Below, piece after piece: positions 1-64,000 of a stretch of DNA of 64,000 nt (positions within the stretch are counted from its first letter, which is position 1; each line of letters starts with the position of its first letter). The stretch lies in assembly GCA_025800285.1 (NCBI GenBank), contig JAOXRX010000039.1, positions 10,006 to 74,005 on the forward strand, given 5' to 3'. Origin of the DNA: Alphaproteobacteria bacterium. GTDB lineage: Bacteria; Pseudomonadota; Alphaproteobacteria; JAOXRX01. A model generated the notes under the pieces. That model was given only the letters and a program-made list of their open reading frames with translations. It had not been told where the DNA came from and made no database searches. The position numbers and the translations under genes were made by a program.

Positions 1-55
1 GTTCTACATCATCGGTTTTAACTAATTCTTTATCTTTTTTATTATTATCTGTCAT
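1..55 (-). CDS. yidC: membrane protein insertase YidC, N-terminal fragment (gene runs off window start)
   Basis: minus-strand ATG at 55-53 reads MTDNNKKDKELVKTDDVE; lies immediately downstream of yidD in the conserved rpmH-rnpA-yidD-yidC order; only 18 codons visible. Confidence 0.4.
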   Translation of the reverse strand, partial: MTDNNKKDKELVKTDDVE

Positions 56-329
56 GTTTTTTTAAACCTCTATTTTTCAACTCTTCTTTTGTAGGGACGG
101 GATCAAATCCATGAGAGCCCCAAGGGTGGCATTTCATTAGCCTTTTTATAATCAATTTTAATCCAGTCTTGCATCCATGTTCAGTTATAGCATCTACAGC
201 ATAATTTGAGCAACTTGGAGTAAATCTACAATGACTTGGTAAAACTGGTGACACCAATTTTTTATAAATCGTTATAAGTGTTAATAAAATAAATTTCATT
301 ATTTTTCTAAGTTTAACCTCTTTAAGCAA
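45..329 (-). CDS. yidD: membrane protein insertion efficiency factor YidD
   Basis: CRFTPSCSNYA signature of YidD family; position between rnpA and yidC. Confidence 0.85.
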   Translation of the reverse strand: MLKEVKLRKIMKFILLTLITIYKKLVSPVLPSHCRFTPSCSNYAVDAITEHGCKTGLKLIIKRLMKCHPWGSHGFDPVPTKEELKNRGLKKHDR

Positions 330-655
330 TGTTTCATACTTTTTAACATATCAGAGTATTCTGTGTCAAGAGTGCTTTTTCTTCCTATCAAAACAAAATC
401 AACACCATCTATAACATTATCTTTAAGAGTTTCCTTAGCTAAAGCTCTTAATCTTCTTTTTATGCGATTTCTCACAACAGCTTTTTTACTAACCTTTTTA
501 GATACCGTAAATCCGATTCTATTCTGAACAATTCCCTCTTTCTTTTTTATTTGCATAATGAAAGCTGGACATACCCATTTCAAATCGGATTTAGATATAT
601 CTATAAAATCTTTTCGTTTTTTAATTATCGAAAATTTTTTATTTAATTTAAGCAC
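299..655 (-). CDS. rnpA: ribonuclease P protein component
   Basis: 118 aa basic protein with an RnpA-like KRRLRALAKE segment; sits directly downstream of rpmH with an 8-nt overlap. Confidence 0.8.
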   Translation of the reverse strand: MLKLNKKFSIIKKRKDFIDISKSDLKWVCPAFIMQIKKKEGIVQNRIGFTVSKKVSKKAVVRNRIKRRLRALAKETLKDNVIDGVDFVLIGRKSTLDTEYSDMLKSMKHCLKRLNLEK

Positions 656-779
656 TTAATTTTTTTCTACCTTTTGCTCTTCTTTTAGCAAGTACTCCTG
701 TACCAGCTTTTTTTCTAGCGAAGAAGCCTAGTTTTCTTTTCATTTTTCTCTTTGTTTGAGACTGTAATGTTCTTTTCAT
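648..779 (-). CDS. rpmH: 50S ribosomal protein L34
   Basis: hand translation MKRTLQSQTKRKMKRKLGFFARKKAGTGVLAKRRAKGRKKLSA (43 aa), classic L34; below the ORF-track length cutoff. Confidence 0.9.
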   Translation of the reverse strand: MKRTLQSQTKRKMKRKLGFFARKKAGTGVLAKRRAKGRKKLSA

Positions 780-866
780 TTGTATAATTCTCCTAAAATT
801 CTTTTATGAACTAAAGTATATACATTAAAACCCTTTTTTTGTCAAGAGTTTTAACTTGATTTTTTT

Positions 867-1286
867 ATGTTTACATATATAATAGCCATCATGAATTTAT
901 TAGATATTGAAAATGACTTTGCTTTATTAAGCGACTGGGAAGACAGATATGCCTACATAATAGACCTAGGCAAGGGCTTGCCAAACATGAGCTCAGAACT
1001 AAAAAACGACAAGACAAAAGTTGATGGTTGCACATCTCAAGTATGGCTAACAGAGACCCAAAACTCAAGTAAAGAAAGCTTAGAATTTGTAGCAGATAGC
1101 GATTCTACAATAGTAAAAGGATTAGTTGCAATATTACTATTGATATACAATGGTAAATCTGCTAAAGAAGCAAAAGAGATAAACATCGAAGAAGTATTTA
1201 CTAAACTAGGTCTTGAAGGTCATTTATCTGTAAACAGAAGAAATGGCTTTTTCTCAATGGTTAAAAGAATTAAAAACTCTATTTAG
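867..1286 (+). CDS. sufE: cysteine desulfuration protein SufE-like
   Basis: GCTSQVWL motif matches the SufE/CsdE active-site Cys region; about 140 aa. Confidence 0.6.
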   Translation: MFTYIIAIMNLLDIENDFALLSDWEDRYAYIIDLGKGLPNMSSELKNDKTKVDGCTSQVWLTETQNSSKESLEFVADSDSTIVKGLVAILLLIYNGKSAKEAKEINIEEVFTKLGLEGHLSVNRRNGFFSMVKRIKNSI

Positions 1287-2247
1287 AAGCAGTTTTCCTA
1301 ATAGATTTCTTTTTAGTAACCGCTTTCTTAACCTTTGAAACTGACTTTTTAGCTTTTACAACTTTACTCTTAGTTTCTGGCTCTTTTATTTTAGCTTTAG
1401 GTTTTCTTTTAACCTTATGCTTAGCTAGATTTTCTTCGATCAAATCATCCCATTTATTAGAGCTCAACCAAGCTTTTCTAGTAATTCCAAAAGGAATTGT
1501 ATCAGGGAAAATTCTATATGGAGTATTCTCTATAGCGAATTTATACCCCTCATCAAAAGATGGTAGCTTAAACTTAGGATTAATTTGAACCGCAAAGAAA
1601 GCCCAGAAAATATCCTCTTTCTTATCAAACTTCCTGATTAAACTATGAATAGCTCTTTTTCGACCAACCATGTTTTGTAGATGAATCCAAGCACCATATC
1701 TTTTTAATCTACTCCACCATCTCCATTCTAAAAATAGCTTTCTAGATTGTCTATTCTGAGGAACCAAGTGTATTGTTTCTCTATCAAAAATTTCTATAAA
1801 CTCATCAATTTTTCTAAGAGATAAAGCACCCTTACCTACTCCACCTATAACAGATTTGCGATTCTCTTTATTTCTTCTAAACCACGGAGCTCCTATATAA
1901 CTATAGTCTTTTTCAGCCCATTTATCCAAATCTTCATCATCGCCAAAAACAACACTACCAATCTTATGATAAAGCATATAATCATAATCTTTAAAATAGG
2001 AATAGAATTTTTTGGACATTAGCATTGCAAGAGCTGTTTTTCTAGTCTTAAACCTTCCAGGAGAAAGCCTCATTATTTTAAAACCAGCTGTATTAACCCC
2101 CTTTAAATCAAAGTTTATAGGGCATAATATATACTTATCATGTTTTTTTAAGTTATTCTTTAGGCATTTTAAGGAAACCTTATCCTCTTTGGATAATTCT
2201 TCATAAATAGGAACAACTACTACTGTCTTTTTACTCATGACAACCAC
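1279..2247 (-). CDS. hypothetical protein with DxD-like motif (GDDED) and a lysine-rich C-terminal tail; possibly glycosyltransferase-like
   Basis: 322 aa ORF; the last 50 residues are a K-rich tail (KVKRKPKAKIKEPETKSKVVKAKKSVSKVKKAVTKKK); no confident family assignment. Confidence 0.35.
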   Translation of the reverse strand: MVVMSKKTVVVVPIYEELSKEDKVSLKCLKNNLKKHDKYILCPINFDLKGVNTAGFKIMRLSPGRFKTRKTALAMLMSKKFYSYFKDYDYMLYHKIGSVVFGDDEDLDKWAEKDYSYIGAPWFRRNKENRKSVIGGVGKGALSLRKIDEFIEIFDRETIHLVPQNRQSRKLFLEWRWWSRLKRYGAWIHLQNMVGRKRAIHSLIRKFDKKEDIFWAFFAVQINPKFKLPSFDEGYKFAIENTPYRIFPDTIPFGITRKAWLSSNKWDDLIEENLAKHKVKRKPKAKIKEPETKSKVVKAKKSVSKVKKAVTKKKSIRKTASK

Positions 2248-2391
2248 CTCACTTTCTACCCCTTATATTTATATTTAACGACCTTTTACAACAAATTGCA
2301 AGATTTTTTTATAATATAATTAAAAGCTTGCATAATATAGAATTATACTATATAAAATAGGAGTTAATTTAACAAAAAAAAGGATTTTAAA

Positions 2392-3327
2392 ATGGAAAGA
2401 CAATTAGTAAATACTAAAGAAATGTTCGAAAGAGCTCAAAAAGAAGGTTATACTATCGGAGCATTTAATGCGAACAACCTAGAAGCTGTTAAAGCTATTG
2501 TTGAAGCTTGTGAAGAAATGCAATCACCTGCAATTATTCAAGCATCTACAGGTGCTATTAAATATGCTGGTATGGAATACTTAATGGCAATGATGGAAGG
2601 TGCTCTAAAATCAAGCACAGTTCCTCTAGCTATTCACCTAGACCATGGTCCAGACTTTGAAGCTTGTAAAAAAGTTATAGATGCAGGATTTAAATCAGTT
2701 ATGATTGATGGATCTCATCACCCACTAGAAGAAAACATTAGAATCACTAAAGAAGTTGTAGAGTATGCTCATGCAAGAGGTGTTACTGTTGAAGCTGAAT
2801 TAGGAAGACTTGCTGGTGTTGAAGATGATGTTAATGTATCTGCTGAAGATGCTTCTTATACAATTCCAGAAGAAGCAAAAAGATTCGTTGAAGAAACAGG
2901 TTGTGACTCTCTAGCTATCGCTATTGGAACAAGTCACGGTGCATTCAAGTTCACAACAGAGCCTCAATTAGCTTTTGATAGACTTGAAGAAATCAGAGCT
3001 GTTTTACCAGAAAACTTCCCATTAGTGTTGCACGGAGCTTCTTCTGTATATCCAGAACTAGTTGCTAGATGTAATGAAAACGGTGGAGAAATTCCTCCAG
3101 CTATGGGTGTTCCAAATGAAATGCTATCTTATGCTGCTAAACACGGTATTGCAAAAGTTAATACAGATACAGACTTAAGATTTGCTATGACTGGAGCAAT
3201 CAGAGAAACTTTTGTAAAAGATCCTGCTCAAATTGACCCAAGAAAATATTGTGGTCCAGCTAAAGAAGCTATGAAAGAGATCGTAAAACAAAAGATTGAA
3301 GTTTTCGGATCAGCTAACAAAGCTTAA
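2392..3327 (+). CDS. fba: class II fructose/ketose-bisphosphate aldolase
   Basis: 311 aa ORF; assignment to the class II FBA family from the N-terminal segment (GAFNANNLEAVKAIVEA...) and the LAIHLDHG region; followed by a strong terminator. Confidence 0.85.
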   Translation: MERQLVNTKEMFERAQKEGYTIGAFNANNLEAVKAIVEACEEMQSPAIIQASTGAIKYAGMEYLMAMMEGALKSSTVPLAIHLDHGPDFEACKKVIDAGFKSVMIDGSHHPLEENIRITKEVVEYAHARGVTVEAELGRLAGVEDDVNVSAEDASYTIPEEAKRFVEETGCDSLAIAIGTSHGAFKFTTEPQLAFDRLEEIRAVLPENFPLVLHGASSVYPELVARCNENGGEIPPAMGVPNEMLSYAAKHGIAKVNTDTDLRFAMTGAIRETFVKDPAQIDPRKYCGPAKEAMKEIVKQKIEVFGSANKA

Positions 3328-3361
3328 AACGAATTTTTATTCAATTTAATATGATTGTTAA

Positions 3362-3396
3362 AGAAGACCTTGTGAAGATACAAGGTCTTCTTTTAT
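3362..3396 (+). terminator. rho-independent terminator after fba
   Basis: perfect hairpin gaagaccttg-tgaagata-caaggtcttc followed by a T-tract. Confidence 0.8.
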
Positions 3397-3539
3397 TCTT
3401 GCATAATATTATACAAACTTAAATTAAAAAAATCTAATGTAAATCTAAGCTATATTTAAAGTAACAAACTATAATAAGTTGCAACTTTCTGTTTTATATG
3501 CTACAAACATATCAAATCAATTTATAAGGAATATTTATC

Positions 3540-4172
3540 ATGGAATTTGAAAAAGGTATCGTCACAAAAGCAAGGAAAGAATTCTCAAAGCCAACTCAGT
3601 TTATGGCTGGGGTAACTTCTGAAAAAAACATGATAAATTCAAAACTAGCAGAGTTTGCATTTGCAGGAAAGTCAAATGTAGGAAAATCATCTCTTATAAA
3701 TGCAGTTGTTGGACAAAAAAAACTTGCAAGAACATCAAATACACCGGGAAGGACTCAGCAAATAAACTTCTTTAAAATTGGAGACAAGATTATGTTAGCA
3801 GACATGCCTGGTTATGGTTATGCTAAAGTTTCTAAATCTCTAAGAAAAGAGTGGGATGGACTTATGGTTAACTATCTTAAAGGTCGTCCTAACCTAAAAA
3901 GAGCTTTTGTTCTAGTAGATTCTCGTCGTGGTTTAAAAGATCACGATAAACAGTTAATGAGTATACTTGATGAAGCCGGAGTTCAATATTTTATTGTATT
4001 TACAAAAAAAGATAAAGTTGGAATCAAAGAAATTGAAAGATTAAAACTTGAAACGGAGACTACTATCAAGAAGAATCCAGCAGCTTTCCCTGAAGTATTA
4101 TTCACATCCTCTGAGAAAAAAGATGGTATTGATGAACTAAGAGCTCTAATGATAAGCCTGATTAGCAACTAG
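3540..4172 (+). CDS. engB: ribosome biogenesis GTP-binding protein EngB/YihA
   Basis: G1 GKSNVGKSSLIN, DMPGYGYA, and FTKKDK (G4) motifs typical of EngB. Confidence 0.85.
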   Translation: MEFEKGIVTKARKEFSKPTQFMAGVTSEKNMINSKLAEFAFAGKSNVGKSSLINAVVGQKKLARTSNTPGRTQQINFFKIGDKIMLADMPGYGYAKVSKSLRKEWDGLMVNYLKGRPNLKRAFVLVDSRRGLKDHDKQLMSILDEAGVQYFIVFTKKDKVGIKEIERLKLETETTIKKNPAAFPEVLFTSSEKKDGIDELRALMISLISN

Positions 4173-4901
4173 ACAAGAAAGTATCATTATAACAGCGGTC
4201 TCTACCCTTAAAATATTATCTCCTAAAGAAATATTTTTTATATTATCTAATTTATTATTTATAAAGTCTTTTTCTTCTGCAGAAAATCCTCCCGCAGGGC
4301 CTATTATAATAGAAACCTCTTGATTAGACCCCATCTTTGATAAAGCAGAAAAAAGATTATCACCCACCCTGCTTTCATCAGCAAATAAGATTAAGTTATC
4401 ATCTTTTATATCTCTTAATTTAATAGCATCATGAACTTTTGGCACATCTAATCTTTCACATTGTTCTGCAGCCTCAATAACTTGCAATCTCATTTTATCT
4501 TCTTTAAATAATTTACTATCACCAAAACTTGTAATAATTGGCTGAAGTTCTGAAACTCCAAGCTCTGTAGCTTTTTCTACTAAAAATGCTAAACGATGCT
4601 TGTTAGTAGAGCCAAAATATAACTTAATATTTGAAGAACATTTTTGCTCTTTTAACTGCTTTTGACATTCTGCTAATATAAACTTGTTTTTAACTTCTGT
4701 TATTTGAGCTAAATACTCTCCATCTTTGCCATTAAACACAGATATATAATCACCCTCTTTTATTCTCATAACATTTTTTAAAAAATGCAATTGTGGAGCG
4801 ACTATATCAAGAGTTAGATTTTCTCTCAAAGGCTTTTCTATATATAATCTAGTTTTTATTTTCATATTTTCTAATCTATCTCTATTTTTATAAATTTGCA
4901 A
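4146..4901 (-). CDS. rsmE: 16S rRNA (uracil1498-N3)-methyltransferase RsmE (likely true start near 4864, MKIKTRLYIE)
   Basis: RsmE-like PUA N-terminal region and C-terminal SPOUT region with GPAGGFS and NISLGDNILRVETA. Confidence 0.75.
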   Translation of the reverse strand: MQIYKNRDRLENMKIKTRLYIEKPLRENLTLDIVAPQLHFLKNVMRIKEGDYISVFNGKDGEYLAQITEVKNKFILAECQKQLKEQKCSSNIKLYFGSTNKHRLAFLVEKATELGVSELQPIITSFGDSKLFKEDKMRLQVIEAAEQCERLDVPKVHDAIKLRDIKDDNLILFADESRVGDNLFSALSKMGSNQEVSIIIGPAGGFSAEEKDFINNKLDNIKNISLGDNILRVETAVIMILSCLVANQAYH

Positions 4902-4981
4902 TTATTTTTTTAAAAATTCAAACCCTCTTTATTTTTTATAAAAAATATGATAAAATGAATCTTTATTTATAAGGAGAAATC

Positions 4982-5197
4982 ATGAGAAAGAAATTATTAG
5001 CAGACACAGGTAGAGTTGCTTGGGATGCGATATTAGCTGGAGCAAGCATTGCATCAGCTTTTGCTATTTACAAAGCAACAAATGGCTTTAATTTTTCAGA
5101 GCAAAAAAGATCTAATGATATTATTATAATAAATCAAAAAACCAATCAACATTCTGAAGCTAATTTGGTTAATAAAAGCACTATTGGATTATTTTAA
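4982..5197 (+). CDS. small hypothetical protein (71 aa)
   Basis: ORF with an upstream AGGAG-like RBS (aaggagaaatcATG) and a downstream bidirectional terminator; no recognisable family. Confidence 0.3.
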   Translation: MRKKLLADTGRVAWDAILAGASIASAFAIYKATNGFNFSEQKRSNDIIIINQKTNQHSEANLVNKSTIGLF

Positions 5198-5227
5198 TAA
5201 TATCAAAAAGGTAATTAATTATATAAA

Positions 5228-5259
5228 AAAAGAGTCTGTTCAAAACAGACTCTTTTCTT
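5228..5259. terminator. bidirectional rho-independent terminator between the 71-aa ORF and gap
   Basis: hairpin aagagtctgtt-caaa-acagactctt flanked by an A-tract and a T-tract. Confidence 0.75.
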
Positions 5260-5292
5260 CATTTACTCAAATTCATGATTTATATAAATAAA

Positions 5293-6297
5293 TTATGCAT
5301 TCATAAGTGCTACAGCTGTATCACTCATTCTGTTTGAGAATCCCCATTCATTATCATACCAAGTCATAATTCTAACGAAGTTACCTTCCATAACAGTAGT
5401 ACCGTTTAGAGAGAAAGTTGATGAGTTAGGGTTATGGTTGAAGTCGATAGATACTAGTGGTTCATCATAAACACCTAGAACACCTTTTAATTCACCTTCA
5501 GAAGCAGCAATGATAGCATTGTTGATTTCTTCTACAGTTGTATCTTTTTTAGCTGTAAATTTTAGATCAACTAAAGATACATTTGGTGTAGGTACTCTAA
5601 CAGCACTTCCGTGTAGTTTTCCAACAAGTTGTGGTAATACTAGACCAACAGCTTTAGCAGCACCAGTTGATGTTGGGATCATAGACATAGCAGCAGCTCT
5701 TGCTCTATGTGGATCTTTGTGAATTGAATCAACTGTGTTTTGATCACCTGTGTAAGCATGAATTGTTGTCATGTAACCTTTTTCGATACCGATAACTTCA
5801 TCAAGAACTTTAGCTACTGGAGCTAGACAGTTTGTTGTACATGAAGCATTAGAAACGATAACATCTTCAGCTGTTAATGTGTCATGGTTAACACCATAAA
5901 CAATTGTTTTATCTGCATCACCTGATGGAGCTGAGATAAGAACTTTTTTAGCACCAGCTTCTAAATGAAGAGCTGCTTTTTCTCTAGCTGTGAAGATACC
6001 TGAACATTCCATAACAAGGTCAACACCTAGTTCACCCCATGGAAGGTCAGCTGGATTTCTTTCAGCACAAACTTTAATTTCTTTTCCGTTCACGATTAGT
6101 GAGTTTTCTGTGAAAGATACTTCACCGTTGAATTTACCGTGTGTTGAATCGTATTTTAATAGGTGAGCGTGAGCAGATGCTGGCGCTAGGTCATTAATTG
6201 CTACGAATTCGATATCTGTTCTGCCTGATTCGATAGCTGCTCTAAAAACAAGTCTACCGATTCTACCAAAACCATTAATAGCTACTTTAATTGCCAT
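5293..6297 (-). CDS. gap: glyceraldehyde-3-phosphate dehydrogenase
   Basis: [12 protein letters not shown]-binding motif and the SCTTNCLAP catalytic Cys motif. Confidence 0.95.
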
Positions 6298-6580
6298 TTT
6301 ATAATTTCTCCTTATTGTTTAAATTTTTCCAAATGCATATAACATATACTTTTAGATCTATACACAAATCTGTTGAAATAATTTCTTATTTATAAATTAA
6401 TTTCCATCGATTTAGATACATATATTACATTTTTATACTAAAAAGTCAAGAAAAACCCGATTCAATGGATAGCATTAACACTCTGTCTTTTTTATCAAAT
6501 TAAATAAAACAAAAAATTAAGACTCTTGTTGTGCACACTAGCACTACAATAGAGTCTTAAAATATTAAAATAAAATTGCC

Positions 6581-7675
6581 TTAGAAGCCACTTGATATAG
6601 GGTATGTATTAACATTCTCCAACCATTCGCTAAGAGCTTTAATAACAGTTTCGGAGTAATCTCCCATTGCTATTACATAATCTTTATAAGAAGCGACCTT
6701 TTCAAGCTCATTAAGAGCACCAATAACAGCCTCCTTATTTGATATATCTTTATCTATGAAAACATAATTACTTGCATAAGGAACTCCGTATTCTTCTGCA
6801 ACACCAGCTGCGACGGAATAATAATTAGATTTTGAGTCCAAAAATGCTAAATCTTTGCTTTTTATAGATGCCATTATTGGCTTCATTACATTAATGTGTT
6901 TCTTGCTAGTAACTTTGGATCCCATATCATTAGTAATAGCTATAGGCATATAAGAATTATCCAGCACAGTATCTAAAACATCCACATTCTCCATTGTTGA
7001 ATTACCTGTAGTAATTGACAGTTCTGGAAGAGAAATGCTTTCGTTAAAAGGTTCCATTGTAATACTTACTATAAGATTATCAAAACCAGCTTCTTTCGCT
7101 TTCTTCATAGCTTCAAAATTACCATTTTTAAAAGCTAATCCAATTTCCTTGTTATTTGCTAAATATTTAATAACACTATCTATGTTCTCTGATGATATAT
7201 CTGTCAAAACAATAGATATATTAGTTGATTTCACAACAACCTCTTCTTGTTCCTCAACAACACTATCTATAACACTTTCTTCATTAGCTTCAGAAACAAC
7301 TTCTAAAGACTTTTCTTCAGAAACTAAATATGCTCCATTTAATGCTTCCCAAGAAGAATCTAATAGATTTTCATCTTCTAAACTCACCTCTTCATCATAT
7401 GTAAATAATTCTTCTGCAACCAAATCAACAACAGGCTCAGCAGGAACAAAGCTTTCTAAATCTGCACTTGGAACCACTTCTACAACAACTGGCTCCTCAA
7501 CAGTTATATAAACTTCATCAGACTTAGTTACTTCTAAAGAACCATAATCTGATCCACTCATAATATAAATAATAGATACAAAAGTTATTAATAATAAAAA
7601 TACTACTATTTTATAAACACTACTTAACATCTTCCACCTTCTTATCTGCTTCTTTGTAATCATTTTGTTTTGCAT
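6581..7675 (-). CDS. divergent polysaccharide deacetylase family protein (YibQ-like) with an acidic low-complexity N-terminal extension
   Basis: C-terminal 250 aa match the YibQ pattern (NDMGSKVTS, LAFLDSKSNYYSVAA, YVFIDKD); sits downstream of ctpA in the usual ctpA-yibQ arrangement; N-terminal TM plus a V/E-rich segment. Confidence 0.7.
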   Translation of the reverse strand: MQNKMITKKQIRRWKMLSSVYKIVVFLLLITFVSIIYIMSGSDYGSLEVTKSDEVYITVEEPVVVEVVPSADLESFVPAEPVVDLVAEELFTYDEEVSLEDENLLDSSWEALNGAYLVSEEKSLEVVSEANEESVIDSVVEEQEEVVVKSTNISIVLTDISSENIDSVIKYLANNKEIGLAFKNGNFEAMKKAKEAGFDNLIVSITMEPFNESISLPELSITTGNSTMENVDVLDTVLDNSYMPIAITNDMGSKVTSKKHINVMKPIMASIKSKDLAFLDSKSNYYSVAAGVAEEYGVPYASNYVFIDKDISNKEAVIGALNELEKVASYKDYVIAMGDYSETVIKALSEWLENVNTYPISSGF

Positions 7676-9011
7676 ATATTGCGATACCTTTTACAATTTC
7701 AATAGATCTGTTTAATTGATAATCATCTTTTTTATCACCAGAATTATCTTTGTTTTTAGGGTTTTTATCTTTTTTTTCACCCTTTTCTGGATTTTTAAGA
7801 GCCCCCTTCAAATCAGCTTCTTCTATTAGATATTTCTCCCAATCATTCTCTTTTTCTTTAAGCTCTTCATTTTTAATTTCGATATCTGGATCTATACCAA
7901 GAGCTTGTATAGAGTGTCCACTTGGAGTGTAATATCTTGAAGTTGTCATTTTTACAGCTGTTTTACCATTAACTAAAGGATAGATTGTTTGCACTGACCC
8001 TTTACCGAAAGATTTTGTTCCAACTATTACAGCTCTTTTATGATCCTTAAGAGCACCAGCAACAATTTCTGATGCAGAAGCAGAGCCTTGATTTATAATA
8101 ACAACTATTGGTTTTCCATTTGCTTTATCTCCATTTGCAGCAAAAAACTTCATATTATCAACAGAATCTCTACCTTTTGTTGAAACTATCTCGCCACCAT
8201 CTAAAAATGCTTCTGAAACAGCTATTGCCATAGTTAAAAGCCCTCCAGGGTTATTTCTTAAATCTAAAACATACCCATCAACATTAGCTCCAATTTCATC
8301 AAAAGCGGTTTCTAGCTCTGATTTAGTTTTTTGACTAAAAGTTGCAACTCTTATATATCCAATATTATCTATAACATCGCTTTTTACAGAGTCTATATTA
8401 ATTATATCTCTAACGATTTTAACATCTCTAGGTTCTCCTTTTAAACCTTGACGAACTGTAAGTGTGATATCTGTACCAGGCTCTCCTCTCATTCTATCTA
8501 CTGCATCATTTAAATCTATACCTATAATAGCTTCACCATCCAGATGAGTTATAAAATCACCGGACATAATACCTGCTTTTTGAGCTGGAGTATCATCTAT
8601 AGGAGAAACAACTTTTACAACCTCATCCTCTGTTGTAATTTGAATACCTAAACCACCAAACTTTCCAGAAGTTGAAACTTGCATATCTTCTAGCTCTTTT
8701 TCATCCAAGAAAGATGAGTGAGGATCCAAAGATTTAAGCATACCATCCAAAGACAAATCTATTATCTCTTTATATGTTTTTTCATCTACATATCTTTGTT
8801 TAACAAGAGATAAAACTGCTTCAAACTTTTCAAGTTGTTTATAAGCATCTTGGAGTTCATCATAAGTCATGACCATGCCCTTTGGAGCATTATCTACTTT
8901 TTTTGTTTCTAATTTTTTATTATTTGCTGTTGCATTATAACCGCTAATCATTATAGCGATAAAAAACACGAAAAATCTTTTCATAAAAACTATCCTATCC
9001 CTGAAATTCAT
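7620..9011 (-). CDS. ctpA: carboxyl-terminal processing protease (S41 family)
   Basis: PDZ segment (GGLGIQIT), S41 catalytic region VLDLRNNPGGLL and GSASASEIVAGAL. Confidence 0.9.
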   Translation of the reverse strand: MNFRDRIVFMKRFFVFFIAIMISGYNATANNKKLETKKVDNAPKGMVMTYDELQDAYKQLEKFEAVLSLVKQRYVDEKTYKEIIDLSLDGMLKSLDPHSSFLDEKELEDMQVSTSGKFGGLGIQITTEDEVVKVVSPIDDTPAQKAGIMSGDFITHLDGEAIIGIDLNDAVDRMRGEPGTDITLTVRQGLKGEPRDVKIVRDIINIDSVKSDVIDNIGYIRVATFSQKTKSELETAFDEIGANVDGYVLDLRNNPGGLLTMAIAVSEAFLDGGEIVSTKGRDSVDNMKFFAANGDKANGKPIVVIINQGSASASEIVAGALKDHKRAVIVGTKSFGKGSVQTIYPLVNGKTAVKMTTSRYYTPSGHSIQALGIDPDIEIKNEELKEKENDWEKYLIEEADLKGALKNPEKGEKKDKNPKNKDNSGDKKDDYQLNRSIEIVKGIAIYAKQNDYKEADKKVEDVK

Positions 9012-9078
9012 TATTGTTCATATATAACTTTAGCAAAACAACATATCAATTGCAAGTAAATAATAGCCTATAAATTAG

Positions 9079-10395
9079 TTATTTACCTATACAAAAATCC
9101 GAGAAAATTATATCTAAAAGCTCTTCAATTTCTACAGAGCCAGTAATTTTTCCTATCTCACGAATAGCAAGCCTAACATCTTCTGCTTGCAACTCTAAAA
9201 CATTATTTTCTATTGCTCTATTAAGGGATTCCACCGCATTTTGCAAGAACTTTCTATGCCTCTCTCTTGTTACAGAAGCACTTCCTGCAGAGAACAACCT
9301 ACTCTCAGTTTCTTGCTCTAATTTAGATAATAAAACATCAAGATTCATCCCTTTTAAAGCAGATATCTCTATCACATCCGAGGCTTTAGCACAAACAGCT
9401 TTATAACTATTTTCTTTTTTCTCTAAATCGCATTTATTGATAACCACAATAGAATCTTCATCTATTAAATCTAAACTTGTGTCATCAACATCTTTAGAGC
9501 AATCAAACATCACAACTTTTATATCTGCATTTTCAGCTTTTTTAAGAGCTCTTAATATGCCTTCATGTTCAATTTCATTATCCGCCTCTCTTATACCTGC
9601 GGTATCAGAAATTATTGCAGGATAACCATTCAAATCCAGATGAACATCTATAACATCTCTTGTTGTACCCGCTGTATCAGAGACTATTGCAACTTCTCTT
9701 TTTGCTATTGCATTCATCAACTGAGATTTACCAGCATTAGGAGCTCCTAATATCGCAATAGACAACCCCTCTCTAAGTTTTTCCCCTCTTCCATTATCAT
9801 TTAAGTGATTATCAATCTCTTGTAAAACCCTCTTAATTTTTGGAGAAGTATTATCAACATCAATCTCTTCATCAGAGAAATCTATCACGGCCTCTGTATA
9901 AGCCATAATCTCTTTTAAATCTTTTCTCCAACCTTCATATAACCTACCTAGCTCACCCTCCATTTGCCTTAGAGCTTGCTTTTTCTGAGCTTTTGTTTCA
10001 GCATCTATTAAATCAGCAATAGCTTCCGCTTTTGTAAGATCCATTTTACCATTTTCAAATGCTCTACGAGAAAACTCTCCTGGTTCAGCCATACGGAAAT
10101 TCTTAATTTTAGACAAAGCCTTTAACACTCCATCAATAACTGCTCTACCGCCGTGAATATGTAATTCTACCACATTCTCCCCAGTGAAAGACTTAGGAGA
10201 TTCAAAATATATTACTAGAGCATCGTCTAATAACTCTTCGTTATCGTACAAATATCTAACACTTGCCATTCTATGTTGAGGCAAAGGTTTATTTGTTAAA
10301 ACTTGCAGAGATTTTTCTGCTTCTGGCCCTGAGATTCTAATTACACAGACACCTGCTTTAGTTGCTCCACTTGAGATTGCATAAATATTTTCCAT
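9079..10395 (-). CDS. mnmE: tRNA modification GTPase MnmE
   Basis: GAPNAGKSQLMN G-domain and the C-terminal FCIGK signature. Confidence 0.95.
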   Translation of the reverse strand: MENIYAISSGATKAGVCVIRISGPEAEKSLQVLTNKPLPQHRMASVRYLYDNEELLDDALVIYFESPKSFTGENVVELHIHGGRAVIDGVLKALSKIKNFRMAEPGEFSRRAFENGKMDLTKAEAIADLIDAETKAQKKQALRQMEGELGRLYEGWRKDLKEIMAYTEAVIDFSDEEIDVDNTSPKIKRVLQEIDNHLNDNGRGEKLREGLSIAILGAPNAGKSQLMNAIAKREVAIVSDTAGTTRDVIDVHLDLNGYPAIISDTAGIREADNEIEHEGILRALKKAENADIKVVMFDCSKDVDDTSLDLIDEDSIVVINKCDLEKKENSYKAVCAKASDVIEISALKGMNLDVLLSKLEQETESRLFSAGSASVTRERHRKFLQNAVESLNRAIENNVLELQAEDVRLAIREIGKITGSVEIEELLDIIFSDFCIGK

Positions 10396-10531
10396 ATCCG
10401 GACTATACTATTAATATCCATTTTTGTCAAAGAATTAATATTCTTACTACAATAAACCAATTTTATACATAAAACCATATAGATTTACCTATATCACTTA
10501 CAACTAATTATATATCTATATATCTACATAT

Positions 10532-11095
10532 CTACAAGTTAAAAAATTTAGCTATCATATAAAGATCTGTCATATTGCCGTCAATTAGAGCTGTATTCTT
10601 TTGACATCCCTCAATTTCAAAACCATATTTCTTATATAATCTTATAGCCTTTTCATTATAAGTTCTAACCGAGCCCTCTAATCTCTTTATTCCTGATTTT
10701 TCACAATGAGCAATTATTTCACTCATAAATTTGCTACCTAATCCAACTCCCCAATAATCTTTAACAATCATAGTTGCAAAATTAGAAATATGTTCCAACC
10801 ATGGATGCAATGGAGAAACCTGAGTTAATCCAATTAAACCCACAATATTTTCAGTTTTTTCTTCAATAGCAATAATTATGGAAGATATTTCTGCCTCATT
10901 ATGTTGTTTCCAAACTTGTAATATTTTTTCATCTGGAGCTTCTGGTCGTAATGGAGTTTGATTTGTAAAAGTTGTTTCTTCACCAATTACTTTGATAAAT
11001 TCTCTGAATTTTGGCAAATCTTCCGGCTTAGGACTACGGAGAATAATCTCCCTACCATCTTTTAACTTATACTTTTCTGCTTTATATTCTGACAT
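10532..11095 (-). CDS. GNAT family N-acetyltransferase
   Basis: 187 aa; GNAT acetyl-CoA binding region WGVGLGSKFMSEIIAHCEKSGIKRLEGSV. Confidence 0.7.
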   Translation of the reverse strand: MSEYKAEKYKLKDGREIILRSPKPEDLPKFREFIKVIGEETTFTNQTPLRPEAPDEKILQVWKQHNEAEISSIIIAIEEKTENIVGLIGLTQVSPLHPWLEHISNFATMIVKDYWGVGLGSKFMSEIIAHCEKSGIKRLEGSVRTYNEKAIRLYKKYGFEIEGCQKNTALIDGNMTDLYMIAKFFNL

Positions 11096-11235
11096 AGCTC
11101 TCCCTCCTCTAAAACTCCTTATATCATATATACCTACAATATTTTAATAATAAAATCAAATTGTATCTATCAAAAAATTTATATAATGATAATTATTATA
11201 AATATAAATTTAAAAACTATCTAGAATAACACCTA

Positions 11236-12690
11236 TTAGCTCTTTTTATTTTTTAACTTTAAATCACATTTACATATATCTGAAACCCTAAGCAAATCTA
11301 AATCAGACCATTTAACAAAACCTTCTAATAAAGAATAGCTATCTATACCTTTATTTGCATAATATTTGGCAATCAAATAAGACAGCTCTCCATATTCACA
11401 ATAAAATAGCACTCGGCGACCTTCCCATTTAGCCAAATATTTTTGATGGTTATTTATTAGCTCATCCTCAAGTATGTTAACACTATTAGGCAGTCTAGAG
11501 TGAACAAATTTATCATTATTTCTAACATCAACAATAATATTTCTCGTATTTATATCCATACTCTTAAACTTTGAAGTTGAACTTTCATATATTGTTTTTA
11601 TAGTTTTTTGAGGAGATATAGATATTTTTTTATTTTCTTTACTATAATTAAAAGTAATTTTATTTTCAGCAATTAATAATTCTTCATTTATTATTTTCGG
11701 AAATTTATTTCTAGGTAGACACTTGAAATATGTATCTAAATATGGAAAGGGAGAATCACATCCTATAAATACAACATTTATTCTACCTTGTTTATTTCTA
11801 ATTTTATCCAATAAATTATTTCTTTTAAGTTTCATTATATATTTAAGAGTTCCCGCTAGATTAAAACCAGAGCTTGGTCCTAATAATAATCCAGATCTAC
11901 ATAACTCTAAGCTTCTTAAATAGGAGTCATATGTGCTTACATCTATTATTTCATCTATATCCTTTTTCCAATCAAAATCAATCATTCTCAATAAGCCTAG
12001 AGTTCTTGGTCCAGATATTATGTTGTTAGGTTTTCTTACTATTCCAGATATTTTTAAATTTGGTAATTTTTCTTTAAGGTATTTAGCGCAACCAACCATG
12101 CTTCCTGTTGTTCCTAATCCAGTAGAAAATATTTGTATATCTCCATTTAATTGTTCATAAATTTGAGGTGCTGTAATTTTATAATGTGATTCAGGGTTGT
12201 TTTTATTGCTGTATTGATTCGGGTTAAACCATTTTTTTCTTTTCCCCATATTTTTAGCTATTTGAATTCCAGAGCTTAAATCACTTGGATCTGGACATAA
12301 AGGCTCATTATTAGCTTGCACTTCAGCCCCTGATAATAAGAGCATTTGTAATTTACCGATAGAGGTATCTTTTGCTGAAATAAGCACTCTAGTTTTTTTG
12401 AACCCAAAAATTTTAGATAATATACTAAGAGAAAATGCCGTATTTCCTGAAGAATTCTCAATTATATTATGTTCTTCTAACTTTTTATGTTTATCCAACA
12501 TATTATAGGATGGTATAGACTTTACATTCATTAATGGAGTAAAACTTAACATCTTTACAAACACATGAACTTCATCATTGTAAAAAGGATTTAACTCTTC
12601 TGGTATCTCGATTAATGGAGTAACATGGTTTTTAGGATTTAAAAAATCCTGCACTCCTTTTTTCCCTTTAAATACATTGTCTGATATCAT
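11236..12690 (-). CDS. PLP-dependent cysteine synthase-like enzyme fused to a C-terminal rhodanese domain
   Basis: N-terminal 330 aa align motif-by-motif with CysK/CysM (PLP-Lys region FVKMLSFTPLMNVKS, SGNTAFSLS, Gly loop STGLGTTGS); C-terminal 110 aa is a rhodanese fold with active-site loop FYCEYGELS. Confidence 0.65.
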   Translation of the reverse strand: MISDNVFKGKKGVQDFLNPKNHVTPLIEIPEELNPFYNDEVHVFVKMLSFTPLMNVKSIPSYNMLDKHKKLEEHNIIENSSGNTAFSLSILSKIFGFKKTRVLISAKDTSIGKLQMLLLSGAEVQANNEPLCPDPSDLSSGIQIAKNMGKRKKWFNPNQYSNKNNPESHYKITAPQIYEQLNGDIQIFSTGLGTTGSMVGCAKYLKEKLPNLKISGIVRKPNNIISGPRTLGLLRMIDFDWKKDIDEIIDVSTYDSYLRSLELCRSGLLLGPSSGFNLAGTLKYIMKLKRNNLLDKIRNKQGRINVVFIGCDSPFPYLDTYFKCLPRNKFPKIINEELLIAENKITFNYSKENKKISISPQKTIKTIYESSTSKFKSMDINTRNIIVDVRNNDKFVHSRLPNSVNILEDELINNHQKYLAKWEGRRVLFYCEYGELSYLIAKYYANKGIDSYSLLEGFVKWSDLDLLRVSDICKCDLKLKNKKS

Positions 12691-12702
12691 ACCATATCCT
12701 TT

Positions 12703-13200
12703 TTATAAATTTATTTTTTCTTCACCATTTTTCATATTATTTTTATGTTCTTCGCTGCGCTTTATTTTACCATCCTCATTATACCATATAACTAAACCAT
12801 TAGTTTCTCCATTAATTAAATTTGCTTCATATTTTAAATTACCATTTTCATAATATTCTATATATTTACCATCTAACTCTCCATTTTTACAGCTATGAGT
12901 GAATTCAATTTGCCCACTTTTATAATATCCTGTTTTATTATCACACAAGGTATTTAAATAAATGTTATGAGATTTAAGTTCTCCACTTTTATAGTATTCT
13001 TTGATGGTTGAATATCCTTTTTGATTATTTTTATAGAAGGTGTCTGAATCTACTAATTTATCTTCTAAAAAATATTCCTTATTTTTTATATAAGTTTCTT
13101 CATATGCTCCCATTAATAGAAATGCAGGTATCATTATAAATGTCGTGAATATTACGGATATAATAACATATATTTTTTTAAAAATTCTTGTTTTATTCAT
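12703..13200 (-). CDS. membrane-anchored MORN-repeat protein (YwqK-like)
   Basis: N-terminal TM helix followed by repeated YYxxGxLK / YxENGNLKYE MORN units as in the YwqK family. Confidence 0.6.
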   Translation of the reverse strand: MNKTRIFKKIYVIISVIFTTFIMIPAFLLMGAYEETYIKNKEYFLEDKLVDSDTFYKNNQKGYSTIKEYYKSGELKSHNIYLNTLCDNKTGYYKSGQIEFTHSCKNGELDGKYIEYYENGNLKYEANLINGETNGLVIWYNEDGKIKRSEEHKNNMKNGEEKINL

Positions 13201-13460
13201 TTAAACCTGCCTAAACTAAAAATAAAGAAACTATAATAACTAAAAAAGAAAGTCCTAAGAAGAAACTAAATGTGATAACACAAATTGTCTTATAAAAATT
13301 CCAGATAAAATTAAGAGCTTTCTTCATAAGATATTAATATAAACAATGTTTTAAATAAAATCAATTTTTTATTTGATAAAACATTATTTTTGATTTATAA
13401 AATTATTTATGAAAAAACTTATTTTAATTTTAGTAATTTTATTTATTTAAAAGTTTCTTT

Positions 13461-13820
13461 TTAATTTATGATAATACCAATGATATATCCTAGAGTAATT
13501 AGTACAAAATATAATATTCCTAATATAAAGCATGAAAATAATATTGAATATTTTTTAGCCAAAGAGTTTTTATAATTAAAAAACATGGGGATTATTCTTA
13601 TAAAAATTAAAGAATAGATTAGTGTAATTATTATTGTAAAAGTTAATAATATTCTATATTCATTTATAGAATCACATTTTAAACAATATGGATTAATATT
13701 AAATAAATTTAAATTCCAAAAAATAATTTGGCAAATAGATATAATAGCATATCCAACCCAACCCAATATGAATATTGCGTTGGGAATTAACTCACTCTGT
13801 ATTATGTTTTTTATTTTCAT
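13461..13820 (-). CDS. small 4-TM membrane protein, candidate immunity protein for the upstream toxin
   Basis: 119 aa, four hydrophobic helices, starts 4 nt after the stop of the Tlde1-like gene. Confidence 0.45.
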   Translation of the reverse strand: MKIKNIIQSELIPNAIFILGWVGYAIISICQIIFWNLNLFNINPYCLKCDSINEYRILLTFTIIITLIYSLIFIRIIPMFFNYKNSLAKKYSILFSCFILGILYFVLITLGYIIGIIIN

Positions 13821-13823
13821 GTT

Positions 13824-14504
13824 TTAATATCTTACTCTTAATTCTAATTCAGTATCGTATTCTTCAAAAACATCAAGAAACTCAGACATGCTTCCTGCTA
13901 AGTCGATACAACCAGATGAACCAAAGGAAGTTCCGCCATGTATAGAAAAACCATCTCTTCCTTTCATATCATTTTCCTTATCTGGAGTCAACCATATTCT
14001 CTCGTTACCCCAAGAATCTTCTCCACCTGGCCAACTAGTATATCTTTTAATAAAAGAATAATCTTTTCTCCTTTGAACATTACTAGGAGATATCGTGTAG
14101 GTTCCTGCTGGTAAAGGTCCTTTGTTTTTTACCCCAGTAAACTCTTCTCCTTGATAATCTTCTTTTCCAGACATTGCATAACAAGCATCTACAACAGTTT
14201 TATTTTCCATTAAAGCTAAAGCAGTGCCATCAAATGTTAAATAAACTTCTATGTTTTCAATATAGCATTTGCAATTTGGATGAACAGGTAGTTTGGGTAT
14301 GCCTTCAACTTTAGTGTATGTTGTGCCATCAAGTGAAGCACAATTTTCACAAACTTTACTTGTATCGCCTTTAGTATTGTGTATTTTCCACTTTTTAATA
14401 TTTTTACCTGCTTGAGGTGTTTGGTTGGGAGTATCGCTACTGCTTCTAACAGCTCTGCCTGTGGCGTCATAATTTATATTGTCTCTACCGAATGCTCTAG
14501 TCAT
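13824..14504 (-). CDS. polymorphic-toxin-like protein: phage MuF C-terminal remnant (HPNCKC) fused to a Tlde1/DUF2778-like L,D-transpeptidase-fold domain
   Basis: KVCENCASLDGTTYTKVEGIPKLPVHPNCKCY resembles the Phage_Mu_F C-terminal signature; GPLPAGTYTI ... RDGFSIHGGTSFGSSGCIDL matches the YkuD-fold His/Cys catalytic arrangement; own SD aaggag and an upstream terminator. Confidence 0.55.
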   Translation of the reverse strand: MTRAFGRDNINYDATGRAVRSSSDTPNQTPQAGKNIKKWKIHNTKGDTSKVCENCASLDGTTYTKVEGIPKLPVHPNCKCYIENIEVYLTFDGTALALMENKTVVDACYAMSGKEDYQGEEFTGVKNKGPLPAGTYTISPSNVQRRKDYSFIKRYTSWPGGEDSWGNERIWLTPDKENDMKGRDGFSIHGGTSFGSSGCIDLAGSMSEFLDVFEEYDTELELRVRY

Positions 14505-14528
14505 ATTATACTCCTTTCTTTCTCCAAT

Positions 14529-14556
14529 AAAAAAAGCCCTGTCTTGCGACAGGGCA
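14529..14556 (-). terminator. rho-independent terminator after the DUF488 gene, upstream of the toxin gene
   Basis: hairpin gccctgtc-ttgc-gacagggc with a T-tract on the minus strand. Confidence 0.7.
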
Positions 14557-14567
14557 TTATAAAATTG

Positions 14568-15017
14568 TTAAGAAAAATGTACAATCTCAATATCAGTAAA
14601 GTATTTTTGTAAATATTCTGCTAGCAACCTGCGATGGCAATATTTAGGTTTATCTTCATAACACATTAGACAAGCATTATTTAAATTTATATCTTTAAAA
14701 ATATCAATAATATCTCTTTGTTTGATTAAGTCAATATAATCTGTTTCATATTTCTCCCAACGAACAGAAAAAGGAGCATTGCCTCTTTTTATATTCTCAA
14801 ATATTTCAATACTAGGAGCACACTCTATTTTGTGCTTATAATCTATTTTATAATATGCAAGACATTTATATAGTTCTTTCTTGCTCGCATATCCATATTT
14901 AGAGTTTGTATTCTTTAAACGAATATCTATTAAAGATTTTACTCCTGCTTTTTTAAGTAAAGAGAAAAATTCATCAGCTGATTTATTTTCAAAACCTATA
15001 GTGTATAATTTAATCAT
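14568..15017 (-). CDS. DUF488 family protein
   Basis: N-terminal TIG...SLIDIR and C-terminal LMCYEDKPKYCHRRLLAEYL patterns typical of DUF488. Confidence 0.65.
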   Translation of the reverse strand: MIKLYTIGFENKSADEFFSLLKKAGVKSLIDIRLKNTNSKYGYASKKELYKCLAYYKIDYKHKIECAPSIEIFENIKRGNAPFSVRWEKYETDYIDLIKQRDIIDIFKDINLNNACLMCYEDKPKYCHRRLLAEYLQKYFTDIEIVHFS

Positions 15018-15061
15018 GCAATAAGCATATATTAATAAAGAATAAATATCAAGAAGGTTTT

Positions 15062-15214
15062 ATGGTTAGTGAGAAAACATTTCAAGAAACAAAAGAAGGA
15101 CTAAGAAAATTACTTAAAGAGAGAGGTGTAGAAAAAACAGATAAAGAATTAAACCAAGAAGTTTATAAGCTTATAGAGTTAGTATATTTAGCATTAGAAA
15201 TGTCAAATAAATAA
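15062..15214 (+). CDS. small hypothetical ORF (50 aa)
   Basis: short ORF MVSEKTFQETKEGLRKLLKERGVEKTDKELNQEVYKLIELVYLALEMSNK; not in the track; no family. Confidence 0.2.
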   Translation: MVSEKTFQETKEGLRKLLKERGVEKTDKELNQEVYKLIELVYLALEMSNK

Positions 15215-15482
15215 AGGTACTTTTGACTAGTTTTTACTAACGAGGGTAGCGGGAACCCCAACGAATATCTAGTAACACTAAATAATTTTTGGTTGCCAGT
15301 TACCACCCTCTAGACCTTTGTGGAGTTCAAACACGAGTGGCAACCCAGAGCTTTGGGTTGTCACTCTGCGGAGAGCAATAAAAATATGCCTATTTTTCTA
15401 GACTTTTATAGTGATTTTTAATCGATTATAATTTCTATATTTTAGATATAAAAAAAGCCCTTGAAGCTACAGCTACAGGGCT

Positions 15483-15536
15483 TTTTATAAATGGCGAACT
15501 CGACAGGATTCGAACCTGTGACCTACTGCTTAGAAG
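15483..15536 (-). repeat. direct repeat of the 3' 45 nt of tRNA-Arg plus 9 nt of flank (attR-like remnant)
   Basis: 54 nt identical to 19460-19513; truncated, so not a functional tRNA. Confidence 0.85.
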
Positions 15537-15837
15537 CAGAGACAGCTTTAAAGAAATAAATCAACTAAAACAAAGTCTTAGCTAGACACACAAATCCTTT
15601 CAAAGACACTTTCGTTTTATTAATTGTTGCTAATCATTGCTATTTGTTGCCTATTATTGTCCTCCAGATGCTACCCACTTTGCTACCCATTTTATATACG
15701 ACTAACTGTTATAAAAACAGTCAGTCACAGAAAATTAAAGAAACAAATATACATTAAACAACTCTTTTTAATGCTTAGTATATTTAATATTAAAAAAGAA
15801 GGGCTTTTAAAAGCCCTTCTAAAAACAATAATAAAAT

Positions 15838-16080
15838 CTATTTTTTTATTTTATCACTTTTTTCTCGGTTTGCTTCCCAATGAAGAGGTTGTAAATTTCT
15901 AATATTATTAGAACCACCTTTGGACTTAGGATGCTTATGATCCACTTCCCAACCATACTCACCTAAAGTTCCATATGAAGGTTTTCTAATTTTATTGCCG
16001 TTAGAATCTCTTCTCCAAACATCTGGGTTTTTTCCTCTTATAGGCTTACCTTTATCCCAAATATTGTCTATTTTAGACAT
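15838..16080 (-). CDS. small HNH endonuclease
   Basis: EVDHKHPKSKGGSNNIRNLQPLHWEAN, an HNH motif with conserved His/Asn. Confidence 0.65.
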   Translation of the reverse strand: MSKIDNIWDKGKPIRGKNPDVWRRDSNGNKIRKPSYGTLGEYGWEVDHKHPKSKGGSNNIRNLQPLHWEANREKSDKIKK

Positions 16081-16143
16081 AGTTAAGTTCCCTTTCTTGA
16101 AAATACTTAGTCTAATGGGCAGAATATAATTCTACCCATAGCT

Positions 16144-16392
16144 TTACATAACTCTTTTATAATTATAGATATCTCTTATATGGTTATGAAAAAATTTACC
16201 ATGAGATGATGCATTCATTAAATCTTTAAAAAGATTTTCAGACACACCATAATATTGGTAAACACTATTATTGTGAAAACCAACTTCAAGGATATTTCTA
16301 TCATAACCAATATCATTAATCATAGAAGATTTTACATACTTTCTAGTCATCATGTATCTCCATATTATTGAGCATTTTAACCACACACTCAA
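16144..16392 (-). CDS. KTSC domain-containing protein
   Basis: 82 aa; pattern YDRNILEVGFHNNSVYQYYGVSENLFKDLMNASSHGKFF typical of KTSC domains. Confidence 0.55.
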   Translation of the reverse strand: MSVWLKCSIIWRYMMTRKYVKSSMINDIGYDRNILEVGFHNNSVYQYYGVSENLFKDLMNASSHGKFFHNHIRDIYNYKRVM

Positions 16393-16604
16393 TTATTAAC
16401 TTGACAAGGGTGTATAAGCATGATACTATCAAGTTCTCTCGTCTCGATAGGTTAAACCTTATCATTCGAATTTGAAGTCGCCATGTTAGTAGCATGTCGG
16501 CTTCTTTTAATATTGAAACACAACAAATCTTTCAATATTATTTCTTTATATCACCTTTATATCATTAAGTCAACTATAAAACTATTTTTTTATTAACTGT
16601 TAAC

Positions 16605-16997
16605 CTAACTATTAAGATTAGAAACAACTTTACTGTTTCTTACTTTTTTACTTTCTAAATCTATTTCTATCCAACCCCTCTCATCTATTCTTGTGTCAAA
16701 ATAACTTGTTTTTTCAGGCATTATATTAAAACAATTAAAAAAACTTTTTGCTGCTATATTAGCTCCATAAGCCCCCTTTCTTATTTTAATAGCTCCCTCA
16801 GCTGTTTTATCATTTAACATTTCAATACCTATCTTTTTACATTCTCTATCATAATACAAAACAACATAAGAATAATTATCTATTAAATATTTCTTTCTAG
16901 AACCTTGGTTCAAACCTATATTTCCATTTGTATTTACCGAACACCTCGGAGAAAAACTACCTCCAACTTGTGTAAATTTTTGATAAGCCATAATCAA
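16605..16997 (-). CDS. hypothetical protein (130 aa)
   Basis: ORF co-oriented inside the islet between the methyltransferase and KTSC genes; no recognisable motif. Confidence 0.4.
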   Translation of the reverse strand: MIMAYQKFTQVGGSFSPRCSVNTNGNIGLNQGSRKKYLIDNYSYVVLYYDRECKKIGIEMLNDKTAEGAIKIRKGAYGANIAAKSFFNCFNIMPEKTSYFDTRIDERGWIEIDLESKKVRNSKVVSNLNS

Positions 16998-17097
16998 CCT
17001 CCTTGCAAAATAAAAGACTATAAAAATAGTTATATACTATTTTTATAGTCTTGTCAAGCAGTTTACATCACTTAATACACCCAGTTAATAAACCACA

Positions 17098-18351
17098 CTA
17101 AAACAACTCCCCTTGTTTATCTGTGATAATTTCTTCTTTTTCTATAATCACATCTTCTATATCAAACTTTTTATCTAACATAGCTATTAAACACCTACCT
17201 ATATGATATCCTAAATTAACAGGGACTGCATTGCCTATTTGTTTATATTGAGCACACATAGAACCTTTAAACTCCCAATAATCTGGAAATGTTTGTATTC
17301 TTGCATATTCTCTAACATTTAATGGTCTAGTTTCCTCGGGATGACATCTTTCAGTTTGTTTCTGAGCTGGAGAACAAGTTAAAGTTAAACTAGGTTCATC
17401 CCATGACAACCTTCTAGCCATTCCTGTTCTTCCCCCCGTATGATAAAAACTTTTTCCCATATATTCTTTTTGAACTTCTTCAGGCAAATCTCTCCAACAC
17501 CCTCCTGCAGGAACTTGTTTTAAAACTTTATATTTCTTCTCGGGATATTTTTGTCCTTCAGACTTAGGACAATCTTTTAAAGCTTCCCTCATAGAAATTG
17601 TATAATCTTTTTCTTTTGGAAATATAAAAGGTATATTTAAGTCTTCTCTTATAACTATTATTATCAACCTTTCCCTTTTTTGAGGAACATCTAAATATTG
17701 AGATCTTAATACTTTATAATGAACTTTGTATCCCAATTCCCTTAATGCATTACACATTGTTTTTAATGTTTTACCATTATCATGTCTTAAAAGACCTTTA
17801 ACATTCTCTCCAACCGCAATTTTAGGATTAGTTTCTTTGATACATCTTGCAAATTCAAAAAACAAAGTTCCTCTTGTATCTTCAAACCCCATACTTTTAC
17901 CAGCATAACTAAATGTTTGACAAGGGAATCCTGCTTGCACTATATCAACTTTATTTCTATATTCTTTAAAATCAAGATTTCTAACATCTTCATGAACTAT
18001 GTTAGCATTAGGAAAATTAAATCTTAATGTTTCAACCGCACTTTTATCTATTTCATTTAATAATAAATGATTTAAGCCTGCATTTTCAAATCCTAAAGAA
18101 GTTCCTCCCGCTCCTGCAAAAAGTTCTATTATATTATAGTCTGTTTTTATATTACTTTTTAAAATTTGAAAATTATTATCATTAGAAACTCCATTTAATT
18201 TAGAATTTAATCTTTGCACTTCCTCCAAATCAAAAACTCTATAATTTTTCTCATCTCTTTGAGATTTTATAAGACCTTTTTTATCCCATCTTCTAATTGT
18301 ATCTACAGAGACTTCTAATTCTTCACTTACCTGATGAACTGTTAAATTCAT
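17098..18351 (-). CDS. DNA (cytosine-5)-methyltransferase with an N-terminal MerR-type HTH (SsoII/Eco47II-like architecture)
   Basis: motif I ELFAGAGGTSLGF, motif IV GFPCQTFSYAGK, motif VI VGENVKGLL; N-terminal 45 aa form an HTH (VSVDTIRRWDKKGLI). Confidence 0.85.
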   Translation of the reverse strand: MNLTVHQVSEELEVSVDTIRRWDKKGLIKSQRDEKNYRVFDLEEVQRLNSKLNGVSNDNNFQILKSNIKTDYNIIELFAGAGGTSLGFENAGLNHLLLNEIDKSAVETLRFNFPNANIVHEDVRNLDFKEYRNKVDIVQAGFPCQTFSYAGKSMGFEDTRGTLFFEFARCIKETNPKIAVGENVKGLLRHDNGKTLKTMCNALRELGYKVHYKVLRSQYLDVPQKRERLIIIVIREDLNIPFIFPKEKDYTISMREALKDCPKSEGQKYPEKKYKVLKQVPAGGCWRDLPEEVQKEYMGKSFYHTGGRTGMARRLSWDEPSLTLTCSPAQKQTERCHPEETRPLNVREYARIQTFPDYWEFKGSMCAQYKQIGNAVPVNLGYHIGRCLIAMLDKKFDIEDVIIEKEEIITDKQGELF

Positions 18352-18448
18352 TATTTCAACTCCTTTAAAAAATAAAATTCATTACTATAAATTATATATA
18401 GCAATACCCATTGCATAATGCAAGGGTTATTTTATATTTTTATAAATT

Positions 18449-19171
18449 TTATTGAAATGCTCTATCAAAAAGCTCTTTAAACAAAGGGTCTTTAATGATT
18501 TTCTTTTTATCATTTTTAACTATATCAGATATTATATGAGGCAAAACATTGTATAAGTCATAGATAGCATTCTTATCTCCAGTTGCTATTTCATAAAAAG
18601 TAGCTCCATCAATTTCTCTAATATTTTTATTCTTAGGTCTTCTTTTCCCTGCTTTTCTATTATCAGATGGAGTAAATTCTTTATCAAATCTCTTTTTAGT
18701 TAATATGGCAACATAATAAGCAACATATCCTTCATATTTAGACTTAGTTAGAGATTTTAAATCATCATATATTGCAACTTTATGATTACCTTTTGTAGTG
18801 TTAAATTTATTTTTAATTTCAGCTATAATTTTTTTATCTTTATTTACTAAATCTGCCACTCCTCCAGTTTTTAAGTCTTTCCAACCAATTACTCTTCCTA
18901 GAATCTTTTGATGAAAATTGCCAATAGCATTCTGCAAACTTTTTTGGATTTGTCTTGATTTTTCAGTAGCTAACCATTCTTCTAAAGACATCTTATGAAA
19001 AGAAGCATCAAATAAAGCAGAAAAAGGATCTACAATATTAGAATGCAAATCTTTTTCTATATCTTTAGATTTAACTTCTAAAACATCAACTATCTCCTGA
19101 CATAATTCATATAAATCTTTTTCACTAATCCATTTAAGTTTTTTCATAAATAACCACCTTAATTTAAACAT
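18449..19171 (-). CDS. putative type II restriction endonuclease (PD-(D/E)xK), partner of the adjacent methyltransferase
   Basis: GGVADLV ... IIAEIKNK gives a D...EIK nuclease core; immediately upstream of the methyltransferase in the same orientation; gene sizes (240/417 aa) resemble Eco47II/Sau96I-type systems. Confidence 0.5.
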   Translation of the reverse strand: MFKLRWLFMKKLKWISEKDLYELCQEIVDVLEVKSKDIEKDLHSNIVDPFSALFDASFHKMSLEEWLATEKSRQIQKSLQNAIGNFHQKILGRVIGWKDLKTGGVADLVNKDKKIIAEIKNKFNTTKGNHKVAIYDDLKSLTKSKYEGYVAYYVAILTKKRFDKEFTPSDNRKAGKRRPKNKNIREIDGATFYEIATGDKNAIYDLYNVLPHIISDIVKNDKKKIIKDPLFKELFDRAFQ

Positions 19172-19468
19172 ACTTATGTGTTTATCACTATATATTTAAA
19201 AAATCAAGTTTTTTAATTGCACCAATTTTGCACTATGACTGACTGATAGTTTTTCAGATAACCTGCAACAGCTAACACATTAAAATATAACAATATTATT
19301 GTAACATACTGCCATAATAAATTATATTTTTGAAAAAAACATCGTTGAAAGCTACTGTCACAAAGAGTTTGCAAGTTTGCTACCCACCTATAAAATCACT
19401 ATTTTTTAAACTTAAATTTAAACAAATAAAAAACCCGTCAAAGCTAGTGCTGACGGGGTTTTATAAAT

Positions 19469-19545
19469 GGCGAACTCGACAGGATTCGAACCTGTGACCT
19501 ACTGCTTAGAAGGCAGTTGCTCTATCCAGCTGAGCTACGAGTCCT
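19469..19545 (-). tRNA. tRNA-Arg (anticodon TCT)
   Basis: 77 nt cloverleaf folded by hand; anticodon loop cttctaa; CCA encoded; followed by a terminator hairpin. Confidence 0.85.
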
Positions 19546-19566
19546 CTTGCCGTTATTAGTTCAAAT

Positions 19567-19644
19567 GGTCGGGATAGCAGGATTCGAACCTACGACCCCT
19601 TGTACCCAAAACAAGTGCGCTAGCCAGACTGCGCCATATCCCGA
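19567..19644 (-). tRNA. tRNA-Pro (anticodon TGG)
   Basis: 78 nt cloverleaf; anticodon loop tttgggt; T-loop ttcgaat; CCA encoded. Confidence 0.8.
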
Positions 19645-19774
19645 TTGAACTGAGCATTTTATACACTCTTTTTTAAAAAAAATCAAGTCTTTTTTTATTT
19701 TTTTTAAAAAATATTTAAATTAACCATTTATTAACATAAAAAAATATATTCATTGATTATGTGTTAATAAATAG

Positions 19775-20491
19775 TTAATTAATTCCTTTATACATTTCCA
19801 TTAATGCTTTTTTTCTAGCTTGTAATTTAACAGGAGCTTTTTTCTCTTCCAGACTTACCTCATCATGACCCTGATTTTTATCTGAGAATTTATCTCTTAT
19901 ATACATCTCTGCTTTATATATATTACTATCTATAAAGTCAACTATATCTCTACTAGTCTCTCTAGGGCCATACATTAAAAAAGCCAACCCAGCCCCTAAA
20001 GAAGTTGTTGTAATAGATGTAAACCTTAAAGTCCTTCTAACACCCTCTTTGGCAAGCTCTATTTTACGAAGCTTTTTACCTCTTACCATATAATCTTCAG
20101 ACAATTTATCTTTTGATGTAACTTGAGCTGCAAAATCATGCAACTCTATATTTTTAACATTAGGATCCTTAACAGCAGATATAATTGCTTGATAACCACC
20201 TAAAATACTTCTATAGTAGCACTCTTTATTTCTTTTGTGTTTATAATACCTTCTTAGCACTATTTTCTTTGGTTTTAATAATGCTTTACCCAAAATAGAT
20301 TTTTTTCTATATTTAGATAAAAAATTAGCATATTTACCATGCCATTTCGTAGCAATTTCATTAGTATAAGCATATAAATAAAGATACTTCTCATCTATAG
20401 TACCATCAAATTTAGGTTTTAATCTTTTTCTAAAAAATAAATTAAGAGAACGAAAGCCTCTCCATGTTTTACCTATTACTTTACCTATCAT
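19775..20491 (-). CDS. hypothetical basic protein (238 aa)
   Basis: ORF only; K/R-rich; no family recognised. Confidence 0.4.
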   Translation of the reverse strand: MIGKVIGKTWRGFRSLNLFFRKRLKPKFDGTIDEKYLYLYAYTNEIATKWHGKYANFLSKYRKKSILGKALLKPKKIVLRRYYKHKRNKECYYRSILGGYQAIISAVKDPNVKNIELHDFAAQVTSKDKLSEDYMVRGKKLRKIELAKEGVRRTLRFTSITTTSLGAGLAFLMYGPRETSRDIVDFIDSNIYKAEMYIRDKFSDKNQGHDEVSLEEKKAPVKLQARKKALMEMYKGIN

Positions 20492-20652
20492 AAATCATCC
20501 TCTTAATATTGTTGAACCAAGTACTTTACATATCAAATATTATCATATATATTCTTTGAATGCAATATATTTATAATAATTATTCAATAAAATAAGAAAA
20601 AGCTTGACATAGTTATTTAAAAGATAGATAATGAAGTTACAGAACAAATATT

Positions 20653-21078
20653 TTGGGAGAAGATATTATGGATTATGTACAAAGAGACTCAAGAGAGGTT
20701 TGCAGTAGAGTTGAAGCCCACACTAATAACTTAGGAGGATTCCTGGATGCTTTTGCTGTACTTTACCTTGCATCTTTAAAAGCGATAGCTTATACAGCAA
20801 TATTTTATATTAAAAGGCCAAAAACTTTTTATCACCATGCGCTGTTTGCATCCACCTGTTTTTTAGGTTCACAATTTGCATCTAGTGGAGCGACAGATTT
20901 ATTGGCTGATAAATTTATAGAATACAAAAGATCTAAGTATGTTAAAAGCTGTTTAAAAACACCAGAAAACACAAACAAAAAAGATATTATAAAAAAATTT
21001 AGAGAAACAGTAAAAAAAGAAAATGCTTCAATAACAACAAAAAAACAAAGACCTACAAATTTAACAGCAAGCATTTAA
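20653..21078 (+). CDS. hypothetical protein (141 aa)
   Basis: ORF only; one hydrophobic segment; basic C-terminus. Confidence 0.35.
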   Translation: MGEDIMDYVQRDSREVCSRVEAHTNNLGGFLDAFAVLYLASLKAIAYTAIFYIKRPKTFYHHALFASTCFLGSQFASSGATDLLADKFIEYKRSKYVKSCLKTPENTNKKDIIKKFRETVKKENASITTKKQRPTNLTASI

Positions 21079-21162
21079 TATAATTAACATTACTCTATAG
21101 CAAAAAAAGAAGCTTTATATACATAAAAAGCTTCTTTTTTTTTATGACAAAACACACTTCAA

Positions 21163-22419
21163 TTAATCATTAGAAATATTTTTAAAAATATTTAAAACCC
21201 CCTTGACTCTACCATCATTAATTCTAGGTCTAGAGTCAATATTATTATCAACAGATGCAATATATTTAGGAATTACATTTACAATACTACTTTTTAATTT
21301 GTCTAAACCGCCCCACTTATCATACTTACTAATATTCACCCCTGAATAACCAAGACTTACATATAAATTATTTTCCCCATTAGTTTCTTTTATAAATAAA
21401 GAAGAGCTTTTAACATTAGACCTCTTATTATAAGAATTATACATAACAACATTATCTATAACAGGAAGACCTCTAGTATCATTGTATAAATTCAAAGTTT
21501 CCTTTAAGAAAAATGGATAAAGATCTTTTGGATTTACAACACTCAATGCTTCATCAATATCATCTATAGCCTTAAAATATTTTTCATTAAATGGATCGTA
21601 TAATTCTAAATTAATCATATTAATATTAGCTAACATCTCTTTACTTTGCCTTGAATCTATAGAACTTTTTTTAACCAATATAGAAAAGTCTTTCCACATA
21701 GGACTTTCAAAATAAGATTTCAAAAACCCCCTACCATTATCATTACGATCAGACTGGAAAGCATCTAAGGGACTAACTTTTACCTCCTCAAAATATATAA
21801 TTAATGTTTTATCTTTAAGATTTGATACAATCCTATTTAAACCAGACACAGCATCATTTACTTCTTTCTTTGATAACGCATCCATTTCAGTTTTTGAAAC
21901 GGTTTCCATATACTCTTCATAATTAAAAAATACTTTTGGCAAATTAGTTTTATTTTTTATACCAATCCCTGTTGTTACTAACCAGCCTGAAAGAGCCCCT
22001 CCCAAAACCAAACAAGTTGTATTTTTTAACCAATTCTTAACACTATTTAAAGCTTTGTCCCCATCTTTTCTATCACCAAGCATTTTAGAGTATATAGAAT
22101 TTCTATGCTTTTTGAATCTTTTCAAAAAGATTCTCAAAGAATTACTTCTGTCTTTCCCCTGTTCTAAATCCTTAATTAAAATATTCTCTATACAACTATT
22201 GGTTTTTCTGACATGATCACAAGTATCTTTAAAACAATCAAAAGAAATCTGATTACCGCACTTAAAAACATCTTCAATATTATAAAGATTAACTATATCC
22301 TCTGTTTTTAAGACCTCCGCCTTGTTTAAAGTTTTGTTTACAGATTGCACTTTAAAGTTAGAAATCGACATATTACCCCCTTTAAAAATCATTTTTTTAC
22401 TTTTATAAGTATAACACAC
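21163..22419 (-). CDS. hypothetical protein (418 aa) with one predicted TM helix
   Basis: ORF only; sits next to the large membrane protein; no family recognised. Confidence 0.45.
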   Translation of the reverse strand: MCYTYKSKKMIFKGGNMSISNFKVQSVNKTLNKAEVLKTEDIVNLYNIEDVFKCGNQISFDCFKDTCDHVRKTNSCIENILIKDLEQGKDRSNSLRIFLKRFKKHRNSIYSKMLGDRKDGDKALNSVKNWLKNTTCLVLGGALSGWLVTTGIGIKNKTNLPKVFFNYEEYMETVSKTEMDALSKKEVNDAVSGLNRIVSNLKDKTLIIYFEEVKVSPLDAFQSDRNDNGRGFLKSYFESPMWKDFSILVKKSSIDSRQSKEMLANINMINLELYDPFNEKYFKAIDDIDEALSVVNPKDLYPFFLKETLNLYNDTRGLPVIDNVVMYNSYNKRSNVKSSSLFIKETNGENNLYVSLGYSGVNISKYDKWGGLDKLKSSIVNVIPKYIASVDNNIDSRPRINDGRVKGVLNIFKNISND

Positions 22420-22528
22420 GGAAAAACTAATTTCAAGCGCAAATTAAAATAATAAAAAAAACCTTGCAAATTAAAATACATAAGTGCTATGATTTAAAAA
22501 AATAATATTTTCAGGAGAATAATTACAA

Positions 22529-25500
22529 ATGCTATCAAGTAAGAAAAAGACAAGATTTACTAAAAAGAAAATATCTAAAAAAATATTTATGCCAGAGTTT
22601 AACCGAAGCTTTTTACCTATAAAAATATCTATAGACTCTTTTGTTAGATTAATAGCAGGGATTTTCTCTCATGCGGGTTTATTAGACGAGGAAGATGATT
22701 TATTTAACACAAACCAATTATTAACATTTTCTGATTTTGGAGAAATGATTTTTGTTTCAGCAAAAAATATTAACTGGAGGAGTAAGAAATCAATACCACA
22801 AATTTGCTTATGGTTATCTTCAATTGCCTTAGTTATTTTTGTTTTATCAACACTACTTATCTTACTGTTTTCTTTAGCTACAGGAACTGCTAATGCAGCA
22901 TTAGCAATGGCTCAAGAAAACACAGGGGAGGATGTTAGCTCTTTATTTACATTAACTGAAGAGGTTGCTAAACATGAACATGGAACAACATGGTTAAACT
23001 GGATGTTTAATTTAGCTGGAGAATATAAACCTGCTGTGTTTGGTGAGGGAGGAACTGCTGCCAAACCAGGTATTGCCTTAGGATTTCAATCTATGCTTAC
23101 ATATTATAGTTCTACTTGTTTAATATTAGGCTCTATAATGGTTTCTTATTTATTTGTTGACAATATTGTTGACACAGCATCAACAGGTAAATTCATGGGG
23201 CAAGGCGATGAAGTATGGGCATATCCTAGAATACTAATAGCTATGTGTTTATTAGTACCTCTACCTAATGGCTCTGGTTTAAATATAGGTCAAAATCTTA
23301 TTATATCAATTTCTAAAGCGGGGTCAATTTTTGCAACAAATACATGGTTAGCTTTTCTAAAAAACTTAGGTGGCGAAGAAGGTAATGATTTAATATCTCC
23401 TGAAAGCTTTGATTTAGATAGTTTATCAAAAAATATGTTTGATTCATTTGTTTGTTATTGGGGAACTGCTATAGGTAATAAACTTCAAATTACTGACAAT
23501 AAAGATGGTATACCTCCTCATAAAACAAATGAGATAAAAAAAGAAAAAAGTGAATTATCAAAAGAAATACAATCCTTAAATGGTAAAATTGGCGGCGACT
23601 GTGAAATAGTTCCTTATAATAATGGGAAAATATCATCTTATTGGTATAAAGGAGATTGGAATGATTATACAAAAGAAGCTAGAAAAGAAGAATGTGAAGA
23701 TGATTTTTCGGATCCTAATGATTTCAGAATTACAGAACTTAAAGATATAATAAAGAAGGCAGACAACATTGGGTCAAAAGAATTAATGTTAGAACAAATG
23801 TATGGAGGACTAGAAAACCCAACTTCGATTAAGATTACAAAAGCTTCAAAAGCAGATTCTTTATCTTATGACTTTAATCTTGGTTCAGGTAGCAATGCTA
23901 TTACAATGGCTGGAGCTTGTGGTTCTTATGGACCTGCATTTTTCCAACAAGAATTTGAAGAAAAAGATGCAACTAGAGATTGCATATCAGAGAATCCTCA
24001 TGACTTAAACAACTTAATAACTTGTACGGAAGCAAAAATGCAAGCTAATGTAAAAAAAGGATTTTTAGCAGCTTTAAACAAAGAAAATGTTTTTGGATTT
24101 ATATCTGACACTTCTGAAGAAGCTGCGACATCACAATTTCAAATACCTAGTGTCCCTAAAGGAGGTATTGATGCTTATGTTGTAAACAAATCTGTAAAAT
24201 TAATTTCTGAGAAAAATTTTAAAAATGAAAAGTATAAAAAAGCCATAAAAGCAGCAAAAATAACTCCCCCTACACCAAACAGTTTATCAAGTTATGCTTA
24301 TGATTTTGTCCTTGCATCTTTATACTCAGATAAAAGTGGTAAAAATTTTATACCAAAAGGAATTGAACCTCTTAATTATAAAAACTTTGAAGACTCTTTA
24401 GATCTTATTAAAGATAATACTATATCTCTTCAGTCAGAAGAATATGGAAAACGCTTTAGTGAAAATATGGCTCCATACTTTAAAATAGCCAACGAATCTT
24501 TTAGAGATTTAAATTCTCATCTATTTGGTAATGCCAAAGAAAACAAAAAACCTGCAGAAACCGATATAGCTAATCAGATGCAAAAAGGATGGATAGCAGC
24601 TGGGGCTTTTTATTCTCTATTATCTCAAATAAACGGATTAGGTATAAAAGCAACAAGTGCAAGCTATGCTTACTCTTCCCCTATCTCATCTTTTACAGGT
24701 AGTCGTTCTATAAAAATAGATACATATTCATCTGATAAGATGACTGGATTCATACCTTATCTTGACTATATATTAACAAAAAAAGATCTTATTATTGGCA
24801 ATATAGAGAAAAAAACAACAGGAATAAGCTCAACAGATGAAAGCTCCAGCATGGGATCAAATGTTGCCATGTTAGCTGACATAATGAATACTGCTACTGG
24901 TTTAGCAGGAGCTAGTATTACAAATATAAATGGCGCTAATCCCTTCGCAGACTTAGTTAACCTTGGGCATTTATTAATAAATACAGCAACCTATACTAAA
25001 ATTTTAACTACCATGAAAGCTGAAACATATAAATCTATAGGTAACCTTCTTGCTAAAATTGGTGGAGCAATACCATATGGAGCTGGTATTGGCTCAGTAT
25101 TAGCATCTAAAATACCTAGCTATAAAGGGGAAATCATAAAGCAATTGGCTATACCTTTAAACATATTTCAAGGTATGATATTTAGTTTTGGTATAACTCT
25201 AGCCTATTATTTACCTTTGGTTCCTTTTATAAAGTTTATAATGGGAGGTATAGGATGGTTCGCTGCTGTCTTCCAAGCAGTAATTGGAACTCCTTTACTT
25301 TTATTAGGACATATAACTGTAAAAAAAGGTAGCATGATACTTGGACCAGACAGAGGTAAATACATGATGATTCTTGAAATATTCTTAAGGCCTGTTTTAA
25401 TGGTATTTGGCATGATAGGATCAATGCTACTACTATCTGTTGCAACATATATATTTAATGACTTATATAACTTTGCTTGGGGTGTTAGAAGCATGAATAG

Positions 25501-26068
25501 TGTTTGGGGAGGGTCAATACTATCTTTTGCCTCATATTTTAAAGGTCTAGCATATATAAGTATATATGTAACTACAATATACACTATAGCTACAAACTGC
25601 TTCAAACTTATAGATGATGTACCAGGTAAAGTCATAAGTTGGATGGGTGGCGGAGCCGGATATTCATTGAGCGGTGCTGAAGATGCTGTAGAACAAGGCG
25701 CTGGAAGTGCTGGTAAGTTCATAGAAAAAAGTATTGATGCATCAAGACAAAAATCATTAGATGATGAACAAACTAATAAGAAAAAGAATATTGCAAGAGA
25801 TGACAGAATTAAAGATACTATTGTAAAACATGGATCCGAAAAAGGAAATATGTTAGCCGATATGGAAGAAGGGAAATACGATGCAAATAAAGGTGAGTAT
25901 GTTGACATGTCAGATCAAGAGAAAAAAGAAGCTAAACAAAGGCTTGAAGATCATAGATCTGGTGGCGACCCTTATGGTATTAGAGCTAAAGAAAACGCTT
26001 CTACTTCCTCAACTGGGTTGAATCAGGACGGTAATATGAATATTGAGCCTCCTAAAAAAGACTCTTAA
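22529..26068 (+). CDS. large polytopic inner-membrane protein, possibly T4SS-associated (VirB6/TrbL-like or DotA/TraY-like architecture)
   Basis: 1179 aa; N-terminal TM helices, roughly 500 aa hydrophilic middle domain, C-terminal cluster of 5-6 TM helices (residues ~830-1010), charged tail; family call is by architecture only. Confidence 0.4.
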   Translation: MLSSKKKTRFTKKKISKKIFMPEFNRSFLPIKISIDSFVRLIAGIFSHAGLLDEEDDLFNTNQLLTFSDFGEMIFVSAKNINWRSKKSIPQICLWLSSIALVIFVLSTLLILLFSLATGTANAALAMAQENTGEDVSSLFTLTEEVAKHEHGTTWLNWMFNLAGEYKPAVFGEGGTAAKPGIALGFQSMLTYYSSTCLILGSIMVSYLFVDNIVDTASTGKFMGQGDEVWAYPRILIAMCLLVPLPNGSGLNIGQNLIISISKAGSIFATNTWLAFLKNLGGEEGNDLISPESFDLDSLSKNMFDSFVCYWGTAIGNKLQITDNKDGIPPHKTNEIKKEKSELSKEIQSLNGKIGGDCEIVPYNNGKISSYWYKGDWNDYTKEARKEECEDDFSDPNDFRITELKDIIKKADNIGSKELMLEQMYGGLENPTSIKITKASKADSLSYDFNLGSGSNAITMAGACGSYGPAFFQQEFEEKDATRDCISENPHDLNNLITCTEAKMQANVKKGFLAALNKENVFGFISDTSEEAATSQFQIPSVPKGGIDAYVVNKSVKLISEKNFKNEKYKKAIKAAKITPPTPNSLSSYAYDFVLASLYSDKSGKNFIPKGIEPLNYKNFEDSLDLIKDNTISLQSEEYGKRFSENMAPYFKIANESFRDLNSHLFGNAKENKKPAETDIANQMQKGWIAAGAFYSLLSQINGLGIKATSASYAYSSPISSFTGSRSIKIDTYSSDKMTGFIPYLDYILTKKDLIIGNIEKKTTGISSTDESSSMGSNVAMLADIMNTATGLAGASITNINGANPFADLVNLGHLLINTATYTKILTTMKAETYKSIGNLLAKIGGAIPYGAGIGSVLASKIPSYKGEIIKQLAIPLNIFQGMIFSFGITLAYYLPLVPFIKFIMGGIGWFAAVFQAVIGTPLLLLGHITVKKGSMILGPDRGKYMMILEIFLRPVLMVFGMIGSMLLLSVATYIFNDLYNFAWGVRSMNSVWGGSILSFASYFKGLAYISIYVTTIYTIATNCFKLIDDVPGKVISWMGGGAGYSLSGAEDAVEQGAGSAGKFIEKSIDASRQKSLDDEQTNKKKNIARDDRIKDTIVKHGSEKGNMLADMEEGKYDANKGEYVDMSDQEKKEAKQRLEDHRSGGDPYGIRAKENASTSSTGLNQDGNMNIEPPKKDS

Positions 26069-26087
26069 AGTTTGAAGCTAAAGCAAA

Positions 26088-26121
26088 AAAACAACCTCGT
26101 TAATTCAAGGTTGTTTTTTTA
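26088..26121 (+). terminator. rho-independent terminator after the 1179-aa membrane protein gene
   Basis: hairpin acaacct-cgttaattca-aggttgt followed by a T7 tract. Confidence 0.8.
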
Positions 26122-26250
26122 TGCTTATTAATATATAATCATCACCAAATCAATTCATTATTATTTCTTTAGTTTATTAAAAAATAATTAATTTTAATAT
26201 ACTTATTTAAATAAAATAATATATAGAACAATTAATAAAAGGTTAACGGA

Positions 26251-27375
26251 ATGAGCTTATCAAAAAAAAATATAAATATAAAAACAGGGATTTATATCCA
26301 CTACCCTTTTTGTTTATCAAAATGTTCTTATTGTGATTTTAACTCTATTGCAAACAAAAACATCGATCAAGACAAAGTTTTAGATGCATTCTTCAGAGAT
26401 TTAGACTATTACAAAAGTCTCGTCGGCGACAGACAAATATCTACAATTTATTTCGGAGGAGGAACCCCCTCTTTAATGTCTCCGCAAATGGTGAAAAAGA
26501 TAATTGATTATATAAAAGAACATTTCTCTTTATTAGACAATGCAGAAATAACTATAGAGGCAAATCCTCTTACGGCAGAGATAAAGAAATTTAAAGCATT
26601 TAAAACCGCTGGAATAAATAGAATCTCTATAGGAGCTCAATCTTTCTCTCAAAAAGGCTTAAAAGCTTTAGGAAGAACTCATAGTGTAAAACAAACCAAA
26701 AAAGCTTTAAAAGTTGCTAAAAAAGTATTTAACCGAAGCTCTTTTGATTTAATATATGGCTGGAAGGGTCAAACTCTTGCAGATTGGAAAAAGGATTTAA
26801 AAACAGCTCTAAAATATCATAATGGGCACATATCTATGTATCAACTAACAATATATGAAGGAACTGCTCTATATAAAAATGGAGAAAAGGAAATAGATGA
26901 AGATACATCCCTACTCTTTCAAGAAACCGCAAAATGCATTTTATCAAAACAAGGAATAAATCAATATGAGATTTCAAATTATTCTAAAACAAGCGAAGAA
27001 TCTCGACACAATTTACTATATTGGCACTATGATGATTATATTGGCATAGGAGCTGGAGCTAGTGGCAGATTAACTATAAATGGAAAAAAGAAAGCTTTTA
27101 TAAATGAACCTAACATTAAAAATTGGCTGAAAAAGAACTCCCCAGATATAGAAACAATAAATGATAAAGAGAAAGCTTATGAATATTTAATTATGGGATT
27201 GCGATTGAACAAAGGTATTTGTTTGAAAGATTTTCAAGCGAAAACTAGCATCGATATAAAAAAAATGATTGCTGATAAAAATTTAAATGATTTTTTAAAA
27301 ATAAATAAAGGTTACCTTTTTGCAACAAAAAAAGGCAGAGACTGTTTAAACCTTTTACTACAGAAGTTATTTTAA
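26251..27375 (+). CDS. hemW: radical SAM heme chaperone HemW (coproporphyrinogen III oxidase-like)
   Basis: YIHYPFCLSKCSYCDF radical-SAM Cys cluster; HemW/HemN-like length and layout. Confidence 0.85.
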   Translation: MSLSKKNINIKTGIYIHYPFCLSKCSYCDFNSIANKNIDQDKVLDAFFRDLDYYKSLVGDRQISTIYFGGGTPSLMSPQMVKKIIDYIKEHFSLLDNAEITIEANPLTAEIKKFKAFKTAGINRISIGAQSFSQKGLKALGRTHSVKQTKKALKVAKKVFNRSSFDLIYGWKGQTLADWKKDLKTALKYHNGHISMYQLTIYEGTALYKNGEKEIDEDTSLLFQETAKCILSKQGINQYEISNYSKTSEESRHNLLYWHYDDYIGIGAGASGRLTINGKKKAFINEPNIKNWLKKNSPDIETINDKEKAYEYLIMGLRLNKGICLKDFQAKTSIDIKKMIADKNLNDFLKINKGYLFATKKGRDCLNLLLQKLF

Positions 27376-27439
27376 AAATAAGTTTACTTTTAAACTATAA
27401 AATGCTAATCTTTCTCCATTATAAAGAAAGAGGGAAACC

Positions 27440-28240
27440 ATGAAAAAGTTATTAATTACAACATTAGCTATATTAATATCTGCTAGTGCAAATGCGGCAA
27501 CAAATAAAGGCAAAGTAATAGCGACAGTTAATGGAGAAAACATCTATGAATATTCTGTTGAAGCTGTTTACAAGACAATCCCTGAGGATAATATAAAATC
27601 TCTTGGTGGTAAAGAAAAGGTTACTAATGCCATAATAAATCAGTTAGTTTCAGCTGAAGCTCTTAAACAAGAGGCTCTAAAATCAGGAATTGAAAAAAAC
27701 GAATCGTTCAAAGAGATTCTTAAAATTGAAAGAGAAAGATTAATTCAAGAAGAGTTCTTAAGACAAGAAGTAGAAAAAGCAATTACAGAAAAACAAATCA
27801 AAGAAGTTTATGATGAAGCAGTTAAAGAGTTCTCTCCTGAAAAAGAATACTTAGTATTTAACATACTTAGCAAAACAGAAGAAGATGCTAAAAATATTAT
27901 AAAAGAGCTAGAATCTGGTGCAGATTTTTCAGAATTAGCAATTAAGAAATCTCAAACATCAAATGTTAAAGAAACAAAGGGATCTCTAGGATATATAAAG
28001 TCTAGCGATTTAATTGATAACATTGCGAAAGAAATAAAGTCTATAAAAGAAGGAGAGTTTTCTGTAGCTCCTGTAAAATCTCCATTTGGATGGAATGTTT
28101 TTCATGTTAAAGAAAGCAGAATGGAAAAAGCTCCAACATTTGAGGAGTCTAAGTCAACAATAAGACAATCTCTATACAAAGAAAAAATGCTAGAGATAGT
28201 TAAAGAGCTTAAAAATAAAGCAGAAGTTATATATAAATAA
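27440..28240 (+). CDS. periplasmic parvulin-type peptidyl-prolyl cis-trans isomerase (SurA/PpiC family)
   Basis: signal peptide; C-terminal parvulin domain GSLGYIKSSDL ... FGWNVFHV. Confidence 0.75.
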   Translation: MKKLLITTLAILISASANAATNKGKVIATVNGENIYEYSVEAVYKTIPEDNIKSLGGKEKVTNAIINQLVSAEALKQEALKSGIEKNESFKEILKIERERLIQEEFLRQEVEKAITEKQIKEVYDEAVKEFSPEKEYLVFNILSKTEEDAKNIIKELESGADFSELAIKKSQTSNVKETKGSLGYIKSSDLIDNIAKEIKSIKEGEFSVAPVKSPFGWNVFHVKESRMEKAPTFEESKSTIRQSLYKEKMLEIVKELKNKAEVIYK

Positions 28241-28306
28241 TATTGACTTTTACAGTAATTAGATAGATAATGAATTCTATATAAAAAAGAAAAGGAAGAA
28301 ATTATT

Positions 28307-29200
28307 ATGCCAAAAAGATGTGGTTTTGTAGCTTTGATCGGTAGCCCTAATGCGGGTAAATCAACACTATTAAATAGATATGTTGGTTCTAAGATATCTA
28401 TTGTAAGCCAAAAGGTTCAAACAACTAGAAGTAAAATTACAGGAATTACAATACATAATAAAACTCAGTTAATATTTATTGATACCCCTGGTATTTTTGC
28501 TCCTAAAAAAAGATTAGATAAAGCTATGGTTTCTGCAGCATGGCAAGGAGCTGACAATGCAGATTGCATCTTATTTTTAGTAGATGCTTCGTCAGGAATT
28601 AATGATGATGTTATTGCTATCGTTGAGAATCTAAAAAAATGTGATAAACAAGCTATTTTGGTTTTGAATAAAGTTGATAAAATTGATCCAAAAATATTAT
28701 TAGGGCTAGCTCAAAATCTATCAGCATATGGTGTATTTTCTGATGTATTTATGATTTCTGCAAAAACAGGTAGTGGTACAGATGATTTACTAAATTTATT
28801 AGCTGAAAAAATGCCAAAAGGAACTTGGTTATATCCTGATGATCACTTATCAGATATGCCATTAAGATTCCTTACATCTGAGATAACAAGAGAAAAGATA
28901 CTAGAATCGGTTCATGATGAAATCCCTTACAAACTTACTGTAGAAACAGAGAAATGGGAAGAAATGAAAAATGGATCTGTAAAGATACACCAGATTATAT
29001 TTGTTCAAACAAATAGCCATAAAGCAATACTACTTGGTGAAGGTGGTAAAAAGATAAAGCATATTGGTATAAAATCAAGACAAGATATTTCAAACCTAAT
29101 TAGCAAAGATGTTCACTTGAAACTATTTGTTAAGGTTAGAAAAAAGTGGCAAGACAACCCTGAAAGATACAGGAATCTTGGTTTAGAGTTTCATAGTTAA
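28307..29200 (+). CDS. era: GTPase Era
   Basis: GSPNAGKSTLLN, DTPG, NKVD motifs and a C-terminal KH domain. Confidence 0.95.
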   Translation: MPKRCGFVALIGSPNAGKSTLLNRYVGSKISIVSQKVQTTRSKITGITIHNKTQLIFIDTPGIFAPKKRLDKAMVSAAWQGADNADCILFLVDASSGINDDVIAIVENLKKCDKQAILVLNKVDKIDPKILLGLAQNLSAYGVFSDVFMISAKTGSGTDDLLNLLAEKMPKGTWLYPDDHLSDMPLRFLTSEITREKILESVHDEIPYKLTVETEKWEEMKNGSVKIHQIIFVQTNSHKAILLGEGGKKIKHIGIKSRQDISNLISKDVHLKLFVKVRKKWQDNPERYRNLGLEFHS

Positions 29201-29220
29201 AAAACAGAGGAGGAAAAACA

Positions 29221-29853
29221 ATGAGTGGAACGAGTAATACTGCTACTTCAGGTGGCAAAATAGGAGCTATACTTGCAAGTATAGGGAAAATTATATCGAG
29301 TGGTTTTAAAAAGTTAAAAAATATGACTGGCAAAGCTATAAAAGGAGCTCGAAAATCTATGAAAGGCATGCTTGGTGGTAGAGGAGGTAATTGTTCTGCA
29401 GAACAAAAAGAAGAGAAAACTCCTCTAAAAAAATCTCAACTAAGGCTAGCTAATGCACAAAAAGCATTAGAAGAAGCTAAAAAAAATGGCAATGAAAAAG
29501 AAATTGCGATTGCAGAAAAAGAACTAGAAGCTGCAGAAAAAGCTCATCAAGAGGAATTGAAAAAAATGGAAAAAGAACAGACTTCAGAAACAGATGAAGA
29601 GCCAGAAATGGAAGAAGAGGAAAATCCTGAAGGCAATGCTCCAGAAACCGTTTCTGAAACAAAAAATGAAGAAAATTCTGAAACAAAAATTGATAATAGA
29701 GTTAAAGCTAGTGAAATAAGCAAAGGATTGACAACTAGCAAAATAGGTTCTTCTGGAAACCCTCCAGGATCAACAGTAAAACAACCTGAAACTGTAAAAC
29801 CTAAACAAGTTGAGAACACAATAAGTATAAAGACACCAACAAATGGTTCTTAA
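29221..29853 (+). CDS. low-complexity K/E/T-rich hypothetical protein, likely intrinsically disordered
   Basis: 210 aa ORF with an SD (gaggaggaaaaacaATG); coiled-coil-like KEIAIAEKELEAAEKAHQEELKKMEKE, then an acidic stretch. Confidence 0.4.
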   Translation: MSGTSNTATSGGKIGAILASIGKIISSGFKKLKNMTGKAIKGARKSMKGMLGGRGGNCSAEQKEEKTPLKKSQLRLANAQKALEEAKKNGNEKEIAIAEKELEAAEKAHQEELKKMEKEQTSETDEEPEMEEEENPEGNAPETVSETKNEENSETKIDNRVKASEISKGLTTSKIGSSGNPPGSTVKQPETVKPKQVENTISIKTPTNGS

Positions 29854-29856
29854 AAT

Positions 29857-29893
29857 AAAAGAAGGGATTTAATTTTAAATCCCTTCTTTTTTA
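29857..29893. terminator. bidirectional terminator between the K/E-rich ORF and htpG
   Basis: hairpin aagaagggattt-aatttt-aaatcccttctt with flanking A and T tracts. Confidence 0.8.
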
Positions 29894-29894
29894 T

Positions 29895-31772
29895 TTAATT
29901 AACAATTAAGCCTTTTTCAATTGCATCTGTCATTCTCTTAATGAAGGCTGTAGTGTCCTTTACACTCTCTCCTTCTATAATTTTAGCTTGGTCAAACAAT
30001 AACAAAGTTAAATCTTCCAGATTATCAAAAGCATTCTCTTTATTTGATATCTTTTTCATTTTCTTTATTAATGAATGCTTAGGGTTAATTTCTAATATTC
30101 TTTTCACATTATCAGATAGATTTGCATGGCTTTTAAGTAATTGCTCCATATGCATATCAACATCTTGAGTATCGGACACTAAACAAACTGGAGATTTTGT
30201 AAGTCTTGAAGATATTTTAATATCTTTGACCTCATCTTGTAAAATTTGTTTCATTACTCCCATTAACTTTTCTAAGCTTTTATTTATTTTCTCATCTTTA
30301 GACTTATCAATATCTGAATCTATGTTGCTTAGCTCATCCGATGCCTTTGTTACGGAAACAAATCTATTGCCCTTATATTGCAAAACATTAGGAACCCAAA
30401 AACTATCTATTGAATCGGTTAACAATAATACCTCAACATCTTTATCCTTAAAACCTTCTAAATGAGGGTTGTTAATTAAGCTTTCTGCATTATCAAAGCC
30501 TGTTATATAGAATATAGATTGTTGTTTTTCTTTCATTTTATCTATATATTCGTCTAAAGATACTAGCTTACCGTTGCTTTTTGTAGTTTTAAACCTAGCC
30601 ACTTTAAATATTTCATCTCTGTTTTTAGGATCTTCATATAAGCCCTCCTTTATAACAGAGCCAAAATTCATCCAGAACAATTTAAATTCTTCTGGTTTTT
30701 TCTCTGCGGTTTTCTTCAATTCAGAAAGAACTTTTTTTGTGATACCTTGTCTTATTTTAGACAACACTGGATTATGTTGCAACATTTCTCGAGAAACATT
30801 AAGAGGTAAGTCTGCACTATCAACAACCCCTGCCATAAACCTTAAATAAGCAGGTATCAAACCGTCAACATTTTCAGTTATGAAAACTTTTTTAACATAT
30901 AGCTTCACATGATTATTTCTAGCTGGATCGAATAAGTCATATGGTTTCATTGAAGGAACATATAGCAAAGCATTATATGAAATAACACCCTCCGCTTTCC
31001 AATGCATATTCATCATTGGAGTATCAAAAGAATGTGAAACTGTATAATAAAAATCTTTATACTCTTGTTCTGTAATATCTGATTTATTCATCATCCATAA
31101 AGCACTTGAAGAGTTAATTGTTTGAGGTTCCAAATCAGGCATACATAGCTCTACAGGATAACATACATGATCTGAATATTTTTTTACTATTTCTTTTATT
31201 TTATTCTCATCTAAGAACTCTTCAGCATCTTCTTTTAAATGCAAAGTAACTTGAGTCCCCTGCTCTGCTGATTTCATATCTGATATTGAAAACTCTCCTT
31301 GCCCATCAGAAACCCACTTAAAACCACTCTTATCTTTAATTTTTTTAGTTATGACTTCAACTTTATCTGCAATCATAAAAGAAGAGTAAAAACCTACTCC
31401 AAATTGACCGATTAAATCTATATCCGCATTTGCATTATCCAGAGTCTTAATAAACTTCTCTGTTCCAGATTTAGCTATTGTTCCCAAATTATTTATCAAG
31501 TCTTCTTTATTCATTCCAATACCGTTGTCTTTTACAGTAATTGTTTTTTTATCCTTATCAAAAGATACTCTTATTGAATAAATGTTATCTTCTTTTACTA
31601 ATTCTTTATTCTGCATAGCTTCATATCTAAGCTTATCACAAGCATCTGAAGAGTTAGATATAAGTTCTCTTAAAAAGATTTCTCTTTTAGAGTAAAGCGA
31701 ATGTGTAACTATATTTAGTAACTTTGATACTTCTGTTTGAAAATGCATTTTTTCCATGTTTTTTCCTTTCAT
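29895..31772 (-). CDS. htpG: molecular chaperone HtpG (Hsp90)
   Basis: SLYSKREIFLRELISNSSDA ATPase motif; about 620 aa. Confidence 0.95.
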   Translation of the reverse strand: MKGKNMEKMHFQTEVSKLLNIVTHSLYSKREIFLRELISNSSDACDKLRYEAMQNKELVKEDNIYSIRVSFDKDKKTITVKDNGIGMNKEDLINNLGTIAKSGTEKFIKTLDNANADIDLIGQFGVGFYSSFMIADKVEVITKKIKDKSGFKWVSDGQGEFSISDMKSAEQGTQVTLHLKEDAEEFLDENKIKEIVKKYSDHVCYPVELCMPDLEPQTINSSSALWMMNKSDITEQEYKDFYYTVSHSFDTPMMNMHWKAEGVISYNALLYVPSMKPYDLFDPARNNHVKLYVKKVFITENVDGLIPAYLRFMAGVVDSADLPLNVSREMLQHNPVLSKIRQGITKKVLSELKKTAEKKPEEFKLFWMNFGSVIKEGLYEDPKNRDEIFKVARFKTTKSNGKLVSLDEYIDKMKEKQQSIFYITGFDNAESLINNPHLEGFKDKDVEVLLLTDSIDSFWVPNVLQYKGNRFVSVTKASDELSNIDSDIDKSKDEKINKSLEKLMGVMKQILQDEVKDIKISSRLTKSPVCLVSDTQDVDMHMEQLLKSHANLSDNVKRILEINPKHSLIKKMKKISNKENAFDNLEDLTLLLFDQAKIIEGESVKDTTAFIKRMTDAIEKGLIVN

Positions 31773-31886
31773 TGCCTATTTATATAAAAAATATAGGGGT
31801 TGATTTATAGATTTTCAAGTTGACTTTATTAAAAAAAACATATAAATATTAGCTTATCAACTTAATAATAATCTAAAGAGGTTAAA

Positions 31887-32729
31887 ATGAATACATTTAA
31901 AATACAAAATATAGAAGTAAGCAATGATAAACCATTTGTTTTACTTGCGGGACCATGTGCTATGGAAAGCATGGAACATGCTCTTGAAAGTGTTAAAACT
32001 TTAAAAGAAATGACTGATAGATTAGGCATTCCTTTTATCTTTAAATCAAGCTTTGATAAAGCGAATAGAACAAGTGTTAACTCTAAAAGAGGTGTTGGAT
32101 TAGAAGAAGGTGTAAAAATCTTTAGAGAAATAAAAAAGCAATTTAACAATATTCCTATTGTTACAGATATTCATCTACCAGAACATTGTGAAGCTCTTAA
32201 AGATGTTGTTGATGTATTACAAGTACCTGCATTTTTATGCAGACAATCAGATTTATTAAAAGCTGCAGCAGATACTGGGCTTGCTATTAATGTTAAAAAA
32301 GGTCAATTTTTATCTCCTCAAGAGATGGAAAATGTTATTAATAAAATTAAAGCATATGGTAATGATAGAGTTATGGCATGTGAAAGAGGAACATCTTTTG
32401 GCTATAATAATCTAGTTAATGATTTTAAAGGGATTCCTGTAATGGCTAAAGAAGGAACTCCTGTTATATTTGATGCTACTCATTCATGTCAACAACCAGG
32501 AGGCAAAGGTGCTACTTCAGGAGGGAACAGTGAATTTGCTCCAATCCTTGCAAGATGTGCTTTATCAATTGGTATCGCGGGTGTATTTGTTGAAACTCAC
32601 GAAGATCCTATGGGAGAACAAGTTATTAGTGATGGACCCAATATGATTCCGATGGGAGAATTAGAGAGTGTGTTAAAAACTCTAAAAGAGTTTGATACTC
32701 TTGGTAAAAGATACCCTGCTAGAATTTAG
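31887..32729 (+). CDS. kdsA: 3-deoxy-8-phosphooctulonate synthase
   Basis: LLAGPCAMES and GIPFIFKSSFDKANRTS motifs of KdsA. Confidence 0.9.
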   Translation: MNTFKIQNIEVSNDKPFVLLAGPCAMESMEHALESVKTLKEMTDRLGIPFIFKSSFDKANRTSVNSKRGVGLEEGVKIFREIKKQFNNIPIVTDIHLPEHCEALKDVVDVLQVPAFLCRQSDLLKAAADTGLAINVKKGQFLSPQEMENVINKIKAYGNDRVMACERGTSFGYNNLVNDFKGIPVMAKEGTPVIFDATHSCQQPGGKGATSGGNSEFAPILARCALSIGIAGVFVETHEDPMGEQVISDGPNMIPMGELESVLKTLKEFDTLGKRYPARI

Positions 32730-32768
32730 CTTATCAAATTATTGTTAATACTTCCCCCCCAGATTATC

Positions 32769-33130
32769 ATCATTCTGAGTGTAACGAAGAATCTTTTCAT
32801 GCTTGAGAAATCTTAACTAACACTCAGTGGCACAAGAAGATTCTTCTTCGCTTCGCTCATCAGAATGACCGGCTTGGAAAAATGGTAATGTCATTTTGAG
32901 CGACTGCAAGGAGTCGAAAAATCTTTTCATCATGATATATTATTATATTGTCATTCTGAACACAGTGAAGAATCTTTTCATGCTTGTGGAATGTTAATTT
33001 ATATCCAGTAACACAATGAGATTCTTCACTACCACACAAGTGTGTCCGTTCAGAATGGCGACAAATAAAAAGTTTGGCACTGATTTAAAACAGTGCGATT
33101 CTTCTTCGCTTCGCTCATCAGAATGACTGT
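32769..33130. repeat. cluster of four hairpin-forming palindromic elements (RPE-like family), two complete (~110 bp) and two partial
   Basis: termini cattctga ... tcagaatg and gaagaatctt ... aagattcttc are mutually complementary; the same family recurs at about 50.1, 52.1, 56.6 and 57.8 kb. Confidence 0.8.
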
Positions 33131-33254
33131 AAACAATAAAAAATAGATTTTAAGCTTATTTTAGGTGAATTATTTTTGAGCGAAGTGTACATAAAAGTAC
33201 ATGAGCGAAAACCCCAGATAAAAGCTGGGGCTCGAATAATCACATAAAATGAAC

Positions 33255-33818
33255 TTAAAATCTATTTTTTGCTAGAGAAATAATTTCAGCTACGGCAACA
33301 TCAACATCATGATTTATAACCACAGCATCATATTCATCTTTATGAGCTATTTCACTTTCTGCTTTAGATAATCTCTTTTCTATTTCTTCTTGACTATCTT
33401 TGCCTCTAGACTCTAACCTATTTCTTAGCTCTCCCATTGTAGGAGGCATAATAAATACACTAAATACATCTACTCTAGCTCTTTTCCTAATAATTTGAGC
33501 TCCCTGCCAGTCTATATCAAATAAAACTATTTTATTTTCTTCAACTTTTCTCTCTACAAAATTATTAGTACTTCCATAATAATGCCCAAATACTTCTGCA
33601 CACTCTAAAAATTCTTTATTTTCTATCATTTTTTTAAAGTCTTCTTTTGAACGAAAGAAATAATCAATTCCGTCTTTTTCTCCATCTCTTGGTTCTCTTG
33701 TTGTAAAAGAAATTGAGTTAACAAAATCAGGATCCATTGACATAATCCTTTTTGCAATTGTTGTTTTGCCAGTCCCTGATGGAGCAGATAATATTAATAT
33801 TTTACCTTTTTCTTCCAT
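33255..33818 (-). CDS. gmk: guanylate kinase
   Basis: SAPSGTGKTT P-loop; GIDYFFRS and GHYYGS motifs. Confidence 0.9.
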   Translation of the reverse strand: MEEKGKILILSAPSGTGKTTIAKRIMSMDPDFVNSISFTTREPRDGEKDGIDYFFRSKEDFKKMIENKEFLECAEVFGHYYGSTNNFVERKVEENKIVLFDIDWQGAQIIRKRARVDVFSVFIMPPTMGELRNRLESRGKDSQEEIEKRLSKAESEIAHKDEYDAVVINHDVDVAVAEIISLAKNRF

Positions 33819-33830
33819 TTTTAACTCCTT

Positions 33831-34466
33831 TTAAAATAGCCACCATATAGTTGCAGAAATTATAGATACAGCTCCTAGAATAAACAATATAATTGCAGAG
33901 CCCTTATTAATATGAACTAAAAACTCCTTAGATATTCTGTGCTTTATATGTTTTATTGTTAAAGATAGAGTAATCCACCATAAAATAGAACCTAAATATA
34001 TACTCAAAACAAGTAGATATGGAGACATAGTATTTGTCAAGTGAGAAGAAAGACCAAATGTAGAGAATATAAATGTAAATGCCATAAATGTCATAGGATT
34101 AGTAATTGTCATAAAAAAGCTATACATTGCACATTTAGAATAGCTCTCTGTATCTTCAACTTGTTTTGAAGGAATAGGTATAGTTTGAAATATTTTTATT
34201 CCTAATCCAATAATCAAAAGCCCGCCAATCATTCTTATAGGTATTCTATATTGCATTAAAAAAGACTGCATCCACCCTATAGAAAAAACAGCAATAATAC
34301 TATACATCATATCCGCTAACGATGCGGCTGCTCCTGAAACTATCCCAAGCTTCATAGAGTGATTCATTGTGTTTTTTATACAATACAGAGACATAGCTCC
34401 AACAGGAACTGATGTAGCAATTCCAACGATTAAACCAAATATAATTACATATAAAATTTCTTCCAT
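33831..34466 (-). CDS. LysE/RhtB family amino-acid exporter
   Basis: 211 aa, six TM helices, LysE-type N-terminal pattern GPVGAM and ASLADM. Confidence 0.6.
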   Translation of the reverse strand: MEEILYVIIFGLIVGIATSVPVGAMSLYCIKNTMNHSMKLGIVSGAAASLADMMYSIIAVFSIGWMQSFLMQYRIPIRMIGGLLIIGLGIKIFQTIPIPSKQVEDTESYSKCAMYSFFMTITNPMTFMAFTFIFSTFGLSSHLTNTMSPYLLVLSIYLGSILWWITLSLTIKHIKHRISKEFLVHINKGSAIILFILGAVSIISATIWWLF

Positions 34467-34577
34467 AAATCGAATAATAAAAAAAATATATTAAAAACTC
34501 AAGATATAAATTAAAAAAGTTTGCTTTTAATCAATAAGTATTGTAAAAGATAGGAAAAATTAAGGAAAGTAGAAAAC

Positions 34578-35789
34578 ATGAATTTTATTAAAACTGTATC
34601 ATTAGAAAAAGCTCCTATATTACTAAGATGGAGTGCTATGCTAAGATGGTTTATGGTAATATTACCAATTATCATTTTATTTTATCAAGATAAAGGCTTA
34701 ACAACTGGGCAATTCTTTTTAATTCAAGGACTTTTTAGTGTATTCAATTTCTTTTTGGAAATACCTACTGGTTATATAGGAGATTTATTCTCTAGAAGAA
34801 AAGTTATTATTTTTAGTTTTATGTGTTATTTAATAGGAACAATAGTTCTATATTTCGCATACGGATTCTACCTAGTTCTTTTGGGAGAGGTTTTCTTTGC
34901 TTTTTCTATGGCTTTTGCCTCTGGCACTAATGAGGCCTATTTGTATGATGTTTTAAAGAAACAAAACAAAGAAAAAGATGCAATAAAAGAGCAAGGAAAA
35001 GTTAGTGCTTATATGCTTTACGGAACCGCAGCGGCTACATTTATAGGTGGGTTTTTATATAAAATAATGGGTACTGATATAATCTTAATAGAAGTAGTTT
35101 TAATTGCTGTGGGTCTAGCTATGACTCTGTTTTTACCAGAACTAGAAGATGTAAAAAGAGTTGTTAAAGAAGGCAAAAGTAAATGGCAAGACATTATTGA
35201 TATTGCAAAATATGCTTCAACTCATCATGAAATAAAATGGTTAATGTTATTCCCTTCCCTATTTGGAGCTGGAACATTAGTTTTATTTTGGACTCAACAA
35301 CCTTTAATGCAGAACAATGCAGTCCCTGTTTATCTATTTGGTATATTTATGGGAATGAACCAACTATTTAGAGCTATCTTATCTCACGGAGCTCACAAGT
35401 TATTTAAATTCCTAAAAACAAAATGGTACACAATATCAGCATTTTTAATATTATTTACAGGACTTATAACCGCTTTTGCCTTACCAAGTATAAAAAGCAT
35501 TTATGCAACTTATGCGATGTTAATAGTTGTAGGATTTGCTACAGCATCTCAAGCGGGGCTATCAATTGTCATGAAATCAATGATAAATCATAGAATTAAA
35601 TCTGATGAAAGAGCAACAGTCTTATCTGTTTCTTCCATGATTAGTCAATTATTCAACGGAGTAGTTATGATTTCTTTAAAATTCTTAATTGATGAATTTG
35701 GTTTACAGTTTATGTACTCTATAATTGCTCCTTTAATATTAATTTTAACATTTATATCTATGGCAAAATTATTGAAATTAAAAATTTAA
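34578..35789 (+). CDS. MFS transporter
   Basis: 403 aa, 12 predicted TM helices, GYIGDLFSRRK loop motif of the major facilitator superfamily. Confidence 0.7.
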   Translation: MNFIKTVSLEKAPILLRWSAMLRWFMVILPIIILFYQDKGLTTGQFFLIQGLFSVFNFFLEIPTGYIGDLFSRRKVIIFSFMCYLIGTIVLYFAYGFYLVLLGEVFFAFSMAFASGTNEAYLYDVLKKQNKEKDAIKEQGKVSAYMLYGTAAATFIGGFLYKIMGTDIILIEVVLIAVGLAMTLFLPELEDVKRVVKEGKSKWQDIIDIAKYASTHHEIKWLMLFPSLFGAGTLVLFWTQQPLMQNNAVPVYLFGIFMGMNQLFRAILSHGAHKLFKFLKTKWYTISAFLILFTGLITAFALPSIKSIYATYAMLIVVGFATASQAGLSIVMKSMINHRIKSDERATVLSVSSMISQLFNGVVMISLKFLIDEFGLQFMYSIIAPLILILTFISMAKLLKLKI

Positions 35790-35809
35790 ATAAAGTTTTT
35801 ATATTAATA

Positions 35810-36337
35810 TTGATTTTTTATAAAAAACATTGTAAACAGTATAATATGATTAGAAAACTACCAAAAGAATTATCTTTAAAAGATTTTAAAATATTAATAG
35901 CAACATGGTTTGGGTCTGGGCTTTTGAAGCCTGCAAGTGGAACTTGGGGAACGGTATTTGCTCTACCTTTTGGTATAGCTATGATTTTATATACAAATAT
36001 ATATTTTTTACTAATAGCAACTACTCTTGTGTTTTATATCGGTTATTTAGGAGCAAAAAAGTTTGAGGCTCTTGGAGAGCATGATGCAAGTTCAATCGTT
36101 GCAGATGAAGTAGTTGGAATGTGGTTAGCTATGATACCATTTTTCTTCTTACAATTTTCTTTACCATTTTGGTTTATGACATTAACAGCTTTTGCATTAT
36201 TTAGATTTTATGATGTTTTAAAGCCTTGGCCGATTTCATACTTTGATAAAAAGCAAGGAGCTTTTTATGTAATGTTTGACGATGTTATAGGTGGAGTATT
36301 CTCTATGACTGTCCTTTGCTTATTAAACTATTTATAG
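35810..36337 (+). CDS. pgpA: phosphatidylglycerophosphatase A (likely start near 35846)
   Basis: GSGLLKPASGTWGT and VADEVVGMW motifs of PgpA. Confidence 0.85.
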   Translation: MIFYKKHCKQYNMIRKLPKELSLKDFKILIATWFGSGLLKPASGTWGTVFALPFGIAMILYTNIYFLLIATTLVFYIGYLGAKKFEALGEHDASSIVADEVVGMWLAMIPFFFLQFSLPFWFMTLTAFALFRFYDVLKPWPISYFDKKQGAFYVMFDDVIGGVFSMTVLCLLNYL

Positions 36338-36446
36338 AGAATAAAAATACAACACCTGTCAAAATGAACTTGTCTCAAGGTCTAACTCCTAAATTAACTT
36401 CTGGAAATGGATGCTGAAATAAATTCAGCATGACAAACCTATTTAT

Positions 36447-37542
36447 TTAAATCTTATTACTTAAACTTGCCTCTAGGAAGGCATCAATATTACCATCTAA
36501 AACAGATTTAGCATTACCAATTTCAACTCCAGTTCTTAAATCCTTTATCATTTGATATGGTTGTAAAACATAACTTCTTATTTGATGCCCCCAGCCAATA
36601 TCTGTTTTGCTACCTTCAGCCTGAGCTTTTTCAGCAGTTCTTTTTTGTAGTTCTAATTCATATAATTTTGATTTAAGCATTTTCATTGCCTGATCTTTAT
36701 TCTTATGTTGCGATCTTTGCTGTTGAGATGCAGCTACAGTATTTGTAGGTAAATGAGTTATTCTTACAGCACTATCGGTTGTATTAACATGCTGACCTCC
36801 CTTACCACTTGCTTTAAAAGTATCTATTCTTAAATCACTTTCACTTATCTCAATATTAATATTATCATCAATTACAGGAGAAACAAATACACTAGCAAAT
36901 GATGTATGTCTTTTTGCATTTGAATCAAATGGAGAAATCCTAACTAATCTATGAACTCCACTCTCAGATTTTAACCACCCATAAGAGTTAATCCCATGTA
37001 TAGCAACAGTTATAGACTTTATACCTACTTCTTCACCTTTAGTCTCTTCAATAATTTCTGTTTTATAACCTTTTGAACTAGCCCACATTAAATACATTCG
37101 CAATAACATATTAGCCCAATCACAAGATTCAGTCCCCCCTGCTCCTGCATTTATTTCTAAATAACAATCGTTTTTATCCGCTTCTCCAGATAGCAATGTT
37201 TCCAATTGTTTTTTATCACAATATTCTTTCAAACTATTTAAAGATTGCTCGGCTTCTAACACTATATCATCTTCTTGCTCTAGTTCTCCTAGCTCAATCA
37301 GCTCTATACTATCTCTTAGAGATTTATCTATTTCTTGAATATCTTGAATAGAGCTCTCTAAATAACTCTTTTCGCTCATAACCTTTTGAGCATTATCATT
37401 ATCATTCCAAAAATTTGGATTCAGAGACTCTTCTTCTAGCTCTTTAACTCTTTTAATAGCATTGTCAAAGTCAAAGATGCCTCCTAAATACATCTATAGA
37501 CTTTTCTACTTCTACTATTAAATTTTTAATCTCTGATTTCAT
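36447..37542 (-). CDS. prfB: peptide chain release factor 2, with programmed +1 ribosomal frameshift (frame-0 ATG at 37542; shift at CTT TGA C, 37476-37470)
   Basis: SPF tripeptide (RISPFDS) and GGQ; upstream frame reads MKSEIKNLIVEVEKSIDVFRRHL then TGA, preceded by the internal SD aggagg, the canonical RF2 autoregulatory site. Confidence 0.9.
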
Positions 37543-37591
37543 GCGAATAAATATATAATATTATAGAAAATAATGCAACTATAAAAAAAAC

Positions 37592-38371
37592 TTGCATTTT
37601 AAACTTTACAGGAGTAACATTTTGTTTTGTAATGGGAAAAAAGGAGTGAAATTCATGCTGGACACTGCAAAAGCGATTATTAAAAGAAAAGGAAATTGGC
37701 TACAAGCTAAAATAAAAGCCTATAAACTGTTAAAAACACTATCTGATTGTGATGAAAAGTTTGAATATCGAGAAAAATTAAAACAAGAGCAGATATCTTT
37801 TAAAGCAATCACCCCATCATCATCAAATCCAGAAACAACCAACTCCTTAACATACTCATTATTATTACAATCAATATTTAAAAGCCCTATAATTACCTAT
37901 GATCTTTTCCCTAAATTTATAGATATGATATCTGTCGGTGGAGCAAATAAAAACCTAATACACAATCTTACTTTCAATTTTATTAATGAAGAAGTTTTAA
38001 ATACAAAGAAAAAGCATTCTAAACTCGCTGACAGAAAAACATCACAAATAAACACTGATGATATGATACTTTGGTCTCTAAGATCTGCTACAAATGCAGG
38101 TGTTAGATTTGAAGATCAAAAAGGTATTGATTTAGCAAAACTAGCATTAAAAAAATTAAGTGAAGATCCTTGTTCTAAAAAAGACTTATTAGATATTTTC
38201 AGGAGAGGTGGAATGTGCAAAAACTCAAAAGAATTTAAAAAAGTTAAAGAAGATTCAAAACGATGTTGCAGATCAACAAATAACTCAATGTCTATAAACT
38301 TAACATATGTAGTTTCTCCTTGTCTGAAGTTAAAAAAACCAGCTAATTCTTTGTGTCCTTCAAATAGTTAA
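37592..38371 (+). CDS. hypothetical protein, distant member of a three-gene paralogous family (with 38463-39260 and 41339-42274)
   Basis: shares an ISFK N-terminal motif and a GGANKNLI segment with the other two; true start possibly at 37655. Confidence 0.45.
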   Translation: MHFKLYRSNILFCNGKKGVKFMLDTAKAIIKRKGNWLQAKIKAYKLLKTLSDCDEKFEYREKLKQEQISFKAITPSSSNPETTNSLTYSLLLQSIFKSPIITYDLFPKFIDMISVGGANKNLIHNLTFNFINEEVLNTKKKHSKLADRKTSQINTDDMILWSLRSATNAGVRFEDQKGIDLAKLALKKLSEDPCSKKDLLDIFRRGGMCKNSKEFKKVKEDSKRCCRSTNNSMSINLTYVVSPCLKLKKPANSLCPSNS

Positions 38372-38462
38372 TATATTGTAAAAAAACAGCCAAATAAGTT
38401 TGTTTTTGCTCTTATTTTATGGTATAATAAACATAGAATAAGGGAAAGACAGGTGAGCTGTT

Positions 38463-39260
38463 ATGAATTATGATATAAGAGGATATTTCCAAAAAAAATC
38501 TGGACCACATCCTAAAGAGATATCTAAAACTTCTATTAGAATCTCTAATAAAATTTGCTCATTTATATCAAAAGAAAGATCTGATAAAGAGCTAGACCAA
38601 TTAATTGATAAGTTTAACATTTCTTTTAAAACTGTTAACACATTAAGAATGACAGAAAGCTTAATAGACTTGAATGACAATATATTTTCTGAGTCATTAG
38701 CACATATTAAAAATGATAAAACTTATTTTAAAGGTAAAAGATCTCATAAAAATGACTATAAAGGTTCTTTAAAAGCTTATAATTTCATAAAACTTTGTAT
38801 AAAAGCTGGAATAAATAATAAAGCTCTAAAAGAAGCTAGCAAGATAGCAATTAATAGAATTAAATATTATGATTTCACATCTAACATACTTATGATGGAC
38901 ATCGAGCAAGGAGTTTCTTTCAAAACTACAAGCAATAATGATTTAGCAATTGAATTTATAAGTCATAGTAGTGGTGGATTAAATGATTTAAAAGATTTAA
39001 CAAACATCTTAATCTCTGGAGGATTATCAATGACAAACTCTGAAGTTGTTAATCAAATCAAAACAAAATGCATTCCAGTGTATAAAGAAAAACTTGAAGA
39101 GTTTATAAATGACAAAACTGTTAGTGAGTTACAATCTGTAATGACAACTCAATCTAGATCTTCTGATGTTTCTGTTAATAATATAGGTAGCAACCTAGCT
39201 CCAAGAGCAAAAATTAAAACACAATACTCATCAGCTAATGCAGAAGAATTAACTCAATAA
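38463..39260 (+). CDS. hypothetical protein, paralogous family member
   Basis: FIKLCIKAGINNKALKEASKIAINRI and LISGGLSMTNSEVVNQI align with FLLFCQEAGANKKAISNSFSLLSTLI and VKLSGLSMNNQKVNSSI of 41339-42274. Confidence 0.55.
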   Translation: MNYDIRGYFQKKSGPHPKEISKTSIRISNKICSFISKERSDKELDQLIDKFNISFKTVNTLRMTESLIDLNDNIFSESLAHIKNDKTYFKGKRSHKNDYKGSLKAYNFIKLCIKAGINNKALKEASKIAINRIKYYDFTSNILMMDIEQGVSFKTTSNNDLAIEFISHSSGGLNDLKDLTNILISGGLSMTNSEVVNQIKTKCIPVYKEKLEEFINDKTVSELQSVMTTQSRSSDVSVNNIGSNLAPRAKIKTQYSSANAEELTQ

Positions 39261-39313
39261 AATAATAAATAAAGCTTGCATTTATATCAAAACTTAATTA
39301 TTTATTAACAATT

Positions 39314-48673: not shown

Positions 48674-50050
48674 ATGTACTCAAATAAACTGAATAAAAAA
48701 GGAAAATTTTATATGTACAGACCATCAAAAAGAGAAAAAGACGAATTAAGACAGTTTTCAATAGAACCAGATTATATGGGAAACCCAGAAGGTTCTTGCA
48801 TGGTTAAAGCGGGAAACACTCATGTATTATGCGTTGCTACTGTAGAAAAGTCAGTGCCAATGTTTTTAAGAGGAACTGGTAAAGGCTGGGTAACTGCTGA
48901 GTATGGCATGCTACCTCGTTCAACAGATCAAAGAATGAGAAGAGAAGCTACTATTGGCAAACAAAGCGGAAGAACTCTGGAGATACAAAGACTAATTGGC
49001 AGATCTTTAAGAGCTATCATAGATATGGATAAGCTAAACGAATATCAAATTAAAATAGATTGTGATGTTATCAGAGCCGATGGAGGCACTAGAACAGCAG
49101 CTATATCAGGAGCTTATGTTGCTCTTAGCAAAGCTGTGGACTTCATGTTAGAAAAAGGGATAATAAATGAAAATCCAATCTATGAACAAGTGGCTGCCGT
49201 ATCTTGTGGCATCTTCAAAGGAGAGCCTGTATTAGATTTAGATTTTTATGAAGATTCAAATGCTCAAGCTGACTCTAACTTTGTTTTAACAGCTAGCGGT
49301 AAAATAATAGAAGTTCAAGGTACTGCCGAAAAAGAGCCTTTCTCTAAATCAGAACTAATGGAGCTTTTATCTCTAGCAGAAAAAGGAGTTTCAGAAATAG
49401 CTCAAGAACAAAACAGAGCTCTTAAAAAAGGTGCTAACCGTAGAAAATTCAAACCAGGTGATGAAATAATTATTGCCACTCATAACATGGGTAAATTTAA
49501 AGAGTTTAGAAATGCCTTAGCTCCATATACAGAGAATGTTCTATCAGGAAATGATATAAACTTACCAGATGTAGAAGAAACAGAAGACACTTTTGAAGGT
49601 AATGCTAAGCTTAAAGCTATAGCTGGAGCAAAGCATACTGGTAAAATTGTAATAGCTGATGATAGCGGTTTTTGTGTAAAAAAATTAAAAGGAAGACCGG
49701 GAGTATATTCAAAAAGGTTTGCTGTTGAAGTTGGGAATGGAAAAGAAAACTATCCTGCAGCAATTGCAAAATTAAATGAAGAGCTAGGAAACAACAAAGA
49801 CAGAAGAGCAAGTTTCTGTTGTTGTTTAGTAATTGCTTGGCCAGATGGACATACAGAGACTCTAAATGGTAGAGTTAACGGCAAACTATTAAAAACATTA
49901 CAAGGTGAAGATGGTTTTGGTTTTGACCCTGCATTTGTTCCTAATGGACACGATAGAACTTTTGCTGAAATGAGTTTAGAGGAAAAGCAGAAACTTTCTC
50001 ATAGAGGAAAAGCTTTATCTTCTTTAATTGAAGAAGTATTTGAAAAGTAA
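48674..50050 (+). CDS. rph: in-frame fusion of ribonuclease PH (N-terminal ~250 aa) and the RdgB/HAM1 dITP/XTP pyrophosphatase (C-terminal ~200 aa); likely start near 48713
   Basis: Rph motifs ([14 protein letters not shown]) then linker [10 protein letters not shown], then RdgB motifs ([31 protein letters not shown]) with no intervening stop. Confidence 0.8.
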
Positions 50051-50089
50051 AAATCAGCAATCTCTTTTCTAATCATCCACTCGACTATC

Positions 50090-50325
50090 TGTCATTCCCC
50101 TGAAAAGGGGAATCTTCTTGTGCTACCCCCCTTTTTCTTTTTTAGTCATTCTGATGAGCGGAGCGAAGAAGAATCTCACTGTTTTAAATCAGTGCCAAAC
50201 TTTTTATTTGTCGTCATTCTGAACGGACACACTTGTGTGGTAGTGAAGAATCTCACCGTGCTACTGGATATGAATTCACATTACACAAGCACGAAAGGAT
50301 TTTTCACTTTTTCAGAATGACAAGC
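50090..50325. repeat. cluster of RPE-like palindromic elements (one complete ~110-bp copy at 50213-50322 plus partial copies)
   Basis: gtcattctgaacggacacacttgtgtgg ... ttcagaatgac termini; same family as 32769-33130. Confidence 0.8.
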
Positions 50326-50343
50326 AAATAAGAAGGCATAAAA

Positions 50344-50370
50344 AAAGCTCCCAAAACAGGGAGCTTTTTT
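50344..50370. terminator. bidirectional terminator after the BspA-like LRR gene
   Basis: hairpin aagctccc-aaaaca-gggagctt flanked by A6 and T6. Confidence 0.8.
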
Positions 50371-50388
50371 AAACAATAAATAACTTTG

Positions 50389-51906
50389 TTAATTAGAACT
50401 AAATACCCAACCTTTCCCCTCTAAAGTTGCTTTAGCAGATGAACATGTAGCATCTGAACAAGTATTGCCCCCAACTCTAATACTTCCTGTATTTTTCAAC
50501 TTAGCATTTGAATTAGAAATAGTTGATAGAAAACTAGAGTATATAGATGAAGACACTGAAGATGAGTAATCAATTACTGATAAGTTCGATGCATTCATCA
50601 TACTATTTAAATAAACTACTTTAGTTGTATCTAATCCACTAAGGTTTAAATTAGCTATATTATTTAAACCAGTATAACTATCTCCACCAAACATATTAGT
50701 CATATTTGTAACCTTGCTTGTATCAAAATTACTTATATCTAGTGTAGTTAAGCTCTCTAGGCCATAAAACATACCATTAGGGTCGACAAGACTACTTGTA
50801 TTAAAGTTGCTCACATCTAGACTTGTTAGCTTTTTCATACCGCCAAACATAGCAGCTGTATGTGTTACATTACTTGTATCAAATGAACTAACATCTAGTG
50901 TAGTTAAGCTCTCTAGCCCCCAAAACATATCACCCATATTAGTAACCTTCCTTGTATCAAATGAACTGATATTTAGACTTGTTATATTATTCGCATTCTC
51001 AAACATACTATTCATATTTGTTACATTACTTGTATCTAGACCTCTCAAATCAATATTTGTTATATATTCAGCATTATAGAACATCTCTGACATATCAGCC
51101 ACACCGCTGGTATCACAATCCCCCGCAGTAAAAGAAGTCAAACGAGAATAAGAAAAAGAGCGATTAAAGCTTTTCCAACCCACATTGCCTAAGTTTTCAA
51201 CTGTTTTCATTTTTGTAGGAACATGGCTAATATAAGGGAAATCCCCTGTTATTTTAACAGTCTTTCTTCCTCCAGTACTATATGTATGTGTAATATGGTA
51301 ATTTGTAAAATCATTACAATCACTGTCATCATCCCAACAAATTCTACCATTATATCCACTTGAAACTTTAGTAGGGAAAATTATTGTATCTCCAGCATTA
51401 ACTTCCCATGTTGTAACAAAAGGATTTTCTGCCACAGCATCACTAACATCAATAGAAGCGATTTTAGTTCCTTCTTGAACTTTATTAACTACTGCTGATA
51501 GGGTTATGTTTACTGTTCCACTTGCTTTTGCTTTTGCGATTGTTAGAGTTCTATTTGCTCCAGTTCCTGTAATGCTAACATCACTCGCTAAAACAACATC
51601 TTCATTCGCTAAACTAAAGCTAACAGCTACATCGTCTGCATTTATACCTCCTGAAGGAGTCAAAGTAATAGCAAATGTTTTATTTGTATCACTAGCTTTC
51701 ATAGAAATGCTTTCAACCGCTATACTTACACTTCCTTGTTGTTCCGGATTTTCACTACCATCAAATGGAGTGGCAGGGTTAGCTTGTAAACTACCTGATA
51801 AATTCTCGAAATAATAATAATCTCTTGCATGTGAAATTCCAACTGCTGAGCTTATAAACGAAACAGCTATAGCTGAAAGTAAAAGCTTATTAGATAATTT
51901 TTTCAT
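50389..51906 (-). CDS. BspA-type leucine-rich repeat surface protein (bacterial surface protein 26-residue repeat family) with signal peptide
   Basis: at least 7 tandem copies of L..LDTSNVTNM..MF...N.IT.L.IS.FDT; N-terminal signal peptide; beta-rich N-terminal domain. Confidence 0.75.
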   Translation of the reverse strand: MKKLSNKLLLSAIAVSFISSAVGISHARDYYYFENLSGSLQANPATPFDGSENPEQQGSVSIAVESISMKASDTNKTFAITLTPSGGINADDVAVSFSLANEDVVLASDVSITGTGANRTLTIAKAKASGTVNITLSAVVNKVQEGTKIASIDVSDAVAENPFVTTWEVNAGDTIIFPTKVSSGYNGRICWDDDSDCNDFTNYHITHTYSTGGRKTVKITGDFPYISHVPTKMKTVENLGNVGWKSFNRSFSYSRLTSFTAGDCDTSGVADMSEMFYNAEYITNIDLRGLDTSNVTNMNSMFENANNITSLNISSFDTRKVTNMGDMFWGLESLTTLDVSSFDTSNVTHTAAMFGGMKKLTSLDVSNFNTSSLVDPNGMFYGLESLTTLDISNFDTSKVTNMTNMFGGDSYTGLNNIANLNLSGLDTTKVVYLNSMMNASNLSVIDYSSSVSSSIYSSFLSTISNSNAKLKNTGSIRVGGNTCSDATCSSAKATLEGKGWVFSSN

Positions 51907-52065
51907 TTGTTTCTCCTCTCAAAATATAAATGAAATTTATTTTAGATTATTTTATACATATCATTCTTATAATGTCAAGATAATAGATGTTTTTTTTGAT
52001 TATAGTATATTATTATTTTTTATATACCTCATCATTACCTATCTTTTTATTGTAATTATGATAAT

Positions 52066-52335
52066 CGGAGCGAAGAAGAATCTTCTTGTGTTGCTGGATT
52101 TACCCTTCTATTCCGTCATTCTGAACGGACACACTTGTGTGGCAGTGAAGAATCTCACTGTGCTACTGGATATAAATCAATATTACACAGGCATGAAAAG
52201 ATTCTTCTTCGCTTTGCTCATCATAATGACGGGGAATAGTGAGAATGATGAAAAGATTTTTCATTTTGTTCAGAATGGGGATATAATAATATAGCATGGT
52301 GAAAAAATTCTTCCTTGCACTTAGAATGGTGGGAA
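52066..52335. repeat. cluster of RPE-like palindromic elements; the copy at 52115-52203 is a ~90% direct repeat of 50212-50300
   Basis: cgtcattctgaacggacacacttgtgtggcagtgaagaatctcactgtgctactggatat ... aligned against the 50.2 kb copy. Confidence 0.8.
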
Positions 52336-52377
52336 AAATTAGGATGAGAAAAAATAAATGATAATAAATTAATACAA

Positions 52378-52692
52378 TTATTTATTTAAAATGCTATCTG
52401 CTGTTTTTAAATCTTCTAAAACATCTTTTAAAGAGTCAATTAAAACTTTATCTATCTTATTATTTTTTGCATTTAACTGTTTAATAGCACCTTCAATTGT
52501 TAATTTTTGAGTAGTTAGTAAATCATTTATCTCTTTTAATAAAGAAATATCATCTGGTCTATAGAATCTTCTTCCACCAGATCTCTTCATAGGTTGAATC
52601 TTATTAAATTTAGTTTCCCAGAATCTTATAGTTGATGCATTTCTGCCTATAATTTTAGAAACTTCACTTATGTTATAAAAATTCTTTTCCAT
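52378..52692 (-). CDS. MerR family transcriptional regulator
   Basis: N-terminal HTH YNISEVSKIIGRNASTIRFWE; conserved position downstream of ihfA in alphaproteobacteria. Confidence 0.75.
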   Translation of the reverse strand: MEKNFYNISEVSKIIGRNASTIRFWETKFNKIQPMKRSGGRRFYRPDDISLLKEINDLLTTQKLTIEGAIKQLNAKNNKIDKVLIDSLKDVLEDLKTADSILNK

Positions 52693-52695
52693 ATC

Positions 52696-52989
52696 TTACT
52701 TTTTGTTTACCATATCTTTTAGATGTTGACTTGCTTTGAAGCTTACAACTCTTCTTGGAGTTATCACACTTTCTTCACCTGTCTTAGGGTTTCTACCAAT
52801 TCTCTCTGCTTTTTGTATCAAAGAAAAAGTACCAAAACCTGATATTTTAACATTATTGCCTTTAGACAATGCAGAAGAAATTATATCAAAGAAATCATCC
52901 ACAAAATCCGCACATTCATTTCTAGATAACCCTAATTCTTGATAAACTGCTTCGCTAAGTTTCATCCTTGTAACTGTATTTTCTGGCAT
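52696..52989 (-). CDS. ihfA: integration host factor subunit alpha
   Basis: 97 aa HU/IHF fold; GFGTFSL and RNPKTGEESVITPRRVVSFKAS arm motif. Confidence 0.9.
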   Translation of the reverse strand: MPENTVTRMKLSEAVYQELGLSRNECADFVDDFFDIISSALSKGNNVKISGFGTFSLIQKAERIGRNPKTGEESVITPRRVVSFKASQHLKDMVNKK

Positions 52990-53135
52990 AATAAGAGTCC
53001 TCCTCTATTGTTCTTTCCCCTTTTATCTAAGTATATTAGAGCATACTTTATAAACAAAGTCAAGGTGTTAGATTATTACTAAAAATTTGATTTTGTTTTT
53101 AAATTAGTTATAATAAAAGCAAAAGGAGAAATTAT

Positions 53136-53672
53136 ATGAAACTTTTTAGAAATTTATTGTTTATTTTAACATTATCATCCTGCTCTACGGCAGTTGAAAC
53201 TAATACTATAAGAGACTTTCAAGCAAACAAATACCTTGGCAAATGGTATGAAATAGCGAGATTTGACAACCGTTTTGAGAAAGGCTTAGATAATGTCTCT
53301 GCAACATACACCAAGCTTAAGCATAATAAAATTAGAGTTGTAAACAAAGGATATAATAAAGAAAAAAAAGTTTGGAAAGAAGCAAAAGGAGTGGCTCTTT
53401 TAAATAAGAACCCACAAATTGGTAAACTTCGAGTTAGTTTCTTTTGGCCATTTTTTGGAAATTACAACATACTATATGTAAATGATGAATATACATATGC
53501 AATTATTGGCTCAAAATCGAAAAAATATTTATGGTTATTGTCTAGAAATCACAGTATAAGTGAAGAAACAAAAGATATTCTCATAAAAAAAGTTAAAAGC
53601 TTAGGATATGATAGCAATAAGCTGATATATATTTCTCATGATTTAAACATTAAAAATTCAGAGAAGAAATAA
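53136..53672 (+). CDS. blc: outer-membrane lipoprotein Blc (bacterial lipocalin)
   Basis: lipoprotein signal (LTLSSC); lipocalin SCR1 YLGKWYEIARFDNRFE. Confidence 0.8.
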   Translation: MKLFRNLLFILTLSSCSTAVETNTIRDFQANKYLGKWYEIARFDNRFEKGLDNVSATYTKLKHNKIRVVNKGYNKEKKVWKEAKGVALLNKNPQIGKLRVSFFWPFFGNYNILYVNDEYTYAIIGSKSKKYLWLLSRNHSISEETKDILIKKVKSLGYDSNKLIYISHDLNIKNSEKK

Positions 53673-53734
53673 AAATAAAAAAACTCTTGCAAAAAATAAA
53701 AAAATAAGTTATAAGTTATGTCTAAATTGAGTAT

Positions 53735-53808
53735 TGGGATGTAGCCAAGCGGTAAGGCAACCGGTTTTGATCCGGTCATGCGCAGGTTCGAATCCTGCCA
53801 TCCCAACC
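53735..53808 (+). tRNA. tRNA-Gln (anticodon TTG)
   Basis: 74 nt; D-arm GCCAAGCGGTAAGGCA identical to E. coli tRNA-Gln; anticodon loop ttttgat; CCA encoded. Confidence 0.85.
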
Positions 53809-53965
53809 AATAAATAAAAGAGTCCAGCATTCGCTGGGCTTTTTTGTTTATTATTTGAATGATAGTTATTTGAACCGTTAAAGGTTCGGCAAAAAGATTA
53901 GCTTTCAACAAGGTTGAAAGGTTAGCGTTTGAAACTTTCGCAGACACACAGTGTCGCACGAAAGA

Positions 53966-53981
53966 AATCCTGCCATCCCAA
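53966..53981 (+). repeat. 16-nt direct repeat of the tRNA-Gln 3' end (aatcctgccatcccaa), att-like remnant
   Basis: exact match to 53791-53806, located 160 bp downstream of the tRNA; the intervening segment is a string of small hairpins. Confidence 0.6.
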
Positions 53982-54029
53982 AAAAATAACATATATCCCT
54001 TATTATACAATTTACTTGTAATACCTTTT

Positions 54030-54536
54030 TTATTTATTTTTCATATAGCTATATGATATTGAATCTATTTGGCATAGAAAAAAGATTGTATTGATATTAT
54101 CAATTTTAATATTTCTTATTTCTTCTACTTTTATATTAAGTTCTTTTTCAAACCATTGAGCAACGAGATGTCTATGACAAAACTCTCCTTCTTTTTCATA
54201 ACAGAGCAATATAGCATCACTACCAAGTTCTTTAAAAACCTTTGTAGCATCTAGAGGAGCTAGAATTTCTTCTTTAAACCTTTTTATATATCTTTGAACA
54301 TCTCCAGTTTTTCTATATTCTTTATATATACTCCAAGAAGGAGCAAGCTTTTTATACTCCCTGCCCTTATAAGCATCGGGGCTACATCCAGATATAGAAA
54401 CTGCATTTATATTATTACCATGTTTTGCAAAATTAGATGTTTTCATAAAATGAAATATATCATATATTAAACTTATACAATCATAAATTTGACTTTTAGC
54501 TAAAATTGTTATAACATTAATTACATATAAAAACAA
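54030..54536 (-). CDS. DUF488 family protein (YeaO-like); likely true start near 54446
   Basis: AILLCYEKEGEFCHRHLVAQWF and SPDAYKGREYKKLAPSWSIYKEY match YeaO/DUF488 patterns. Confidence 0.6.
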   Translation of the reverse strand: MFLYVINVITILAKSQIYDCISLIYDIFHFMKTSNFAKHGNNINAVSISGCSPDAYKGREYKKLAPSWSIYKEYRKTGDVQRYIKRFKEEILAPLDATKVFKELGSDAILLCYEKEGEFCHRHLVAQWFEKELNIKVEEIRNIKIDNINTIFFLCQIDSISYSYMKNK

Positions 54537-54607
54537 TTCCGCATTTTGCGGGATTTTTTAATCACAAAAATAATATTTTTGTTTGCAAGATTAGAGCATT
54601 TAATATA

Positions 54608-55099
54608 GTGAGGAGAGAAAAAATGGATAAATACCCTATGACAGAGAAATGCTACAACGATATGGTAGCTGAGCTAAAAAACTTAAAATCTGTTGAGAGA
54701 CCAGCTGTGATAGAAGCTATCGCAGATGCTCGAGAGCACGGTGATTTGAAGGAAAATGCGGAGTATCATTCTGCAAGAGAAAAACAAAGTTTTATCGAAG
54801 GAAGAATACAAGAGCTTGAAGCAATAGTATCAAGAGCTCAAGTTATAAATCCGCTAGATTTTGCAGGAGACTCTAATGTAAAATTCGGAGCAACTGTACA
54901 AATAGTTGATGAAGATACTGAAGAAGAAAAGACTCTTCAAATAGTTGGGGAATTTGAAGGCGATATAAGTAAAGGTTTAATTTCCTTGACTTCTCCTTTG
55001 GCAAGAGCTATGATAGGTAAATCCGAAGGAGACTCATTTGAAGTAATTACTCCTGCTGGTAAAAAATTCTATGAAATTGAAGAAGTAAAATATGTATAA
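54608..55099 (+). CDS. greA: transcription elongation factor GreA (likely start 54623)
   Basis: coiled-coil N-terminus with DLKENAEYH; C-terminal FKBP-like domain GATVQIVDEDT. Confidence 0.9.
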   Translation: MRREKMDKYPMTEKCYNDMVAELKNLKSVERPAVIEAIADAREHGDLKENAEYHSAREKQSFIEGRIQELEAIVSRAQVINPLDFAGDSNVKFGATVQIVDEDTEEEKTLQIVGEFEGDISKGLISLTSPLARAMIGKSEGDSFEVITPAGKKFYEIEEVKYV

Positions 55100-55213
55100 C
55101 AAGAACTTAAATATAAATGTGATTATAAATTCTACATCCCCTTTAGGGGTTTAGAATCGTAGAAAAAATTAATCACAATTTAAGTTAAAAATTATACAAA
55201 GGAAAAATCAAAA

Positions 55214-56497
55214 ATGTTAGATATAAAATTTATTAAAGAAAACCCAGAGGTTGTTAAAAATGCCTGTGAAGTAAAGGGCTTTGCTTGTGATATTGATAGA
55301 CTTCTAGAATTAGAAATAATTGTTAGAAACAATGACACTAAGATTCAAGAGCTTCAAGCAGAAAAAAATAGCCTTTCAGCTAAAATAAAATCAGCTACAA
55401 ACGAAGAAAGACCAGCTATAATTGAAGCTTCAAAAAAAGCTGGGGAAGAAATTAAAAAAATTGAAGAGGAACTAACCCCTTTAAAGAATGAATTGAAAGA
55501 TTTAATACTATCAGTTCCTCAAATACCTCATAAGGATATGCCTATAGGGAAAACTGATGAAGACAATGTTGTTCTTAGAACAGAAGGTGAAATACCAGAA
55601 CTTGATTTTGAACCTTTATCTCACTTTGATCTTTGTGAAAAAAATGATTGGGCTGATTTTCAAAGAGTATCAAATGTTTGTGGTTCAAGAAGTATATTAT
55701 GTTTAAAAGGTAGATTAGCTAGATTAGAGTTTGCTCTATATAACTACATGCAAGATAAAATGGAAGAAGCAGGATTTACTCAATTAAACCTACCTGCTCT
55801 AATTAAAAAAGAAGCTATCTTTGATGCAGGACATTTTCCAGGAAGCGACATGAGTGTTATGGATAACGATGTTTTTGCTTTAGGTAATGACAATCGCTCT
55901 CTTGCGGGTACATCAGAAATTGCTATAAACTCTTTACATGCGGGAGAAGTAATTGATGAGAGCAAACTACCTCTAATGTATACAGCATACTCAACTTGTT
56001 TCAGAAGAGAAGCAGGGGCTGCTGGTAAAGATACTAGAGGATTTGTAAGAGGAAATCAGTTTAACAAGCAAGAAATGTATGTATTTTGTAAAAATGACCC
56101 TAAAGAATCTCAAAAAATGTTCGAATTAATGTTCGGATTATTCGAGAGCTTTGTATCAGAAATGGAAATGCCATATCATGTTTTAGAGGCATGTTCTGGA
56201 GATGTTGGATTTAATAAAGTTAAGATGCATGATTTAGAGGCTTGGTCTCCAGCTCAAAATAGATACATTGAGTTAGGTAGTTGTTCTATAATACATGACT
56301 TCCAAGCTAGAAGAACAAAAACTAGATATAAAAATCAAGAAACTGGCAAAATAGAGTATTGTCATACATTAAACAATACTTGTTTAGCTACTCCTAGATT
56401 TTTAGCTTTATTCTTAGAGAACCATCAAACAGCTGAAGGTAAAGTTAAACTTCCTGAAAAGCTAAGACCTTATATGGGTGGTAAAGAATACTTATAA
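55214..56497 (+). CDS. serS: serine--tRNA ligase
   Basis: N-terminal coiled-coil arm; class II motifs (FRREAGAAGKDTRG, GSCSIIHDFQARR). Confidence 0.95.
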   Translation: MLDIKFIKENPEVVKNACEVKGFACDIDRLLELEIIVRNNDTKIQELQAEKNSLSAKIKSATNEERPAIIEASKKAGEEIKKIEEELTPLKNELKDLILSVPQIPHKDMPIGKTDEDNVVLRTEGEIPELDFEPLSHFDLCEKNDWADFQRVSNVCGSRSILCLKGRLARLEFALYNYMQDKMEEAGFTQLNLPALIKKEAIFDAGHFPGSDMSVMDNDVFALGNDNRSLAGTSEIAINSLHAGEVIDESKLPLMYTAYSTCFRREAGAAGKDTRGFVRGNQFNKQEMYVFCKNDPKESQKMFELMFGLFESFVSEMEMPYHVLEACSGDVGFNKVKMHDLEAWSPAQNRYIELGSCSIIHDFQARRTKTRYKNQETGKIEYCHTLNNTCLATPRFLALFLENHQTAEGKVKLPEKLRPYMGGKEYL

Positions 56498-56697
56498 ATC
56501 TAAATTTTATTACAGAATAAAAAAGAATCTTTTTAGATTGCACTTTGCAGGTAGAAAGGTTCTTTTTTTTATTGAACACTAATTGCTAATCCACCCTTTT
56601 TCCCATTCTCTTTTTTTCTCCTCCTTTTCCCCTTTCCCCATCCTTCTGAACAAAGTGAAGAATCTTTTTATTATGCTATATTATTTTCTCGTCATTC

Positions 56698-57776
56698 TTG
56701 TAGATGTCAAGTAATTCGTGGACAGTTTTCATTAAATTCTATAGGAGTTTTCCCATTTAATCCTTGATGAGGTCTTTCCTCATTGTAATAACATAGATAC
56801 TCTGCTAGGTTTTGTTTAAAATCCTCAATGCTATCAAAGTCTGTGTCTTCTATTAAATCTTCATGCAAGGTTTTCCAAAACCTCTCTATCTTTCCATTGG
56901 TTTGGGGCCTATATGGCTTTGTGTACCTGTGTTTTATTCCATAATATTTTAATAATCTCTCAAATGGATTTGTATCTTTGTTTTTCTTATCTGGTCCTTG
57001 ACCAAACTCACTGCCGTTATCTGATAATATTTCTTTAAACTTAATATCTGTAAACTCACTAAATGCTCCAAGCATATCCATACTTGCAAACATCACTGTT
57101 AAAGATTTTTTATCTTCTATTAACTCTACAAAAGCTATTCTTGTAGCAGCATCAATTAATCCAACCAAATAGTGACTCTTATTAACTTCTAATAATCCTT
57201 TAGGTAAGTTATAACAGTCTATATGACCTAGCTCTCCCGCTTTTTCTTTTATTATCTTCCTTCTATTATTTTTCATTTTCTTTTTCAACCTCTGCATTCC
57301 TTTATCTCTTAATATATTATATATGGTTGATGGACTAGGAGTGTACTTATGATATTTTCTTTTTAAGATACTATGGATCTCATACCTAGAGCAACCTTTC
57401 TCCCTTAACTTTATAATACTTTCCTCTATATTGTAAAGAACCGTCCTTCTTTTTTTAAATTTCGGACCTCTTTTTAATGGAGCTACTCCTTTAGGACTAG
57501 GGTTTTGCTTATATTTATTTATATATTTATAAAATGCTTGCCTAGATATATGATGACTATCATATAAATCTTTTACATATTTATACCTTTTATTTTTACC
57601 TTGCTTTATTAAATTATGCTCTTTTATTAAGTTTTCTATAAATAAAAAATTATTCCTTAATAATGTTTCGTCTTGTGAATTCTTTAACTTTATGCTCATT
57701 ATTCGTTCCTTTCCTTCGTTAAATTCATCTTCTTATATTTAACGAAAACTGTCCACGAATTATTTAACATCTACAA
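56698..57776 (-). mobile_element. IS481-family insertion sequence with 31-33 bp imperfect terminal inverted repeats, inserted into a palindromic repeat element
   Basis: left end gtagatgtcaagtaattcgtggacagttttc; right end reverse-complement gtagatgttaaataattcgtggacagttttc (29/31); flanking TTC/ATTC duplication. Confidence 0.85.
56707..57699 (-). CDS. IS481 family transposase (DDE)
   Basis: N-terminal HTH; catalytic core SDNGSEF ... RPQTNGKIERFWKTL typical of IS481/IS3-like DDE integrases. Confidence 0.85.
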   Translation of the reverse strand: MSIKLKNSQDETLLRNNFLFIENLIKEHNLIKQGKNKRYKYVKDLYDSHHISRQAFYKYINKYKQNPSPKGVAPLKRGPKFKKRRTVLYNIEESIIKLREKGCSRYEIHSILKRKYHKYTPSPSTIYNILRDKGMQRLKKKMKNNRRKIIKEKAGELGHIDCYNLPKGLLEVNKSHYLVGLIDAATRIAFVELIEDKKSLTVMFASMDMLGAFSEFTDIKFKEILSDNGSEFGQGPDKKNKDTNPFERLLKYYGIKHRYTKPYRPQTNGKIERFWKTLHEDLIEDTDFDSIEDFKQNLAEYLCYYNEERPHQGLNGKTPIEFNENCPRIT

Positions 57777-57880
57777 TTCTGAGTGTAACGAAGAATCTTT
57801 TCATGCTTGTGGAATGTGAATTGATATCCAGTAGCACAGTGAGATTCTTCTTCGCTCCGCTCATCAGAATGACCGGCTGA
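57777..57880. repeat. right portion of the RPE-like palindromic element split by the IS (left portion ends at 56697)
   Basis: tgagtgtaacgaagaatcttttcatgcttgtggaatg ... cgctcatcagaatgaccggc matches the element at 32769-32876. Confidence 0.8.
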
Positions 57881-57962
57881 GGATGGATGATGTTTTTTTA
57901 GATAAAATCATTCAGAATAACAAATGTGGAAATATTTTCTAAACTATAATAATAAAAATATT

Positions 57963-57990
57963 TATCCCCTCGTTAAATTACGAGGGGATA
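57963..57990 (-). terminator. rho-independent terminator downstream of the rubrerythrin gene
   Basis: hairpin tatcccctcgt-taaat-tacgaggggata. Confidence 0.6.
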
Positions 57991-58055
57991 AAATTTCAGA
58001 AATAAATAAAGTACAGAATTTATTTCCTACTTTCATTGCGAGAAAATTTGGTCTC

Positions 58056-64000: not shown

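Follow-up and report, generated by a model that had tools for sequence, protein, structure and literature searches.

A gene for a predicted secreted repeat protein of the PARCEL/DUF285 family lies at 50389..51906 on the minus strand of the stretch of DNA analysed here (64,000 nucleotides from an alphaproteobacterium, referred to as the window). The gene is defined by its ORF (505 amino acids plus a stop codon) and by profile matches, and it sits in a conserved housekeeping interval. To its left are grpE (48055..48576, minus strand) and a fused rph-rdgB gene encoding RNase PH and Ham1/RdgB (48674..50050, plus strand). To its right are a merR-family gene (52378..52692, minus strand) and an ihfA/HU-family gene (52696..52989, minus strand). 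Identified by Pfam, rph-rdgB serves as the left syntenic anchor, and merR and ihfA serve as the right anchors. The original prediction placed the gene between grpE/rph-rdgB and ihfA; this location holds, with the correction that merR sits between the gene and ihfA.

The gene appears to have its own expression signals. A Shine-Dalgarno sequence, GAGGAGA, can be read at 51912..51918 (minus strand), 5 nt before the ATG. A putative sigma-70-like promoter, TTGACA-18-TAAAAT, is found at 51949..51978 (minus strand), 43 nt upstream of the ATG, with 11 of 12 matches; it is the best site in a scan in which the total number of sites equals the chance expectation. The promoter-like sequence is identical in a second strain of the species (strain 2), and the Shine-Dalgarno sequence is also conserved, and the site may well function as a promoter. 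At the other end of the gene, between the convergent rph-rdgB and PARCEL genes, is a predicted bidirectional intrinsic-terminator hairpin (AAAAAAAGCTCCC-AAAACA-GGGAGCTTTTTT, 50341..50370; dG -12.1 kcal/mol, z -5.9). An equivalent hairpin is found beside the merR stop codon in two relatives, L027 and L028, the likeness being one of generic traits (A-tract, GC stem, T-tract).

Family and architecture of the protein

What kind of protein does the gene encode? The protein matches TIGR02167 (4.4e-44, 147.6 bits against a cutoff of 30, in five stretches) and the Pfam family DUF285 (2.3e-32, 111.7 bits against a cutoff of 25). Since both matches are above their cutoffs, the correct family, judged from sequence, is PARCEL/DUF285 (PMC2996958). 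LRR_8 also matches (30.8 bits against a cutoff of 27), and LRR_5 (PF13306), the family of BspA itself, gives no Pfam match at E<=0.01, nor even at E<=5. The original prediction called the protein a BspA-type LRR protein, to be checked against LRR_5 and TIGR02167. Only the second of these profiles matches, which means that the refuting outcome named there, no match to either profile, did not occur, and the “BspA-type” label is valid only under loose NCBI naming, since the NCBI pipeline names DUF285 proteins “BspA family leucine-rich repeat surface protein”. Indeed, a 100% identical NCBI entry, MCV6599327.1, is annotated “BspA family LRR surface protein”. Like BspA of Tannerella forsythia and LrrA of Treponema denticola, the protein is predicted to be exported and to form an LRR-like solenoid, but it lacks their LRR_5 match, and the repeat period of BspA is about 23 residues rather than 26. 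Such sequence grounds do not allow the adhesion and invasion roles of BspA to be carried over to the 505-aa protein. This case separates DUF285 “BspA family” annotations from true LRR_5 BspA adhesins, which are commonly conflated.

Secretion, as originally claimed, is supported by a putative signal peptide, judged by inspection, in residues 1-27 (51826..51906, minus strand; MKKLSNKLLLSAIAVSFISSAVGISHA followed by RD, with no lipobox Cys). At the N-terminus, n-, h- and c-regions can be recognized, with SHA/RD at the end; residues 8-24 have a mean hydrophobicity of 2.23 and form the sole hydrophobic segment in the protein, and the first Cys is residue 190. With a single hydrophobic segment and such a late first Cys, the signal reads as Sec (SPI-type) and not as that of a lipoprotein. 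For a diderm cell, a Sec signal is not enough to place a protein on the surface when lipobox, autotransporter domain and T9SS domain are all missing.

The rest of the protein would combine a lineage-specific N-terminal module with a YYYF motif and an Ig-like region, a PKD-like module, and seven PARCEL units arranged as an LRR-like solenoid. In the N-terminal module (residues 28-161; 51424..51825, minus strand), the motif A[RL]xYYYFxxLxG...PF..D precedes a beta-rich region of Ig-like character; the AlphaFold model puts beta strands at residues 76-155, at a pLDDT of about 55-65. Next is a “FVTTW” module of about 95 aa (residues ~162-252; 51151..51423, minus strand), with a faint PKD-like signal (E=0.06) and a poor AlphaFold model. 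Elsewhere, giant proteins of 2-5 kaa carry the “FVTTW” module in 4-9 copies; an exhaustive HMMER search at E<=1e-3 returned 1181 proteins, whose best-matching stretches fall at query residues 130-225. The PARCEL units occupy residues 259-436 (50599..51132, minus strand), and were located with an HMM built from four of them. The original count of at least seven tandem 26-residue units in a 505-aa ORF is confirmed: there are seven, comprising five canonical 26-mers, one with a 5-aa insertion, and one degenerate unit. At the DNA level, the repeat has a 78-nt period with five copies.

AlphaFold models the repeats with a pLDDT above 90 at residues ~250-400 and of at least 74 up to residue ~440. The top Foldseek neighbors are LRR ectodomains (FLRT2, LRRTM2, VLR/repebody, TLRs). 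The poor overall quality of the multi-domain model keeps all of them from reaching E<1e-3, and a PDB sequence search gives only a marginal TLR2-VLR match. The protein ends in a cap region (residues 437-505; 50392..50598, minus strand) of low AlphaFold confidence. Its C..(S)D..C.SAK..L...W.F motif is also conserved in a full-length homologue, P0372.

PARCEL genes are patchily distributed, prone to horizontal transfer, and encode membrane or surface proteins (PMC2996958). Several features of the present gene resemble those of the family, which includes LppQ/LppC of Mycoplasma mycoides and MbovP0145 of Mycoplasma bovis: profile matches well above the cutoffs; tandem, amphipathic units of ~26 residues, each unique in sequence; an N-terminal export signal (common but not universal in the family, and predicted here by inspection); a patchy distribution, with presence here and absence from the same locus in relatives; and an antisense ORF that stays open through the repeats. 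Unlike the mycoplasma proteins, this one belongs to a diderm alphaproteobacterium and has a plain predicted Sec signal instead of that of a lipoprotein. It differs further in that its repeats are joined to a lineage-specific N-terminal module, one also used by GLUG-repeat proteins, and in having no associated mobility gene or plasmid. The repeat DNA also differs from that of the family in lacking dyad symmetry above chance: no inverted repeats were found at seed 7, and neither reverse-complement k-mer counts nor per-unit fold energies exceeded those of dinucleotide shuffles. This does not exclude PARCEL membership, since the original PARCEL work, which used MEME, notes that divergence can erase the palindromic signal (PMC2996958).

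Palindromic elements around the gene

The gene is flanked by direct repeats at 50212-50305 and 52114-52207, both on the plus strand and 89% identical over 94 nt, in agreement with the ~90-bp segments of ~90% identity described originally. A 29-nt core occurs three times in the window, against zero expected. ORFs in the two flanks (50120-50320 and 52058-52294) do share the peptide ILNGHTCV[VA]VKNLTVLLD, as had been claimed, and this peptide is a mere translation of the repeat. The assignment to RPE-like elements also stands, in that the repeats are palindromic, RPE/MITE-like, and fold as hairpins. The flanks are more complex than first described, with one full element plus partial elements on each side. 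An nhmmer census defines a left array at 50091..50321 (plus strand; fold z -5.2 and -3.3), made up of a small hairpin unit (50091-50128), a half element (50145-50200) and a full element (50213-50321). The composite 50145-50321 recurs at 32950-33130 on the minus strand. The right array, at 52052..52335 (plus strand; fold z -2.4), consists of a half element (52052-52114), a full element (52115-52230) and degenerate fragments (52240-52335). The left array and the element content of the right array both differ in strain 2.

The elements are a dispersed family. Unlinked copies lie at 32769..33130 (minus strand; full elements at 32769-32869 and 32950-33059, and a half element at 33073-33127) and at 57773..57873 (minus strand; a full copy with one end interrupted by a strain-specific IS), so that the 64 kb contain, at four intergenic sites, five full copies and several partial ones. 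Further copies are found on contigs L025, L030 and L051. One end of L025 is joined to right-flank sequence and was considered as a deletion variant; this was rejected, since the shared composite is only ~90% identical and points to a paralogous copy. Full elements are long imperfect hairpins of 101-116 nt (z -5.2, -4.2, -2.4, -2.1 and -1.6). All copies lie between called ORFs, and none is in frame inside a gene. Searches found no Rfam family in the region, and no blastn match of the flanking element among plasmids. Hairpin elements with similar GTCAT...ATGAC termini are present in gene-less spacers of relatives, including L027. The palindromic elements appear to be a dispersed, fast-turnover, MITE/RPE-like family that colonizes intergenic spacers in the clade.

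Known repeats with a comparable form include Rickettsia RPE, Correia, REP/BIME and ERIC, which are likewise imperfect palindromes; those described here span ~100-116 nt and have inverted termini, GTCATTCTGA...TCAGAATGAC. As with other RPE/MITE-like repeats, they are multi-copy, dispersed, nested or arrayed, translatable into spurious peptides, and found in an AT-rich alphaproteobacterial genome. The hallmark of RPE-1 is in-frame insertion in genes, whereas the copies here are all intergenic, and the likeness to RPE is one of form. Signatures of repeats that bound a mobile unit, namely pair-specific similarity and TSD or att sequences, were not seen: left and right copies are 89% identical to each other, and the copy at 33 kb is 89% identical to the left one and 90% identical to the right one. 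A useful comparison is the tRNA-Arg-linked R-M islet in the same window (15483-19512), which is also an accessory gene between direct repeats in housekeeping surroundings. In the islet, perfect 54-nt repeats duplicate the tRNA 3' end, as an att site would. The copies on either side of the PARCEL gene, by contrast, belong to a dispersed family, are 89% identical and carry no site-specific signature.

Origin of the gene at the rph-rdgB/merR site

A comparison of the grpE-ihfA interval in related genomes had been suggested alongside the original prediction. Related loci were found through Rph-RdgB homologues at 78-99% identity, with no sampled genomes between 80% and 99%. In L027 and L028 (78-80% identity), rph-rdgB lies directly beside merR-ihfA, and the PARCEL gene is missing from the syntenic interval. 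The spacer is 378 bp in L027 and 62 bp in L028, where it consists of the terminator alone; no remnants of the PARCEL gene were found in either. Because these relatives join rph-rdgB directly to merR-ihfA, the gene is best read as an addition in the window lineage, and the direction of the event would be gain. In a neighbor-joining tree of Rph-RdgB, a single gene with short internal branches, L027 and L028 are paraphyletic to the window lineage. They are the only two informative relatives, since the neighborhood is rearranged in a third, L026. Distant relatives found by scanning genome contigs for Rph-RdgB (<=59% identity) have another gene order (hrcA-grpE / rph, rdgB, hemW) and are uninformative for this site.

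Exact lookups of the gene product led to no contig, and the context of strain 2 was reached through IhfA. This strain carries the gene with an intact 505-codon frame and a 99% identical protein. The gene block is colinear at 97.6% between the strains, and the arrays differ on both sides. Between the two strains, dN/dS is 0.23 on 13 substitutions, on which positive selection was rejected, and dS is 0.022 for the gene versus 0.035 for its pooled neighbors. Recent horizontal transfer was rejected on composition: GC (0.335), GC3 (0.188) and codon distance (0.122) are all inside the range of the window. These sequence properties suggest that the gene is functional and not recently acquired, and native composition would fit an old resident gene equally well. 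No presence/absence polymorphism was seen within the species, for which strain 2 is the only comparison, other conspecific contigs ending in the arrays. Only in the assembly of the window does the sequence run from rph-rdgB through the left element into the gene; all other conspecific assemblies break in the arrays. Metagenomes scanned for the 3' end of rph-rdgB that is specific to this species gave no match, and a protein-based rescan gave a single truncated contig at 86% identity, uninformative for deletion variants.

The gene probably encodes a Sec-exported, three-part protein that was added once in this lineage, with the palindromic elements being bystanders and not the vehicle. The gene would have been inserted once into the convergent spacer between rph-rdgB and merR-ihfA, after the split from the ~80%-identity relatives and before the sampled strains diverged. 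It would carry its own promoter and Shine-Dalgarno sequence, and would end at a hairpin terminator in the position of the relatives' merR terminator. The original prediction favored acquisition or excision instead, with a cassette entering or leaving the chromosome by homologous recombination between the two direct elements. This is quite unlikely. It would account for a direct pair of copies with a 29-nt perfect run, for the direct, same-subfamily copies that also flank the gene in strain 2 (93% over 77 nt), for arrays that clearly recombine or turn over between strains, and for the missing gene in related lineages; PARCEL genes are also known to be mobile (PMC2996958). However, there is no positive evidence for such recombination: the flanking copies are not specially related, each being as close to an unlinked copy as to the other, and no junction or deletion variant was recovered from short-read assemblies that break in the arrays or from uninformative metagenome scans. 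The gene is kept in both sampled strains with dS like that of core genes, even though the arrays are rearranged in strain 2. Its composition is native, and its neighbors are housekeeping genes, with no mobility genes. The empty spacer of L027 already has hairpin elements, so the elements are independent of the gene. Homology of the terminators would place the left copy beyond the terminator, in which case that copy does not bound the extra DNA. Finally, having two adjacent occupied spacers, of four among ~55, is not unusual, with an estimated expectation of ~0.2 adjacent pairs.

It is also unlikely that nothing was inserted, and that the gene is ancestral here and was lost by separate deletions from the related lineages. 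Native codon usage and GC are as expected of an ancestral gene, its N-terminal module recurs in paralogues that probably belong to the same genome, the full-length homologue elsewhere (33% identity) implies that the architecture is old, and gene loss is easy in reduced genomes. Against this, two losses are required on the Rph-RdgB tree, neither L027 nor L028 retains a trace of the gene, the L028 spacer is minimal, and billions of proteins include no orthologue outside the species above 39% local (33% full-length) identity. Last, the ORF could be a PARCEL sequence that is decaying or kept as a silent reservoir and that now has no function, given that some PARCEL ORFs have no clear roles, that variant reservoirs have been proposed (PMC2996958), and that the antisense ORF is open through the repeats. 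An intact frame under purifying selection in two strains makes this hardly credible, as does the conservation of the signal peptide, the Shine-Dalgarno sequence and a strong promoter-like site. A single gain with bystander elements would make this a clean case of PARCEL/DUF285 gain in a small, AT-rich alphaproteobacterial genome, drawn from an empty-site comparison and two strains. It also carries a caution: two copies of a dispersed palindromic repeat need not be the boundaries of a mobile cassette.

Possible function and the shared N-terminal module

What might the protein do? By analogy with mycoplasma DUF285 proteins, it is most likely an extracytoplasmic protein-protein binder, possibly host-directed. 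For example, M. bovis secretes the DUF285 protein MbovP0145, which binds beta-actin (PMC8707762). A role in host adhesion or invasion, as first proposed, is plausible on the same analogy. If the organism is a symbiont or parasite, the protein and two GLUG-repeat relatives would be reasonable first candidates for host contact, as a lead and not a result.

The two GLUG-repeat proteins, P0301 and P0365, have the N-terminal ~160 residues in common with the PARCEL protein, as determined by exhaustive HMMER search and alignment; the module is 46% identical to that of P0301. P0372, which is encoded on a 1.9-kb contig, is 33% identical to the 505-aa protein over its full length. Beyond the species itself, no match exceeded 39% local or 33% full-length identity among billions of proteins. 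One may speculate that the ~160 residues are a “leader” module for export or anchoring, not described before, in a lineage of uncultured and probably host-associated alphaproteobacteria, and that different repeat passengers were grafted onto this module (PARCEL here, GLUG in P0301 and P0365), with the hypervariable arrays possibly supplying recombination substrates for shuffling; we regard this as doubtful. The contigs that encode P0301 and P0365 (L050 and L051) share their sequencing run and GC with the window, carry an element fragment, and are likely from the same organism.

Identity of the PARCEL protein

The gene studied here, a 505-aa ORF at 50389-51906(-), has grpE and a fused rph-rdgB gene to one side of it, and a merR-family gene with ihfA to the other. 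The original prediction described this region accurately, including the seven repeat units, the direct ~90-bp repeats, the peptide ORFs and the neighboring genes. Its assignment of the product to the BspA-type LRR proteins stands only in part. The protein's matches to TIGR02167 (147.6 bits over five stretches) and to DUF285 of Pfam (111.7 bits) far exceed the curated cutoffs, and it is by these two models that the PARCEL family of Roske et al. (2010; PMC2996958) is defined. By contrast, the protein has no match even at E<=5 to LRR_5, the family in Pfam to which BspA itself belongs, so "BspA-type" is true only as NCBI's label. Indeed, the identical sequence is already in NCBI (MCV6599327.1), as is the version from a second strain (JGI sample 3300045489, contigs L025 and L030; MCT4574653.1), both named [quoted passage not shown]. 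The protein itself adds to an already known family, one described as patchily distributed, prone to horizontal transfer and mostly targeted to the membrane or surface (PMC2996958).

The seven tandem 26-residue repeats span residues 259-436 (unit HMM), and the DNA has a matching 78-nt period. The dyad symmetry from which PARCEL takes its name is undetectable in the repeat DNA of this gene; according to the family's authors, divergence is able to erase it (PMC2996958). On the strand opposite the gene, two frames are open, of 90 aa (50807-51079(+)) and 102 aa (51506-51814(+)), and one of them spans the repeat tract. They are probably not genes, and the same authors report open antisense frames in many family members (PMC2996958).

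What might the protein do? Its N-terminus, MKKLSNKLLLSAIAVSFISSAVGISHA|RD, is the sole hydrophobic segment and lacks a lipobox Cys. AlphaFold models residues ~250-400 with pLDDT >90 and continues at no less than 74 to ~440, with the rest poorly modelled; the best structural neighbors are LRR ectodomains, none at E<1e-3. The predicted function is most likely that of an exported LRR-like binding protein. Experimental precedents for a binding role come only from mycoplasmas, among them the secreted, beta-actin-binding protein MbovP0145 (PMC8707762). In a diderm bacterium such as this one, even surface exposure is putative.

Probable gain of the gene, and the palindromic elements that flank it

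Related loci were found through close homologues of the fused Rph-RdgB protein; these relatives are few and known from short contigs only, and among named species-representative genomes the closest is a Holosporaceae MAG (59% identity). When the grpE-ihfA interval is compared, the PARCEL gene is absent from two relatives, L027 and L028 (80% and 78% Rph-RdgB identity), where merR-ihfA follows rph-rdgB directly after spacers of 378 and 62 bp; a search of both spacers for remnants of the gene found none. In a third relative, L026 (78%), the rph-rdgB neighborhood differs. L028 falls outside the group of the window, L027 and L026 on a neighbor-joining tree of Rph-RdgB (a single-gene tree with short branches), making one gain more parsimonious than two losses. 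The PARCEL gene is most likely an addition to the rph-rdgB/merR-ihfA interval in the window lineage. A strong bidirectional terminator hairpin directly follows the stop codon of merR in the relatives; merR of the window lacks one, and a very similar hairpin there (50341-50370, z -5.9) directly follows the PARCEL stop codon. These positions fit an insertion, between merR and the former terminator, of the gene together with the sequence upstream of it, an argument that is only suggestive because terminators in general resemble one another.

How the gene arrived is a separate matter. The original prediction proposed that it enters or leaves as a cassette by recombination between the flanking repeats, which are indeed 89% identical over 94 nt in direct orientation (50212-50305 and 52114-52207). 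Their 29-nt core occurs three times in the window against zero expected, and the peptide ILNGHTCV.VKNLTVLLD in two flanking ORFs is a translation of the repeats. However, nothing indicates that the two repeat copies delivered the gene or excise it. The entire left composite (50145-50321) is found again on the opposite strand at 32950-33130, and the left/right identity (89%) is matched by left/33-kb (89%) and right/33-kb (90%). These identities are decisive, showing the two flanking copies to be no closer to each other than to an unlinked one. An nhmmer census found five full copies in the window (32769-32869, 32950-33059, 50213-50321 left of the gene, 52115-52230 right of it, and 57773-57873) plus partial copies, all intergenic. 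Four among ~55 spacers are occupied, for which we estimate ~0.2 adjacent occupied pairs by chance. The elements, imperfect palindromes 101-116 nt long, have GTCATTCTGA...TCAGAATGAC as their termini; they fold more stably than their shuffled counterparts (z -5.2 to -1.6) and match no Rfam family or plasmid. Hairpin elements with similar GTCAT...ATGAC termini occupy the L027 and L026 spacers, which lack the PARCEL gene. The flanking elements are ordinary members of a dispersed, fast-turning-over family that settles in spacers.

An insertion sequence (56699-57775, 1,077 bp) with an rve-family (DDE) transposase ORF (56707-57699(-), 330 aa) interrupts a palindromic element at one end. L030 lacks this insertion, a true case of mobile DNA that is present in one strain of the species and absent from another. 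A 5-bp overlap at its junction suggests a target-site duplication.

In the second strain, L025 (99% Rph-RdgB identity) ends within repeats, 355 bp beyond the rph-rdgB stop codon, while L030 carries ihfA, merR, the 505-aa PARCEL gene and then 245 bp of repeats. Linkage of rph-rdgB to the PARCEL gene across the left element comes from the window's own assembly only, and the relatives' synteny and L030 agree with it. The block 50293-52184 is colinear between strains at 97.6%, and element content differs at the outer edges of both repeat arrays. The two PARCEL proteins are 99% identical, with 7 synonymous and 6 non-synonymous changes between the genes (dN/dS 0.23, dS 0.022, versus 0.11 and 0.035 pooled over 14 neighboring genes). 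The gene is under purifying selection and, within the species, is as old as its surroundings. A promoter-like site rated strong (TTGACA-18-TAAAAT, 51978-51949) and a Shine-Dalgarno sequence (GAGGAGA) precede it, both identical in the second strain, and its GC (0.335), GC3 (0.188) and codon usage are typical for the window.

A shared leader with different repeat passengers

The most interesting lead is the N-terminal leader common to the PARCEL protein and two GLUG-repeat proteins. An exhaustive HMMER search with residues 28-255 split the N-terminal half in two. Residues ~162-252 ("FVTTW...") form a ~95-aa, faintly PKD-like module found in giant proteins in 4-9 copies; for residues 28-161 the search gave just a few matching proteins, each with the match at the corresponding N-terminal position. 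Among them, P0301 (526 aa, L050 6561-8141) and P0365 (886 aa, L051 8001-10661) have 46% and ~37% identity to this module and C-terminal GLUG repeats, sharing with the PARCEL protein a signal peptide, an ARxYYYF motif and the Ig-like N-terminal module. A third protein, P0372 (468 aa), is an end-to-end homologue (33% identity) with the same leader, FVTTW module and Cys...Cys cap and fewer PARCEL units.

Contigs L050 and L051 come from Logan run SRR15960039, also the source of L029, a contig with 100% identity to the window; their GC content is that of the window, and L051 terminates in a fragment of the palindromic element. The GLUG proteins are probably paralogues in the PARCEL gene's organism with passenger domains swapped. 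As read from these sequences, that organism very probably has a small exported-protein family combining an A[RL]xYYYFxxLxG...PF..D leader and an Ig-like region with different repeat passengers.

Other features of the window and its relatives

Two perfect copies of a 54-nt direct repeat (15483-15536 and 19459-19512), the second of them forming the 3' part of tRNA-Arg(TCT), bound a ~4-kb segment with genes for an Eco47II-type restriction endonuclease (18449-19171) and for a C5 cytosine methylase fused to a MerR-HTH (17098-18351). The segment looks like a restriction-modification islet that integrated at a tRNA, its repeats being att-like; no integrase was seen. A 280-aa LRR protein without a signal peptide (47175-48017(+)), kept in the second strain (L025 8502-9344), shows weak similarity to FNIP repeats and to the LRR parts of the type III effectors SspH2 and EspK/GogB; it is a possible secreted effector. 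In this clade, comprising the window (48055-50050 region) and the homologues P0121-P0125, the rph-rdgB fusion is a single 458-aa ORF. L001 and L002, which are more distant relatives, have rph and rdgB as separate, overlapping genes, and hrcA, missing in the window, lies there between grpE and rph. Rfam gives a marginal match to Rickettsia sRNA47 (Rp_sR47; 7957-8261(+), 61.1 bits, gathering score 60). A 463-aa ORF runs through this stretch on the other strand, and the match may be no more than a trace of coding conservation. Finally, L026 encodes V-type ATPase subunits (ATP-synt_ab, ATP-synt_C, V_ATPase_I; 16607-21338) near rph-rdgB, which is unusual for an alphaproteobacterium.
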